Source: an uncultured Acidobacteriota bacterium
GTDB lineage: Bacteria > Acidobacteriota > Terriglobia > UBA7540
NCBI GenBank assembly: GCA_963804995.1
Contig: CAWDSK010000009.1
Location: 256,001 to 320,000 of the forward strand
Reading direction: 5' to 3'
Length of the DNA stretch: 64,000 nt
Position 1 is the stretch's first letter; each line of letters opens with the position of its first letter. The position numbers were made by a program, and so were the translations under genes. This document shows positions 1-64,000 of this stretch, in pieces. The notes below the pieces were generated by a model, which saw only the letters and a program-made list of their open reading frames with translations, did no database searches and was not told the DNA's origin.

Positions 1-242
1 GAAGATCCGGGGAGGAACGCGAACTACACGTTCCTCCGCGCTACCCCCCTTTTGCCAAAGTCGATTCGTCGGCAGGGCCGACGCCAAGGGATAGTCGGAA
101 TTGGCTGTATAGGCATGGGCATGCGGCAGCGCTGCGACAACTTCGCGCTCTACACGGATAGGATGATGGCAGACCACTCGATAAAATGCTTCGCTTAGCA
201 CGACAACTGTCGGCTGCAAGCTGTGAACCCTTCTGGCGCCGG

Positions 243-380
243 TTGGCTGGCGCAGACTCCTGGTTTTGGGAGTCTGCGATCCCGAAGGGACTTCGCATTA
301 ATGACCGTAGCGCCCACCTGATCGCCGCTACGGCTGCTTTGGGATCGCAGACACCAAAGAACGGGTGTCTGCGCCAGCCA
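243..380. repeat. Composite palindromic (REP/BIME-like) element: two inverted GCAGAC..GTCTGC hairpins around a GTAGCG..CGCTAC core
   Basis: TGGCTGGCGCAGACTCC..GGAGTCTGCGATCCC and its inverted counterpart GGGATCGCAGACACC..GGTGTCTGCGCCAGCCA. Related hairpins at ~16475, 17767, 28160, 29219 and 31204. Confidence 0.75.
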
Positions 381-570
381 GCGAATCTTCGGATCGTCGC
401 CGTCATCAGTATTCATGCGCCAGCCAGCCCCCCCTCGCAGTGCCCCCGACACTCCCCCGTATCGTTATCGGCGGTGGCCTTGACGAGGATGAAACTTATT
501 TTGAGTTGGGAACTCGGCGCAGTACTGCCTTCGTGAAATTTGCGGCCCAGGAGGTGGAGGGTTGAAAGGA

Positions 571-645
571 CCCCCTCACCCGGCCCGCCCCGGCTGGTGT
601 AAACGCCGGTTGCGGTCCACCCTCTCCCCCAAAGGGGCGAGGGAT
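571..645. repeat. Dispersed palindromic repeat family A (CCCCTCACCCG...CCACCCTCTCCC..GGGAGAGGG), first of ~9 copies
   Basis: Near-identical copies in both orientations at ~1665, 1819, 16741, 31283/31343, 54697, 54912 and 55623, all intergenic. Confidence 0.85.
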
Positions 646-733
646 GTTAGTCGATGCCAGTCCCTAGCCCCGAGAACCCAGCACCCAGCCCCTAATCCCC
701 AGCCCCCAGAACCCAGCACCTGACCCCCAGCCC

Positions 734-1518
734 CTAGCCCCGCGCCGGATGGGAAACGATTCGCCGGGAAATCTCCTGGGCAGCGGACTTCACAACATTT
801 CCCAGGGAAGCAGTCTTCTGTGGCGTGATTCGGCTGGTGGGGCCGGAGATGCTCACCGCGGCCACGGCGATTCCTCTTTTATCCACGATGGGCGCGGCGA
901 TGCAGCGCAGCCCCAGCACGCTTTCCTCGTTATCGACGGCATAGCCCGCCTTGTGAATCACATTCAATTCGCGGGTCAACTGTGCGGCGGAGGTGATGGT
1001 GTTGGGCGTGAACACCTGGAAGCGCAGAGTTCTTACGATCATCTCGCGCTGGTCGGGTGGCAGGAAGGCCAGCATGGCTTTGCCCAGGGCCGTGCGGTGC
1101 AGGATGGCCCGCATGCCGACATTGTTCACCAGGCGAAAATCGTGCGGGCTTTCCAGGCAATCGATATAGACGACGTTCGAGTCCCTCCAGGACCGCCAGG
1201 TTGATCGTCTCCTGCGTGACCCGCCAGAGTTCCCACAACGACTCCCGGGCGATTTCCCGCAGGGGCGCCTGCACGTGATAATCGCTTCCCAGCCGCAGGA
1301 GTTTCGGCCCCAGGCTATACTCTCCCTTATCATCCCGCCGGAGATATTCTTCCTTTTCTAAATGTGTGAGCAGGCGGAAGGCCGTGCTTTTGTTGATGCC
1401 CGCTTGCACGCTGACCTCATGGAGAGATAAGGGCGAGCGGGAATCCTTCGAGCAAGTCGATGATCCGCAGGGTCTTGGTCAGAACCCCCACGGGTTTCGA
1501 TTTTCTTGGTCCGCGCAT
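734..1518 (-). pseudogene. IclR-family transcriptional regulator with two frameshifts (~1448, ~1177), possibly sequencing errors
   Basis: Three frames join into one IclR: MRGPRKSKPVGVLTKTLRIIDLL / SLHEVSVQAGINKSTAFRLL (HTH) / LHRTALGKAMLA..GYAVDNEESVLGLRCIAAPI..AAVSISGP. Confidence 0.85.
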
Positions 1519-2020
1519 GAGTCTCCGCTACGAAGGTTTCAAGTTACATTTTACAGTATAAAACGTCGACGGCATACCTCCCTGCGAAAGACGAGTTTCT
1601 TCTGTCACGCGAAGAACCCAGTTCGGTGTGGTGTGTTATCGTGCTGGCGGGGGCGGCGAAGAGACCCCTCACCCGTCCCGCCCCGGCTGATGAGAACGCC
1701 GGCAGCGGTCCACCCTCTCCCCCTGGAGAGGGTGGCTAATCTTTCTTTGTGGTCTCCCTGCAACTGGGGTGGCGAGTGTGGGTACTTTTCAACCTCAAGG
1801 GATAGAAGTCAGAATCATAGCCCTCTCCGAGGGGAGAGGGTGGACCGCTGCCGGCGTTTTTACGAGCCGGAGCGGGACGGGTGAGGGGTCACTCCCGGCG
1901 GGACGCTCACCCCAATAAAGCGGGGCCAATAAATTCAAATCAACGCTCACGCTCGCTCAGTGGCTTGGGAGCTTCAGCGGGTGTACACTCTCGTGGCAAT
2001 CTTAAGAACGGAGCCTTCGC

Positions 2021-2893
2021 ATGAGAAAATCATTCGCAAGAATCACGCTAATCGCCCTCGTCATTTTCGGCGTTGGAGCTGTGTCGCCAGGCGTTGCTTA
2101 TGCCCAAAAGATCCAGCTAATTGTGCGCGGAGATGACTTGGGGATGACGCAGGGATCTCTCGCCGCCGTCGAAAAGGCGATGAATGAGGGCGTGATGACG
2201 GCCACGTCCATTATCGTGCCGGCGCCCTGGTTTGAAGGTGCGGCAGAGCTGGCGCGCCGGAATCCGGGCTGGTGTACGGGGATTCACCTTTGCTTCGTGG
2301 GCGAGTGGCGGGGCTACCGGTGGCGACCCGTTCTGCCTTGGGACAAAGTACGTTCGCTGGTGGATGGTGACGGTTATTTCTACGCCTCCCCGAAAGAACT
2401 TTACGCGCACCAACCGAAGCTCGAGGAAATCGACGCCGAGCTCCGGGCCCAGATGGATTTGGCGAAGAAGAAGGGCGTGAACATCCAATACGTCGATACC
2501 CACTACTTCGACACCGGGGACGAGGCGGGCCTGGACGCGCTGGTCACGAAGCTTGCCAGTGACTACCACGTCCCCCATTCCGAGCAGTTCGGGGAGAAGA
2601 TGATGCCGAATGTGTACACTGTCCCCATCAACGAAAAGTTGAAAAGTGCTGTGGAAACTTTGGAGAGCCTCGCGCCGGGCCTGTGGCTGTGGGTGTGCCA
2701 CGTCGGCATCGACTCCCCGGAACAGCGCGCCCTGATTCATACCGCGCCTGAAGACATTTTCGTGGACGGGGTCGGCCCGAATCGCGCTGAAGAACTCCGA
2801 GTGGTGACCAGCCTGGAGGTCAAGTCGGAGATCCTGAGAAAAGGGATTGACTTGGTGAATTACCGGGAGCTTTGGAACCACCGGCACCCCTGA
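2021..2893 (+). CDS. ChbG/YdjC/HpnK-family carbohydrate deacetylase with signal peptide
   Basis: LIVRGDDLG, GIHL, YVDTH and VCHVG motifs; N-terminal hydrophobic signal ending AYA. Confidence 0.85.
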   Translation: MRKSFARITLIALVIFGVGAVSPGVAYAQKIQLIVRGDDLGMTQGSLAAVEKAMNEGVMTATSIIVPAPWFEGAAELARRNPGWCTGIHLCFVGEWRGYRWRPVLPWDKVRSLVDGDGYFYASPKELYAHQPKLEEIDAELRAQMDLAKKKGVNIQYVDTHYFDTGDEAGLDALVTKLASDYHVPHSEQFGEKMMPNVYTVPINEKLKSAVETLESLAPGLWLWVCHVGIDSPEQRALIHTAPEDIFVDGVGPNRAEELRVVTSLEVKSEILRKGIDLVNYRELWNHRHP

Positions 2894-3015
2894 CGCGTTC
2901 GGCCTTGCTGCCGGGGTGGCGGGGATTCATCCCGGCAAGCAGGCCGTTTGAACCAAGGGCCGGGTGCGATTGGCGGTCCGATCAGATCGGACCCTGGCCT
3001 TTGGCCTTTTGCAGT

Positions 3016-4593
3016 TCAAGCATTGGCGTAGCAGAGGGCGGAGGCGAGGGGGAAGGTACAATTCTGGGGCTTCGTTGTAGAGGGTTGGGGAGGCGCGAAG
3101 CCGGAGAAATGATCGAGACCCAGTCCCCGGCCCCAGACCTCGGCGCGCAGTTGATGGATGGCGTGTTGGGTGGAGATGCGGGCAGTGGGGGCAGCGTGGA
3201 TCCACTTGGGGCGCGGCAGCAGGCCGTGGCGGGTACGGGCGAAGGCGCGATGGGTAGCGAGGAGCAAGAGGGCATAGGCGGCCACGGTGAAGGCGGGGGC
3301 AGACTCGACCGAATGGGGGGAGCGGACCTGGGCTTGGCCCACTCCCAGCAGAGTTTTTTCATCGCGGAAATTAACTTCAATGTCCCAGCGTTGGAAGTAA
3401 GTTGTGATGAGGAGTTGGGGGTCGAGGTTTTCGTCGGTGCAGAGGAGGAAGGCGGGTTGGCGATAGAGCAGCTTGGAACCTTGGCGCAGACGATAGGCGA
3501 GCGGCGCGATGACGACAAGTTGCAGGAATTGGTGGGCGCCGGCGGCACGCCACAGGAGGCCGGTGCGGCGCTTGAAGCGGAGTTGATGGGGAATGCCGTG
3601 ATGGGTAAAGGTCAAGGTCTGCCAGGGAGCATCGTCGGTGCGGACCTGCTCGGGAGTGGGAGCGGGAGGCCCGTAGCAGAGACGGCGACCGCGCGCCTTT
3701 TGGGTTTGGGGATCGGGCCGGAACAGCAACTGAGCATCTTTGCGGAGCCGGCCGATGGCGGTGGTATGGGGAGGAAGGCGTTTGAGGACGGTGCGGTTGG
3801 TGTATCCGCCATCGAAGGCGACGAGGAGAAGGCGCGAAGCGGAGGCGGGATTGGAGTCAAGGGCCGCACGCAGATCGTGGATTTGTTCGCTGGCGCGTTG
3901 ACCGAGGCGGGCAGCGCGCGCTTGGGTGCGGTACTGCTGCTGCTCGGCGGCGGGGGCCTGCCGGGAAGGCTTGCGGGGCGTGGGGGCATGGCGGAAAGCA
4001 ATGGGGAGCAAGCGGCAGGAGCCGTCGGGAGTGGGGAGCGCGAGGGAGGTTTGAAGAAAACGCTGGGCGCGCACGAAGTTGGTTTGAAAGCGCGGGCCCA
4101 GCGGGTCGCGGCGCCAAGCCACCCCGGGAGTGCGCCGACCGGAACGACGCAACAGCGAGTCATCGAGGAGGGCGCAGACGGGAGCGCCGGGTGCGAGTTC
4201 GCTCACCACCGCGCGGCGCACCACGGAGAAGAGCGCCTCAACCCGCAGACGGTGCTGGGAGAAGAGCCGGTAACTGGAGGTCCAGTCACGGAACTGCAGG
4301 CCGCAAGTGGTGAGCAGACCGGTCACGGTATGGCGTCCCAGACAAAGCAAGGTGCTCAGCGCGAGGGCTTGGGCGTGCGCGGCAACGCGGCGCTGGCGGA
4401 AGCCCGGGAAACATTGGCTCCAGAGTTGTTCGAGTTCGGCGAGGACGCCGGTAGAGTTTTTTTTAGCACGGAAGGCGGCGGCGAGGCTCGTCGCAGGGCC
4501 AGCAGACCTTTGTTTTCGACGAACCATTCGACCGATTCGCCGCGCGCAAACTCCATGGCTTGGGCGAGGGCGGAAGGAAAGTTGATGTACCAC
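3016..4593 (-). CDS. DDE transposase (IS4/IS701-like), probably entered by -1 frameshift from the upstream ORF
   Basis: LLDDS, FDGGY and YFQRWDIEVNFRDEK (YxxRWxIE) motifs. Confidence 0.85.
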   Translation of the reverse strand: MVHQLSFRPRPSHGVCARRIGRMVRRKQRSAGPATSLAAAFRAKKNSTGVLAELEQLWSQCFPGFRQRRVAAHAQALALSTLLCLGRHTVTGLLTTCGLQFRDWTSSYRLFSQHRLRVEALFSVVRRAVVSELAPGAPVCALLDDSLLRRSGRRTPGVAWRRDPLGPRFQTNFVRAQRFLQTSLALPTPDGSCRLLPIAFRHAPTPRKPSRQAPAAEQQQYRTQARAARLGQRASEQIHDLRAALDSNPASASRLLLVAFDGGYTNRTVLKRLPPHTTAIGRLRKDAQLLFRPDPQTQKARGRRLCYGPPAPTPEQVRTDDAPWQTLTFTHHGIPHQLRFKRRTGLLWRAAGAHQFLQLVVIAPLAYRLRQGSKLLYRQPAFLLCTDENLDPQLLITTYFQRWDIEVNFRDEKTLLGVGQAQVRSPHSVESAPAFTVAAYALLLLATHRAFARTRHGLLPRPKWIHAAPTARISTQHAIHQLRAEVWGRGLGLDHFSGFAPPQPSTTKPQNCTFPLASALCYANA

Positions 4594-4643
4594 TGCTCGC
4601 TCGCCTGGCGTTTGATAAGCTGTACTTTGGTAGGGAACCCCAT
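4356..4643 (-). CDS. AbrB/MazE-like small DNA-binding ORF inside the IS
   Basis: TKVQLIKR..QWYINFPSALAQAMEFARGESVEW resembles the swapped-hairpin AbrB pattern; AGGAGG RBS upstream. Confidence 0.65.
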   Translation of the reverse strand: MGFPTKVQLIKRQASEQWYINFPSALAQAMEFARGESVEWFVENKGLLALRRASPPPSVLKKTLPASSPNSNNSGANVSRASASAALPRTPKPSR

Positions 4644-4989
4644 GAGAAAAGCCTCCTTGAGGAATATCTAGTCATATAACTAGATATCAGAAGACTGGCT
4701 TTTCTGCAAGTAAATACTTTCCGACAGCCTTTATCTAGTTAAAGGCCAAAGTCCAGGGTCCGATCAGATCGGACCATCGGAGTCCAGAAATCGGAGGCGG
4801 GTGAGGAGGTAGGGCTCGGCATCGCGTTTTCGCTTAATCTACGCCTGCAGGCCCGCGACTTTTTGTCATAAGTGGGACAGTCCCACTTGTTGCTCTTAGC
4901 GGGGCATAGCGAGCGAGGTCCCACTTATTTCCCCAGCTTCATGCGTTTTTCCGTTGATTTTTCGTCAAGGACTCAAACGCACTACACTC

Positions 4990-6270
4990 CTACACAATCT
5001 CCTCGTGCTCAGCGTCCCAAGTCACTCGACGGCGCTCGCGATAAGATCGAATCGCCATCTGGCAGGCGATGGCCGCATTGAAGCCGAGTTCAAAGGGGCA
5101 ATTGGGTTGCTTGCGGGTGCGCATGCAATCGAAGAAGTTCGCAAAGTGAACGTCGGTCCCGTCATCCCGGCCAACAATGTCGGGAACCATGGACTCTGCG
5201 GGCGGAGGAGGCGCCGCAGGAGCGCCGGGAGTCGCCGGTCTGTGCCCCTGGCCTTCGGCGATGTACTCAGCACTAAACCGGCCGCGGATCACCGTTCCCT
5301 TGGTCCCCAGCAGGAAGTCGTCTTCCGCTTTGTAGTGGCGATTCCCGAACCCGGAATTCCAGGTGAAGAGGATCTTCTCCGACATCTCCATGGAAACGTC
5401 CATGGTGTCGGGCACTTCCATCCCGGGTGAAAGGTAATTGGCCCCGCTCATGGTCACCGCGGCAGGCGGCTTGAGGTCCAGCACCTTGGACCAGAAGCCC
5501 ACTTGGTGAACCATATTCTCAAACACGTTGCCACCGGCGTAATCCCAGAAGAAGCGCCAATTGATGACCCGGTTGGGATCGAATTCGCGCGGCGCGGATT
5601 CTCCCTGGAACATCTTCCAATCCACATGGGCGAGATCGCAATCGGCAGGAATCTCGCGCTTCCAGCCCCCGTAGCGCGCATTGCGCCACATGTGAGTGTG
5701 GATACCGGTGATGTCTCCCATCTTGTCCGGCGCGGCCAGTTCCTTCACCTTGCAGAAAACGTCGGCGCTGGTCGATTGCATGCCCACCTGCACGACGCGG
5801 TCAGAATCTTTAAACGCCCGCTGCATGCGCCGCGCGTGGTCAGGATTGAAGGCCATGGTCTTTTCCTGGTAAACGTCCTTGCCCGCTTGAATGGCCGGCA
5901 CAAAGTTCAGCGCGTGCTGGTGCTGCGGGGTCACAATCACCACCGCGTCAATGGATTTGTCATCCAGAAGCTTGCGGAAGTCCTGGTAAGTCTTGGCCCC
6001 GGGCGCGATGGTCTTGATTTCATCGAGGCGGCGCGTGTAGACATCGGCCGCGGCGACGCATTCAACATTGGGAGACTTCAAGGCCGCGCGCAGATCCTCC
6101 TGGGCGCGGTCTCCACAGCCAATCATCCCAAACCGAATGCGATCGTTCGCGCCGAACACCCGCTGGGGCTCAGCGAGAAAGGTAATCCCACTCATCGCCG
6201 CCAGACTCGCCCCGGCGGTCGCGCCACCTTTCAAGAAATCCCGGCGCGTTACTGCTGATTGCTTTGACAT
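4990..6270 (-). CDS. Gfo/Idh/MocA-family oxidoreductase with Tat signal
   Basis: TRRDFLK Tat motif; IRFGMIGCG, IDAVVIVTPQHQH, GKDVYQEKTM. Confidence 0.9.
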   Translation of the reverse strand: MSKQSAVTRRDFLKGGATAGASLAAMSGITFLAEPQRVFGANDRIRFGMIGCGDRAQEDLRAALKSPNVECVAAADVYTRRLDEIKTIAPGAKTYQDFRKLLDDKSIDAVVIVTPQHQHALNFVPAIQAGKDVYQEKTMAFNPDHARRMQRAFKDSDRVVQVGMQSTSADVFCKVKELAAPDKMGDITGIHTHMWRNARYGGWKREIPADCDLAHVDWKMFQGESAPREFDPNRVINWRFFWDYAGGNVFENMVHQVGFWSKVLDLKPPAAVTMSGANYLSPGMEVPDTMDVSMEMSEKILFTWNSGFGNRHYKAEDDFLLGTKGTVIRGRFSAEYIAEGQGHRPATPGAPAAPPPPAESMVPDIVGRDDGTDVHFANFFDCMRTRKQPNCPFELGFNAAIACQMAIRSYRERRRVTWDAEHEEIV

Positions 6271-6518
6271 GATTCCCTCCCTCAAATGCTTTGCAAAATC
6301 CACTGCCCCCGTTGGTTCTCACCCCATCAGGCGTCTTCAGGTTTGTGGCTCGCGATGTTGCCTGGGAGGAACGCCTGGGCACGGTCGACCTGCCCCTGGA
6401 TCCACTGACGATTAGGGCCCCGCAGTGGTTTCCCGCTGCACCGGTAATATACAAGAGGCCGCTCCCGCATTCAATGCTTCCGGCCGCAGGGGGCCGGCAG
6501 GTGGCGGGGCGGGGCCGG

Positions 6519-7844
6519 TTACCAGTCGTGGCATGCGGCGGGATGCGGGGGCGTGAAAGTGCCGCCGTGTTCGTGCCACCATGTTTGCCAGTTACTTTCA
6601 GCCCGCACCCACTCCTCGTGCGTGGGGTTTCCGGAAAGCGCAAGCTTGTGGCCCGTCAGGCCTTCCAACGCAAAGTTCGCAACCTGGCGAACCTGCGGTT
6701 CCGGATCCTTAAGCATGGCGATCAGCGGGAGAATGACCTCTTTCGTGCCCAGATTCTTCAACCCCAGGATGGCGTTCATCCGGTCGGTCACCTGTGCGGA
6801 ATGAAGGTATTCAAAAAGTGTCCGATAGACTCGTGCCGCGTGGAAGAATCCCAGCCCGTGCAGGACGTCACCACGCAGTGGTTCGCTGCTCCCAGGGAGC
6901 ATCTCGACCAGGGCGGGAAGGAACTCCGGGTCCGCTTTCTCTGCTAATAACAGCACCGCATAGGAGCGCACTGGCTCGTCATATCGAACCGCAGTAGCTT
7001 TACCTTCTAAATCTGTGGTGGCAGCCTGACCGCGTGCGGTCTTGAGAATGGCCTGCCAGGCTGCGGGCGTATTCAACCGTGCCAAGCCATTAAGGGCGTC
7101 GCGACGGTCCCAGCGATCAGGCTTTCCTGCATTCGCCATGGCCACCAATTGTTCCGTAAAAGACGGTTGCGGCAGATTGGTAACGACCAGCACCGCCTCC
7201 GCCGGGTTGGGGTTTTTAGGGTCGCGGATTGCATCGAGGTACGGTTTAAAAATGGCCTCGAGCTGAACTGCGGTGGAGGGCTTCACTTCGAAGCTCAGTT
7301 CATCCAGGGCCAATGCAAATGCAGCGGGTTTTTCCAGGAATTTCCCGGTGTGCGGATCGAGCGCCAGCAGTTTGAGTCGCCGCTCCGCGCGCACCTGGAA
7401 GCGGCCCGGGCCTCGGAATTGCGCCCACTGATTCAGCAGCCAACGTTCGGTGTGGATTTGTCCGGCAGGAAGCGTGACGGAGCCGTACACGACTGTGCCT
7501 GGCGCGCCTCCGCAGGGTTGGGGACCGGGGTCGTGCAGATTAATCCCTTTCGAGTTCCTCACCAGGAAATGTGGTTCCTGCTCATGGTCTTGCGCCAAGA
7601 CGCGACTAGGCGAGCGAAAGAGGAAGCCGAAAATCTGGCTCCCCGTATTGCTGATTTCAAAGTCGCAGAAGATCGGTTCGCCTGCCACGTATTCGGATTT
7701 TTCCATGCGGAATCGCGCCACATAATTCACTTGGGCAAGCGCCGGAGGGGGACAAAAACTTGTTGCCGCGAGCAGCAAGAGGAAGCCAACTTTTCCTGGG
7801 CACCAGGGGATTCGCCGGACCGCGCCGTCCATGTGGCCCATCAT
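6519..7844 (-). CDS. Exported HEAT-repeat-containing protein
   Basis: Signal peptide (ALA-Q); C-terminal HEAT-like repeats, e.g. VILPLIAMLKDPEPQVRQVANFAL. Confidence 0.7.
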   Translation of the reverse strand: MMGHMDGAVRRIPWCPGKVGFLLLLAATSFCPPPALAQVNYVARFRMEKSEYVAGEPIFCDFEISNTGSQIFGFLFRSPSRVLAQDHEQEPHFLVRNSKGINLHDPGPQPCGGAPGTVVYGSVTLPAGQIHTERWLLNQWAQFRGPGRFQVRAERRLKLLALDPHTGKFLEKPAAFALALDELSFEVKPSTAVQLEAIFKPYLDAIRDPKNPNPAEAVLVVTNLPQPSFTEQLVAMANAGKPDRWDRRDALNGLARLNTPAAWQAILKTARGQAATTDLEGKATAVRYDEPVRSYAVLLLAEKADPEFLPALVEMLPGSSEPLRGDVLHGLGFFHAARVYRTLFEYLHSAQVTDRMNAILGLKNLGTKEVILPLIAMLKDPEPQVRQVANFALEGLTGHKLALSGNPTHEEWVRAESNWQTWWHEHGGTFTPPHPAACHDW

Positions 7845-7960
7845 ACGCGAAAGTGGGACCGCAAGGGGTGTTTCTGTTAAGGGCCCAAAATTTGGTGGGA
7901 CGAAGCGCGCTATGCCGCTCTCCGCCGCGCATCTGGGACATCTTTTTGCAGTCCAGACGG

Positions 7961-8083
7961 CTAGTGCGGTGTCCGGTAATTAACTGGACATCGTAGCGCC
8001 CCGATCCATCGGGGCATTTGTCGGCAGGATGCCGGCGCTACGGCCAACACATTTGTCCAGCCATTTCGTGGACACTACACTAG
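7961..8083. mobile_element. MITE-like element with CTAG ends carrying a GTAG-REP hairpin
   Basis: CTAGTGCGGTGTCC...GGACACTACACTAG; related elements at 10518-10623 and 32258-32350. Confidence 0.6.
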
Positions 8084-10099
8084 CCGAACTTTCGCACTTC
8101 AGGGTGTTGAGTTGGGTTAACTCGCTTCTTTTCAGTACAGGCATTGCCAAGGTCTGGCCTACAAACGCAGCATTCCAGCAGGAAAGATTTCCGGCTGGAC
8201 CGTGATCCTGGGCGGTGGCTGAGTGGGGAGCACGAGCTGCAGTTCGTGCAACAGGAGCTTTTGTTCGGGTGTCGGCTCGGTGTAGCGGGGCATCACTAAT
8301 CGGCGCCCATCCGTGGTCGGGAAAGACACATCGAGCATCTGCATGCCCGCCAGCTTCTCCAGCACCGCTTTCGGCGTCAGGCCCGGAGCGTGGGCCTGCA
8401 GACGCTGTTTCAGCGTCACCCACAAGCCGTACGCCAGAAAGGCAATGAGGATGTGGGCCTCGACGCGATGTTCTATTTGATGATAAATCGGCCGAATTCC
8501 CAGCTCACTCTTCAAACACTTAAAGGCCGCTTCGATCTGCGCCAGTTGCATGTAGCGGTCCCACAACACCTCGGGATTTTCCCCCGTCAGATTGGTGCGC
8601 AACAGATAATGTCCATCGCGCCGCTCCGCTTCCTCCAACTTGCTGCGCTCGAGCCGGAACTGGAAGGTCTGGCGAGTCACTTCTTCCTGGGCCTTGGGCA
8701 CGCTGATCTTCACGAAACCGAAGGCCCGTCCGGCTTCACTCTTGGCTGCTCCGATCTTCATCAGCAACGCATCACGCGTCGGACACACGCGCCGCAAGGC
8801 CCGCAGCCTCCACAACAGCCGTGCCAGCTTGCGTCGACGGATGGCCATCTCTTTCGCCTGGCGGCCTGCGCTCTTCGCCAGCACATACAACTCGCCTTCC
8901 TCCGCGAACAGTTTCACCTCTACCGACTCGCGCACCTTCCGCCACGGCAGTTCCGTCCACTTCGCTTCGTACTGCCGGATCTTGCCCCGTGGCGTCCCCA
9001 CCAGGTAAAACATCTCCCGCCCCGGGGTGCGCATCTCCGCCAGCAGTTCTTCACTGGGAACTCCCCGATCCATCATCCACACCCGCCGTGCCTTGCCGTA
9101 CACGCTCTCGATCTTGTCCAGAAAACCGCGCAAGCTGTTCCGGTCGGAAGTATTCCCCTCCATCACTTCGTAGGCCAGCGGGAAACCTTCCGGCGTCAGC
9201 ACCAGGGCGATCACCACCTGCCGACAGTCGAACCGCCCGTCCCGGCTGTAACCGTGGCGGGCTTTGGGAATCGCTTCCGCCTCTCCTTCCACATAGGTGC
9301 TGGTGAGATCGTAGAGGAGCAGATCAAAGCGCGCCGCAAAGAGGTCTTGCCACCGCAGCCGCAGGTGCTGGAACAACTCCGCCTTGTGCGCCAGTATTCG
9401 ATCCAGACAACGATAGAGCCGGTCCTTCTCGGCCACCGCGAAGTTCACTGCCAGCAACTCGGCCATGGCGGTCTGATCGAACCAGTGCCGATGCACACGG
9501 AATTCGCTGCCCGGCTCGATCAACCGGTTCACCACCAGCAGCCGTAGCACCTTCTCCCACGGAACTCCCTCGCGCCCTTCCGGCAACCTCGCCTGCCAGA
9601 ACTCGTCCAGCTTCAACTGGCGCCACAGCTCGCAGCCCAACCAACAGCCACCGAAGGTGCGCGGCCGCTCAACGCGCATTTCACTCAACTTCACTTGTAC
9701 GCCGTCCACAGCATCCGCAGGAAGTTCGCGGTCCTCCGGGAAGAGGCTCAGGGACGCGAGGACGCGACGGTCCTCGTCAAAAACCTCCAGCGTCTTGCGC
9801 CACGCGGATTGTTGGCTGTCGTTGATTTCGCCCAGATACAGCACCGTCCGATGCACGACCTTCGAGCGCGACACGCGCCGACTCTCGAACGATGCTGAAA
9901 TAACGATGTTCCTTGCCGTCCTTTTTGCGTCGATGAATCTTCAGGTGCACGCCCCAGAATGCCAGACCTTCGCGCCCCAGAAAAGAGGGTAGGTCGGGCC
10001 TACAAGCACTCTTCAACCCGCGCCCATTGAAGGCAAAGACCTTGTGCACCGCAAGCTGCCAAAATCAGCCCGGTAGCGGGTGGAAGTGCGAAAGGCAGG
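8084..10099 (-). mobile_element. IS1634-family insertion sequence
   Basis: 17-bp imperfect TIRs CCGAACTTTCGCACTTC / GAAGTGCGAAAGGCAGG; CTAG directly on both sides. Confidence 0.85.
8159..9950 (-). CDS. IS1634-family transposase (1-nt frameshift near 9888)
   Basis: LLYDLTSTYVEG, HGYSRD, MDRG and IEAAFKCLKSELGIRPIYHQ; the N-terminus VHLKIHRRKKDGKEHRYFSIV lies in another frame. Confidence 0.9.
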
Positions 10100-10375
10100 C
10101 TAGACACATTGTCATCCTGTTTTACCATTTTTCATATTGTTGCTAACCATATTTGTTTTCAATAATCTCTCAGCTTTGGCAAACAGAAATCGCGAGCTGA
10201 CGCGCTTTGTTATCAATATGTTCTCAGCTTTGGGCATTTTTGGCGTCAAGCGACACATTGTCGACTAGAATGAACGGCTCAGACGGTGCGTTTTCGGTCT
10301 CATATTTACGCTTCACCACGGGGCCTCCCTACGGTGCGTTCCACGCCAAGTCCTTCGGGCAGTCGGCGCAGCCGG

Positions 10376-10405
10376 ATTATACCAATTAGTAAGGCTTATT
10401 GTCAA
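10376..10405 (-). promoter_or_regulatory. Consensus sigma70 promoter
   Basis: TTGACA-N18-TATAAT with TG extended -10 on the minus strand. Confidence 0.7.
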
Positions 10406-10718
10406 GCTTTATTGTTGCGTGGGATGAACTGAGGGAAGTAGGGCCTTCACCTTCGCCGCGAACCCTGCCCACTCTGAAATTAGTCGCTCCGGCAGCAAAC
10501 AGCACCACTACCGCTAACTAGGTGCTGTCCTAAATTTGGGCGTAGCGCCGCCATTTTGGCGGCACAGAATGCCGGCGCTACGGCCAACACAGTTGTCCAG
10601 CCATTTCCTGGACACTAAACTAGCAGACTCCGGGTTCGCCCCCCTATAATGGTGTCCCAGATGGGAAGGGGGCCACGCGCGTCCCATTCCGCCGCATCTA
10701 ACCCACGTGGGACTGGAC

Positions 10719-11561
10719 ATGCCATCGGGGTCGTCAATCCGTTCGCTTTTAGCCGGAGCGCTTTTGCTGGGTGCACTTGCTCTGCCCCGCGAGGCATGGG
10801 CGTCCCTCAAGCTCTTCCTGAAGGACGGCACTTTCCAGGTGGTCTCGTCATACGAAGTCCAGGGTGACCGGGTGCGCTACTACAGCGTGGAGCGCTCCGA
10901 CTGGGAGGAGATTCCAGCCGACCAGGTGGATTTCGCCGCCACCCAGCGCGCCCAGGAGGAGGAGAAGACCACCGCCAAGAAGCGCATCGAGGAGGCGAAG
11001 GAAATCGAGCAGCAGCGCTTCGAGAAACCGGTGAACCAGGGATTGGAAGTCGCGCCCGGCATCCATCTTCCCACCGAAGATGGGATTTACACGGTCGAGG
11101 GGCTGCGGCTGGTGCGCATGGTGCAGTCCTCCGGGGAAATGGTTACTGACAAGAAGCGGGCGGCGCTGGCCTTGGCCGTGCCTCTCCCGGTCATGAAGGC
11201 CCACTCCGTGGTGGTCCTCGACGGCGCGAAGGCGGCTGTGCGGATCGGCAACCCGCAGCCGGTCATCTACGTTCAGTCGGGTGACGGCCTGGGCGCGAAG
11301 GTCGAGTTGCTGCGCGTGAAGTCCTCGAAGGAGTCACGCGTGGTGGAGCAAGTGGAAACCAGCCGCGCGCCCGGTGGCAAACTGACGGAGCAGCGCACTG
11401 CGGTGCCGGTCGAGCGTACTCAGATCTCCCCCAGCCTCTATAAAATAAAACCCGTCCAATCGCTTGAGCCCGGCGAGTACGTGCTGGGTGAAATCATTCA
11501 GGAAAAACTCAACCTCGAGCTCTGGGATTTCGGCCTCGACAAGTGGGAATCGGTGAAGTGA
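10719..11561 (+). CDS. Exported hypothetical protein
   Basis: Long ORF with signal peptide (AWA-S), coiled linker and beta-rich C-terminus. Confidence 0.75.
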   Translation: MPSGSSIRSLLAGALLLGALALPREAWASLKLFLKDGTFQVVSSYEVQGDRVRYYSVERSDWEEIPADQVDFAATQRAQEEEKTTAKKRIEEAKEIEQQRFEKPVNQGLEVAPGIHLPTEDGIYTVEGLRLVRMVQSSGEMVTDKKRAALALAVPLPVMKAHSVVVLDGAKAAVRIGNPQPVIYVQSGDGLGAKVELLRVKSSKESRVVEQVETSRAPGGKLTEQRTAVPVERTQISPSLYKIKPVQSLEPGEYVLGEIIQEKLNLELWDFGLDKWESVK

Positions 11562-11690
11562 GAGACGGTGAAAGAATGTCTGTCTTAACCGCAGAGGCGC
11601 TGAGACGCAGAGAAAATCCCTTTGGCCTTCAAGCCTCTGCGCCTCCGCGCCTCTGCGGTGAGAAGCTTTACGCAACCCCCCGCCCTGAGA

Positions 11691-12809
11691 TCACCCCGCC
11701 ACTTCGGAATTAACGGCCTGGATGAGGGCTCGGATATAGCCATAGCCGAAGGCGTAGGACTGAAGGCCTTTGGGATCGTCGGGATGGCGCGGCATATGGT
11801 CGGGAAAGATGGAACCCGCGAATTGCGTGTCGCGCAGGATGCGCATCACCTCAAAAAAGTTCATCTCGCCCTCATCGGGAAAAACTTCCGCAAAGTCGTG
11901 GAGCCCGCCGCGAATGTTGCGCATATGAATCTGGTAAATCTTCCCGCGCTCCCCGAGGTATTGCACGATGGGCAGGATTTCCCGCTTCGGGTCCCGCAAT
12001 CCCTCCGCCGTGGTTCCCAGGCACAGTTGAAATCCGTTGTAGGGACTCTCCACAATCGATTCGTAGCGTTTAAGCGCGGCGAAGATTGACGGTGAATCCC
12101 AATTTTCAGCGCCCTGGTAACCCGGCGGCAATCCCGGGGGATCGTAAGGGTGGCAGGCCATGCGCACGCCGGTCTGCTTCGCCACCGGAATCACTTTCTC
12201 AAGAAAATAGCTGATGCGTTCCCAGTAATCTTCGGAGTCAACTTTGCCGGAGCGGACCACCGGCAAACTCTGCCAATTGTCTTCGAGCTTGAAACCCTCG
12301 TAAGTGGAGCCGCCTCGTCCCGGCGTGTGGGTGTTGCGACGGATGGGGATAACCGTCCAGTGGTAAGTAATGAACTTGACGCCGACCGCCGATGCTTTCT
12401 GAATGTTGGCAAGGATGGCGTCCAGGGTGCGGTCTCGTTGCGGACCCTTCGGCAGCGTGATGTAATCCGCGCTCATGCGTATGGCCTCAAGCTGGACGCC
12501 ATAGTGATCGCAATCGTCCTTCATCCTCTTGAGTTCGTCCAGACCCCACGCGCCCTCCGGGGAAGTTTTGGAGAGCTCTACCGTGAGGTGCTTGACTCCA
12601 TAGCGCAAGTTGTACTGGAGATTCTGCGCGGAGGTGATGCCGGACCCCGCCACGCTGTGGTAGTCGCCACCCACATGCATCAGAGTATTCTGCCGGGGCG
12701 CGCCCGCGATCTTTGCCGAAGCGCTCCCGCTGCTTAAAGATCCCGCCCAGCCGGCTCCCATCGCTCCGGTAACGAGTTTCCGTCCAAATTCTCTTCGTTT
12801 CATCGTCAT
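11691..12809 (-). CDS. Mannonate dehydratase (UxuA)-family protein with Tat signal
   Basis: KRREFG Tat motif; MACHPYDPP, IHMRNIRG, FPDEGEM, PDHMP and YAFGYGYIRAL. Confidence 0.85.
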   Translation of the reverse strand: MTMKRREFGRKLVTGAMGAGWAGSLSSGSASAKIAGAPRQNTLMHVGGDYHSVAGSGITSAQNLQYNLRYGVKHLTVELSKTSPEGAWGLDELKRMKDDCDHYGVQLEAIRMSADYITLPKGPQRDRTLDAILANIQKASAVGVKFITYHWTVIPIRRNTHTPGRGGSTYEGFKLEDNWQSLPVVRSGKVDSEDYWERISYFLEKVIPVAKQTGVRMACHPYDPPGLPPGYQGAENWDSPSIFAALKRYESIVESPYNGFQLCLGTTAEGLRDPKREILPIVQYLGERGKIYQIHMRNIRGGLHDFAEVFPDEGEMNFFEVMRILRDTQFAGSIFPDHMPRHPDDPKGLQSYAFGYGYIRALIQAVNSEVAG

Positions 12810-13010
12810 CCTGCTTCCCCAGGCTCAACCGGCGCCGGCGCGTGTTCCTGGGGCGCCACCGTCGGGCCTGCGCGCAAGTATCTTGTAAAGGGATGCCGAT
12901 TCTATGTCGCACGAATCAGGGTGTCAATCTGGCGACACCATGACTATCCGTTCCGAGCCGTGCCTGCCGAGACAGACGGCGCTTTCAAGCTCGACCCTCA
13001 CACCCGACAC

Positions 13011-13520
13011 TCACTGCGCGCGATAAACGTCGTGCCAGCCACCCGTGGGCAACACGGCTCCCAGGCCGGTTCCTACTGCCGCACCTACAAACCCTCCCAA
13101 CGCGGCACTGGCAGCATTGGTGCAGGATCCCTGCGCACATTTCCCTTGACCCAGTTCAGGGGAAGCAACACCGACCGCGACCCCGGCGCCGGCGCCGACC
13201 GCGAGGCCGATGAGCGCGTTCCGGCCGCGATGGCTCTTGCCTGGTGAGGAGACCCGGAGAATACTTTGGCGCTCGAACGTCTGGTCCCCTCCGCCCGTGC
13301 GGATCACCAAAGCCTCATCACTCACCGCTTGCAACTGCCCGGTGTAAGCTTTGGCGTCGTTCAGCACGACGCGGATTTGCTGGCCATTCGCCAATTCCTT
13401 GAGGCTTTCCCAATTGGCCTGAGTCGATTTGGGCTCCACCGCATGGGTGGGCGCGCTCCCCATGAAACCAATAACCAGGACCGTCATCCCTATTGCGAAG
13501 AAGTGTTTTCGACGATTCAT
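13011..13520 (-). CDS. Exported hypothetical protein with glycine-zipper C-terminus
   Basis: Signal peptide; paralogous to 13644-14102 (W..LK.L..GQ.I.VV; SHR.RN). Confidence 0.7.
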   Translation of the reverse strand: MNRRKHFFAIGMTVLVIGFMGSAPTHAVEPKSTQANWESLKELANGQQIRVVLNDAKAYTGQLQAVSDEALVIRTGGGDQTFERQSILRVSSPGKSHRGRNALIGLAVGAGAGVAVGVASPELGQGKCAQGSCTNAASAALGGFVGAAVGTGLGAVLPTGGWHDVYRAQ

Positions 13521-13643
13521 GTTCCACCTCCTGAAGATGTCAGGCTCTTGACCCTTCTCATACTCGTGGGTTGGGCGGACCGAGGGCAGCAATCAGGTTT
13601 GGTAATGACCGTCGTCGGTCCAGTTTTCGAGTACCCTGGGCGG

Positions 13644-14102
13644 CTACTTTTTGATTCGGTACACCGTTCGACTGCCGGGGATCATGCCCAGGGCGGCTCC
13701 GCCGCCGAAACCGGCCGCGATGGCAGCCGCACAGGCACCGCAACTATTGCCTTCGTTACTGCTGGCCCCCAGGGGTACAGCGGTTGCTGCTATGGCAATC
13801 CCGCCCGCAATGCCCGCTCCCAGCAGCATGTTACGCGTACGATGCGAAGTGTCGCGCACGCTGACGCGGACAACATCCGCCCGCTCAACCGTCACTTCGA
13901 TCTTCCCCTGCTGGAGCGCGATCGCCTGGTCAGTGAAGCTCACGAACTTTCCACTGAACGTTTTCATCTTTGCGTCTACGACTTCGACCTTTTGCCCCGG
14001 CTGCAACTGCTTGAGATTGTCCCAGGAATCCTTGGCCTCCTCGGCCAGGGTGAAAACGGGGACCAAAAGGATAATCAAGAAAGCCGTTACCATTCTTCTC
14101 AT
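13644..14102 (-). CDS. Exported hypothetical protein with glycine-zipper C-terminus
   Basis: AGGAGG RBS; signal peptide; paralog of the downstream gene. Confidence 0.75.
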   Translation of the reverse strand: MRRMVTAFLIILLVPVFTLAEEAKDSWDNLKQLQPGQKVEVVDAKMKTFSGKFVSFTDQAIALQQGKIEVTVERADVVRVSVRDTSHRTRNMLLGAGIAGGIAIAATAVPLGASSNEGNSCGACAAAIAAGFGGGAALGMIPGSRTVYRIKK

Positions 14103-14401
14103 GACTACCTCCTTAGGTGGGAAACGCTGGCGCCGCAGCGCCTTAGCTCGGAATAGGGCAGGCGGAAGGCCAAACGGCTTGGAGTGCTAACCCTCTGGTA
14201 AGTAAGGCCAAGTGAGGTGAGGCGGGCAGGAATAGCGGGCACACAGGAGCATGAATTTGCTGACACTAGAGGGTCGCGCTTGCGGCCAGGATCTCGAAAT
14301 CGCGCCTCAGTAGCCCTGGTGGGTACCTCCATAGGCTCCTTCTTCGCTGGTTAGCGTACTGACTGGGATAGGAGGGATAGACCGGACCAGTTCGTGGAAA
14401 A

Positions 14402-14737
14402 TCAGCGGCGTTGCTGATCGATCAATCGCAGGAGGCCGACGCCGGCGTGTCCAACAGGCACTGCGGCACGGGAGAAACCAGAAGGTAGGAAGATTAAGGA
14501 AAGCAAGCCCTTGCCAAAGGCCGAAGTTGCCCGTGGGTCAGGCGCGCCGGCGCGTGACGAAATTCCCTGCGGAGGCTGAACGTTGTATACCGCCACCTCA
14601 CCGTCGTTCGAGACATCGTCGCCCAGGCTCATACACTCGGGTACTTCGCGACCCATCACACCAATACACAGGAATAGGGTCACATACGCGAAGAATCGTC
14701 TGCACATGTGAGCAACCTTATTGGCCCGAAGGTACAC
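14402..14737 (-). CDS. Small hypothetical protein
   Basis: ORF with one hydrophobic segment; no recognised motif. Confidence 0.3.
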   Translation of the reverse strand: MYLRANKVAHMCRRFFAYVTLFLCIGVMGREVPECMSLGDDVSNDGEVAVYNVQPPQGISSRAGAPDPRATSAFGKGLLSLIFLPSGFSRAAVPVGHAGVGLLRLIDQQRR

Positions 14738-15014
14738 CTACAGAGGGTGCAAGTCAAGGCTCACATGAGCCAAGCCCTGTAATGGATTTCGAGTTCGAAT
14801 CCGTCAATGATCACTTGACACCTTGCGACACTCAAAAAGGATTTTGACCTCTAGGCGTGGTCTATTTCGCCCCTAACGGGGATCGCGCGGGATGGGGGCC
14901 CCGAAAATTGAAAATCCGCTGCCCATTGCATGTGCAGGCGGTCAGCCGTATGCTGGCGGTCGCCAAAGAATCGAACCAGGAAATTTCGGCCAATGCAATT
15001 GGAGCTTGGATCTC

Positions 15015-16013
15015 ATGAAGACAATCGTACTGGAAGAACCCGGCCGGTTCACGCTCACCGATACCGCGCCGCCGGGCAGGCCGGGACCGGGTGAAGTGCT
15101 GGTGAGGGTATTGACGGTCGGCATCTGCGGCACCGATCTCCACGCCTTCGAAGGCACGCAGCCGTTTTTTAGATACCCGCGCATTCTCGGGCATGAGCTT
15201 GCCGTGGAAGTGGTTGAGACGGGCGACGGCGTCAGCGACTTCAAGCCCGGTGACCGCTGTGCGGTGAACCCCTACCTGACCTGCGGTGAGTGCGCGGCTT
15301 GTGTGCGCGGGCGGACGAACTGCTGCGCGAAGATGTGCGTGATCGGGGTCCACAGCGATGGCGGCATGCGCGATCGCATTCTGCTACCGGCGAAACAGAT
15401 GTACAAGTGTGAGAAGCTGCCGCCGAAACACCTTCCGCTGGTGGAGACGCTGGCCGTCGGCATCCACGCCGTAGGGCGGGCGGCGGCACAGCGGGGCGAG
15501 CGCGCCATCGTCGTGGGCGCCGGTCCCATCGGGCTATCGGTGCTCGAGTTTTTGCGGCTCGCGGGCGCTGATATCGCCGTGGTGGAGAAGTTGCCGGAGC
15601 GGCTCACCTTCGCGGCCCGCCACAATGGCTTGAAACGCTATTATCCCTCCCACCAGGAAGCGCGGCAGGAAGAGCCGTCCATGCTGGTGTTCGATTGCAC
15701 CGGCGACCGCGGCTCCATGGAGCAATCCCTTAACCTGCTCCAGCAGGGTGGCAAGTTGATCTTCGTAGGCCTGGTCAACGATCACGTTTCCTTGTTCGAC
15801 CCGGACATCCACCGCCGCGAGGCTACCATCCTGTCGAGCCGCAACAGCACTGCGGCTGACCAGCATCGTGTGCTCCAATCAATGGAAAGCGGGCAGGTTG
15901 ATGTCGGGACGTGGCCCACCGAGTTCGCCACCCTCACCCTTATGCCCCAGCGCTTTCCAGCCTGGCTGCATCGCGAGGCCGGCGTGGTCAAGGCGGTGGT
16001 CGACTGGTCGTGA
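15015..16013 (+). CDS. Zn-dependent alcohol dehydrogenase (sugar-acid dehydrogenase-like)
   Basis: GICGTDLH, GHE, CGECAAC..C and VVGAGPIG. Confidence 0.9.
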   Translation: MKTIVLEEPGRFTLTDTAPPGRPGPGEVLVRVLTVGICGTDLHAFEGTQPFFRYPRILGHELAVEVVETGDGVSDFKPGDRCAVNPYLTCGECAACVRGRTNCCAKMCVIGVHSDGGMRDRILLPAKQMYKCEKLPPKHLPLVETLAVGIHAVGRAAAQRGERAIVVGAGPIGLSVLEFLRLAGADIAVVEKLPERLTFAARHNGLKRYYPSHQEARQEEPSMLVFDCTGDRGSMEQSLNLLQQGGKLIFVGLVNDHVSLFDPDIHRREATILSSRNSTAADQHRVLQSMESGQVDVGTWPTEFATLTLMPQRFPAWLHREAGVVKAVVDWS

Positions 16014-16089
16014 TGGCCTCTTTGCCAACGCTACGTTCGCTCACATGACGCACAAAGACCCGTCCGGATGCATCCGGCCGCCACGCTTG

Positions 16090-16404
16090 CTACCAGTGAA
16101 TCAGATTGTCCGGGTCTTCCACCAAGACCATTTCGTGCTGTTCCAACATGGGCAGCAGCACGTCCTCCAGCTCGCGCTTCCAGACTTCCCCGTCATAGAA
16201 CTTCGCTCTCATCCGCTCACGCGAGGAGAGGTCAGGGAAGCCGCGCATCCAAAAGAAGGTGTCAGGATCTTCGAGGGAAAGAAAAGGACCCAATACTTTC
16301 ATCCCGATTTCCACGTGCGCCGGGATCGCCTTGGAGCAGAATACCTCCAGGAACCGGGCGCGGCTGCCGGGCTTAGTTTTGTACGTCCTCATTTCGATGA
16401 CCAT
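16090..16404 (-). CDS. NIPSNAP-family protein
   Basis: EMRTYKTKPG..F..FFWMRGFPD pattern; GGAGG RBS. Confidence 0.8.
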   Translation of the reverse strand: MVIEMRTYKTKPGSRARFLEVFCSKAIPAHVEIGMKVLGPFLSLEDPDTFFWMRGFPDLSSRERMRAKFYDGEVWKRELEDVLLPMLEQHEMVLVEDPDNLIHW

Positions 16405-16909
16405 TTGAACGCCTCCTCCCACAGACTTGCGCAATCGGCGCAAAAGGTCAAGCCAGTGTAGCGCGGCATGGTTCGTAGCGCGGTCCCCCGGTATTGGGGT
16501 CCGCGGTTCTTCATTTCGAAAATCTGCAAATCTCCAACCCAGGCGGCTTCTTCGCCATGGCACATTTGCTCAATCGGTGCACGAAGAACCGCCCCGAAGC
16601 GTCGGGGCGCTACTCTAGCTTGCCGCTGGGATTTCGGGCATGAGGAAAGCCCACGGTCAGAAAAACGCTGACCGTGGCTACCCACCCCTTCGCCACGATT
16701 CATTTGCTCACATTGCGCAGGAAGAACCGCCCCGATTTGAGCCCTAACCCTCGCCCCTTTGGGGGAGAGGGTGGACCGCAGCCGGCGTCTTCATCAGCCG
16801 GGGCGGGACGGGTGAGGGGGTCACACAACAACCAAGTGAGGAACAAGCAAACGTCGGCGAAAACAAAGAACCGTCCCGATGCCTCGGGGTGCTACCTCAC
16901 ACCACGCAC

Positions 16910-17257
16910 TCAGTCTTCGACGAACGCCTTCAACCTGGACAGTGCCTGGTCCCATTGCGCCGAGACGAAATCGAGGTATTCCTTAATCTCCGCCATCGGC
17001 TTCGGGTCAAATTCGAATAGGCTCTCGCGACCCATACGGACGCTGTGCACGATCCCTGCTCTCTCCAACACGCGGAGATGCTTGGTAATCGCCTGCCGGG
17101 TCAGCTTGGAACCCCCCGTTAGCTGAGAAATCGAACAAGGCCGCCCTCTACTGAGCTTCGCCACTAGCGAGAGCCGTGTCTTGTGCCCCAGCGCCACAAA
17201 CGCCGGGACGCGAGCCTGCCGCTTGAGGGCCGTCCTGCTATGACGTTTGGGCGACAT
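16910..17257 (-). CDS. ArsR/SmtB-family transcriptional regulator
   Basis: FVALGHKTRL..LTRQAITKHLRVLERAGIV..GRE. Confidence 0.9.
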   Translation of the reverse strand: MSPKRHSRTALKRQARVPAFVALGHKTRLSLVAKLSRGRPCSISQLTGGSKLTRQAITKHLRVLERAGIVHSVRMGRESLFEFDPKPMAEIKEYLDFVSAQWDQALSRLKAFVED

Positions 17258-17690
17258 GTTTTTCAATGTTCTTCATCTGCTCTGTCCAACCACCGTCGTT
17301 CATGCGGAAGGCTTCAGCGCGGCGGTCGCTCGGGATCTGGTCGAAGCCGGACTCGGTGAGCAGAAGCAAGGTGCCGCCGGCAATCTTCTCCAGCCTGAAT
17401 TCGACGAGGGTGGGCGTCTCTTTTGAGTAATCTATTTTGGGATCGACGGAAAAAGGATGCCAGGTAAAGGAAAACAGCCGTTCGGGCTCCATCTTCTGCA
17501 CGACCGCCTCCCATTTGACGTGCTCATAGCCAGGATAGGTAATGTGGCCGCGCGAGACCTGACCCGGCACGAAGGGGCCGTCCAGTTTCACCCGGAACCA
17601 CTCGCCAAACTCGCGGTAGTCCGTCAGGGCCCGCCAGACCCGTGAAACCGGCGCCTTGAGTTCAATGCGCTTCTCAATTTGATGGTCCAT
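17238..17690 (-). CDS. SRPBCC/AHSA1-family protein
   Basis: IELKAPVSRVWRALTD..W, FSFTW, TESGF, GW. Confidence 0.9.
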   Translation of the reverse strand: MDHQIEKRIELKAPVSRVWRALTDYREFGEWFRVKLDGPFVPGQVSRGHITYPGYEHVKWEAVVQKMEPERLFSFTWHPFSVDPKIDYSKETPTLVEFRLEKIAGGTLLLLTESGFDQIPSDRRAEAFRMNDGGWTEQMKNIEKHVAQTS

Positions 17691-17695
17691 GATAC

Positions 17696-17754
17696 GCAAC
17701 CTCCCGGTTGCATATTAACACCCCGTAACTCGACATGCAACCCCATGGTTGCAT
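17696..17754. promoter_or_regulatory. Two palindromic operators GCAACC-N4-GGTTGC (probable ArsR sites)
   Basis: GCAACCTCCCGGTTGC (17696-17711) and ATGCAACCCCATGGTTGCAT (17735-17754), directly upstream of the SRPBCC-arsR operon. Confidence 0.7.
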
Positions 17755-18130
17755 TTTGTATCGAGGGTAGCGCGCTCCCCCGCTCTTTGGGGTCCGCGGT
17801 TCTTCGTCTGCAAAAACCACAAATCTCAGGCTTAGGCGGCCGCTTCGCCACGCTACATTCGCTCATAGAGTGCAGGAAGAACCGCAGACCTCAACGAGAA
17901 GCCGTGAAGAAATCCCTGAACGAGCAAAAGCATCTCGCGCAGAGACGCAGAGGCGCAGAGGCCGAAAGGAACGAAGAAGTTATCTATTTCAAATCTCTGC
18001 GCCTCAGCGGCTCGGCGCGGGATTGTCTATTCTTTTCACAGCTTCCGACGGAGGTCTGCGTTACACTCGCCCACCCCTGTTACCCGTCCGGGCGGGTAAG
18101 GTATAATCGCGCTCTCAGGGGGAGACTTCC

Positions 18131-19423
18131 ATGGCAACTCGACCTTCTCGCCGCAGCCGGCGGAGTTTTCTGCAAATGGCTGGCGCGGGATCTTGTCTTG
18201 CCAGCGTGGGAATCCCTGGGGCAGCCGCCGGGAGCGCAGCAGGACCATCTATGGACAACATTTACGCGGAATTGGGTGTACGAACTTTGATCAACGGGCG
18301 CGGGGTCGCCACGTTTTATTCCGGCACCCTGATGCCGCCGGAAGTGAAGCAAGCGATGGAGCGGGCGTCCGAGCACTATATTGAAATCGTCGCGTTGCAG
18401 AAAGCCGTGGGTGCGCGCCTGGCTCATTATGCCGGGACGGAGGCCGGGATGGTGTGCAGCGGCTCGGCGGCATGCATCGCTCAGGCCACGGCGGGGTGCG
18501 TTGCCGGGACCGATCCCGACAAAATCAGCCGCCTGCCGGACACGGACGGGATGAAGAATGAAGTGATCATCACGCAACGCAGCGTGTGGGACCGCTCGAT
18601 TGCCCTGGCCGGCGCAAAGCTGGTGGTGGTCGAAAGCCGCCAGGAACTTGAGCGCGCCATCAACACCAACACGGCGATGATGGAGATGGAATATGGCGAC
18701 GAACGGACCGTCAGCGTGAAAGACGCCATTGCCGTCTGCAAGTCGCGGGGCGTGCCTTTCCTGCTGGACGCCGCGGTGGCATGCCCGCCGTTTGAGCGGT
18801 TGCTCGACCTCGGGCGCATGGGGGCGGACCTGTTCTGCGTCAGCGGTGGCAAGGGCCTGTTTGGACCGCAATGCAGCGGAATCCTGTTTGGCCGGAAAGA
18901 TTTGATTGAAGCCGCGCTGCGCAATGGCTCACCCTATGAGGGAGCGCTTTGCCGTCCCATGAAGGTGGGCAAAGAGGAGATCGTCGGCGCCCTGGCGGCG
19001 GTGGAATGGTTGTCGAAGCGCGATTACAAAGCGGATTGCCTGGTGTGGCGGAGCCGCTTGCAGCACATTGTGGATGCGCTGGCCGCGGTCCCCGGAGTGC
19101 GCGCCCAAATCTACACTCGCACTATTGGGAATGAGGTGCCCTATCTGGCCTTGAGTTGGGATGAGCGGGCCTTCAAATTCAGCGGGCAGGATTGCATCGA
19201 CGCCTTGCGGACGGGCGACCCTCAAATTGCGGTCATGGGCGGCACGTTCCGCGAAGTGGTCCAACCCAGCGCCGCCCCGCCATTCAAAGAACTGCAACAC
19301 CCCGGCGAGCCCGACCGGTTGCTCGCCATTGCCTCCAACACCCTACAGGCCGGTGAGGAGAAGATCGTAGCGCGGCGCTTGTTGGAGATACTGGAGCCCG
19401 TAGCGAAGCGGGCCCGTTCCTGA
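18131..19423 (+). CDS. SelA-like PLP enzyme (DgaE / D-glucosaminate-6-P ammonia-lyase family) with Tat signal
   Basis: SRRSFL; LGVRTLING, LLDAA, SGGKGLFGPQ (PLP Lys), RPMKVGKEEIVG. Confidence 0.8.
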   Translation: MATRPSRRSRRSFLQMAGAGSCLASVGIPGAAAGSAAGPSMDNIYAELGVRTLINGRGVATFYSGTLMPPEVKQAMERASEHYIEIVALQKAVGARLAHYAGTEAGMVCSGSAACIAQATAGCVAGTDPDKISRLPDTDGMKNEVIITQRSVWDRSIALAGAKLVVVESRQELERAINTNTAMMEMEYGDERTVSVKDAIAVCKSRGVPFLLDAAVACPPFERLLDLGRMGADLFCVSGGKGLFGPQCSGILFGRKDLIEAALRNGSPYEGALCRPMKVGKEEIVGALAAVEWLSKRDYKADCLVWRSRLQHIVDALAAVPGVRAQIYTRTIGNEVPYLALSWDERAFKFSGQDCIDALRTGDPQIAVMGGTFREVVQPSAAPPFKELQHPGEPDRLLAIASNTLQAGEEKIVARRLLEILEPVAKRARS

Positions 19424-19452
19424 CGCCTGCTAAAGCGCTGCGCACGCTCTCC

Positions 19453-20424
19453 TCACAGCGGCACCGAGTGCTTCCGGACATAATCCTCCACGTCCGATTC
19501 ATCGGGCGGAATGTAATGGAAGTACTCCGCGTATTCCAGGCCGTGCGCCTGCCCTCTTATGCGGTCGTAAGCCAAAACGAATTCTTTCGTGTATTGACGA
19601 TTGGCGGTTTCATCATCGTCACCGAGCAGGGGCAGCTTGCGGCCCTGCGCTGCGAGCTTTTTGCGTAACTGCGCCCCGGTGTTGCCCGCGGGGCCTTGCG
19701 TGACATTCGCCAGGTTGGCGTAAACCTTCTGATCGATGTAGGCGCTGATGTCGACCACGCGGTTTACCAGTTGCGGCCCCCGCGCGAAGTAGTATTTCTC
19801 CTGCGGATGGTGCGGCGTGAGCCCCGCCTTGAAGTGCTCGGGATAATCCCATTCGGAGCCAGCCATCCAGCAGGCCGTCTCAACGGCTTGAGCGGTGACG
19901 GTGTGATCAGGATTCCTTTCGTACAAAACCGAAGGGTCGTAGACCAGAACCGTATCGACCTTCAGGAGGCGGAAGAGAAAGATCAAGCGCGCGCGGATTT
20001 CCAGAATCGACCAGCCGTCCATGTTGTGGTTGGGATAGTTTAGGAAGTAGGTTTCTGTAATTCCCAGGCGACGAGCCATCTCCTTCGTATCGCGCTCGTT
20101 TTTGAAAACGATATCGCCAATCGACGAGCCCTCACCCGCCATCGAATCATTGGACATGGTTATCAGCACGCCGCGGTAGCCCTCCGCCAGAAGCTTCAGC
20201 ACCGTGCCACCGGCGAAGATGGGAATATCATCGCAATGCGGCTGGATTGCCGCCAGAACCTTACCCTTGTGAGGTTGCCCGGGCCGCGGGCGTTCAATTG
20301 TGACGTCGACCGTGAACGAGGTGCCCGCCGTGCCGTTCGCCTGGAGCTCGCGTTGCACCTGCCCAGGGCCCGCGGTCAGAATCCCTGCTGAGACTGAACT
20401 GCCAAGGAACTCTCTTCGTCGCAT
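19453..20424 (-). CDS. PIG-L family deacetylase with Tat signal
   Basis: RRREFL; PHCDD and NPDH motifs. Confidence 0.85.
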   Translation of the reverse strand: MRRREFLGSSVSAGILTAGPGQVQRELQANGTAGTSFTVDVTIERPRPGQPHKGKVLAAIQPHCDDIPIFAGGTVLKLLAEGYRGVLITMSNDSMAGEGSSIGDIVFKNERDTKEMARRLGITETYFLNYPNHNMDGWSILEIRARLIFLFRLLKVDTVLVYDPSVLYERNPDHTVTAQAVETACWMAGSEWDYPEHFKAGLTPHHPQEKYYFARGPQLVNRVVDISAYIDQKVYANLANVTQGPAGNTGAQLRKKLAAQGRKLPLLGDDDETANRQYTKEFVLAYDRIRGQAHGLEYAEYFHYIPPDESDVEDYVRKHSVPL

Positions 20425-20485
20425 CTTATCTGCCTCCTAAGAACAGTTATTCCAACCTGTAAATGGAGTGATTCGAAGTCAACCC

Positions 20486-21766
20486 TCAGGCGCCAAACTG
20501 GCGGCGCACGGCGTCGAGATAACTGTAGCCGTAGAGCCCGTCAGGCAACAGGTAGTGGTCTTCCGTCCACTCGTTCCAGGCGGAGAGGAAGATCACCGGA
20601 GGCTTGGTGCGCTGGGCGGCCGCGAAATATTTTGCGGCGAGCAGTTGCAGCTCAAACTGGTCGGGGGATCGATGCACCAGGATGTGCGCGTTGCGGCCGT
20701 AACGCGGGGTGTTGTTCCACCCCACAGGACAATCCGGAAAATAGGGTAGGTTCACTTGGGGTGCCGTGGCCTTCCAGAGTTTGATGCTTTCCTCGACGGC
20801 CTCCGCGTACTCGGTGGTCTTTCCCGGCGGCCCACCTCCGCAGGTGTGATAGTGCGTGGCGCTGTCAAATCCGGACTCCCGCAGGGGCGTCTTCCCCGCG
20901 TTGTAGGCGTGGCTTGCCTGGATGTGAAGCCCCTTCAAGCCTGCCTTCACGGCGCGGTTGCGCATCCGGTCGAAGATGGCGCGCAGTTTTTCCACGCCAA
21001 AATGCTTCAGGATTCCTCCGGTGCCGTCGATATTGAAAATGGCGAAAACCGGCATATCGTTTATGCGCCAGTAGTTCGGTTCGCGCAGGTAATGCTCAAG
21101 CAGATAATCCGTAAGGCGGTCTATATCCGCTTCGCTATAGGTCTGCGGAAAGATAATCGCCTCCTCACCCTTGAGGGGCGCGGGGTAGTTGTTGGGCCAA
21201 TTATGGTTCGCCCACATCACGGCGAACTTCAGCTTTTGCCGGTTCGCGGCGCGGAGAAAGCCTTGCTCCAGTTGCTCATGGTAAAACATGGTGCCTTCGT
21301 GCCAATACCAGTCAATCATAAAAGCGGTGATGCCGGAATCCGCGGCCAGGTCGATTTCGCGCGCCGCCCAGGTGGGATCGGCCTCGTTGAAAGAAGCCGG
21401 GTCGGAGGAATCGTACATGCCCCAGAGCGGCTGCTTGGGCTGAATCTCCCCGTCGAACCAGGGCGTCGCGTGCCGCACGGCTTCGAATTCAGTCCAACCC
21501 TTACCGAAACGCTGTTCCATCCAGGGGCTGGGATGCCAACTCGGGAAGTTGTAGACCACCGCTTCAAACGGAATACCCGCGAGCGGCACGGAAGTGTCCA
21601 CCAGACCTTCCATTTTCTGCCGGGTAAAGTAGGCGACGCCGGGGGGCACCAATGGCCAGGTAGTCGGCGCGGCCGGGACGGTGGTCGCGGCGGCTTCGCC
21701 ACGGGCAGGAAGATTCAGCGCCGCCGCAGAAAGCGGGATGGCGCCTAAAAAAGTCCTTCGATCCAT
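20486..21766 (-). CDS. Glycoside hydrolase family 99-like / WbsX-like protein with Tat signal
   Basis: DRRTFL; FPSWH, DWYW, MWANH and SAWNEWTE. Confidence 0.8.
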   Translation of the reverse strand: MDRRTFLGAIPLSAAALNLPARGEAAATTVPAAPTTWPLVPPGVAYFTRQKMEGLVDTSVPLAGIPFEAVVYNFPSWHPSPWMEQRFGKGWTEFEAVRHATPWFDGEIQPKQPLWGMYDSSDPASFNEADPTWAAREIDLAADSGITAFMIDWYWHEGTMFYHEQLEQGFLRAANRQKLKFAVMWANHNWPNNYPAPLKGEEAIIFPQTYSEADIDRLTDYLLEHYLREPNYWRINDMPVFAIFNIDGTGGILKHFGVEKLRAIFDRMRNRAVKAGLKGLHIQASHAYNAGKTPLRESGFDSATHYHTCGGGPPGKTTEYAEAVEESIKLWKATAPQVNLPYFPDCPVGWNNTPRYGRNAHILVHRSPDQFELQLLAAKYFAAAQRTKPPVIFLSAWNEWTEDHYLLPDGLYGYSYLDAVRRQFGA

Positions 21767-21974
21767 GAGTTCCTCCGCAAGATGATCATTTGAGCATGGC
21801 CGGGAATCGTACTCCATATTCTCTCAGTCCGCGCGAAAGAATATTCTGAAGGCAAACTCTGGTACAATCCCGGGAACCTAATGGAAGTGAAATTAAAGCC
21901 GCCGCTGGAATCTCCCCAGGCGCCCCCCGTAAAAGCCTTGGCCTCGTAAGGGAGCGTCAGAAAAAGGAGCAAGC

Positions 21975-23999
21975 ATGTTCAACTCGACGCATGGCCCTAC
22001 ACTCCAATCGAAGGCGCGCAGAAGTGTACCTTGTTACACGTTTCTGCTGGCGCTCCTGACGACCGCGGCGCTCCAGTTCTCGGGCTGTGGGAAGTCGTCT
22101 GCCGAACCCTCACTCTCGAATTCCGCCCGCGAAGCCCTACCGCAAACTACCGGCAGGTCTGCGTTCACGGTGGATCGCGAGGCTGGGCAACGGGCTTACG
22201 ACCCTGACTTTCTGAAGGCTCTCTCCGGTTCGTCTTCGGCCGTTTCTCCAAAACGTCCTCCCGTCGGGAAAAGGGTCGTCAAAGCGGAGGGATACGAAAT
22301 CACCCTCAACATCTCGCATCAAGTGCTGCTCTTGAATGTGCCGGAGGTCCGGGAATTCGCTTCGAGTGGTAGCGCTGGTCAAAGTGGGCCACCCTTATCG
22401 CCATCCTTTGCGGATTTAGGCCTGAACGCCTCCAGCTTTGCCCCGGTGGCGGCGCTGGCTCTCAAGGCCAAGCAATTTGACGACGGGCTCTACGCGGCCG
22501 TGGAGATCGCCTCCGACGCGGGGCTGAATCATTTCCCTGACCGCGAGCACTTTCTCCTGGACCTGCTAAAGGCCCTGGAGAGCGACAGCAACCAGAAGGC
22601 GAAAGTCCTCTTGACGGCCGCCGCACGGCTGGGTGGCCAGCAACCGCAGGCTCCCGCCGACGTGGCCAGCCAAGCCGAAAAGCTCCAGCAAGATTTCCTG
22701 AGCGACGAGCTGAACGCGAAGGTTCTGGGCTTCTACACCTGGAGCAACCAGTTGGCGCAAATCTTTCAGCGCGACCGCATGCTCCAAACCCAAATCGACG
22801 CGCAGACGGCCCGCAGCTACGCCGAGGCGCTGGCGCACAATGATCAGCTTCTCAAGGACTACGTGACGAGCCTGAGCCTGATGGAAAAGTTAACCAACGC
22901 GCTCTCCTGGGCCGACCTCCGTCAGATGGCTGGGGCGCTGAAGGAAGGGCGGACTCCCTCCTTCCCCAAGCCCGTATCCCTGTTTCCACCTTCCCGGGCT
23001 GCAGAGACCGACCTCGCCAAAAAACTCTTAGGACAACAACCGATCCCGGACGGGTTCAACCTCGCCGATGAGATGGTCAATCGTCTGCGCGCTGGAACTC
23101 TGGACCTCAAACCCAGGCCCAACTCCGGTTGGTATGATTACGAGTCGTACGCGCTGCAACCCTTGGCCGTCCCCGACAAGACGCCGGAGGCTCAGCACCT
23201 CACTTTTGATGAAAGCTATCGCAAGGAGCTTGTGGCGTTATTCAAGGCTGGGCTCGCTTTGACGCGCGAGACGCACATCAAGCAACTTGAGAGGCCGGAG
23301 TTGGCCACGATGGCCGCGCCCCGCGTCCAGATCCCGGAGGTTTATGTTTCACCCGATCTGACCTTGGAGCCTACGGCCACCTACTACCTGCGCCGTGCCC
23401 GCTCTTATCGCTTTGTGCATGAGGTTGTCCAGCAAACCTTCGGCCGGACGGGGCTCACCCAGATGCGGCGCCTTACCGCAGCGGGGCCGGTTAACCTCTC
23501 GCTGGATGTGGAGCTTGGCCTGATGGAGTCGCTGTTCTATGGCGCCTACCTGCGTTCGTGCGATGAAATCGGAATGACGCCTGAAACCGCCGCGGATCTC
23601 GGAAACCTCCAGGCCGAGAATACTGACCGCGCTCTCCTGACAGCGTGGTTGGCCTCGGTCAGCAAGGACCCCGACCTTGGAAAAGACTTCCGGATGATGG
23701 TTCCACTCTTCTTCGACGCGATTCGCGGAAAGACCAAAGTCTGGGTGGTTCTCGGAATCTCCACTGAACCCCTAAGAGTGTCTTACTCCCAAGAGCCGAC
23801 CATCGAGGGGATTAGGGACGCCGACGGCAAGCGCGTCAACCTCGACCAAGTGATCGTAAAGTTTGATTCCGAAAATCAGAGAATTGCTCGCATCGCCTCG
23901 GCTGAGGTTTACGTCGGGCACCTGCTCAACCGAACTGAGTTTCGCAAGCTCTGCGACCAACAAAAAACCTACGAGGCCATCCTCAAAAACCTGAAGTAA
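21975..23999 (+). CDS. Large hypothetical lipoprotein
   Basis: 674-aa ORF; AGGAG RBS; lipobox FSGC after a hydrophobic stretch. Confidence 0.75.
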   Translation: MFNSTHGPTLQSKARRSVPCYTFLLALLTTAALQFSGCGKSSAEPSLSNSAREALPQTTGRSAFTVDREAGQRAYDPDFLKALSGSSSAVSPKRPPVGKRVVKAEGYEITLNISHQVLLLNVPEVREFASSGSAGQSGPPLSPSFADLGLNASSFAPVAALALKAKQFDDGLYAAVEIASDAGLNHFPDREHFLLDLLKALESDSNQKAKVLLTAAARLGGQQPQAPADVASQAEKLQQDFLSDELNAKVLGFYTWSNQLAQIFQRDRMLQTQIDAQTARSYAEALAHNDQLLKDYVTSLSLMEKLTNALSWADLRQMAGALKEGRTPSFPKPVSLFPPSRAAETDLAKKLLGQQPIPDGFNLADEMVNRLRAGTLDLKPRPNSGWYDYESYALQPLAVPDKTPEAQHLTFDESYRKELVALFKAGLALTRETHIKQLERPELATMAAPRVQIPEVYVSPDLTLEPTATYYLRRARSYRFVHEVVQQTFGRTGLTQMRRLTAAGPVNLSLDVELGLMESLFYGAYLRSCDEIGMTPETAADLGNLQAENTDRALLTAWLASVSKDPDLGKDFRMMVPLFFDAIRGKTKVWVVLGISTEPLRVSYSQEPTIEGIRDADGKRVNLDQVIVKFDSENQRIARIASAEVYVGHLLNRTEFRKLCDQQKTYEAILKNLK

Positions 24000-24141
24000 C
24001 TTCAATTGAGTTCTGCAGGAATAGGGACCCCTCAACCCGCCTTGGAGGGGGCAAGGAGGGCTAAGCGAGTTCCTGTTGCATCTCGGCCCGGCTTCCCTTA
24101 CCATCGCCGTGGGCTCCAAATTCAAAAAGGCAGGTATCACC

Positions 24142-25298
24142 ATGAGCAGGACCATTAACCGCCGGGAGTTTATCCAGGGCCTAGGGGTTGCAGCAGCGGG
24201 ATTCTATCTCGCTCCATCCGGGCTGTTGGCGAGCACGGCGCCCACGGCGCCCGTGGCAGTTGCCAGGTGCACCACCTACGGGCCACAAGTCATGACCACG
24301 CTGGCCGGGATGTTCGACCAGTTGGGTGGCATTGAGAAGCTGGTGCGGGGCAAGACCGTGGCCGTGAAGATCAACGTCACGGGAAGCCCGCCGGAGTTTT
24401 TCCACGGCCTGCCGCTGGGGCAGACCTATTGGGTCCATCCCCAGGTCGTGGGCTCTGTGGTTCACCTCCTGGGGAAGGCGGGAGCGCGCCGGATCCGGCT
24501 GGTCGAAAGCCCTACCAGGTCGACGCTAGCGACGCTTCAGGAATTTCTGGCGTCCGCCAAGTGGAATCCCAGTGATTTTTCCAGCGCCGCGCCTGCCGTG
24601 GAGTTTGAGAACACCAACTTCGCGGGGCCCACAGGAAAATACGCGCGCTTGTGGGTACCGGGCGGCGGCTTGCTGTTCAAGGCTTACGATGTGAACCACT
24701 CCTATGAGGATTGCGACGTTTATGTTTCAGTCGCCAAACTCAAAGAGCACTCTACCGCCGGCGTAACCTTGTCGATGAAAAACAGCTTTGGAGTTCCGCC
24801 CACCACGATCTATGGAAATGGGGCGGGCCTGGACGAGCCCAGCAAAATTCCACAGGGGGCGCGCTCTGGCACTCTGCATGAGGGTAAACGTCAACCGCCC
24901 AAGAGTTCTCTGGCTGAAAATGATCCGCACTCGCCGCGCGACCCCGGCTACCGCGTGCCGCGCGTAACGGCTGACCTAGCGGCGGCCCGGCCCATTCATC
25001 TGGCGGTATCGATGGCATTGAAACCGCGGCGGGCGGTGAGGGCCCCTGGGTCAAGAACTTTCGCACGGTTCGCGCCGGCCTGCTGATTGCCGGCACCAAT
25101 TGCGTCACGACCGACGCTGTATGCACGGCCTTGATGGGCTTTGACCCCATGGCCGACCGCGGCACGGCTCCGTTCGAAACCTGCGACAGCACGCTGAAGC
25201 TGGCGGAGCAATTGGGGCTTGGCACGCGCGACTTGAGGCGAATTGAAGTTCGCGGCCTGCCGATCGCGAAAGGCATGGTGAACTTCCGGGCCGCTTAG
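24142..25298 (+). pseudogene. DUF362-family protein with Tat signal, frameshifted at ~25007 (possibly an error)
   Basis: NRREFI; VAVKIN, AKLKEH..GVTLSMKN; continues in another frame as IDGIETAAGGEGPW..TDAVCTALMGFDP to TAG at 25298. Confidence 0.8.
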
Positions 25299-25418
25299 CA
25301 GGCTGTTGAAAAACCCTCACGGTGCGACGTAGCGGCGGGTTTACCCCGCCACATCACCAATGATTTCAACAGCGGATGGCGGGGTAAACCCGCCGCTACG
25401 TCGTTTTTAATCAGCCTG
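25299..25418. mobile_element. MITE-like element with CAGGCTG..AAAA ends enclosing GTAG-REP hairpins
   Basis: CAGGCTGTTGAAAAA...TTTTTAATCAGCCTG; internal GTAGCGGCGGGTTTACCCCGCC inverted pair, also seen at ~26597. Confidence 0.6.
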
Positions 25419-25483
25419 CCTAGACGGAGAAAACGTCGCTGCCTGGGCGGGCGAGTGGGTTGCATTGCCCTGCTCTCCTCCTT

Positions 25484-25648
25484 ATGATTTCCGGGGTGAT
25501 GCGGCGCCTGCGCGGTGTCAATTTCGATGGCGTCGTAATCCCGGATCACATTCCGGATATCCTGGAAGGCCCGCGCGCCGGCACCGCCTACTGTATCGGT
25601 TACATGAAAGCCCTAATGCGGCGGGCCAATGCCGAGTTCTCGGCGTGA
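25484..25648 (+). pseudogene. C-terminal remnant of a UxuA-family dehydratase
   Basis: VMRRLRGVNFDGVVIPDHIP..AYCIGYMKALM aligns with the end of the 11691-12809 protein; the N-terminal ~300 aa are missing. Confidence 0.7.
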
Positions 25649-25741
25649 GTTTAGGCGTGATTTCAGAAGTGCTGACCTAAAGGTCAGCGCTACGACGCCT
25701 GGTGTCCCGACCAGCTCGGGACGCTACAACGGCATGTGCTT

Positions 25742-26389
25742 TCAGAAGTCTTCGCTGGGGGGAGCGGAATCAGCGTGCGGCGCGGAAAGGTGCGAGGTGT
25801 CGTTCAATAACATCAGGCGCCAGCCTTCTCCCGTGTGCTGGAAAATGTTCACCGCGGCATTTTCGACGGCCACGCGCCGGCGATATTCCGAAAGCGGCAC
25901 GCCCAGAATGTAGCAGGCAAGTAAGCGGCTAAGCGTTTTGTGGCAGACCACCAGCACGTTCCCTTGCTCGTGGCGCAAGGCCAGGTCAGCCAGAAAGGGC
26001 GCCGCGCGCTCCACAAGCTGCTCGCCGCTTTCCCCCTCAGGCGGCGCCAGGCGCCCGGGATCAGCAACCCAGGCATGATAGGCCGCAGGATCCGCCTGCC
26101 GGATCTCCTCAAACGTCTTCCCTTCCCACGTACCGTAGTTCAGTTCCGCCAGGCGGTCGTCAACGACGGGAACGAGTCCCGTGGCCTCGCCGATGATGCG
26201 CGCGGTATCAAGGGCGCGCCGCAAAGGGCTGGAATACATGACCTCAAAAGGAATGGACTTCAAGCGGCGGGCGAGCAGCCGGGCCTGCCGCCGGCCGGCG
26301 CCGGAAAGCAGAACATCCGTGCGCCCGCAGACGCGGCCCTCCAGGTTCCACTCGGTTTCACCGTGCCGGACGAAATAGAAGAGCGCCAT
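25742..26389 (-). CDS. Histidine phosphatase family protein
   Basis: RHGETEWN, SSPLRRA, E..YG.WEG, GES, VVCH. Confidence 0.9.
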   Translation of the reverse strand: MALFYFVRHGETEWNLEGRVCGRTDVLLSGAGRRQARLLARRLKSIPFEVMYSSPLRRALDTARIIGEATGLVPVVDDRLAELNYGTWEGKTFEEIRQADPAAYHAWVADPGRLAPPEGESGEQLVERAAPFLADLALRHEQGNVLVVCHKTLSRLLACYILGVPLSEYRRRVAVENAAVNIFQHTGEGWRLMLLNDTSHLSAPHADSAPPSEDF

Positions 26390-26740
26390 GTTATTAATTT
26401 TGGATTTTAGATTTTGGATTTTGGATTCTAGACCGTGCGCGGCCGATCTGTCCTCCCAGCGAACCCAAGAGAGATACCTCACACCACCTGTTTATGTTCC
26501 GCACGCAACGATTCTAGCATTGCTGGGGGCGCGATGATCACCCCCGGCGGAAAATGCCGATGGCCAATTTTTAGCTAATGGTACAGGTTGATGTTATAGC
26601 GGCGAGTTTACCTCGCCAAATGGCGGGGTAAACCCGCCGCTACGTCAAACTGAACCACTCCCAATCTTTGCCTTTCCTTCCCGAGAGGCTATAGAATGCG
26701 TGAAGCGAAAATTGACCGGGTTTCTTTTCCGGAGTTACTC

Positions 26741-28153
26741 ATGGCGCAAGCAGGTTTCTCAGTTCTGATTCTCGCGGGCGGCAAGGCCACGCGCTTCAAG
26801 TCAGAGCGTCCCAAATTGCTGCACGCGCTGGCCGGACGCCTGCTGGGCGAGCGCGTTCTCAGTACAGCCGCCGCGGCCGGACCCGAACGCGTCTACATGA
26901 TCGTGGGGCATCAAGCCGAGGAGATGCGGAAAACCTTTGCGCGCCCGGGGCTGGAGTTCATCGAGCAGAAGGAGCAACTGGGCACGGGGCACGCTGTTAT
27001 GGAGTCGCGCCCGGAGCTTGAGCGCTGCCCGAGTGATGTGGTGGTGGCGCTGGTGGGCGACGCACCCCTGCTGCGGCCTGAAACCCTGCGCGCGCTGGTG
27101 GCGACGCACCGCAAAGAACGTGCCGCCTGCACCATTCTCACCACGCGACGCGAGGATCCCGCGGGCTACGGGCGCATTGTGCGAGGCGCCGGCCGGCGGG
27201 TGCGCGCCATCGTGGAGGAGAAGGCGGCGAACGCGCGGCAGAAGAAGATCCAGGAAATCAACACCGGCATTCTCTGCTTCTCGCGCCGACCGCTGCTGGC
27301 GCATCTCGCGGAGCTGTGGCCGAACGCCGAACAGGGAGGCGAATACTTCCTTACCGACCTCGTCGAAATCTTCAACCGCCATCGTCTGAAGGTCGCGGCG
27401 TTTGAAGCCCCCGCGGATGAAGTCCGGGGCATCAATGATCGCGGAGATTTGGCAAGCGCCGAAGCGCAACTGCGCCGGAACAAGGCAGAAACGCTGATGC
27501 GTGACGGCGTCACCCTGACGGACCCCGCCGTCACTTACATCGATGAAGCCGTGGAAGTCGGCCCCGACACGGTCATTGAGCCGGGCGTAAGCCTGCGCGG
27601 AGCGACGCGCGTGGGCAGCGGCTGCCGCATCGGGACCTACTCAACCCTCACGGACTCAGTACTCGCGGACAACGTTACGGTGCGCCCCGGCTGTGTCATC
27701 ACGAATTCCCAAGTGGGCAAGGGCGTGACCCTTGGCCCCTATGCACACCTGCGGGACGGCGCGGTGATCGAATCCGAGGCGCGCATCGGAAATTTTGTGG
27801 AAGTAAAGAAATCCAGGATTGGAAGGGGCGCCAAGGCGATGCACCTGACTTACCTGGGCGATGCCGCGGTGGGTGAACGAGCCAATATTGGCGCCGGCAC
27901 AATCACCTGCAACTACGACGGCGAAAAGAAGAATCCGACTACGATCGAAGAAGAAGTCTTCATCGGCAGCGGCAACATGCTGGTGGCGCCGGTCCGGGTG
28001 GGCAAAGGTTCGTACACGGCCGCGGGCTCGACCATTACTCACGACGTGCCGCCGGAGTCGCTTGCCATTGGCCGCGCCCCGCAGGTGAACAAGGAAGGTT
28101 GGGCGCGCCAGAGGAAAGGCGCCAAGGCCCCCGGGAACGACAAGGGTAAGTAA
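26741..28153 (+). CDS. glmU: Bifunctional UDP-GlcNAc pyrophosphorylase / GlcN-1-P acetyltransferase
   Basis: ILAGGKATRFKS..PK, QLGTGHA, GNFVEVK, HLTYLGDA, TCNYDG, hexapeptide repeats. Confidence 0.97.
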   Translation: MAQAGFSVLILAGGKATRFKSERPKLLHALAGRLLGERVLSTAAAAGPERVYMIVGHQAEEMRKTFARPGLEFIEQKEQLGTGHAVMESRPELERCPSDVVVALVGDAPLLRPETLRALVATHRKERAACTILTTRREDPAGYGRIVRGAGRRVRAIVEEKAANARQKKIQEINTGILCFSRRPLLAHLAELWPNAEQGGEYFLTDLVEIFNRHRLKVAAFEAPADEVRGINDRGDLASAEAQLRRNKAETLMRDGVTLTDPAVTYIDEAVEVGPDTVIEPGVSLRGATRVGSGCRIGTYSTLTDSVLADNVTVRPGCVITNSQVGKGVTLGPYAHLRDGAVIESEARIGNFVEVKKSRIGRGAKAMHLTYLGDAAVGERANIGAGTITCNYDGEKKNPTTIEEEVFIGSGNMLVAPVRVGKGSYTAAGSTITHDVPPESLAIGRAPQVNKEGWARQRKGAKAPGNDKGK

Positions 28154-28278
28154 CGGGATGGCGCGGTCCCCCGCCTTTGGGTCCGCGGTTCTTCGTGCCC
28201 GCCGAGGTTCGCCCGCTCCTTCACTCGGATCTGCGCCTGCTTTGCATCGACGCAGTCCTTTCCTCTAATATCAGAAGC

Positions 28279-29181
28279 ATGAGTGATTCGACCATCGTCG
28301 TGGCGGGAGCTACCGGCAATCTGGGCGGCCGCATCGTAAGAGCTTTGCGCGAACGGGGCGCCAACGTCAGAGCGCTGGTTCGCCAGGGCGCGGCGCGAGA
28401 CAAGCTGGAGCGACTGCAGGCGCTCAACGTAACAATTGCCACTGTCGACTGGACCAGCGCTTCCCAAGTAACAGCGGCATGCTCGGGTGCGGCGTGCGTG
28501 GTATCGGCGCTCGCGGGGTTGCGGGACGTGATCGTGGAAGCGCAAGCGGTTCTGCTCAACGCTGCGCTTAAGGCCGAGGTGCCACGTTTCATTCCGTCCG
28601 ATTACTCGATCGATTTCACCAAGTTTCCACTCGGAGAGAATCGCAATCTCGATCTGCGCCGAGACTTTCACCAGCGCCTCGATAAGACTTCGATTCGAGC
28701 GACCACCATCTTCAACGGGGCGTTTGCCGAACTGCTGACCGGTCAGATGCCGCTCATTCTCTTCAAATGGAAGCGCGTCCTCTATTGGGGTGACGCGGAC
28801 CAGCGCCTGGACTTCACCACGATGGACAACACGGCGGCCTTCACGGCCAGCGCGGCGCTCGATCCATCCACCCCTCGCTTTCTGCGCATTGCGGGTGATC
28901 AACCGAGCGCCCGGGAACTCGCGGCGGTGGTCAGTGAAGTGACCGGAGAGGAGTTCCGCCTGTTCCGGGCCGGAGGCCTGGGAATGCTCGGCACGCTGAT
29001 CAAGGTCGCGCGCACCGTCGCGCCCGGAGAGAAGGAACTTTACCCGGCATGGCAGGGCATGCAGTACATGCGTAACATGTTCGACGGCCGGGCAAAGCTC
29101 CGGCCGCTCAACAACGATCGCTATCCCGGTATGCGTTGGACGACGGCTCGGGATGTCCTCCGAGCGCGTGAAGTTAAGTAG
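28279..29181 (+). CDS. NmrA-family NAD(P)-binding protein
   Basis: VVAGATGNLG and RFIPSDY. Confidence 0.85.
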   Translation: MSDSTIVVAGATGNLGGRIVRALRERGANVRALVRQGAARDKLERLQALNVTIATVDWTSASQVTAACSGAACVVSALAGLRDVIVEAQAVLLNAALKAEVPRFIPSDYSIDFTKFPLGENRNLDLRRDFHQRLDKTSIRATTIFNGAFAELLTGQMPLILFKWKRVLYWGDADQRLDFTTMDNTAAFTASAALDPSTPRFLRIAGDQPSARELAAVVSEVTGEEFRLFRAGGLGMLGTLIKVARTVAPGEKELYPAWQGMQYMRNMFDGRAKLRPLNNDRYPGMRWTTARDVLRAREVK

Positions 29182-29290
29182 CCTGCGCCCCCGGCAGGAG
29201 CCTCGGTGGGCAGGCAGCGTAGCGGGGTTCCCCCCGTTCTTGGGGTCCGCGGTTTTTTCCTGTCAATAGAAGACGAACCGTTGGCTGGCG

Positions 29291-31203
29291 GTTGCGGTAG
29301 GGATACCGGTTACCCGGTACCCCCCGCACGGATCCGTACGTGCGCTGGTTAGCGCATACGGCTCTTATCTCGGATGTGTGGCGGCGAACCGTTGGGATGG
29401 CCAAGGATGCACAACGTGCGGAGCAGGCAACCAGCAGGCCGCAAGCTTCCCCAGTCGGTCCCAGTTGAGGCGGTGGCGTTGACTGCGTTGACGCAGTTGT
29501 GTTCGCCACAGTCGGGTCAACCGTTCCCGAAAGATTCGCAGGCGGTCGAGGTTTCCCGGTACCGCGTGATAGTTGAAGTAGCCTTGCACGACCGACCGGA
29601 GCCATTTACCCGTATCCGCGATGGGATCGTGCCGACGCTGCCGGAGTTGTTGCTTGAGTTCCTGCAACTTCCCCCGCAGGCGCTTGCTGATCGTCTTCCG
29701 CTTCACGGTAAATTGCCCCCTCCGGTTCTTCCCGCTGATATGCGTGAAGCCCAGAAAGTCGAACGTCTCCGGCTTACCTTCTCCTCTCCGTTTCCGGTAA
29801 AGTTCGGCAAACGGCCCGAACTCGATCCGGCGCGTTTTGTCAGGATGCAGTTCCAATCCAAACTTCCCCACCCGCTCCCGGAAATCCTCCAGAAAGCGGT
29901 CGGCTTCCGTCTGCGATTGGAATCCAAGGACCGTATCGTCGGCATACCGCACCACGACCACGTCTCCCCGGGCGTGCTTCTTGCGCCACGCCTGCACCCA
30001 CAGGTCAAAGACGTAGTGCAGATAGATATTCGCCAGCAGGGGCGAGACCACCGCCCCTTGTGGCGTACCCATCTCCGTCTCCGACCATTCGCCTTCCTCC
30101 CTCACCCCGGCTTTCAGCCATTTCTGGATGAGCCGGAGAATCCGGGGGTCGGCGACGCGATGCTGCACGAACTTGAGCATCCATTCGTGGGATATCGAAT
30201 CGAAAAATCCACGAATGTCCGCGTCAAGAACGTAGTTCACGTGCTTCACCGTGAGCGCGTACGAGAGCGCGTCCAGCGCTTGATGCTGGCTGCATCCCGG
30301 TCGAAAGCCATACGAGAAGCCCAGAAAGTCTTCCTCGTAAATCGCATTGAGGATGGTGACCACGGCCTGTTGGACGATCTTGTCCTCCAGTGCCGCAACC
30401 CCCAACGGACGTTGCCGCCCGTCGCCTTTCGGGATATACGCCCTTCGCGAGGGCTTCGCTCGGAATGCTCCGCGGTGGACCCGGCTGTGCAGATCGACGA
30501 GTCGACCTTCCAGCCCGCTTTCATACTCCTGCCACGTCATGCCGTCTACTCCCGGTGCAGCTTTTCGCTTCAAGGCGTAAAAGCTTTCCCGCAGCAGATC
30601 GACCGTTAAGTGGTGGAGCAAGGCCGTGAACTTCATCTCCCTGTGTTCCTTCGCGGCTTTCCGCACACCCGCGAGTCCCTGGGACACGCGTGCCCCGCTC
30701 TGTGTCGGGTGCGTGTTAGGCCAACGGGTGTTCTCCTTGATCAGCGGCCTTCCCTCCTCATTCTCCGCCAACGGCTTCCCGTCTTTGTTCAAATGATTCA
30801 TCGGTACTGTTCCGCTGTCCGACTCCTCGAGAGCGTGCAGGCGGGCTGTACGGCCATCGCCTTTTCCCGCCGTCCGGCCACGATCTACGGCGGCCGGCGC
30901 CTCCGAGGTCTCCCGGTTCTCGTGCAGAAAGTGTCTAGGCGTGTCTGGGGTCTACGACTACGCAGGACTGTGCCGGAACTCGCGTTGGCGTCCCGGCCTC
31001 ATGTTGCCTTCCGTTTAGTCTGAAAACGTCGGCGTCCTGATTGGACATTTTCGAAGCTCAATACCCAGCCCACCTATTCCCCTGTTTACGCTTCACCGTG
31101 CGCCTCACGACGCCCAGCGCAAAACTCGGGGCCGAGTGGATCGCTGCTCCTTCCTCGTGAGAAATTTTCATTCTCTGCTTTCTGCCGGTTTATCCCGGCG
31201 CAC
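29291..31203 (-). mobile_element. Complete group II intron
   Basis: 5' GTGCG at 31203; 34-nt domain V GAGCCGTATGCG..CGTACGGATC (29364-29331); domain VI hairpin ending ..CTACCGCAAC; EBS1 loop at 31017-31022. Confidence 0.93.
29365..30801 (-). CDS. ltrA: Group II intron reverse transcriptase/maturase (no HNH domain evident)
   Basis: APGVDG, RPLG..EDKIVQ, SYGFRPG, DADI..FFD, GTPQG, RYADD, FDFLGF; the true start may be a downstream GTG. Confidence 0.95.
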   Translation of the reverse strand: MNHLNKDGKPLAENEEGRPLIKENTRWPNTHPTQSGARVSQGLAGVRKAAKEHREMKFTALLHHLTVDLLRESFYALKRKAAPGVDGMTWQEYESGLEGRLVDLHSRVHRGAFRAKPSRRAYIPKGDGRQRPLGVAALEDKIVQQAVVTILNAIYEEDFLGFSYGFRPGCSQHQALDALSYALTVKHVNYVLDADIRGFFDSISHEWMLKFVQHRVADPRILRLIQKWLKAGVREEGEWSETEMGTPQGAVVSPLLANIYLHYVFDLWVQAWRKKHARGDVVVVRYADDTVLGFQSQTEADRFLEDFRERVGKFGLELHPDKTRRIEFGPFAELYRKRRGEGKPETFDFLGFTHISGKNRRGQFTVKRKTISKRLRGKLQELKQQLRQRRHDPIADTGKWLRSVVQGYFNYHAVPGNLDRLRIFRERLTRLWRTQLRQRSQRHRLNWDRLGKLAACWLPAPHVVHPWPSQRFAATHPR

Positions 31204-31508
31204 CAGACCCCTGTCCTTTGGGGTCTGCGGTTCTTCGTGCCCGCCGACCTTCACTCGCCCCTTAAGTGGTTCATTGGTGACTCCCTCACCCCCCGGCCCC
31301 TCTCCCCCAAAGGGGCGAGGGGGGAGTCAATTTGAATTTACCGCCCTCTCCCCTTTGGGGGAGAGGGTGGACCGCCGCCGGCGCTTTCATCAGCCGGAGC
31401 GGGACGGGTGAGGGGGTTGTCCAACAAGTAGCGCGGACTGGGGTTGGATTTCCCCCCAGCCCCTAGCTCTCAGCCCCTAATCCCCGTTCTTGTGGTACGC
31501 TTTTAGGG

Positions 31509-32258
31509 ATGTCCAACTACCGGCAAGTAGCGTACTCGTTTGGCCCGCCCCTCACGCGGATGGTGAAGCGGCTGGTTATCGTCACGAGCGCGGCTTTCGT
31601 TCTCACCTACATCCCCCTGCAGATTTTCGGTCCGAATCATTTTGCTTATGCCTTTGAGTGGTTCGCGCTCCGGCCGGACGACGTGATTCACCGCTTCTAT
31701 CTCTGGCAACTGGTGACTTACCTGTTCCTGCATGGGGGGTGGTTCCACATCATCTTCAACATGTTCGCGCTGTGGATGTTCGGCTCAGACCTCGAAAGCG
31801 CGTGGGGCGGGAAAAAGTTTCTCACCTACTACTTTCTGACGGGAATTGGCGCGGGAATCTTCGATGTCACCTTGAACGCGATCTTCTCGCCGGGGATTCC
31901 GTCCGCCACCATCGGCTGTTCCGGCGCCGTGTACGGGCTTCTGCTCGCGTACGGCATGATGTTCCCCGAGCGGCTCATTTACCTTTACATGATCATTCCC
32001 ATCAAGGCCAAGTGGTTCGTGGCGATTATGGGAGCAATCGAATTCGTAAGTTCCTTAAGCGGCCCAGGTTCCGGCGTGAGCCACGTGGCGCACCTGGGCG
32101 GCATGCTCTTCGGGTTTATCTACCTGCGCGGGTGGTCCCTTCCCTACCGTTTACAACTTCGTTACCACGAATGGCGGCGCGCCCAATTGCGCAAAAAGTT
32201 TGAAGTGTACATGAGCAACCAGGAAAAGAAGGACAAACACGGGCGCTGGGTGAATTGA
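31509..32258 (+). CDS. Rhomboid-family intramembrane serine protease
   Basis: WQLVTYLFLH..HIIFNM, GCSG, AHLGG. Confidence 0.93.
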   Translation: MSNYRQVAYSFGPPLTRMVKRLVIVTSAAFVLTYIPLQIFGPNHFAYAFEWFALRPDDVIHRFYLWQLVTYLFLHGGWFHIIFNMFALWMFGSDLESAWGGKKFLTYYFLTGIGAGIFDVTLNAIFSPGIPSATIGCSGAVYGLLLAYGMMFPERLIYLYMIIPIKAKWFVAIMGAIEFVSSLSGPGSGVSHVAHLGGMLFGFIYLRGWSLPYRLQLRYHEWRRAQLRKKFEVYMSNQEKKDKHGRWVN

Positions 32259-32424
32259 GGTGCTGTCCTAATTTAAACGTAACGCCCCGATGCATCGGGG
32301 CTCAATGCCGGCTGGAAGCCAGCGCTACATCTGAAATTAGGACAGCATCTGAATTGACCCCCCATTGACAGCGCTCCCCCCTGGTGCTAGTTTCATTTGC
32401 GTTGTAGGTTCTTTGACAACTGAT

Positions 32425-32608
32425 GTTCCTGCGGTGCCCCGTTCGTACCACGGGGGAAAAGGAAAGGCCGTGCGAATCGGCTGCGGTCCCGCCACTGTAA
32501 TCGGTGAGCCGCATCCTCTCAGGCGAAGTTGCCAGCCACTGTTCTGCCATTGGCAGATTGGGAAGGCTGAGGATGAGGTGTTGACCCGGAAGCCAGGAAA
32601 CCTGCCCA
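32425..32608 (+). promoter_or_regulatory. Cobalamin riboswitch
   Basis: GGTGC..AAAAGGAA..TGCGAAT..CCCGCCACTGTA..GCCACTG..GGGAAGG..AAGCCAGGAAACCTGCC (B12 box) upstream of a TonB receptor; boundaries approximate. Confidence 0.9.
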
Positions 32609-32822
32609 GGAATTTTCTCTCAGCCTAACTCTTCTACGGAAAGAGTCCTGAGGAAGACTGCGAAGCCTTCCGATTCCGTTTTTGGGGATGGGAAGGCTTT
32701 TTCGTTCTCACCCTCTGGATTCTTTCCGAGCGCCCCGTCGTAAGAGCGGGGAGAAGGAGTCTCGTGTGACCAAGTGCGAATCCACAGGCCGATTATCTCT
32801 ACCGGCCAATCCAAGAAAAGAG

Positions 32823-35111
32823 ATGCCGGCATCGATCAAGATTGCCCGGCCGGCGATCCTGCTGGGCTGGCTATGCGTGTTCCTTGGCGCGACGGGCGCG
32901 CAGGCGGCAACCCTGGCAGGGACTGTGTTCGACCCCAGTGGCAGTGCGGTCCCCAAAGCCCACGTTATCCTGCTTAAATCCATGGTGGTCATGGACGAAA
33001 AGCAAACCGCTTCCAATGGAGCGTACGAATTTCAAAACCTCGAGGACGGGTCCTACCAGCTAGTGGCCTATGCGCCGGGCCTCGCCGCCGCTCCCTCCGA
33101 AGTGGAAGTTCGCGGTGCGGAAATCCGCACCCTTGATCTGCATCTGCAGTTGAGCGCCGTCCAGCAGCAGGTGGTGGTATCGGCTTCGCTCGAAGACGCC
33201 CTGGCCTCAGAAGTCGGCGCCTCCGTCTCCGTGGTCACCGGGCAGGACATCAAGGATCGCGCCGCGTTAAACGTGTTGGACGTCCTGGGCGGAATCCCCG
33301 GCGTTGAGGTGAGCCAGGCGGGCCGCTATGGAGGCGTGACCGGTGTCTACGTGCGCGGGGGTGAATCCAATTACAATCTGGTGATGGTGGACGGCATCGA
33401 GCTGAATGAGTTCGGCGGCAGCTTTGATTTCGCTCCGCTCCCTGCCGACGGGGTGGAGCGCGTGGAGGTGACGCGCAGTCCGGAAAGCGCCCTCTATGGC
33501 CCGGGTGCCGTTACCAGTGTTATCAATATCGTGACCACGCAGGGTGAGGGCGTTCCGCATTTTACAGTTCAGGCGGAAGGCGGGAGCTTTTACACGCGCC
33601 GTTTTGTGGTGGGCGGAAGCGGCCTGGACCACGGCCTGAGCTGGGGCTTCGATGTTTCCCGGCTGAACTCCGACGGGGTCGTTACCAACGATCAATACCG
33701 CAATCAATCGGCCTTCCTGAGCTTCGGCTATCACCGCAGCCCGCGCCGCCGCCTGGATTTCCATTTCTTCGGCAACGCCAATGACGCCGGAGCGCCCGGG
33801 CCCTATGGATCGGATCCCGACCAGCTCTACGATGCTCCCATCTACCCCGGAGGTCCGACCGACAGGCAAGCGGGCCTGCTTACTCGCGACAAGCAGAACC
33901 TGTTTGGATGGGAGGGCAGTTACTCCGAGCAAATCACCTCGAATTTCCGGCAGGTCACTACCGGCAGCGTGTCCACCAATGACTATTACTTCAGCTCACC
34001 CCTGGGAGATTCCTACTCCAACAATCTGCGCGGCGTCCTGAACACCCGCAGCGAAGTGGCAATCTCCAACAAAGATTTCTTTGTGGCGGGGTTTGAGTAC
34101 AACCGCGAACAGGTGAAAGACACTTACATCTCGGATTCGAATGGCGCCCCCTTTGTCCTCCCCCGCACCAGTTTGGCTGTCTTCGCGGAAAATCGTTGGA
34201 GCCCCACACACCGCCTTTACCTTACCACGGGGTTCCGCGTGGATGATTTGAGGACGCACGCGCTGCCGCCCGATGATTCCGCCGGCCGGCCACTGCTTTC
34301 ACCCAGCACCATTGTCAAAGTGAATCCGCGCGTGTCGGGGGCGTATATGCTGCGCGAATCGCACGGCGGCTCGCTGGATGGAACCCGCCTGCACGCGAGC
34401 TTTGGCACCGGCATCCGCGCGCCGGATGGGTTCAATCTGGCTTTTACCAACAATCCTCATTTGAAACCGGAACAGAGCATCAGCTTCGATACCGGCATCG
34501 AACAGAGATTCTTCCAAGGCAAGGCGGTCTTGGACCTCACTTATTTCAATAACCATTTCAAAGACCAGATCGTGACGCTGGGGGGATCGCTGACGAACCT
34601 CAGCTCGTTTGCCTCTGATAATCTCGGCAACTCGCGGGCCCAGGGAGCGGAAATCTCATTCCAAATCCATCCCACCCGGTCGCTACAGATGTCGACGGAG
34701 TATACCCGCGACAACACGGCGGTGCTCTCTCTCAATGGATCATCGGAAGTGCTGGCGCCGCTCCAGGTGGGACAACAACTGTTCCGCCGGCCGCGCGATT
34801 CGGGGGCTTACAATCTGACCTGGCATCACGGCCGCCTGATGCTCAATACCAATGCGTACATCCGCGGGACGGTTCTGGATATCGAGCCGAACGATGGAAC
34901 CTTTGCTTGCACTCTCGGCCTGCCCTGCCTGTTCACGAATAAGGGTTACACGCGCGTGGACGGTGGGTTCTCCTACCGCTTGCCGCGGGGCGTGGAAATA
35001 TACGGCCGGCTCGATAACATCCTGAATCGGAAATACGAGGAAGTTTTCGGGTACCCGTCGCTGCCCTTCAACTTTCTCACCGGCGTAAGATTTAGTTTTC
35101 CTGGACGGTAA
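32823..35111 (+). CDS. TonB-dependent receptor, BtuB-like, with N-terminal carboxypeptidase-regulatory-like domain
   Basis: Plug motifs VVVSAS, VRGG, VERVEV..SALYG; LKPEQS; N..NRKYE; lies downstream of the B12 riboswitch. Confidence 0.9.
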   Translation: MPASIKIARPAILLGWLCVFLGATGAQAATLAGTVFDPSGSAVPKAHVILLKSMVVMDEKQTASNGAYEFQNLEDGSYQLVAYAPGLAAAPSEVEVRGAEIRTLDLHLQLSAVQQQVVVSASLEDALASEVGASVSVVTGQDIKDRAALNVLDVLGGIPGVEVSQAGRYGGVTGVYVRGGESNYNLVMVDGIELNEFGGSFDFAPLPADGVERVEVTRSPESALYGPGAVTSVINIVTTQGEGVPHFTVQAEGGSFYTRRFVVGGSGLDHGLSWGFDVSRLNSDGVVTNDQYRNQSAFLSFGYHRSPRRRLDFHFFGNANDAGAPGPYGSDPDQLYDAPIYPGGPTDRQAGLLTRDKQNLFGWEGSYSEQITSNFRQVTTGSVSTNDYYFSSPLGDSYSNNLRGVLNTRSEVAISNKDFFVAGFEYNREQVKDTYISDSNGAPFVLPRTSLAVFAENRWSPTHRLYLTTGFRVDDLRTHALPPDDSAGRPLLSPSTIVKVNPRVSGAYMLRESHGGSLDGTRLHASFGTGIRAPDGFNLAFTNNPHLKPEQSISFDTGIEQRFFQGKAVLDLTYFNNHFKDQIVTLGGSLTNLSSFASDNLGNSRAQGAEISFQIHPTRSLQMSTEYTRDNTAVLSLNGSSEVLAPLQVGQQLFRRPRDSGAYNLTWHHGRLMLNTNAYIRGTVLDIEPNDGTFACTLGLPCLFTNKGYTRVDGGFSYRLPRGVEIYGRLDNILNRKYEEVFGYPSLPFNFLTGVRFSFPGR

Positions 35112-35333
35112 AAACGCGGCCACCTATCGCGAGGTTTCATGATGGGGCGGGTGAGCGAAACACGCCTCGCCCGCCCCATCAATCCGGCAAGCTGGCGTGG
35201 CTGCGCGGGACAAATTGTCCGAGCCGGAGAAGGCTGCGGCATCTGGGACAATTGGCTCGATCGTCCCATTTGTGCCCTGTAGCGGGCTGTAGCGGGCATT
35301 CTCTCACCAGATTTGGACACGGGAGGCACAAAT

Positions 35334-36002
35334 TTGCCAAAACAAATCCTTCTCTCCTGGAGCGGTGGCAAAGACAGCAGCATGGCGCTGTACGAAATCC
35401 AGAAAGCCGGTGATTACATCGTGACAGCATTGCTAACCACGATCACAGAAGACTACGACCGCATCAGCATGCATGGAGTGCGCAGGACGCTGCTTGAACA
35501 GCAAGCGGATGCTTTGGGTTTGCCTCTCAAGAAAATCTTGATTCCCAAAGATTCCACCAATGCCATTTATGAATCCCGCATGCGCACACTGCTGGAAGAA
35601 GGACTGCGCGAAGGAATCGATACGGTCGCGTTCGGAGATATCTTCCTGGAAGACCTCAAGGTATATCGGGAGAAGAACCTGGCACAACTCGGCATGAGGG
35701 GCATTTTCCCTATCTGGAAACGAGACTCCTTGGAATTGGCCCGATCGTTTATCCGATTGGGATTCAAGGCGCGGTTAGTGTGCGTGGACACCGCCATTCT
35801 CGATGCGTCCTTTGCCGGAAGGACTTTCGATGAGGAACTTCTGCAAGACTTTCCGCCAAACGTCGATCCCTGCGGAGAGAACGGGGAGTTCCACTCCTTC
35901 GTTTTTGCCGGCCCCAACTTCCGGCGGCAGATCGATCACACCTTGGGTGAGGTGGTGCGAAGAGATCAGTTTTGCTTCTGTGATTTATTGCCTGCCGATT
36001 GA
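35334..36002 (+). CDS. DUF71 / diphthine-ammonia-ligase-like ATP pyrophosphatase
   Basis: PP-loop SWSGGKDS, FGDIFL, DPCGENGEFHSFV; GGAGG before a TTG start. Confidence 0.9.
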   Translation: MPKQILLSWSGGKDSSMALYEIQKAGDYIVTALLTTITEDYDRISMHGVRRTLLEQQADALGLPLKKILIPKDSTNAIYESRMRTLLEEGLREGIDTVAFGDIFLEDLKVYREKNLAQLGMRGIFPIWKRDSLELARSFIRLGFKARLVCVDTAILDASFAGRTFDEELLQDFPPNVDPCGENGEFHSFVFAGPNFRRQIDHTLGEVVRRDQFCFCDLLPAD

Positions 36003-36084
36003 GGGCGGCGAGACCTTGTGGTAAAGGGCAGCGCTTGCTTTGTGGACCACACTCAGGCAGCGCGGGAAGCAGCGCCATGGCGCG

Positions 36085-36333
36085 TCAGATCAACCCGCCA
36101 TCTTTGTGATGGGTTCGCCAGCAATAGAGCTGTTCGACAGCCACTGAAAGCACACAGACCCCGCCCGCGATAGAGACGCTCACCTCAAGCAGATACTGCA
36201 GCATATCTTCGGGGCTGGGGGCGCGGAGCATAATCGCCAAAGCAATTCCGTGACCCACTGCCCAAAGGCCAATAATGGCGCACAGAATCAGACTCACAAC
36301 ACGCAGGGCGGATTTAAGCATAGCCACCCACAC
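36085..36333 (-). CDS. Small 2-TM hypothetical protein
   Basis: Two hydrophobic helices in an 82-aa ORF. Confidence 0.45.
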   Translation of the reverse strand: MWVAMLKSALRVVSLILCAIIGLWAVGHGIALAIMLRAPSPEDMLQYLLEVSVSIAGGVCVLSVAVEQLYCWRTHHKDGGLI

Positions 36334-36514
36334 TTTCTACCCGCTGGCCACGCGGATTATCTGACAGGATTCATACACCCACAAGCCCGCGGGGTCAACT
36401 CAAAGTGTAGATGCTCACAATGCACCGGAAGCAGGTTTGCAGCGGAGGAAATGAAGAGGAAACAACGCGAGGTGAATGCTAGGACCCGGAGGGTCCCTTG
36501 CCGGTCGGGGATAA

Positions 36515-36991
36515 TTACAGGTTCAGCAGATAATCGGAAGCCGTCAGGTTTCCGAAGCGAACACTATTGACTCGCTCACCCACGACATTTGCGAAGTACT
36601 CAAGAATCACCGTCAGCTTCAAAGCGGCCGGTGTCTCGCGGAACCTCAGCCAGTGTCGCACGGTGAGCAAGAACAGAAACACTTTGAAGTAGAGCATCAA
36701 GAGCTGTTCTTCGTAGCTATAACGTTGGTTAACGTTGGCTGCGTTTTTGAGGAGATAAGTCAGAGCCAGAAAATCACATTTGAGTGTCATCATCAGCCGC
36801 GGGTAATCAACCGGAGCGCCGAAGTCCGCGAGTGCCTTCCGAACCGACGGAAATTCCAATCGATTGGCATTGACGATTGATTGGAAATATTCCTGCGAAA
36901 ACTGCCGTCGCAAAACCTTCTGGCAGGCAGCTTGGAGATAGAAGAAGAAGAGGGCTGTGGATAAAATCAAAATTAGGGTGGTCATAATCAT
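36515..36991 (-). CDS. Membrane-anchored hypothetical protein, third gene of the peptide operon
   Basis: GAGGTG RBS; N-terminal TM plus a second hydrophobic segment; starts ~21 nt after the 7-TM gene. Confidence 0.75.
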   Translation of the reverse strand: MIMTTLILILSTALFFFYLQAACQKVLRRQFSQEYFQSIVNANRLEFPSVRKALADFGAPVDYPRLMMTLKCDFLALTYLLKNAANVNQRYSYEEQLLMLYFKVFLFLLTVRHWLRFRETPAALKLTVILEYFANVVGERVNSVRFGNLTASDYLLNL

Positions 36992-37012
36992 ATTCCACCT
37001 CACTTCAACCGG

Positions 37013-37774
37013 CTATTCAGCGCTAGCCGCAACCAAGCCTGCCTGCTTTCCAAGCAGCACTCGAGCCGGAGCTGCTTCTGGTGTTTTGACGACGGCATAG
37101 ACCCACATCGACAACATTCCCAGCGTGCATACGGGTCCCAGGAAGTTGAGAAGTATGCGGGAGAAGTTCTCGCCAGACGTCAAGTGATACAGCGCCAAGC
37201 AGGCGGCCTCGCCTGCGAACTGGATTCCCATTCCACATACCAACATGCTGAGCTGGTCATCCTCAATCGCCAACTGTTGGATCATCAAGTAAAGCATGGT
37301 GTTCAGAACCAGGCAGGTGAAGTAGAGGTTCTGACTAAATTCCACAATGAACACTGATCCCCGGGCGGAGAGTTGCGTATAGTTGCGGGTAAGAGAAAGG
37401 AGCGTAACTCCCACGACCAGAATAAAGACGAATACCAGCAGCATCCGGACAAAGCGCCACAACTTCTCTTCCCTGGTACAGGCGCGGCGGAAGAAGCCAC
37501 AAATCACTAGAAACGCGCCCAGGGCCAGAACAACGTCCGTCAACCAATAGAAAGACGCGAACTGCGCCGAGGTCCGGCCGAAATAATTGAGGGCAGCAGA
37601 ACGAGCTACACCGTCGAGCAAAAAAAGCCCTAACACATAAAGGCCAAGGCCTTTGAGGCGGCGCCACCTTCCTTGTCCTGCCAGTAGTACACAGAGCAGG
37701 ACCTCCAATCCATATCCCGCGTATTGCAGGCCGAAAGAAATGATCTTCTCACCCATAGGCGACACGGAAACCAT
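37013..37774 (-). CDS. Orphan ~7-TM membrane protein
   Basis: Seven hydrophobic segments counted by eye, short loops, no soluble domain. Confidence 0.8.
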   Translation of the reverse strand: MVSVSPMGEKIISFGLQYAGYGLEVLLCVLLAGQGRWRRLKGLGLYVLGLFLLDGVARSAALNYFGRTSAQFASFYWLTDVVLALGAFLVICGFFRRACTREEKLWRFVRMLLVFVFILVVGVTLLSLTRNYTQLSARGSVFIVEFSQNLYFTCLVLNTMLYLMIQQLAIEDDQLSMLVCGMGIQFAGEAACLALYHLTSGENFSRILLNFLGPVCTLGMLSMWVYAVVKTPEAAPARVLLGKQAGLVAASAE

Positions 37775-37828
37775 CCGGTCCCCCCGCGTGCTCCCGTGTC
37801 GCTCAAAATGGGCGTCGGAAGCAACTCA

Positions 37829-38038
37829 CTACGCTGGAGGCGGCAGCGGCATAGGCGTTGTGCCGATTCTCACCGCTCTTGGTGGCGGCAGCGGCATTGG
37901 GGTTGTACCGATGCCAACTGCTTTGGGCGGCGGCAGAGGCATAGGGGTCGTGCCAATGCCAAGAACACTCTGCCGAAGCGACACACTGCTCAGCACTATC
38001 AATAGTGCGAGCACAAACGCCAAAATTGTGTTTTTCAT
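37829..38038 (-). CDS. Secreted repeat peptide precursor (3x IGTTPMPLPPP)
   Basis: GGAGGAG RBS; MKN plus hydrophobic signal; three cores differing only at synonymous sites. Confidence 0.85.
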   Translation of the reverse strand: MKNTILAFVLALLIVLSSVSLRQSVLGIGTTPMPLPPPKAVGIGTTPMPLPPPRAVRIGTTPMPLPPPA

Positions 38039-38087
38039 GGACTCTCCTCCAGAAGGTTTTGCAAGAATGACAGCTTTCTGGAATGAG

Positions 38088-38116
38088 AGCCTATGCGATT
38101 ATTTAACCCAAGTCAA
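38088..38116 (-). promoter_or_regulatory. Candidate sigma70 promoter of the peptide operon
   Basis: TTGACT-N17-TAGGCT about 50 nt upstream of the ATG. Confidence 0.45.
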
Positions 38117-38498
38117 TATACTTCCCTACACTTCTGAACCGCTATTATTTTGGCCCATAAGGACCCAATGTCAAGCAAAATCCACAAGATTCAACACTTG
38201 ATTCTCTTTACCAGACTAAAGGTCTCCCCGTACTTTGGCAATAGTACGGGGGTACTGGTCGGAGAATAGAAGCTGTTGGTGCAACAACGTGGTGCTCATT
38301 TGCGCGGACCCGTCTCGTGCGAGCCTGTCGGCAATAAAAGCCACGGAATAAGTCCAGCTATCCCCTTTCGTGCACTATCCCTCAAGTAATTTACAAATGA
38401 CGCTTGGAGCCCCCTGAAATCTTCTACACCGTGAGTTGACCCAACCGGGTATGAATGGCATCATACATTAAAGTTCAAGGTATCGTGGAGAGTGTTGT

Positions 38499-39626
38499 AT
38501 GACTACGAAGAAAGCCTATTTATTGCTCACTTTAGCGCTGGCGGTTGTTGCGGCGCTGGCCATTGCCAGCTTCCCGCGCGCCTGGTTTGCTCAGTCTCCC
38601 ACGCAGACGCCAACCGAGCAGCAACCCACTACTGGCCCACAACCTGACGTGGGAGAGACAGTTCTGGTTCCCAAGAAAACACAGCCGGCGCCGACTGTGG
38701 TGCAGCCCGAGAAGAAGCCCGAGAAGATCAATCCCAATGAGATCTACACCCTGTCCACCTCCACGAACCTAGTCAATGTGGATGTGATGGTGGTTGACAA
38801 CAACGGGAATCCCATCCAGAGTCTGGGGAAGAAAAACTTCCAACTTTCCGACGATGGAGTTCCGCAGGCGATCACCAATTTTGGGACGGGCGAAGCTCCC
38901 ATGACCATATGCCTACTGATTGAATTCAGTAACCGTTGGTGGCCTTACCTGATGGTGGCGCTCCGAGACGCTTACCAGTTTCTGGGCGTGATCCAGCCCA
39001 AGGATTGGGTTGCGGTCGTTTCCTTTGACATGAATACCCAAATCCTCACGGACTTCACTCAGGACCGCTCCCAAGTGAGAGGAGCGTTGGATACACTCCG
39101 TTATCCGGGCTTCAGTGAATACAACCTTTACGACGCGCTAGCCTTTGTCTTGAAACGTATGGAGGAGATTCATGGGCGGAAGGCTATTGTGGCGGTGGTC
39201 AGTGGTATGGATAGCTTCAGCAAGCTAACCTACGATCAGTGCCTGAAGATCGTCAAGGCCTCCGATACGGCCATCTATCCGGTCAGCATCACGGAGTTCA
39301 TTGCGGTGCGTACCAACGATAACATCACCACCTTGCAAGCGAAGAACGCCCTCAACACGATTGCCAGCTACTCCGGCGGCCGCGCTTACTTCCCGCGGTT
39401 TGAAGCGGAGCTACCCTCTGACTACCAGCAAATTGCCGGGCAGCTTCGCATGCAGTACAGTCTGGGGTTTGTTCCGACGAACGCAGCGAAAGACGGTAAG
39501 TTTCACAAGCTTAAGATTGACCTGGTGGACGACCAGGGAAATCCCTACAGACTTGTCAACGAGAAGGGCAAGCAGGTGAAGTACAAGGTCGTTTCGCGTG
39601 ACGGTTATTACGCCCCGAAGAGCTAG
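38499..39626 (+). CDS. VWA domain protein (acidobacterial VWFA-related type)
   Basis: LVNVDVMVVD..GNPI..L, PMTICLLIE.S, GRKAIV, SGGRAY, LRMQYSLGF, DGKFHKLKI, RDGYYAP. Confidence 0.85.
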   Translation: MTTKKAYLLLTLALAVVAALAIASFPRAWFAQSPTQTPTEQQPTTGPQPDVGETVLVPKKTQPAPTVVQPEKKPEKINPNEIYTLSTSTNLVNVDVMVVDNNGNPIQSLGKKNFQLSDDGVPQAITNFGTGEAPMTICLLIEFSNRWWPYLMVALRDAYQFLGVIQPKDWVAVVSFDMNTQILTDFTQDRSQVRGALDTLRYPGFSEYNLYDALAFVLKRMEEIHGRKAIVAVVSGMDSFSKLTYDQCLKIVKASDTAIYPVSITEFIAVRTNDNITTLQAKNALNTIASYSGGRAYFPRFEAELPSDYQQIAGQLRMQYSLGFVPTNAAKDGKFHKLKIDLVDDQGNPYRLVNEKGKQVKYKVVSRDGYYAPKS

Positions 39627-39738
39627 GAGCCGGAAGCTGGAATTTGTGATTTAGCGATGGGTGATTTACGATTTTCAATCACCCAATCACCCATCACTCC
39701 ATCACCAATATCCTGACTCCTGGCTCCCGACTTCATCC

Positions 39739-41292
39739 TCAATGTGAGAAGTGCCGCATCCCGGTTAAGAGCATCGCCAGGTGATGCTGGTTGGCGGCGG
39801 CGATGACTTCGTTATCGCGGACCGAGCCGCCCGGTTGCACGATGGCTGTGACTCCCGTCCGCGCCGCCTCTTCCACTCCATCTGTAAAAGGAAAGTAGGC
39901 ATCGGAGGCGAGTACGGTACCTTCGAGCGAGTGCTTCAATTCCCGCGCCTTGGTGGCTCCCAGTCGGACGGAGTCCACGCGGCTCATCTGGCCCGCCCCC
40001 ACGCCCACCAAAACTCCCGCACGCGCATAGACGATCGCATTCGATTTCACGTGCTTGACCACTCGCCATGCGAAAATCAATGCCTCCCTCTCTTCCGGCG
40101 TTGGCGGGCGTTCGGTAACGCATTTCCACAGGGAAGGTTCGAGGGGCAGGTGATCCGGCGTCTGGACGAGCAATCCGCCTCCTACTACTTTAAGCTGGAG
40201 CCCGCAATCATCCCCCGCCGTCGCCGACATATCGAGGAGGCGAAGGTTCTTCTTGCCGGCCAACCGCTCGAGCGCGGCTGCCTCAAACCCGGGTGCCACG
40301 ACAGCTTCTACAAACAGCTTGGACAACTCCTCTGCGGCCGGCCCGTCCAGGGCGCGGTTGAAGGCAATTACCGAACCAAAGGCTGAGACAGGGTCTACAG
40401 CCAGGGCGCGCTGGTAACTTTCCAAGAGCGTCTTGCCCGTGGCGGCTCCGCAAGGGTTCGTGTGCTTGATGATGACCGTGGTGGGATCCGTGAATTCCTG
40501 CACGAGACGCCACGCGGCTTCGATATCCACCAAGTTGTTGAAGGAAAGTTCCTTGCCCTGGAGTTGCAGCGCTGCCGCCAAGCCCCGCCCCGCCGCGTCG
40601 GGCCGGCGATAGAGCGCCGCCTTCTGATGCGGATTCTCACCGTACCTCAAATCCGCCAGCTTACGGTAGGTCAGGTGGAGTGTCTCGGGCAAATCTCCAT
40701 TGGCCGCTTCTTGCAAGGTCGTGGAGATGGCGCCATCGTATGCCGCCGTGGTTGCGAACGCTTTGCGCGCCAAGCGGGCACGCGTTTCCCGTGAAATGTT
40801 TCCGTCCTGCTTCCGCAGTTCTTCCAGGACGGACGCGTAATCGGCAGCGTCCACCAGAACCGCAACGTCCTCGAAGTTCTTCGCCGCCGAGCGGATCATT
40901 GAGGGACCGCCAATATCGATGTTCTCGATCAATTCTTCCCGGGTCACGCCGGGCTTCGCGGCGGTCTTTTCGAACGGATAGAGATTCACCACCACCAGAT
41001 CAATGTATTCGATGCCGTGCTCTTTGACCTGCGCCTGATGTTGGGCATTCGAGCGGATGGCCAGGAGTCCGCCGTGAACTTTGGGGTGAAGAGTCTTGAC
41101 CCGCCCATCAAGCATTTCTGGAAATCCGGTCACCTCCGCAACGTCCCTGACCTTCAGGCCCTCCGCGCGGAGGAGTTTGGCTGTTCCGCCCGTGGAGATT
41201 AATTCGACACCCAGCGTGGCAAGCCCGGCGGCCAGTTCGGCCACACCGGTTTTATCGCTGACGCTAATCAGCGCCCGTGAAATTTTTCGCAT
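39739..41292 (-). CDS. purH: Bifunctional AICAR transformylase / IMP cyclohydrolase
   Basis: ALISVSDK, GRVKTLHP, IDIGGP, LRYGENPHQ, KHTNPCG, ASDAYFPF. Confidence 0.98.
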   Translation of the reverse strand: MRKISRALISVSDKTGVAELAAGLATLGVELISTGGTAKLLRAEGLKVRDVAEVTGFPEMLDGRVKTLHPKVHGGLLAIRSNAQHQAQVKEHGIEYIDLVVVNLYPFEKTAAKPGVTREELIENIDIGGPSMIRSAAKNFEDVAVLVDAADYASVLEELRKQDGNISRETRARLARKAFATTAAYDGAISTTLQEAANGDLPETLHLTYRKLADLRYGENPHQKAALYRRPDAAGRGLAAALQLQGKELSFNNLVDIEAAWRLVQEFTDPTTVIIKHTNPCGAATGKTLLESYQRALAVDPVSAFGSVIAFNRALDGPAAEELSKLFVEAVVAPGFEAAALERLAGKKNLRLLDMSATAGDDCGLQLKVVGGGLLVQTPDHLPLEPSLWKCVTERPPTPEEREALIFAWRVVKHVKSNAIVYARAGVLVGVGAGQMSRVDSVRLGATKARELKHSLEGTVLASDAYFPFTDGVEEAARTGVTAIVQPGGSVRDNEVIAAANQHHLAMLLTGMRHFSH

Positions 41293-41480
41293 GAAGACTC
41301 CTTAGAAACGAAGAGGATGAATTCTACTCTGGTGCCGCACCCGCCTGCAATGTGTCGGCGCATAGCGCCAAGCCGGCGGTTACGGTCTTCTTACGATGAG
41401 CCAATCATGAAGCTTTGAAAAGCAGCAAGGATGTTGCTTCCGAGTGGAGGGAAGCGTCCCAGGAGGCGCCGTCGAACGCT

Positions 41481-42041
41481 TCAGTCCGCTTTCGTGGCCT
41501 TGAACTTGACTTTGCCTCCCTCTACCGAGACGGAGAACTGGACCTTTTCGCAGCCCAGCGTGTCTTTGATCTGCTTGGTCTTAGTCCGGAGAAATTTCTG
41601 AAAGACGTCAGGATTGAGGCTCTCGGTCGGTTCCCCAACTTGCCGTTTGGCGTCGAGCATGGCGTGCAGGAGTCCCTGCACCTTCTCGCTCTCCGCATCC
41701 GGATCAGACCAGACCACGCGCACCACGCCGTCGGCGGCGGGTATTTTTTTATGCCGCCGCGGCACAATGCCGGTAAGGCTTCTGCCTTCTTCCTTTTCCT
41801 GGAGTTTGCGCCGCCAAAGGTTGGCATTAACCGCATATTTCTGCACGATAGCAGTGAACCGGAAGCGCTGGCTGAAATTGAGTTTGGATTGGTCGCTGGA
41901 ATAACGCTTGATTGTAGACTCAACCCGGTAGAGGGTATCGTGAGGAGGCCGCGGCACACTGCCGTTGAAATACACTTCGTACTCAATCTTGAGGCGGCGG
42001 AGGTCGTCATCCAACTTGTTCAATTCCTCGTCAATTGTCAT
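41481..42041 (-). CDS. Conserved hypothetical protein (MXAN_5187 C-terminal-like)
   Basis: LKIEYEVYFNG..PP N-terminus and F.VSVEGGKVKFKA C-terminus. Confidence 0.7.
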   Translation of the reverse strand: MTIDEELNKLDDDLRRLKIEYEVYFNGSVPRPPHDTLYRVESTIKRYSSDQSKLNFSQRFRFTAIVQKYAVNANLWRRKLQEKEEGRSLTGIVPRRHKKIPAADGVVRVVWSDPDAESEKVQGLLHAMLDAKRQVGEPTESLNPDVFQKFLRTKTKQIKDTLGCEKVQFSVSVEGGKVKFKATKAD

Positions 42042-42205
42042 GGAAGCGCCTCAAGCCTCGGCCGGAAGTGAAAATTATACTCCCTAGTAAACGAGGCGCG
42101 TCAATCGGAAAGTTGACGGCCATTGCCGACTATGTTGAAATGTCGCCGGCAGCCCAGGGGCGGGTTCTTCGCCTGTTACCTCAGGGGTTCTCAGCCGGAG
42201 CGGGT

Positions 42206-43619
42206 ATGAACTCCCCAAAACATGATTCCGGATCGGAGGCTGGCAGCGTGCTCCGCCAGATCCCGGCGGTGGATGAGCTGCTGAATCGCCAAAGCCTGCG
42301 TGAACTCGAAGCCCGAGTCGGACACCGCTTGGTGGTCGAGGCCACGCGTAAAGTTCTCCAGGGCTTGCGACAAAGGATTGCCGACGGCAACTTGGCCAGT
42401 GTTCCCCTCGAATGGTTAGAGAAGGAAATCGTGGCGGAAGCGGAAGGTGGGGCGGGGTTCTCCCTCCAGCCGGTGATCAACGCCACGGGCGTGATTCTCC
42501 ACACCAACCTGGGACGCGCCCCGCTGGCGAGGGAAGCTCTCGAGCACTTGGTCGAGACTGCCGGGCGTTATTCCAATCTGGAGTACGACCTTGAGCGCGG
42601 TGAACGGGGCAAGCGTGACACGCACACTGACCGCCTCTTCGGCGAGTTGCTGGGTGCGGAGCGGGCGCTGGTGGTCAACAACAATGCCGCCGCTGTTTTC
42701 CTGGCTCTGAACACGCTGGCTGAGGGTTCAGAGGTCATTGTCTCGCGCGGAGAGCTGATTGAAATCGGAGGATCGTTCCGCATTCCGGAGGTTTGCGCGA
42801 AGAGCGGCGCCGTGCTGCGCGAGGTAGGCACGACCAACCGTACACGTGCCAGCGATTACACCGCAGCCATCAACGAGCGCACGCGCGTACTTTTGCGCGT
42901 GCACCCCAGCAACTTTCGCATCGTGGGCTTCACGGAGCGGCCGGGTCTGAATGAACTGGTGGAGCTGGCCCGGAAGCACAACTTGCTGGTCATGGAGGAT
43001 CTGGGTAGCGGATGTTTGGTGGACCTCGCTGCTTGGGGAATGCGGGATGAACCACCAGCCAGCCTCAGCCTGAAAGCGGGAGTGGAGGTCGTAACTTTCA
43101 GTGGAGACAAATTGTTGGGAGGCCCGCAGGCGGGAATTCTGGTGGGTAAACGCGCGCCCCTCGAAGCGCATTCGCAAGAATCCTCTCTTCCGCGCCCTGC
43201 GCGTGGATAAATTGACGGTTGCGGCGTTGGAAGCAACTGTCTCACTGTATTTGCGCGGCCAGCTTGATGCCATTCCCGCCCTGCGGATGATGCGGCTTTC
43301 CCGGCAGGAAATCACTCCACGGGCTGAGCGGTTGGCGGAAAGGATCTCGGAGCGGCTTGGCTTCTTCGCCACCGTCCGGGAGGGGGAATCCCTGATGGGT
43401 GGTGGCTCAACTCCCGGGCAGGGGCTTCCCACTTCCCTCGTGGCCGTCACGCATGCCCGGCACAGTGCTCAGGAGTTGGAGGAAGTTCTGCGCCGCCATA
43501 AGCCCGCCGTGGTGGCGCGCCTGGATCAGAACGAATTGATTCTCGACCTCCGAACTGTTTTCGAAGGTCAGGAGGATGAAATCGTCCGGGCATTTGAACC
43601 ATTGACGATTGATGATTGA
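42206..43619 (+). CDS. selA: L-seryl-tRNA(Sec) selenium transferase, frameshifted at ~43164
   Basis: VINATGVILHTNLGRAPL, VNNNAAA, EIGGSFRIP, FSGDKLLGGPQAG; continues as RIRKNPLFRALRVDK in another frame. Confidence 0.93.
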
Positions 43620-43745
43620 AAAGGGATGATCGACGATGGCTCATCAATTGTTGGTGGACCATCGACATTCGAAAACTCATTCACTCGGCCATCGGGTAGC
43701 AATAATGCTCTCAATCGTCAATCGACAATCTTGAATCGAAAATCC

Positions 43746-44699
43746 ATGAAAGCTCTCTACTTCGATAGAAAGCTCCAATTGCGGGAAGTCGAAAAGCCCC
43801 AGAGAGCGCCGGGCGAAGCACTGATCCAGGTTCTATTGGCCGGCATCTGCGGCACAGATAGAGAAATCTTGAAAGGTTACTCGGGGTTTCAGGGAATCCC
43901 CGGCCACGAGTTTGTAGGCCGGGTGGTGGAATCTGACGACCCCAAGTGGATTGGCCAGCGCGTGGTGGGAGAGATCAACCTTGCCTGCGGCCGGTGCGAG
44001 TGGTGTGCGAAACGCTTGGGCCGGCATTGCCCGCACCGAACTGTGCTGGGGATTGTGAACCACGACGGCGCGTTTGCCGAATTCCTGACCCTGCCGGTCG
44101 AGAATCTTCACCGGGTCCCCGAGGAGATTTCGGACCAGGCGGCGACCTTCGTGGAACCCGTGGCCGCGGCCGCGGAAATCCTGGAACAGATCCCCCTCGC
44201 CCCGGCGACCCGCGTGGCGATTGTCGGCGACGGAAGGCTGGGCCTCCTGACCGCCCAAGTGCTGAAACACGCGGGGGCCGAGGTGACCATGGTGGGACGC
44301 CATCCCTGGAAGCTGGATTTGGCGCGGGGCTGGGGCGTCCGGGTTTTGAGCGAAGGCACAGAGGAGCTCGCCTCCCGCAGCTTTCCCGTGACCGTGGAGG
44401 CAACGGGCTCGCCGCGCGGCCTCAGCGAAGCGCTGCGGCTGGTCGAGCCGCGCGGGACGGTGGTGATGAAGTCCACCTTTCATGGTGCGGCGCACTTCGA
44501 TGCGACGAAACTTGTGGTCGACGAGGTTACGCTGCTGGGCTCCCGGTGCGGACTCTTTGCGCCGGCTCTGGATTTACTCCGCCAGGGGCAGGTGACGGTT
44601 CATCATCTGATCAGCAAAGTATTTCCGCTGGAGCGGGGCCGTGAGGCCTTCGAGTATTTGGATCAAACTTCGGCGTTGAAGGTCCTGCTCGTACCCTGA
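43746..44699 (+). CDS. Zn-dependent alcohol dehydrogenase family protein
   Basis: GICGTD, GHEFVG, CGRCEWC..C, VGDGRLG. Confidence 0.9.
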   Translation: MKALYFDRKLQLREVEKPQRAPGEALIQVLLAGICGTDREILKGYSGFQGIPGHEFVGRVVESDDPKWIGQRVVGEINLACGRCEWCAKRLGRHCPHRTVLGIVNHDGAFAEFLTLPVENLHRVPEEISDQAATFVEPVAAAAEILEQIPLAPATRVAIVGDGRLGLLTAQVLKHAGAEVTMVGRHPWKLDLARGWGVRVLSEGTEELASRSFPVTVEATGSPRGLSEALRLVEPRGTVVMKSTFHGAAHFDATKLVVDEVTLLGSRCGLFAPALDLLRQGQVTVHHLISKVFPLERGREAFEYLDQTSALKVLLVP

Positions 44700-44823
44700 A
44701 CCCGCTGGTTGAACTCGGCGGCGGATGGTAGACTTTTCAGGTTGTGGAACACAAAGAGGCGTAGGCCCCTCGAAGGTCTTGCGCAACGGCTTCATAAAGT
44801 AGTTTCAAGCGAGGGAAGGTGGC

Positions 44824-45639
44824 ATGGGCGGCCCATCGGCTCCAAAGTCCCGATTCTTTCATTTCCTAGTACTGTTGTTCGCGGTTGGCGTGTTCGGTGC
44901 GGGTAATTTGCAGGCGAAGAAGACACTGCCGCCGCAGCCGCCGCCCCCCGCCCTGGCCGTGCATATCAACGATCTAGCCAAGCAACTTCCGGGCATGTTA
45001 CTTGAAGATGCAGCGCCCATCACGGACGAGATCCAAAAGCTGGTGGTGGATCACCTGACGGAATGGATGGCGAATCGTACGCCCTCAGACGTGGAAGTGC
45101 GCCGCGAACTGGAAAGTGCCTTCTCGTTACTGCACTACCCGGTCACGGGTGACGCGGCGGCCTTTGCTTACCCTTGGAAGGGGAACATCGTCATCGGCGC
45201 GGGGTACACTCTGGGCTGGACCGGCTTCAACAAGCAAAATGTCGTTGCCATCTTTGCGAGTCGCGAGGGCAAGAGCCGGTTTGCGGCATTGACCAACTTT
45301 GCCCCCTATGCTGACCTGCACTATGAATTCCTGCCCGCCCGCGGCTGGGATGACTTGCGCTTCTTTATTTATGGATTCCGGCCGGGCAAGAGCCAACTGC
45401 GGCTCACGGCCATCCTTTATTCATTCGATGGGGAGAACTTGAAGTCGCTGTGGGAAACGCACAACGTTTATGACGGGAAGATGGACGTACAAGAAACCAA
45501 GGTTGTGATCCGCTATCTCCGCGAAGATGAGTACATTCGAGAAGTCAACGCCAAGCGCCGTCCTCCCCGCCACGAGGCCGTCTATCTCATTACCCCTAGT
45601 GGTCTACAACTCCAGGACGACCACGAGATTCCCTTCTAG
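44824..45639 (+). CDS. Exported hypothetical protein
   Basis: Signal peptide, Pro-rich linker, 271 aa. Confidence 0.7.
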   Translation: MGGPSAPKSRFFHFLVLLFAVGVFGAGNLQAKKTLPPQPPPPALAVHINDLAKQLPGMLLEDAAPITDEIQKLVVDHLTEWMANRTPSDVEVRRELESAFSLLHYPVTGDAAAFAYPWKGNIVIGAGYTLGWTGFNKQNVVAIFASREGKSRFAALTNFAPYADLHYEFLPARGWDDLRFFIYGFRPGKSQLRLTAILYSFDGENLKSLWETHNVYDGKMDVQETKVVIRYLREDEYIREVNAKRRPPRHEAVYLITPSGLQLQDDHEIPF

Positions 45640-45792
45640 AATCGGGTGATCGGTTGATCCGAAGATCGGTGGAACAACGAAAGCACGCGGATCGAAAGAC
45701 TAAACTCGCGCCTCATACTCCAGCAATTATCGAATTTCGACTTTGGCCTCGGTTATTTGCTCACCCGATTACCGGATCGTCCGATCATCGGA

Positions 45793-46350
45793 TTAATTGG
45801 CGCGCTCCACGTATTTGCCTTCCCAGGTATCGACGCGAATCTTCTCCCCCTCGCCGATAAAAGGTGGCACCTGAACTATCAATCCGGTCTCGAGCTTGGC
45901 CGGCTTGGTAACATTGGTCGCTGAGCCGCCTTTGATGCCTGGTTCAGTTTCCACCACTTTCAGATCCACAGTGGCGGGCAACTCGATGTCCACGGGACGC
46001 CCCTCGAAGAATTCCACTTTGAGCATAACTTCAGGAACCAGGTAAGCAGCGCGGTCACCCACCGTCTCCTTGTGGAGGGAAATCTGTTCGTAGTTCGCCG
46101 TGTTCATAAAACAATATGAATCACCGTCGGCATAGAGGTACTGCATCTCAACTTCGTCAATTTGGGCGCGCTCAACCGTGTCTTCCGAGCGGAAGCGGTG
46201 GTCACTGAGCGAGCCAGTACGCAGGTTGCGCATGCGGGCCTGAACAAAAGCGCGCAGGTTGCCGGGCGTGCGGTGCTCCGCCTTGTGGATGGAAAAGAGC
46301 TCATTGTTGTGCCTGATGATCATTCCAGGCCGGAGATCATTCGCGTTCAT
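45793..46350 (-). CDS. efp: Elongation factor P
   Basis: ANDLRPGM, HRTPGNLRAFV, MQYLY, KPAKLETG..VPPFI.EGEKI.VDT..Y.ER. Confidence 0.96.
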   Translation of the reverse strand: MNANDLRPGMIIRHNNELFSIHKAEHRTPGNLRAFVQARMRNLRTGSLSDHRFRSEDTVERAQIDEVEMQYLYADGDSYCFMNTANYEQISLHKETVGDRAAYLVPEVMLKVEFFEGRPVDIELPATVDLKVVETEPGIKGGSATNVTKPAKLETGLIVQVPPFIGEGEKIRVDTWEGKYVERAN

Positions 46351-46435
46351 AAGTGTTCCTTCAGTTAGATGGAGGTGGGGCTTAACACAGGATGGAGAAC
46401 CAGGGAGTCCTTTCCCGCAAGAGCCCGAATAAGAA

Positions 46436-46464
46436 ATTCTACCGACTTCCCGCGGTTCCGTCAA
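46436..46464 (-). promoter_or_regulatory. sigma70 promoter of efp
   Basis: TTGACG-N17-TAGAAT. Confidence 0.65.
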
Positions 46465-46915
46465 CGTTGGGACTGCCCTCGGGCGATCCCCACCCTGAGT
46501 TCTGGGCCCCCGAGAAACAGCCAACAGCAGGCCATCGGGCGGAGCTCACCCGGCCGCGACAAGCAGCTAGTGTGGTGCGACACAGGCAATGGTACCTGTA
46601 ACGCCGGCCTTTAAGGCGGCACATCCCGGGCTCAAACCCGGCGCTGCAACCCCCAACCTGGAGTATCGGTCGGAGGCATTCATTCGAACCGCGGCGACAA
46701 ATGGGTCAGTTTGGTCTTTTTGTGGAGCCGTCTACCTGCCCCGGTGTTTTTCATTGGAAAGACCACTGGCTTTTGATTAATAGGGTTCCGGTGCTAATAG
46801 GAACGACGACACTTGCAAGTGGGAACCCTTATGTTATGATGACCTTCGAAACGTGGCAGGAGTTGCAAGCGAGAACGGTTTCGTGGTGGTGCGGATGGAA
46901 GGGGTTTCTACAGAA

Positions 46916-47266
46916 ATGGCCGTGCGTCGACGAAGCCTACGAATCGTCATGAGAGTGCCGCTCTACGTCAGCCCCGCGGGCGCCCCCCCCACGGCAGAGT
47001 GGGAGCCTGTTGAGACCCTGGTGATCAGCCTGCACGGAGGGCTGATCCGCACCCACCAACGGTTTTCTGTGGGCACAACGCTGGATATCCGTATGCGCAA
47101 CGCGCAGCGATCAACCCGGGGCCGAGTCGTATGGACTGCTTCGGGGGCGGAAGAAGTTGCAGTTGAAGTGGGCTTTGAGATTCTGGAACCGCCGGGGTTT
47201 TGGGAAATCAACTTCCCTCCTGACCGATGGTCAGAGACCGTCCGATCTTCTTCCCGCCCATGCTAA
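46916..47266 (+). CDS. PilZ-domain protein
   Basis: RRRSLR, ISLHGG, GRVVW, VGFE. Confidence 0.7.
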   Translation: MAVRRRSLRIVMRVPLYVSPAGAPPTAEWEPVETLVISLHGGLIRTHQRFSVGTTLDIRMRNAQRSTRGRVVWTASGAEEVAVEVGFEILEPPGFWEINFPPDRWSETVRSSSRPC

Positions 47267-47280
47267 GAAAGGCCCCGGAC

Positions 47281-47745
47281 ATGCCTTTGCCAAAAGATGG
47301 CCCGCTGTTGGTGCGTGAGTTCATGGCGACTGAACTCACGACTCTGCAGGAAGACGAGGCTCTGCTCGACGCGACGCTGATCTTCTCCCGCTCCACCATT
47401 CGCCACATCCCCATTCTGCGCGGCAAGCAACTGGTAGGAATCGTCACCGAACGAGACTTGAAGCATTACACCCCATCAATCCTCTCGGGAATTCCCGTCG
47501 CGGAATACAACCGGCTGATGGCAACCACCCCCCTCTCCAAGATCATGACGCGCGATCTGCTCACGATCCGCCCGAACGCATTCATTTATGAGGCCCTGCA
47601 AATCCTCTTGGACCACCGCATCGGTTGCTTGCCGGTGGTCGAGCAGAGTGAGTTGAAGGGGATCATTACCGCTACCGACATGATGCGGCTGCTCGCCGAA
47701 TTGCTGATAGAACGGGGGGACGTGCCCCCCGGGGGTCCTAGCTGA
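47281..47745 (+). CDS. CBS-domain protein (AcuB-like)
   Basis: VREFM, IRHIPI..LVGIVTERD, IGCLPVV..GIIT.TD. Confidence 0.9.
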   Translation: MPLPKDGPLLVREFMATELTTLQEDEALLDATLIFSRSTIRHIPILRGKQLVGIVTERDLKHYTPSILSGIPVAEYNRLMATTPLSKIMTRDLLTIRPNAFIYEALQILLDHRIGCLPVVEQSELKGIITATDMMRLLAELLIERGDVPPGGPS

Positions 47746-47819
47746 CCACACACCGGCTTCCGGTTCTCTTGCGTTCTGTTGCCCCTCCGCGGTAAATTGC
47801 TTCCGGTTTAATCCTTGTC

Positions 47820-48509
47820 ATGAACTGGCTCAACCTTCCGCGTCAACCTGAACCCGAAGTGATGAACGATCAGGCAGAAGTGGAAGTGTATGCGTCCACG
47901 GCCGCGCAGTCCTTCCTCGACGCCATCGACAACACTCTGGTGGACCAGGTTCTATCCTTTGCCCCCACGGGACTTTTGCTGGACATCGGAACCGGGCCGG
48001 GCGGAATTCCTCTGAAGATCGCGCGCCGTTGCCCGGAGATCCGGGTGGTGGGCGTGGACCGCTCCGCGAACATGATCGCCGCAGCGCGCCGCGCCGCGTC
48101 CGAACAGGGCTTGAGTGAGCGCGCCTCCTTCCTACTCACTGATGCCTGCCAGCTTGCTTTCCCCACGGGCCACTTCGACGTGGTGCTTTCTAACTCCGTG
48201 CTGCATCACATGGACCAGCCCGTCGCACTCATCCAGGAAATGGCGCGGGTGGCAAAGCCCGCTGGGCTGATCCTGCTCCGTGACCTTCGCCGCCCTTCGC
48301 GCCTGGCTCTTCCCTTTCACGTGCGATGGCACGGGCGGTATTATTCCGGACTCATGTACCGGCTCTTCGTGAACTCCGTGCGGGCAGCTTACACGCCTGA
48401 AGAACTTGCGGCCTTCCTGCGCGCATCATCTTTGCCACAGGCGAAGGTCTTTGTTCACAAGCGCACGCACTTGGGTTTCGTTCGCGACGGGCGAAGGAGC
48501 GGAAACTGA
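47820..48509 (+). CDS. Class I SAM-dependent methyltransferase
   Basis: LLDIGTGPG, GVDRS, FDVVLSNSVLHH. Confidence 0.9.
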   Translation: MNWLNLPRQPEPEVMNDQAEVEVYASTAAQSFLDAIDNTLVDQVLSFAPTGLLLDIGTGPGGIPLKIARRCPEIRVVGVDRSANMIAAARRAASEQGLSERASFLLTDACQLAFPTGHFDVVLSNSVLHHMDQPVALIQEMARVAKPAGLILLRDLRRPSRLALPFHVRWHGRYYSGLMYRLFVNSVRAAYTPEELAAFLRASSLPQAKVFVHKRTHLGFVRDGRRSGN

Positions 48510-48592
48510 TGCGCGGCCCAGACCGGACGGCACAGGCGATAAAGCCTGAAAGGGTTTTCGACAGGAACGTCCAAGTGCTCTGGGGCGTGAGG

Positions 48593-49188
48593 ATGCAACA
48601 GAGCATCCCGGCGCGCGCCCTGCTCCTGGCACTGGCCTGCGCCCTTACCGGCGTCCTGGGGGCAGCCAAGGATAAGGCGCCAGTTCAATACCAGATCCCC
48701 CTCCCCCCGGCGCCGGATTTCTCAGCGGTAGATTGGCTGGTGGGGGAGTGGTCAGGCAAAACCTTGCCGAACAGCCCCGCCGGGGACGTCCGTCTCACCG
48801 TCAACCTGGACCTCGAAAAGCACTACCTTACCTTTCGAGGCCAAGTCTCGCTGGCGGCGACTCAAACCGTGGCGGCCACCAAAGAGTCCTGGATGGGAAT
48901 CCTCAGCGCAGAATCGCAGGGAGCAGGATTCACTCTGAGCGTGTTCTCGAGTACCGGTTTCATCAGTCGCTATCGCGTCACGGTGGAAGGGCCGTTGGTG
49001 CGGCTGAACCCCGAGGGGGGGATCAGCCTCCGCCCGGGTGGCTGTTCCGAAGAGTCCTGGAACGTACGGGGCCGGCGGAATTCAGGGAAACCGTGCAGGC
49101 CGCGCCGCCGGGCAAACCCTTCTTTGATTATTACGCGGCTAAACTCACCCGCGTGCCTCCGCTCGAAAAACCAAATCCTGCACCATGA
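48593..49188 (+). CDS. Exported hypothetical protein, frameshift at the G-run 49015-49021
   Basis: Signal peptide, WLVGEWSG; continues as PEGGDQPPPGWLFRR..FFDYYAAKLTRV in another frame. Confidence 0.6.
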
Positions 49189-49310
49189 CTACTCACAGAA
49201 CGGTTAGGAGGTGTAGAATTCTTCTTGCATGTTCGGGGGTAGGCTTCGTGGGAATCGCCGTGTGAACGCCAACGCAAGTCTGCCCGCCAGATTCCCCAGG
49301 AGAAGATTCT

Positions 49311-50843
49311 ATGTCTAAAGGGAAGAAGGTTGCCCTTAGTCTACTGGTTATCCTGCTGGTAGTTGTCGTGGGGCTGGCCATCATCATCCCCCTGCTCGTC
49401 GACGTTGATCGTTACCGGCCGGAAATCGTCGCGCATATCCAGGAGGAGACCGGAAAACCAGCCCAAATCGGGCACCTGGCCCTCACCATCCTTCCTCAGG
49501 TTGCCATCCGCGTGGATGATTTCGCTCTTGGCAACCCTCAAGGGTTCCCGGCCGGGGATTTTGTGAAAGCCAAGGAAATCTACGTGGTCGTTGATACTTC
49601 TGCATTGCTGAACCACAAGGTGGTAATCAACTCCCTGGAGCTGGATAATCCCACCATCCATCTGTTGTCAGACGTCCACGGCAAGTGGAATTTTGAAAAC
49701 CCACCAAGCAAAACGGCCGCTCCAGCCGCTCCGCCCGCCGATCAAAAGGCCGCGTTCACGCTGGGCGTAATCTCCAAAGTAACGATCAAGCATGGAGAGT
49801 TTGCAGCGGCAGACCTGCTTGCCTCTGGTGCTCCGGCGCCGGCATTTATGGAGATTCACGGAGCCGCCATCAACTTGCAGCAGGTGGACTTGAACGCCTT
49901 AACAGCGGCATCGCTCCGGAGGCCCGCGGCACCGCCGGGCGCACTGGCTGCCCTGGCAGGATTGCTTAGCACTGTCGTGTATGCGGCCACTCCGCAGGCG
50001 CCGATGGTCGCTCAGGGGACGCTCCAGGCGGATGCACTGCAATTTGGCGGGCTGGCTGTGACCAAATTGAAGTCGAAGATGCGCCTCTATCCCAAGCAGG
50101 TGTTTTTCGACAATCTCGATTTGAATTGCTATGGCGGAAAAGCTACGGGGAATCTTTCGTTGAACTTCGGAGGCGAAAACCTGAGCTATATTACGGACGC
50201 TCAGATGAAGGGCGTCAACGTCGCCCAGTTTCTGAACGCCTTCCCCCAGGCCCGCGGCATGATGACGGGAACTTTGGAAGGGACAGCCAAGGTGAACGGT
50301 GCGGTCACGCACTCCCCCGATCCCTTGGCGGGCATCCGCGGCACGGGCCAGATGAGCATTCGCGACGGCAAGATGCCCAGCTTGCAGCTCACCAAAAATC
50401 TGCGCACGCTCGCCAAACTGGCAAGCCTCGGCCCCGCCAATGGTGACCCCTCCTCGTTCTCCTCGATCTCCGCAGATTTCAAAATCGCAGAGCAAAGGCT
50501 TTCGAGCAACAAGATCACGGTTGTAGGCAACGGCGTGGATGTGGATGGATCCGGCAGCATGACGATGGCTGGCGAAGGAAGTTTGGATTACCAAGGCGTT
50601 GCCGGTATTGCCGCTAGCGGCAGTAACCCGCTCACGAGTGTCCTGGCCGGTTACTCGGGCGCGACAATGTCGGGGGGCAAGCTGACGTTCCCCTTCACGG
50701 TGGGAGGGACAATCGCCAATCCCAAGTTCTCCCTAAAGGGTGGCGCAGCGACGCCAGGCGGAGCAGCGGCGGCCACGGTGGCGCAACCTGTCAACGCGGT
50801 GCGCGGCATCGCCGGATTGTTTAAGAAGAAACCCCAGCAGTAA
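49311..50843 (+). CDS. AsmA-family protein
   Basis: N-terminal TM, D.DRYRPEI...I...TG, GKWNF, YGG..TG, PF.V.GT..NP. Confidence 0.85.
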   Translation: MSKGKKVALSLLVILLVVVVGLAIIIPLLVDVDRYRPEIVAHIQEETGKPAQIGHLALTILPQVAIRVDDFALGNPQGFPAGDFVKAKEIYVVVDTSALLNHKVVINSLELDNPTIHLLSDVHGKWNFENPPSKTAAPAAPPADQKAAFTLGVISKVTIKHGEFAAADLLASGAPAPAFMEIHGAAINLQQVDLNALTAASLRRPAAPPGALAALAGLLSTVVYAATPQAPMVAQGTLQADALQFGGLAVTKLKSKMRLYPKQVFFDNLDLNCYGGKATGNLSLNFGGENLSYITDAQMKGVNVAQFLNAFPQARGMMTGTLEGTAKVNGAVTHSPDPLAGIRGTGQMSIRDGKMPSLQLTKNLRTLAKLASLGPANGDPSSFSSISADFKIAEQRLSSNKITVVGNGVDVDGSGSMTMAGEGSLDYQGVAGIAASGSNPLTSVLAGYSGATMSGGKLTFPFTVGGTIANPKFSLKGGAATPGGAAAATVAQPVNAVRGIAGLFKKKPQQ

Positions 50844-50948
50844 GAAGGTGTCGCGACGGAGACTTTCGACACCTGGGGCATGACCCCGTGCGACCGGCTG
50901 AGCCATCTCAGGCCAGATGCGGCTTGCTATAACCTACGGAAAAAACCC

Positions 50949-52163
50949 ATGAGCCACTCACTCGGAAATCTTCGCACCATCCCCGCCGCAACGAGGCTCG
51001 AACGCGTGCGCTACGCCATTCGTGACCTGGCGGTTCTGGCAGAGCAAATGGCGCGAGAAGGCAAGACCATCCTTCCACTGAATATTGGCGATCCCCTGAA
51101 TTTCGACTTCTGCACTCCTCCTCACCTGATCGAAGCCGTCAACCGCGCCATGCGCGAGGGCAGGAATGGTTACGCGCCGTCACTCGGCGTTCCCGAAGCC
51201 ATTGAGGCCATCCGCGCCGAAGCCGAGCGCAAAGGCATCCGCAACCTTCAAAGCGTTTTCCTGACCGCCGGAGTCAGCGAGGCCGTGGACATTTGTCTGA
51301 CGGCGCTGGTGAATCCCGGCGAAAACATTCTGACGCCCTGCCCAGAATATCCTCTTTACTCAGCCGTGCTGGCCAAGCTCGGCACGCAGCCCAACACCTA
51401 CCAACTCAACGAAGAAAACTCATGGGAGCCTGACCTCGAAGACATCGAGCGCCGGATATTTGCCGGCACGCGTGCCATTGTGGTGAGTAATCCCAACAAT
51501 CCCACGGGCGCGGTTTACTCGCGAAAGACCTTGGAGGGCATCATCGAGTTGGCGCGCCAGAACAACCTGGTGATTATTGCTGACGAAATCTACGACAAGC
51601 TGATTCTGGATGACGCCCCGCACACTTCGCTCGCCGCTTTGGCGCCGGATGTTCCGGTGGTGACCCTTAACGGACTCTCCAAGTCCTACCTCGTGCCGGG
51701 CTGGCGCGTGGGATGGGGCGTGGTCAGCGGCGACGCCGCGGCCACGAAGCCCTACGTTGAGGGAATTCATCAATTGCTGCGGGCACGGCTGTGCTCAAAC
51801 CATCCCCAGCAATATGCCGTGCGTCCGGCGCTCGAAGGACCGCAGGATCATTTGGCGGAGGTGCGCAGCAAACTGCGGGTGCGGCGCGACCTGACTGTCA
51901 GTTGCTGTCGCGCCATGCCCCACGTGAGTTGTGTCGCACCACGCGGGGCTTTTTACGCCTTCCCCAGAATCGATATTCCTGATCGCGATGAGCATTTCGT
52001 AAAGCAGTTGTTGGCGGAAAAGCAGGTGCTTGTCGTGCACGGCAGCGGTTTCGGCCAAGCCCCCGGAACGCAGCACTTCCGCATCGTGTTCCTGCCGGAA
52101 GAATCCACGCTCACGCGAGCCTATCAGGGAATACGCGACTTCATGGTGGAGCACTACGCGTAA
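50949..52163 (+). CDS. Class I/II aminotransferase (AlaA-like)
   Basis: LNIGDP, NPNNPTG, ADEIYD, GLSKSYLVPGWRVG. Confidence 0.92.
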   Translation: MSHSLGNLRTIPAATRLERVRYAIRDLAVLAEQMAREGKTILPLNIGDPLNFDFCTPPHLIEAVNRAMREGRNGYAPSLGVPEAIEAIRAEAERKGIRNLQSVFLTAGVSEAVDICLTALVNPGENILTPCPEYPLYSAVLAKLGTQPNTYQLNEENSWEPDLEDIERRIFAGTRAIVVSNPNNPTGAVYSRKTLEGIIELARQNNLVIIADEIYDKLILDDAPHTSLAALAPDVPVVTLNGLSKSYLVPGWRVGWGVVSGDAAATKPYVEGIHQLLRARLCSNHPQQYAVRPALEGPQDHLAEVRSKLRVRRDLTVSCCRAMPHVSCVAPRGAFYAFPRIDIPDRDEHFVKQLLAEKQVLVVHGSGFGQAPGTQHFRIVFLPEESTLTRAYQGIRDFMVEHYA

Positions 52164-52187
52164 GGATTTATTTGGCGCCGGGCGCGA

Positions 52188-52379
52188 ATGGTCCGGCTGA
52201 TTCGGAGCGCGACAAACTTGGCAAACCCTGAAGACGTATCCAAACCCGGCAATCCTGAATCCGCCCCGGAGTTTGCAAATCAGTTTTGCCCTGTCTGCTC
52301 AAGCCGACTCCAATCGCGACACTGCAAGATGCTTTGCCCACGCTGCGGATATTTCATGTCCTGCTCGGAATTTGAATAG
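52188..52379 (+). CDS. Zn-ribbon microprotein
   Basis: CPVC..L...HCKMLCPRCGYFMSCSEF; start uncertain. Confidence 0.65.
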   Translation: MVRLIRSATNLANPEDVSKPGNPESAPEFANQFCPVCSSRLQSRHCKMLCPRCGYFMSCSEFE

Positions 52380-52960
52380 CCGATGTCCCTTGCGGTTCAG
52401 TTTCGACCACTCTGCGGGAACACCATACCTAATCCCGACGCCGCGATGGGCGAGTGACCCCACTGTTTAGAATTTACATGGTTCGCCCTATATCGATTTC
52501 GGCGTCCCAGTCCCCATTTTTAAGTGGGACCTCGCTCGCTATGCCCCGCGCAAGGCAACTTCTGGGACAAATTTCAAGGCTTGTCCCACCACTTCTTTTG
52601 CTCGCATCGCCCCGCGCTCAGGTGACATTTTGGCATCCTGCCGCCTACCTCCAGAGTGCTTCACCTCCCCGTCGCCACACCCCGACCGATGGCCCGTTAA
52701 TCGAACCGGGCCGATCAATCGTGAATTGAACCGGACATTTCAGGTGCTGACGGCAAACAATGAAGATTTACATTGGGCCAGGAGCCTTGTAGAATGCGCC
52801 TTCCCGTTTGGCGGGTGGCGAGCCCCTCGAACGCGTTACGCAAGGCTTCCGCACTCCTGGCAACCCCGCAGAAACCCTCATGATTCCGGGGATTGTTCCG
52901 CGAGGCAGCTCCGAGCGAATCGGGAGGTGAAGGGCTCGCGGGTCCTCACAGGAGGCTCAG

Positions 52961-53311
52961 ATGGCATTGACGATGTACGAAAAGGAAATCAGCGGAGTCA
53001 GTGTTCTGCACCTCGCCGGCAACGTCACTCTGGGAGACGAGACCAACCTGCTCCGCACGAAGCTCGGGGAGTTGATGGCGCATGGCAGAACGCGTTTGGT
53101 CCTCGACCTCGCCGAAGTGCATTACATTGACAGCGCCGGATTGGGCACGCTGGTAGCGGGATTCACTTCGGCCCAGAACCAGGGCGCCGACATGAAGCTG
53201 GCTAACCTGACCAAGCGTTTCAAGGAGCAGCTTCACATCACGAAGCTGGTCACGGTGTTCGACGTTTACGACAGCGTGGAAGATGCCGTCAAGTCCTACA
53301 CCTCGGCCTGA
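52961..53311 (+). CDS. STAS-domain anti-sigma factor antagonist
   Basis: LVLDLAEVHYIDSAGLG; AGGAGG RBS. Confidence 0.93.
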   Translation: MALTMYEKEISGVSVLHLAGNVTLGDETNLLRTKLGELMAHGRTRLVLDLAEVHYIDSAGLGTLVAGFTSAQNQGADMKLANLTKRFKEQLHITKLVTVFDVYDSVEDAVKSYTSA

Positions 53312-53427
53312 TCTGCGCCGCGCGTCCTTGCGGAAGCTTTCCTTCCCCACGCACATCCTTCGCGGTCGAGGGGCGCTTGGAACCGCACCCGCACGCTCCC
53401 TTCGGCTCAGGTTCCACGGGAGGTATC

Positions 53428-54453
53428 ATGGGCAGTCAACTCGGGTTGGGTATCGCGCTGGTATTGCTGGGAGGTGTGCTCAACGGCAGCTTCGCGGCGC
53501 CCATGAAGCGGCTCTCCGCCTGGCGGTGGGAGAACATCTGGCTGGTTTATGCTCTCGCCGGGCTCATCGTCTTTCCCTGGGCGATTGCCGTCGCTACGGT
53601 CCCGCATCTGGCCAGCGTCTACGCGCAAACCCCGCCCGCCGTCCTCGCCAAGGTTTGCCTCTTCGGTCTCGCCTGGGGAGTCGGCGCGGTCCTGTTCGGA
53701 TTGGGAATCGACCGCGTCGGCCTCGCGCTGGGGTTCGCCGTAATCCTGGGAATCACCTCCTCCTTCGGGTCGTTGCTGCCTTTGATTATCCTGCATCGTG
53801 AACAACTGCTCACCACCCACGGCCTCGCGCTGATGGCGGGGACGCTGGTGATGGCTATCGGCCTCGCGCTCCTGGGCGTAGCGGGCAAACGCCGCGAGCG
53901 TGAGCAGATGGCCGGCGCCGCGGCCTCAACGCGTTCGGGCTTCGGCACGGGCCTGCTGATCTGCATTCTCTCCGGAATCTTTTCCTCGATGTTCAACTTC
54001 GCCTTTGTCTTCGGCGAGGACCTGCGCCTGCAGGCGCTCCAGGCGGGAGCCGCACCGGCTATGGGTGGTAACGCCATCTGGGCGCTGTCGGTCGGCAGCG
54101 GCTTCATCGTGAACGCCGTCTACTGCATCTACCTCCTGAATAAAAACCACACCTGGGGCGCCTACATTCAAAAGCCCTCGGGCATCAGCTACTGGCTGGG
54201 CGGCGCTTTGATGGGAGCGCTCTGGTTCAGCGGCATCGTGGTTTACGGTATGGGCGCCGCCGCACTGGGCGCCTTGGGCGCCATCATCGGCTGGTCCGTC
54301 TACATGTCCATCAACATCATCACCGGCATCCTGTGGGGATTTGTGAACGGCGAGTGGAAAAGCGCCAGCCGCACCTCCCTGGGCTACTGCCTGGCCGGGA
54401 TCGGCGTCCTCTTCCTCGCCATCGCCGTCATCTCCCTCGGCAACGCCGCCTGA
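53428..54453 (+). CDS. L-rhamnose/H+ symporter RhaT-family transporter
   Basis: GSF..PMK...W.WEN.W, WGVG...FG, ~10 TM, EWK. Confidence 0.85.
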   Translation: MGSQLGLGIALVLLGGVLNGSFAAPMKRLSAWRWENIWLVYALAGLIVFPWAIAVATVPHLASVYAQTPPAVLAKVCLFGLAWGVGAVLFGLGIDRVGLALGFAVILGITSSFGSLLPLIILHREQLLTTHGLALMAGTLVMAIGLALLGVAGKRREREQMAGAAASTRSGFGTGLLICILSGIFSSMFNFAFVFGEDLRLQALQAGAAPAMGGNAIWALSVGSGFIVNAVYCIYLLNKNHTWGAYIQKPSGISYWLGGALMGALWFSGIVVYGMGAAALGALGAIIGWSVYMSINIITGILWGFVNGEWKSASRTSLGYCLAGIGVLFLAIAVISLGNAA

Positions 54454-54585
54454 CAGAATCGGGAGATCGGGCCATCTGGCCATTGGTTCATCGGTTCATT
54501 GATTCATTGATTCATTGATTCATTTGGTGATTGGGTCATTTGTGATTTGCGATTTGTGATTTGCGATTGCCAACCCTCGGCCGAA

Positions 54586-55945
54586 TTGGGCTCATCTTCC
54601 GTCTTGAACCTACCGATAACCGTAGCGGGGCAGTGTGTCACGGCCGGCGAAGTCGGGGGGTGGGCTAACGGTTAATCTCTGCAACGTCAAATTTCATAGC
54701 CCTCTCCGAGGGGAGAGGGTGGCGCACTGCCGGCGTACTCACCAGCCGGAGCGCGACGGGTGAGGGGTCACGTTGCTTGTCAGGGCCACTAAGTTTCCCT
54801 CGTCCTGGGCGTCGATCCTGCCGATAACCGATGTGGGGGAGTGCGTCACGGCGGGCTTGGGGGTCGGTGGGGCGATTGGGCTATCGGTTCATCAGCACAA
54901 GGGGAAAACTCATAGCCCTCTCCGAGGGGTCGCAGATTCCGCCGCGGCGGGAGAGGGTGGACCGCGGCCGGCGTTTTCATCAGCCGGCGCGGGACGGGTG
55001 AGGGGTCACTTCGCGCCTATCGCCCAGACTGCCCATGGGGCTCACGTTTCGTCATAAACCCACCGATAAACGATTTGGAGAAGTGTGGCACGGGCGGATC
55101 GGTCCATCGGCCCATCGGTTCATCGGGAGATTGAGTGATTGGCGATTGGCGAAGTCGATTTTAGGCTCAGGTTCGTGTGCTAACCCACCGATTACCGATA
55201 CGGGGAAGTGTGTCACGGCGGGGGTTGGGGCGTCGGTGCTGCTGCCTTTTCGCCCTTAGATTTTGCCTTATTCTCGTCACTGGTCACTGGTCACTGCTTT
55301 TGCAACGTGTCACGGCGGGGGTTGGGGCGTCGGTACGGCTGCCTTTTCACCCTTAGATTTTGCCCTTATTCTCGTCACTCGTCACTCGTCACTCGTCACT
55401 GCTCTCGCAGTGTGGCACCGCGCGGATTGGTTCATTGATTCATCGGGTCATTGAATCATTGCGTGACCGGGTGATTTGTGATTGCCAATCCTCCCGCGTG
55501 CTAATTGGGCTCACGTTCCGTCTTAAACCAACCGATAACCGATGTGGGGAAGTGTGTCACGGCGGGCTTGAGGGTCGGTGGGAGGATGGGACTATCGGTT
55601 CATCTGCATAAAGCGAAGACTCATAGCCCTCTCCGAGGGGAGAGGGTGGACCGCGGCCCGCGTTTTCATCAGCGGGCGCGGGACGGGTGAGGGGTTACTC
55701 CGCTTGTCACGGGCCACTCAGTTTGCCTCATCCTGGGTGTAGATCCTACCGGTTACCGATGTGGAGAAGTGCGTCACGGCGGATTGGTTCATTGAATCAT
55801 CGGTTCATTGATTCATGGGGTGATCAGGTGATTTGCGATTTGCGATTGGGCGATTGATGGGCTTCAGTCCGTTGAGTTTGGTTCATTTTCGCGTCCCATT
55901 CTGCCGATAATCGTAGTGGGGTAGTGTGTCCCGGCCAGCGAAGTC
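54586..55945. repeat. Non-coding array of a degenerate ~60-nt unit (core CCGATAACCGATGTGGGGAAGTGTGTCACGGCGG)
   Basis: Core starts at 54613, 54821, 55063, 55188, 55532, 55749 and 55904, plus partial copies at ~55305 and ~55409. Confidence 0.8.
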
Positions 55946-56678
55946 GTTCGGTGGGCTCGTGAGCCAATTGGTTTCTTATCCACTCATCGTGCCAGCCTGG
56001 GGCCGGGGCCGTGTCGGCCCTCTGGGTACCCATGAGGGGTACCCCTACGCCGGTCGGCAGGGCCGAACGGCCCTCGGCCCGGGCCAGCGTCGCCCAGGCT
56101 GAAAGTCCGCCGATCCTAATGGTGGACGCCCGAAGCCGGCTCTGGGGCGCAGGGCGCTGGCCCCTACGTTGTGCCACGGGCAGCCTGCCCCGATGTATCG
56201 GGGTCCGAAGCTGTGAAGAAATAGGCAATCTCGCGCAGAGACGCAGAGGCGCAGAGAAAACGAATCAGTTATTTGCTTAAAATCTCTGCGCCTCAGCGGC
56301 TCTGCGGGAGATACTTTTGCCCGCTCAGGGATTTTTTCACACCTTCTCCCGCACGTGACCGGCACGGCCAGGACCCCGATGCATCGGGGCAGGTCGGCCG
56401 TGGCACATTTCGGTTGCGGCCCGCCGCCCTGCGCGACCCAATCCAAGCACAGGACTCAGAAACCAACCCAGTACTCGAACCCCGAATCCCCAACCCCGAA
56501 TCCCGCCCCCCTGACACCTGGCACCTGATACCTGACACCTCCGATAAGATTTTGCCCTTGCATCGCAGGTAAAGTGGCGGTTTAATCGCGCCACCCTTTC
56601 GCCAGCCCGAGTGTCCCTGGGAGGCTGGGCGTGGTAAATATCTCCGCTGCCGTGACTGCGGGGCTATCTGCTACCCGC

Positions 56679-56707
56679 TTGACGTAACTACAAATTGTAG
56701 CTACAGT
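56679..56707 (+). promoter_or_regulatory. Promoter/operator of the brnTA locus
   Basis: TTGACG-N17-TACAGT overlapped by the palindromes CTACAAATTGTAG and TGTAGCTACA. Confidence 0.65.
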
Positions 56708-56770
56708 ATCATCTCCGTGAGGAAGGCAACGAAGCATGAAGAAATCAGCTACTTCGAAATCGCGGACTAA
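56708..56770 (+). pseudogene. 3' remnant of a BrnT toxin gene
   Basis: Frame reads IISVRKATKHEEISYFEIAD*, matching the BrnT C-terminal RIISARKA motif, and overlaps the brnA start. Confidence 0.7.
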
Positions 56771-57047
56771 TTGGAAGCGAGTAGACGCGCTGAAGGATGA
56801 CCGAATAGATTTTTCTGATACGCCGGAATTGACGCCGGAGATGTTTGCCCGGGCCATCGTTCGGCGGGGCCTGAAGCTCGCGCCCCGGAAAGCCCAACTC
56901 ACCCTCCGGGTCGATAGCGATGTCCTGGAATGGTATAAGCAACAGGGGCCAGGTTATCAAACCCGCATCAATGCTCTGCTCCGCGCTTATATGCAGGAAC
57001 ATGGCAAGCGTAGTGGTAGCCACGGTGTCGCCGCGGCGACCCTTTGA
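56736..57047 (+). CDS. BrnA antitoxin family protein
   Basis: DTPELT..F, K.QLTLRVDSDVLEWYK..G.GYQTRINALLR.YM. Confidence 0.92.
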   Translation: MKKSATSKSRTNWKRVDALKDDRIDFSDTPELTPEMFARAIVRRGLKLAPRKAQLTLRVDSDVLEWYKQQGPGYQTRINALLRAYMQEHGKRSGSHGVAAATL

Positions 57048-57183
57048 TTGACCGTGGGGTTCGTCTTGCACGGAAAAGCCCGCGGACAGAAGGGGTCGCC
57101 CCGGCGACTCCGTGGCTACCCGCTTCGCGCGCGGCGGCTCCGTCGACTCGGACCGGACCAAAGTGACGCAAGCCGGGAAGCAA

Positions 57184-57986
57184 CTACTGCTTCTCGGCGA
57201 CGTATGTTGATGTTCGGCCCCTCAGCTTATCCGTCGAGACCGCCGTCATCTTCTTCCCATCGGGTGAGACGGCCAGTTTGTTTACTTCGACTGCCTTGCC
57301 ATCGCGCTTGAGCGTCTCCTCCATCGTGCGGTCATCAACACGCTTCAGAGAGACAGAGTTGTAGTTATACGATCCCTTGACTGGATAGTCTTTGCCGTCC
57401 AGCTTCGCCGTGTAGCTCTCGCCTGTCGGATGCGGACATACTCAGCTCATCGCCACTGCTCTTGTAGGTCAATATGAGGCCAATTTTCACTCACTTTTTC
57501 CTTGTTGATTCGCCACGAGCCAGAAGTCCCATTCGCTCCAGCCGGCGCCTTTCCGACCCGAGTGTACGTACTTTCCGAGCTCACCGGTTGATCGCTGTTC
57601 TCCTGATGGGTGATTTGCTTCCACGTCAGAGTGTTGCCGTCGTCCGACACAGTCCGAGTCTGCTCGGCCACCGTCTTGCCGTTCTTTTTGAACGTGACGG
57701 CAATCGACTTGGGATCAACTTCACGCACACTGATCGTGTCATAAAACTGGCCGGTGACGGGCTGGTCCTGCCCATCAGCCTTCACGTGAATCGTCGGGCT
57801 GCAATAGGAACAGTCATACATGCCTTTGTTCACCGAAAAGACCATGGGCTTCGGTGATAGCTTGGATTGGTCCATGTTGAAGTGCCATGTGCCGTTGAAG
57901 GGGCTTTGCGCAAACGATGATGCAGGAGCCCACAACACCGGCATGAGAAACAACGCGTAAACAATGAGCCGCTCGATTTTGTTCAT
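57184..57986 (-). pseudogene. Exported two-repeat beta-barrel hypothetical protein with ~3 frameshifts
   Basis: Signal peptide, FNGTW; the second repeat (AKLDGKDYPVKG..VSPDGKKMT) continues across frames to TAG at 57184. Confidence 0.65.
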
Positions 57987-58030
57987 ATGAGTTCTCCACC
58001 ACCAGGATTTTGATTTCCGCACTCGCACTG

Positions 58031-58495
58031 CTACTTCTTGGTGATCTTCGCAGTAGCCGAGGCCACACACTGCCAACGGCCGTCCTTCTTGATCCAGGTA
58101 TCTGTGCCTCGGAATTGGCCGCTGACGTCCTTACCTTTGTATCGCTCCTTGGTCGTCCAGCGCATGAGGACCACTGCCGCATCCCCGTAAACACGGACAT
58201 TCCACTCGTCTCCGACGGCGGAGGTGAACACAGCCTCGCCAGACTTGTAGCTGGCGAGAGTCTGGGCCTTGGTCCAGATGGTCCCGTCCTCCGGGTCGAT
58301 GTAAATCCAGTCATCCGTCATAATCCGGTTAAGTACCACCATATCCAGCTTGACAATGGCGTTGTTCCAATCGTTTTCCAGCTTGATTAGCTCCTTTTCG
58401 ACGCTTGCACTCGGTGCTGGTGCCGGCTTTGCTTGCGCAAAGGCCTGGCAAGACACCGCGAGCACCATCACAACCGCTGTTAAAATTCCCTTCAT
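58031..58495 (-). CDS. Exported NTF2-like (DUF4440) protein
   Basis: LE..W..A, VRVYGDAAVV, TDTWIKKDGRWQCV; AGGAGG RBS. Confidence 0.85.
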   Translation of the reverse strand: MKGILTAVVMVLAVSCQAFAQAKPAPAPSASVEKELIKLENDWNNAIVKLDMVVLNRIMTDDWIYIDPEDGTIWTKAQTLASYKSGEAVFTSAVGDEWNVRVYGDAAVVLMRWTTKERYKGKDVSGQFRGTDTWIKKDGRWQCVASATAKITKK

Positions 58496-58648
58496 ATGAC
58501 ACCTCCTTAGATTTGAGTACTTGTAACGCCGCCCTTGAGGGCGGCACATGCCGGGCTCAAGCCCGGCGCTCGAGTTTCTACATTTCCAGTTCAGCACCAC
58601 CCCGGCTCAGCACCAGCCCGGCGCTCGGCGCGCCACCCCTCCTCATCT

Positions 58649-58747
58649 GAGGCCGTCTCAAAACTAGGTATTTCTGACTTTTGCACAGCGTAAGTTATTG
58701 ATTATTCGTCGTAAAAACCGTGAATTTGCCAGTTTTGAGACCGCCTC
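58649..58747. mobile_element. 99-bp MITE with 17-bp TIRs and ATCT target duplication
   Basis: GAGGCCGTCTCAAAACT..AGTTTTGAGACCGCCTC; ATCT at 58645-58648 and 58748-58751. Confidence 0.75.
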
Positions 58748-59044
58748 ATCTGAGGAGGGGAGCTTTTAAGAACTCCCCTCCTGATTTAGGAGGGGTGGCA
58801 TCGCGGATGCCGGGGTGGTTACCCGCTCGAAGGGCGCAAGTTTGGCCCACGGGTAAAAATGTAGAAACTCCAGTGCCGGGCTAAACCCCGGCGCTACAAC
58901 ATCGACGCTGACATCGTATGTGCCGCGATTTGTGACGCACTACACAGGCAGCCACGGCACGATGCTTGTACCGCGGGCCTTGGCCTGTTCCGTCCAGGAA
59001 TCCGCGGCGTGAAGCTCATGCCGTGGCTAGAGATTCTCTCACGC

Positions 59045-59887
59045 TTACGCGGCGGCCTTGTCTTCGGCCTTGGCGAGCGGCGGCAGAGCGCCGAGTTGCT
59101 GCAAGAAGCCCAGGGCGTCCCATTGCCCTCGGTACTCAACGATCTTGCCCTCGACAATCCGGTAGGTGTCTGTGCCGCTGGTTGTCACCTTCTTGCCGGT
59201 GGGCGCGAGGCCCATGAACTCCCCCTGGTGGGTGCCAGTGCCACTCCAGCGGATTACCAGCTTGTCACCCTCCGCTACCAGGTCCTCAATCGTAAATCGG
59301 ATGTCGGGAAAGGCGGCAAGTATTGAGGCCAGGTATTGTTTCAAAGCCTCACCTTTGAGCTCCCCTGTTTCGGGTCTGTACCACACGCAGTCCGCATAGA
59401 GCTCGTCCAAGAGGGCCAGATCGTGCTTGTTCAAGCCCTCCTCAATCACGCGTCGAAGTAGAGCCTTGTTGTCCTCGCTTGCCTGCGGCGCCGCGCCGAG
59501 TTGCTGGAAGAAGCCCTGGGCGTCCCATTCCTCCCGCAACTCGACGATCTTGCCCTCGACAATCCGGCTGATGTTTATGCCGCTGGTTGTCACCTGCTTG
59601 CCGGTGGGCGCGAGGCCCATGAACTCCCCCTGATGGGTGCCAGTGCCACTCCAGCGGGTCACCACCTTGTCACCCTCGGCTACCTGGTCCTCAATCGTAA
59701 TTCGAAGGTCGGGAAAGGTGGCAAGCATTGAGGCCGCGAATTGTTTCATAGTCTCACCTTTGAGCTCCACTGTGGCAGGTCTGTACCACGCGCAGTCCGC
59801 ATAGAGCTCATCCAAGAGGGCCAGATTACCCTTATTGAAGCCCTCCTCAATCACCCGTCGATCTAGAGCCTTGTTTTCTTCTGACAT
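59045..59887 (-). CDS. Tandem SnoaL-like ester cyclase
   Basis: Two copies of FPD...TIED.VAEGDK.V.RWSGTGTHQGEFMGLAPTGK. Confidence 0.9.
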   Translation of the reverse strand: MSEENKALDRRVIEEGFNKGNLALLDELYADCAWYRPATVELKGETMKQFAASMLATFPDLRITIEDQVAEGDKVVTRWSGTGTHQGEFMGLAPTGKQVTTSGINISRIVEGKIVELREEWDAQGFFQQLGAAPQASEDNKALLRRVIEEGLNKHDLALLDELYADCVWYRPETGELKGEALKQYLASILAAFPDIRFTIEDLVAEGDKLVIRWSGTGTHQGEFMGLAPTGKKVTTSGTDTYRIVEGKIVEYRGQWDALGFLQQLGALPPLAKAEDKAAA

Positions 59888-60613
59888 AGGATTGTCCCCC
59901 TCATCTCAAGGAGTAATTACGTGCCACGAGACTTCCTGTGGATACCCAACCGCCGCTGCGGACCTCGGACCTTTCGATTCGGGCGGAAGAGGGTTCGCTG
60001 ATTCACCCGCGCGCCTTGTGGGCGTCACGCACATCCAACGGGCCGTTATGCCTGCCAGCGCCCGACAGCGCGGCCCAGGTCAATTGCACACTTCACCTGC
60101 GCCGACGCCAGCCAGCTTTTCGTGAAGGCGGTCGTAAGGAAGCTCTGTGCCCGCGGCATCGCAAACAGCCTGCGCTGGCACTTCTATAGTGTCAGTAAGA
60201 TGTACCGATACTACGCCCCGGGAATTGCCAAGTCAAGCCAACGCGCCTAGGAGTGATGGGTGAGACAGCGGGTAGCCACAGTGTCGCCGCGGCGACCAGT
60301 TCTGACTGTGAGTTCTTCCCTTGACCGCGAAGGCATACCTGGTGGGACGGGATTCATATGAATCTCGTGCCGAAGGACTGGTGAAGCGGCCGGAAGATGG
60401 GCGGTGGTTGAGTTACAACCATTGTGTCTTGGCCAAGGCAACGGTAGCGGCGTGACCTTTCCAGATTGACGACGTGCGGTTGCCACTGGGGGATCGGGCC
60501 TGAGAAAAGCCCCTGGTCAGAACGGGGCGTCCGCCATTAAGATCGGCGGACTGGCGCAAAGCGTATCTCTGCCAAGAGCGACTTTGCCCGTCACCTCGCC
60601 GTCCACCCTGCGT

Positions 60614-60859
60614 TCACTGGCTTTCGCCCTTGGCGGGCTGACCGGAAAGCAGGAAGGTCTTCGGATATGGACCCTCACCGCAAATCTTGAAGGAACCAAA
60701 ATCCTTGTACCACTCACCCTCCGGAACCAGCGGATGGGATTCAACCCAAAGCCGTAGCTTATTCAGGTCGGCGATGCTAATGCTTCGATCCCTCATCCTG
60801 TCCATCAAGTGTTGGCGAATGGCGGGCGGGAGCTTATTCCAGGTTTCAAGGTGGGGCAT
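60614..60859 (-). CDS. Hypothetical protein, putative toxin
   Basis: 81 aa, translationally coupled (TGATG) to the upstream RHH-like gene. Confidence 0.6.
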   Translation of the reverse strand: MPHLETWNKLPPAIRQHLMDRMRDRSISIADLNKLRLWVESHPLVPEGEWYKDFGSFKICGEGPYPKTFLLSGQPAKGESQ

Positions 60860-61116
60860 CAGTCGCCAAAAACCATGCGGCCCAGATCATCCCCGAGGCG
60901 TGCAACCTCTTTAGGATCGATTGCCGCACGGTAACGCTCGGCGAGCTCATAGAACTCTTTTTGTTTGCGCTTCTGGGCCTCGATCCCTTCTTCCACAAGT
61001 TCCACGATGATCCGGTTGGCGCTGAGGCGTCGTTGCTTCGCCAGGCTGCGCACCTGCCGCGCCGTATCGGCCGGAAGGCCCACGGTCTGGCGCACGACTT
61101 TGGTAGAAGCAGGCAT
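60859..61116 (-). CDS. Ribbon-helix-helix-like protein, putative antitoxin
   Basis: RQTVGLP..TARQVRSLAKQRRLSANRIIVELVEEG; TATAAT 6 nt before the ATG. Confidence 0.7.
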   Translation of the reverse strand: MPASTKVVRQTVGLPADTARQVRSLAKQRRLSANRIIVELVEEGIEAQKRKQKEFYELAERYRAAIDPKEVARLGDDLGRMVFGD

Positions 61117-61767
61117 GACACCATTATACACCAAAATGGTGATATACCTTCTTCCGCGCCTGGACTCAGGGTAGCGGGGCCTGTCCTACAGGTCCGGGGC
61201 TTTTTGTTGTCGATGGGGGACGTACCGCCCCCAGGCATCGGGGCGCTACGCCGCGTTTCCGTTCCTTCTATGGTCTAGACGAGCCAATCCAAACCCCGGC
61301 GGCGAGCCACTTCGGCCGCAGGGATATTCTGGCCCTCCTCTTGAGCAGGTAGCCAGAGTGTATGCCTTTCACACTCTGCGGTTCTTAATATGATAAACAT
61401 CCACAGTATTATTAACGCACAGGGTAAACATCAGATGCAGGAATCCGGTTTCCTGGGAGCTCATGAGCGGTGGTCGGAAGCCCTTCGAACGAAGAGCCGC
61501 AGAGTCTCGGAGAGCACGAGACTCTGCGCTACCAACTTGGCATCGGCGCTCTCTCGTGAAGCCGATTGAGAAGGGGTTTTTGCAGGTCGGCGTTGGCAAG
61601 AGCGGGTAGCCACAGTCAGGAGGGCACGGACTGTGGCTACCCGCTCTTGCCAACAATTTTCACGTCGTAGGGGCAGGCCTCGTGCCAAGGCTGTCCAAAT
61701 TAGGGCACCAATATACTTGACTCATCCACTGGGTTTTGGTATAGTTTTGCTTGTGAGGAGCGAAACC

Positions 61768-62736
61768 ATGCGCGAACCCCGTACCCTGCAAGAAGCCATT
61801 ATCTATTTTTCGAACCCTGACAATTCCCGCGCCTACCTTGTGGCGAAGCGCTGGCCCCAGGGCGTCATCTGCCCAACCTGCGGGTCGGAAAAGGTCAAAT
61901 TCAATCCGGCTCGCGGCGTCTGGCAATGCCCCCGCCATCATGCCCGGCGGCAATTCTCCGTCAAGGTGGGCACCCTGTTTGAGGATAGCGCCATCGGCCT
62001 GGATAAGTGGCTCACGGCGGTGTGGATGCTCACCAACTGCAAGAACGGTATCAGTTCCTATGAAGTAGCCCGCGACCTGGGGGTCACGCAAAAGACCGCC
62101 TGGTTCATGCTGCACCGCATCCGGCTGGCCTTGCAGGACGAGGGCGGCGGCAAGTTGGGAGGAGAAGTCGAGGTTGACGAAACCTTTATCGGCGGCCTCT
62201 CCCGCAACATGCACATCGGTAAGCGGCGGGAGAAAATCCAGGGCACGGGCGGGCGCGATAAAATTGCGGTCCTGGGAATTCTGAAACGGCGAGGCAAAGT
62301 TCGCACTTCGGTCGTTCCCGATGTGACCCTCAAAACTCTTCGCGGCAGCGTTGTCGAAAACGTTTCGGCGGGCTCGCAGGTTTTCACGGACGCTTGGATT
62401 GGTTACCACGGGTTGGATTCCGAATATGTTCATAGCGTTATTGACCATGCCCAAGCCTATGCCGTGGAAAACGTCCACACCAACGGCCTCGAAAACTACT
62501 GGAGCCTTTTGCAGCGCACCCTCCAAGGGACCTACGTTAGCGTCGAACCGTTCCATTTGTTTCGTTACCTTGACGAGCAAGCCTTCCGTTACAACCAGCG
62601 CGAAGGACTTGATGATCGTGGCCGCTTCGATGCGGCGGTTTCCAGGATCATCGGTAAGCGCCTCACCTGGAATCGCCTCGCCGGAAAGACGCAAGCTCGT
62701 CCAACCTGTTCTAACGCACAAGGCAAGGCAACGTGA
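61768..62736 (+). CDS. IS1595-family transposase
   Basis: Zn ribbon RWP.G..CP.CG, VEVDETFIGG, TD, HTNGLENYWS, YLDE..FRYN. Confidence 0.95.
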   Translation: MREPRTLQEAIIYFSNPDNSRAYLVAKRWPQGVICPTCGSEKVKFNPARGVWQCPRHHARRQFSVKVGTLFEDSAIGLDKWLTAVWMLTNCKNGISSYEVARDLGVTQKTAWFMLHRIRLALQDEGGGKLGGEVEVDETFIGGLSRNMHIGKRREKIQGTGGRDKIAVLGILKRRGKVRTSVVPDVTLKTLRGSVVENVSAGSQVFTDAWIGYHGLDSEYVHSVIDHAQAYAVENVHTNGLENYWSLLQRTLQGTYVSVEPFHLFRYLDEQAFRYNQREGLDDRGRFDAAVSRIIGKRLTWNRLAGKTQARPTCSNAQGKAT

Positions 62737-62753
62737 GCGCCGGGGGAAGCGGG

Positions 62754-62900
62754 TCAAGCCTTCGCCCGCTTCTTCCGCTGGCGTTGCTTCTTCCACTCCG
62801 CTTTCCTTCGCTGTAACTCCTCCCGCGGGACGGAGAAAATCTTGCTGATTGCAGCGTCGAAATTCTGGAATTCTGAGGTTTTTATCCCCTTCTGGCTCAT
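62754..62900 (-). CDS. Small basic passenger ORF within IS1595
   Basis: MSQKGIKTSEFQNFDAAISKIFSVPREELQRRKAEWKKQRQRKKRAKA, convergent with the transposase. Confidence 0.55.
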   Translation of the reverse strand: MSQKGIKTSEFQNFDAAISKIFSVPREELQRRKAEWKKQRQRKKRAKA

Positions 62901-63338
62901 AAACATTAAATGCCTCAGTCCGTGACAATACCTTATCCACTCAACATCGTACACCTCCAACCCGTTCATCTCGCACCTTTCGAATGGATGAGTCAAGTAA
63001 GTTGGTGCCCAAATTAGCGAAGTCTCCACTCGGCATGGGGAGCGAAATTTCGGAGTGCGGGAGCTTGGTCCCGCTTTTGCCACCGCTGACTCGTCAGCGG
63101 TCGGTGTATCGCCGCATCGAGTGGCGCCGAGTGAAAGCGGCGACGAGTCGCCGCACTCCGAAACGAGCGCCTCGGCAACGCGCCGCCAGGTTTAACCAGG
63201 GTACCCGGTATCAGTGTGACTCGCAGGAGCGCAGGAGGGCGGCTCGGTGTATACTGAATCGGGGCGTCGAGTCCAAAATATAAATTCCCGCTAGATAGAT
63301 GGGTCCTGTCAGCGAAGCCCATTCGCGAGGGAGGTGCC

Positions 63339-64000
63339 ATGAGACGAGGCGTGAAACTCCTGGTTTTTCTATCCGCAAGCCTTCTGCTTCAGCCCATGTT
63401 TATTCCCACCGCATACGCCGGCGACTGCTACGCAGACTGCCTCGGCCGGTATAACTGTTACTCCAGCCATCCCTTTGGAGGTACGGAATGCTACAACCTT
63501 TGCCGAGAGGCATGCAGACCGGATGGCTGGGGCGCCATCGCGTATAGCTGGAAAGACAAGATCTCGGGCTGGTCGTTTGCGCTTAACTCCGAGGGTACGG
63601 CCGCGCAGGTCGCGAAGAAATATTGCGCCAATCGGGGCGGCGCCAACTGCATCCTCCAGGCTACCTACTATGAGGCATGCGGGGCCGTGGCGGCGGACGG
63701 CGATCTTGTCGCCTGGGGAACGGAAAGCACCAAAGTGCAGGCCGAGAAGCGAGCGCTGTTGGAATGCGCAAAAATCGGCGGCAAGAAGTGCGTCGTCGAA
63801 GTGTCGGCCTGCTCGGCCCGGGACGCGAATTCGGCCTCGCGGCCCGCCAGCCCGCCCCCGCCGCCGAAAGCCATATCGTGGGGCGCCATCGCCTATAGCA
63901 CCAAGGATATGGGCGCCGGGTGGTCGCAGGGCAAGGAGGACCGGGCCAGCGCGGAAAGAGAAGCCATGAACGCCTGTTCCCAACGCGGCAAGGCGTGCGT
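63339..64000 (+). CDS. Exported Cys-rich protein with tandem DUF4189-like domains (runs off the window)
   Basis: GGAGG RBS, signal peptide, two WGAIAYS..GWS..A...C...G...C repeats; absent from the ORF track because it is truncated. Confidence 0.8.
   Translation, partial: MRRGVKLLVFLSASLLLQPMFIPTAYAGDCYADCLGRYNCYSSHPFGGTECYNLCREACRPDGWGAIAYSWKDKISGWSFALNSEGTAAQVAKKYCANRGGANCILQATYYEACGAVAADGDLVAWGTESTKVQAEKRALLECAKIGGKKCVVEVSACSARDANSASRPASPPPPPKAISWGAIAYSTKDMGAGWSQGKEDRASAEREAMNACSQRGKAC

Follow-up and report, generated by a model that had tools for sequence, protein, structure and literature searches.

The DNA analysed here (the window, a 64,000-nt stretch of the genome of an uncultured Acidobacteriota bacterium) carries on its (-) strand a cassette of three genes: an ORF for a 69-aa precursor with three peptide repeats (cores) is followed by an ORF for a protein with seven transmembrane helices (7-TM) and then by one for a 158-aa protein (Table 1; all coordinates are positions within the window). 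This arrangement, together with the strong ribosome-binding site (GGAGGAG) of the first gene, had been described in an initial annotation and was confirmed from the sequence. The system reaches beyond 36515-38038, with putative promoters lying up to 38174. Of 48 upstream regions inspected, 44 have a match of the TTGAC...TAxxxT type (TTGAC-N17-TAGGCT) at 65-105 nt 5′ of the peptide start, and an element resembling TTGAC...CAAAAT/GAAT was seen by eye upstream at many homologous loci. The 7-TM ORF has an alternative ATG at 37774.

Table 1. Features of the cassette, listed from its promoters to its last gene
Feature	Position	Strand	Basis or remark
Distal sigma70-like promoter (putative), TTGACA-16-CAAAAT	38147..38174	(-)	consensus scan, 10/12 matches
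Proximal sigma70-like promoter (putative), TTGACT-N17-TAGGCT	38088..38116	(-)	TTGAC...TAxxxT match in homologues
Ribosome-binding site of precursor, GGAGGAG	38044..38050	(-)	sequence; GGAG/GAGG kept in homologues
Multi-core precursor gene, 69 aa	37829..38038	(-)	homologues at 58/61 subfamily loci
Predicted Sec-type signal peptide, residues 1-27, end V-L-G, predicted -3/-1 site	37958..38038	(-)	basic n-region, hydrophobic h-region
Core 1, IGTTPMPLPPP	37925..37957	(-)	sequence
Core 2, IGTTPMPLPPP	37880..37912	(-)	sequence
Core 3, IGTTPMPLPPP	37835..37867	(-)	sequence; Arg before core, exception to small-residue rule
Post-stop segment, possible alternative hairpin with 5′ arm of main hairpin	37816..37825	(-)	weakly supported
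Conserved intergenic hairpin, arms 37792-37805 and 37756-37769	37756..37805	(-)	covers SD-less 7-TM start region
Stand-alone 7-TM protein, 247 aa, N-out/C-in, candidate receptor	37013..37756	(-)	GPCR-like predicted fold, loop charges, conservation
Partner protein, 158 aa, candidate transducer	36515..36991	(-)	N-terminal membrane helix and helical bundle, probably cytoplasmic (model)

The repeat ORF is not a chance occurrence, since it is the only one among 161 short ORFs of the genome with a ribosome-binding site and a signal-like N-terminus to contain a repeated 8-mer, and since the same layout recurs in relatives. Metatranscriptome contigs from two runs of different studies are near-identical to the window over the peptide gene (37886-38112 with 0 differences, 37733-38041 with 4 differences), though such contigs alone are no proof of transcription. 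None of the three proteins has a Pfam family or an NCBIfam match above cut-off, and no characterised family accounts for them; the only NCBIfam signal, MASE3_PAS_HK, has E 0.019 in the window and E 0.018 for 2 of 84 7-TM members, far below its cut-off and with no Pfam match. A remote kinship with sensor domains of the MASE3 / HisKA_7TM kind may exist. The statement that no RiPP enzyme, AgrB, kinase or ABC exporter is present also held. AgrB, ComQ and peptidase-ABC families are absent from the cassette by Pfam and NCBIfam; RiPP modifying or macrocyclising enzymes are found neither in the neighbourhood within the window nor among the recurrent neighbours of 61 related loci, and these neighbours include no kinase.

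The 7-TM gene is present in 66 of 101 related genomes, mostly in one copy, and in 57 of 60 other genomes of the same family. For a closer comparison we used a subfamily sample of 61 loci (L001-L030 and L061-L091; two genomes give two loci each). A repeat peptide is encoded directly upstream of the 7-TM gene at 58 of them (two peptides are partial and one is frameshifted), and the other three loci are cut by contig ends. The co-occurrence by which the initial annotation proposed to judge the system is therefore seen both here and in a distant subfamily from Acidobacteriaceae (51 of 52 loci). The membrane partner lies 3′ of the 7-TM gene at 60 of the 61 loci, and the flanking genes are the same at many of them. 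At L088 and L089 frameshifted 7-TM genes stand beside intact peptide genes. Look-alikes in the ESM Atlas come from Acidobacteriota clusters only.

As had been noted before, the three 11-codon cores of the window differ solely at synonymous positions: there are 7 base differences between copies 1 and 2, 4 between copies 2 and 3, and 6 between copies 1 and 3, all of them in third codon positions. Cores could be parsed at 53 of the 61 subfamily loci, where 131 pairs of adjacent repeats contain 409 synonymous versus 30 non-synonymous differences (pN/pS 0.03). These 53 loci carry 46 distinct 9-residue cores, with 1 to 17 copies per precursor; the cores are neutral 9-12-mers. Gly and the first Pro of the core were fixed by the search pattern, and the informative part is the variable positions, which are identical inside one precursor and different between genomes. 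The selected unit is the peptide, and its cores are under purifying selection and change in concert.

The initial annotation had taken the (K/R)AV spacers between the cores for protease sites. This spacer is not conserved in relatives, and a basic or dibasic processing site was rejected: what is conserved is a small residue before Ile-Gly, with G, A or S at position -1 of 169 out of 184 cores and V, A, L, T, G or S at position -3 of 156 out of 184. The pattern resembles the -3/-1 rule of signal peptidase. Because the small residue is conserved just before Ile-Gly, the sequences make Ile the most likely N-terminus of the mature peptide. The signal peptide itself is predicted from the conservation of the leader (alignment A4) and the -3/-1 composition. 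Its c-region often contains RR or RQ, which is unusual for cleavable signals.

We next consider the 7-TM protein, for which 84 of 141 phmmer hits were aligned with the query. No residue is invariant among the 84 homologues, and no column holds more than 17 His or 28 Cys. There is one conserved acid only, at position 74 in TM3 (acidic in 81 of 84); in the close subfamily, C148 and C210 reach 91% conservation. Intramembrane hydrolases of the exosortase, AgrB, CPBP, CREST and GxGD types are recognised by characteristic catalytic motifs. None of the corresponding His/Cys/Glu/Asp sets is invariant in the 84 sequences, and the TM6 motif is a GxG without the Asp of GxGD proteases. The lack of invariant or catalytic residues argues against a protease. 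Of the two roles originally offered for this protein, sensing or maturation of the peptide, sensing is thus favoured and maturation disfavoured. The longest phmmer hit has 314 aa (0 of 141 are longer), and no fused longer form was found among proteins of 544-2000 aa, which is a weak test. One locus, L057, proved to be a false match and was discarded.

An AF2 model of the 7-TM protein (pLDDT 91.7) has seven long helices and a C-terminal helix. Loop charges point to an N-out/C-in topology, with K/R-rich ICL1, ICL2 and C-tail and an acidic third inner loop. When the model was used for a fold search, GPCR-fold proteins made up all 50 matches listed (Z 11-15.5), headed by a designed GPCR-like fold (Z 15.5, rmsd 4.0, 213 aligned residues) and including TAS1R2 (Z 14.5), LYCHOS (Z 14.4) and Ste2 (Z 12.1); helical bundles can reach Z 13-14 by common arrangement, and the 7-TM values are only modestly above. 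The model thus shows a GPCR-like arrangement; since bundles score so high, neither homology nor function is implied. Foldseek, likewise proposed at the outset as a check, gave no match at E <= 0.001 for the 7-TM protein or for the partner; for the former it ranks GPCRs first, with a best E of 0.03, which is not significant. Identity in the structural alignments to GPCR-fold proteins is 4-12%. No GPCR family appears among the Pfam hits of the 84 members, nor does one in a profile search against PDB sequences, where the only hit is hyaluronan synthase (E 0.04).

The partner has 1610 homologues, and those that are named belong to Terriglobia. It is more conserved than the receptor candidate, with 65-84% identity at 29 of 29 non-self loci. 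In its AF2 model (pLDDT 78.7) the chain starts with a single membrane helix, after which come basic residues and a bundle of helices; the predicted structure is all-helical and not that of a GTPase, with no TPR match. The search gave no specific fold match; the best matches are generic 3-4-helix bundles (Z <= 10.0; Rsd Z 7.9) and were not used to derive a function. Other subfamilies have similarly built partners, for which homology to the type I partner (that of the window's cassette) was not detectable: HHalign gave probabilities of 0.5 and 0.2 against partners II and X. Several distant loci are without a partner. From synteny and topology the partner would be a candidate transducer.

The region from the peptide stop to the 7-TM start could be aligned for 43 of the 61 loci. 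It contains a 14-bp hairpin whose 3′ arm lies over the 7-TM start region, with 84.9% of positions paired across the 43 sequences and changes on both sides at 13 of 14 pairs. Pairing and covariation score were as high in 0 of 500 shuffles, and slid controls gave 33-44%; the structure was drawn from the same 43 sequences, which favours it in this comparison. RNAalifold recovers 8 of the pairs. No SD sequence is seen 5′ of the 7-TM start. In 6 of 43 rows the aligned position holds no standard start codon, which leaves the 7-TM start of these rows uncertain. For the rival hairpin, formed with the post-stop segment, support is weak: 74.7% of cells pair, and 20 of 500 shuffles do as well. The energies of the two folds in the window are -32.1 and -30.3 kcal/mol, less than 2 kcal/mol apart, and blocking the first 15 nt 3′ of the stop favours the fold that buries the start. 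In the simplest reading, the hairpin would provide for much peptide and little receptor; perhaps it also couples translation of the peptide and 7-TM genes.

If the 7-TM protein reads the core, the two should diverge together, and this was examined at the 49 loci where core, receptor and partner were all available after the removal of four frameshifted or cut receptors. The 7-TM protein was divided into outer and inner halves by helix midpoints. Core distance correlates with the distance of the outer half when the inner half and the partner are controlled for (partial r 0.22, p 0.009), and the value for the inner half is 0.09 (p 0.18). For the 25 loci of the genus, the figures are 0.30 (p 0.009) for the outer versus 0.18 (p 0.058) for the inner half, and the raw correlation is 0.09 for core and partner versus 0.43 for core and outer half. 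Mantel tests across kin overstate such significance, and faster evolution is in any case usual for the outer halves of membrane proteins. With partial r values of 0.22-0.30, core divergence follows that of the outer half, in line with the co-variation expected by the initial annotation. Since the halves come from helix midpoints and kin are not independent, we take this sequence comparison as supporting, not decisive, for a reading of the core by the outer half.

Related 7-TM proteins extend beyond the subfamily. When 301 genomes of the phylum were sampled, a profile search detected them in 21, most of which belong to the same class, and HHalign connects the subfamily with five of six other groups at 82-99.7% probability. 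The link to the remaining group, that of a second, paralogous cassette (type II, the cassette of the window being type I), is weak (21%, E 0.001). Distant 7-TM genes adjoin unrelated peptides that also consist of a signal and a Pro-rich part; one locus (L033) has the core KGPNVPPDPWDW in 14 copies. Among 52 Acidobacteriaceae loci, of which one is cut, 51 have 1-6 tandem genes whose products combine a signal peptide with a Pro-rich core holding two Cys, a candidate disulfide loop (49 recognised by pattern, 2 by eye); these separate genes lie ~300 nt upstream of the 7-TM gene. The loci L042, L049 and L052 showed no peptide gene 5′ of the 7-TM gene, and at L051 and L054 it lies on the 3′ side. 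Homologous cassettes occur in cultured Tunturiibacter, Edaphobacter modestus and Granulicella.

The type II cassette is present in 43 of 101 relatives. Each of the 30 type II loci examined encodes a partner and, preceded by an AGGAGGT site, a short Pro-rich peptide; a hydrophobic signal was found in 0 of these 30 peptides, and repeated cores at two of the 30 loci. A regulator assigned to the XRE family by HTH matches below the Pfam cut-off lies upstream of peptide and 7-TM genes at 12 of 17 loci with a full-length XRE gene (2 are convergent, 3 have no 7-TM gene nearby). The genome of the window has one unlinked XRE homologue and a distant second cassette on contig C6. Among the 60 family genomes XRE is found in 39, type II in 37 and type I in 57. 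As XRE follows the type II paralogue in distribution, it was rejected as a dedicated output of type I. For related cassettes, the output is probably the XRE-family regulator encoded directly upstream.

Taken together, the cassette is likely an undescribed peptide-pheromone/receptor system of the quorum type in Acidobacteriota, in which cleavage, binding and output would proceed as follows. A single transcript would be driven by a sigma70-type promoter, and the strongly translated precursor would be exported by Sec. Signal peptidase and a periplasmic or extracellular protease would cut after a small residue (V/A/L/T-X-G/A/S) and release several identical, species-typical, proline-rich peptides starting with Ile-Gly. 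The 7-TM protein, presumably kept scarce by the hairpin over its SD-less start, would bind the peptide from outside in a GPCR-like pocket, where acidic residue 74 in TM3 could hold the free N-terminus. Its cytoplasmic loops may then relay the signal to the membrane-anchored helical partner. The signalling interpretation of the initial annotation is thus retained on account of gene linkage, co-variation, the absence of a known family and the receptor-like fold, while its basic protease site is given up. A broader view, towards which we lean with some reserve, is that the phylum has a class of stand-alone, peptide-activated receptors with a GPCR-like fold that is restricted to it, whose species-typical pheromones come from multi-core or tandem precursors and which act via a small membrane partner on XRE regulators, with at least two parallel channels in one genome; they would be a bacterial counterpart of alpha-factor/Ste2, by convergence or deep homology. 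Several observations speak against the best reading. The type II peptides without a signal (30 of 30) poorly fit a pure Sec-export model, XRE follows type II, the partner shows no detectable homology to those of other subfamilies and is missing at several distant loci, L042, L049 and L052 have no upstream peptide, core 3 is preceded by Arg, and the fold scores are near the level of helical bundles, with no Foldseek match at E <= 0.001.

Linkage and co-variation would likewise be expected of a substrate-enzyme pair, and the 7-TM protein could instead mature or transport the peptide (as an AgrB-like protease, exporter or importer), the true receptor lying elsewhere. Such a role would give the signal-less type II peptides the way out that they need, and the conserved C148 and C210 would suit it. 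We consider it unlikely: the His and Cys maxima per column and the Asp-less GxG of TM6 disfavour a maturase, type I precursors have their own Sec-type signal, and the fold matches listed are GPCR-fold proteins only. The unusual RR/RQ in the c-region could also mean that the precursor stays membrane-anchored, its repeats serving as a tethered ligand, or as an identity tag that depends on contact, for the 7-TM protein of its own cell or of one that touches it; species-typical cores would suit such kin recognition. However, a small residue before 169 of 184 cores makes sense only if the internal sites are cut, and copy numbers between 1 and 17, the existence of leaderless forms and that of single-core genes in tandem are hard to reconcile with a tether, which makes this option very unlikely. 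In toxin-immunity pairs, too, a secreted variable peptide adjoins co-varying membrane proteins, so that the same layout might represent a bacteriocin, proline-rich and unmodified, for which the two membrane proteins would confer immunity. Conflict loci are patchy, whereas this cassette is mostly single-copy, occurs in 57 of 60 family genomes and has the same flanks at many loci; its cores are neutral 9-12-mers, its partner is highly conserved, and the frameshifted 7-TM genes at L088 and L089 stand beside intact peptide genes. A bacteriocin is, in our judgement, highly improbable.

We give the least weight to the idea that the small ORF is a regulatory leader, stalling ribosomes in the manner of SecM or at polyproline and acting through the intergenic hairpin without any role as a ligand, an explanation we find most improbable. 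The signal sequence, the PPP motifs, the covarying hairpin over the downstream start and the two near-isoenergetic folds, of which the burying one is favoured by a block just after the stop, are all compatible with it, and SecM shares this anatomy, being described with a signal sequence, a Pro-rich C-terminus and a downstream start in a stem-loop (10.1101/2023.09.02.556018). But the hairpin of the cassette is outside the coding region, entirely 3′ of the stop codon, the cores are repeated, the window's peptide has no RAGP/RAPP motif, and the genes downstream of the precursor gave no match to a sec/yidC family in Pfam or NCBIfam. Furthermore, the non-proline positions of the core are homogenised within genomes, variable between them and track the outer half of the receptor; the Acidobacteriaceae peptide genes are separate, tandem, Cys-looped and ~300 nt upstream, and the order of peptide and 7-TM genes is inverted at L051 and L054. 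Translational coupling may nonetheless be a secondary feature beside the ligand role.

Among known systems, the peptide-receptor cassette appears closest to fungal alpha-factor/Ste2 in design and to Rap-Phr in gene layout. Fungal alpha-factor has KR-EAEA spacers processed by Kex2 and Ste13. Like MF-alpha/Ste2, the cassette combines tandem identical cores in a Sec-type precursor with a linked stand-alone 7-TM protein of GPCR topology, and the predicted 7-TM structure superimposes on Ste2 (7ad3) with Z 12.1 and rmsd 4.6 over 225 residues, at 9% identity and with no sequence homology. Unlike the fungal system, it has no KR-EAEA spacers, has a helical membrane partner in place of a G protein and holds ligand and receptor genes in one operon. 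Intragenic duplications are mentioned for fungal pheromones, and multiple cleavage, intragenic and whole-gene autoinducer duplications and allele diversity for Rap-Phr and NprR-NprX, in PMC5199041. RRNPP systems of Bacillota share with the cassette a short ORF with a secretion signal next to a receptor gene, but their receptor is a cytoplasmic TPR protein and the peptide is re-imported by Opp, whereas here the neighbour is an integral 7-TM protein, the repeats are homogenised and family-wide, and the host is a diderm.

In Agr, ComQXP and ComCDE, a variable peptide co-varies with the outer part of a multi-pass membrane sensor and so defines pherotypes. Co-variation of the core with the outer half of the 7-TM protein is a likeness to these systems; differences are the multi-core precursor and the absence from the cassette of a histidine kinase, response regulator, AgrB/ComQ or ABC exporter, the longest of the 141 homologues having 314 aa. 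Sensory rhodopsin-Htr also pairs a 7-TM sensor with a separate membrane-embedded transducer (PMC13466386), which resembles the stand-alone 7-TM protein with its candidate transducer. It differs in that the cassette's 7-TM protein has no retinal-binding Lys within predicted TM7 (residues 197-223), the partner has one membrane helix and no methyl-accepting domain, and a peptide is proposed as ligand; none of the 50 fold matches listed is a rhodopsin. The cassette thus lacks the features that define Agr/Com, RRNPP, RiPPs, rhodopsins and intramembrane proteases.

We conclude that this is a real, widespread and undescribed system whose parts belong to no named family and whose function we infer with good support. 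Literature searches covering mostly freely accessible journals brought up no description of the cassette, nor one of a peptide signalling system for Acidobacteria. To our knowledge, bacteria sense peptide signals either with histidine kinases or with cytoplasmic TPR receptors, and nearly all such cases are from Gram-positive bacteria. The proposal is readily testable, as the peptides are short and predicted to be unmodified, there are dozens of natural candidate ligand-receptor pairs, and cultured carriers exist. The finding also bears on the origin of GPCR-type receptors; prokaryotic rhodopsins are the frame in which a 2026 review sets this debate (PMC13466386). If the interpretation is true, this diderm phylum would read peptides by a third design, through a 7-TM receptor that stands alone and has a GPCR-like fold. 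Acidobacteria are abundant in soils, where many of them carry the cassette, and through the proposed binding of peptide by the 7-TM protein the cassette would give them a new way to signal to their kin.

The genome from which the window comes carries a second cassette (type II), distant from that of the window, which was conserved in all 30 loci examined; its peptide is a 20-aa leaderless Pro-rich ORF, MLCSRRNPEGVGPMPMPPLA. Between this ORF and the type II 7-TM gene there seems, by eye, to be an inverted repeat too. The distribution of the XRE-family regulator goes with the type II cassette, and in other families this regulator adjoins peptide-7TM operons. Its long C-terminal domain matches no Pfam family and may be S24/LexA-like.

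Features of the window and of the type II system (L099, L100: excised loci with their own coordinates; C3, C6: other contigs of the same genome)
Feature	Location	Strand	Remarks
Group II intron reverse transcriptase/maturase	window 29365-30801	-	RVT_1 match
TonB-dependent receptor with leader ahead of it	window 32302-32680 and 32682-35111	+	
82-aa ORF, two membrane helices	window 36085-36333	-	downstream of cassette
Acidobacterial VWA-domain gene	window 38499-39626	+	divergent; TIGR03436
Type II 176-aa partner gene	L099:4713-5243	-	C6 near 1,500,000
Type II 7-TM gene	L099:5240-6040	-	C6 near 1,500,000
Type II 20-aa ORF	L099:6059-6121	-	C6 near 1,500,000
XRE-family regulator gene	L100:1743-2585	+	C3

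The flank holding the VWA-domain gene is common to many loci of the family. Relatives of the two-helix ORF are apparently present in about 20 loci. By its motifs, the leader of the TonB-dependent receptor is a putative cobalamin riboswitch, and a diphthamide-synthase-family ATPase follows the receptor.

When the predicted model of the window's 7-TM protein was searched by fold against viral proteins, uncharacterised Gordonia and Mycobacterium phage membrane proteins gave the best matches (TM-score 0.55-0.63, E about 0.02), with herpesvirus GPCRs ranking below them.

At four loci (L088, L089, L069 and L021), 7-TM genes with a frameshift or stop were found next to intact peptide genes, together with one frameshifted peptide gene; these interruptions could be signal-blind variants or assembly errors.

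In the Acidobacteriaceae subfamily (loci L161-L212), one to six peptide genes in tandem, every one of which encodes a Pro-rich core containing two Cys, lie 5′ of the 7-TM gene. The partner gene is usually absent from these loci, and the conserved cytoplasmic tail of their ~300-aa 7-TM proteins may stand in for it.
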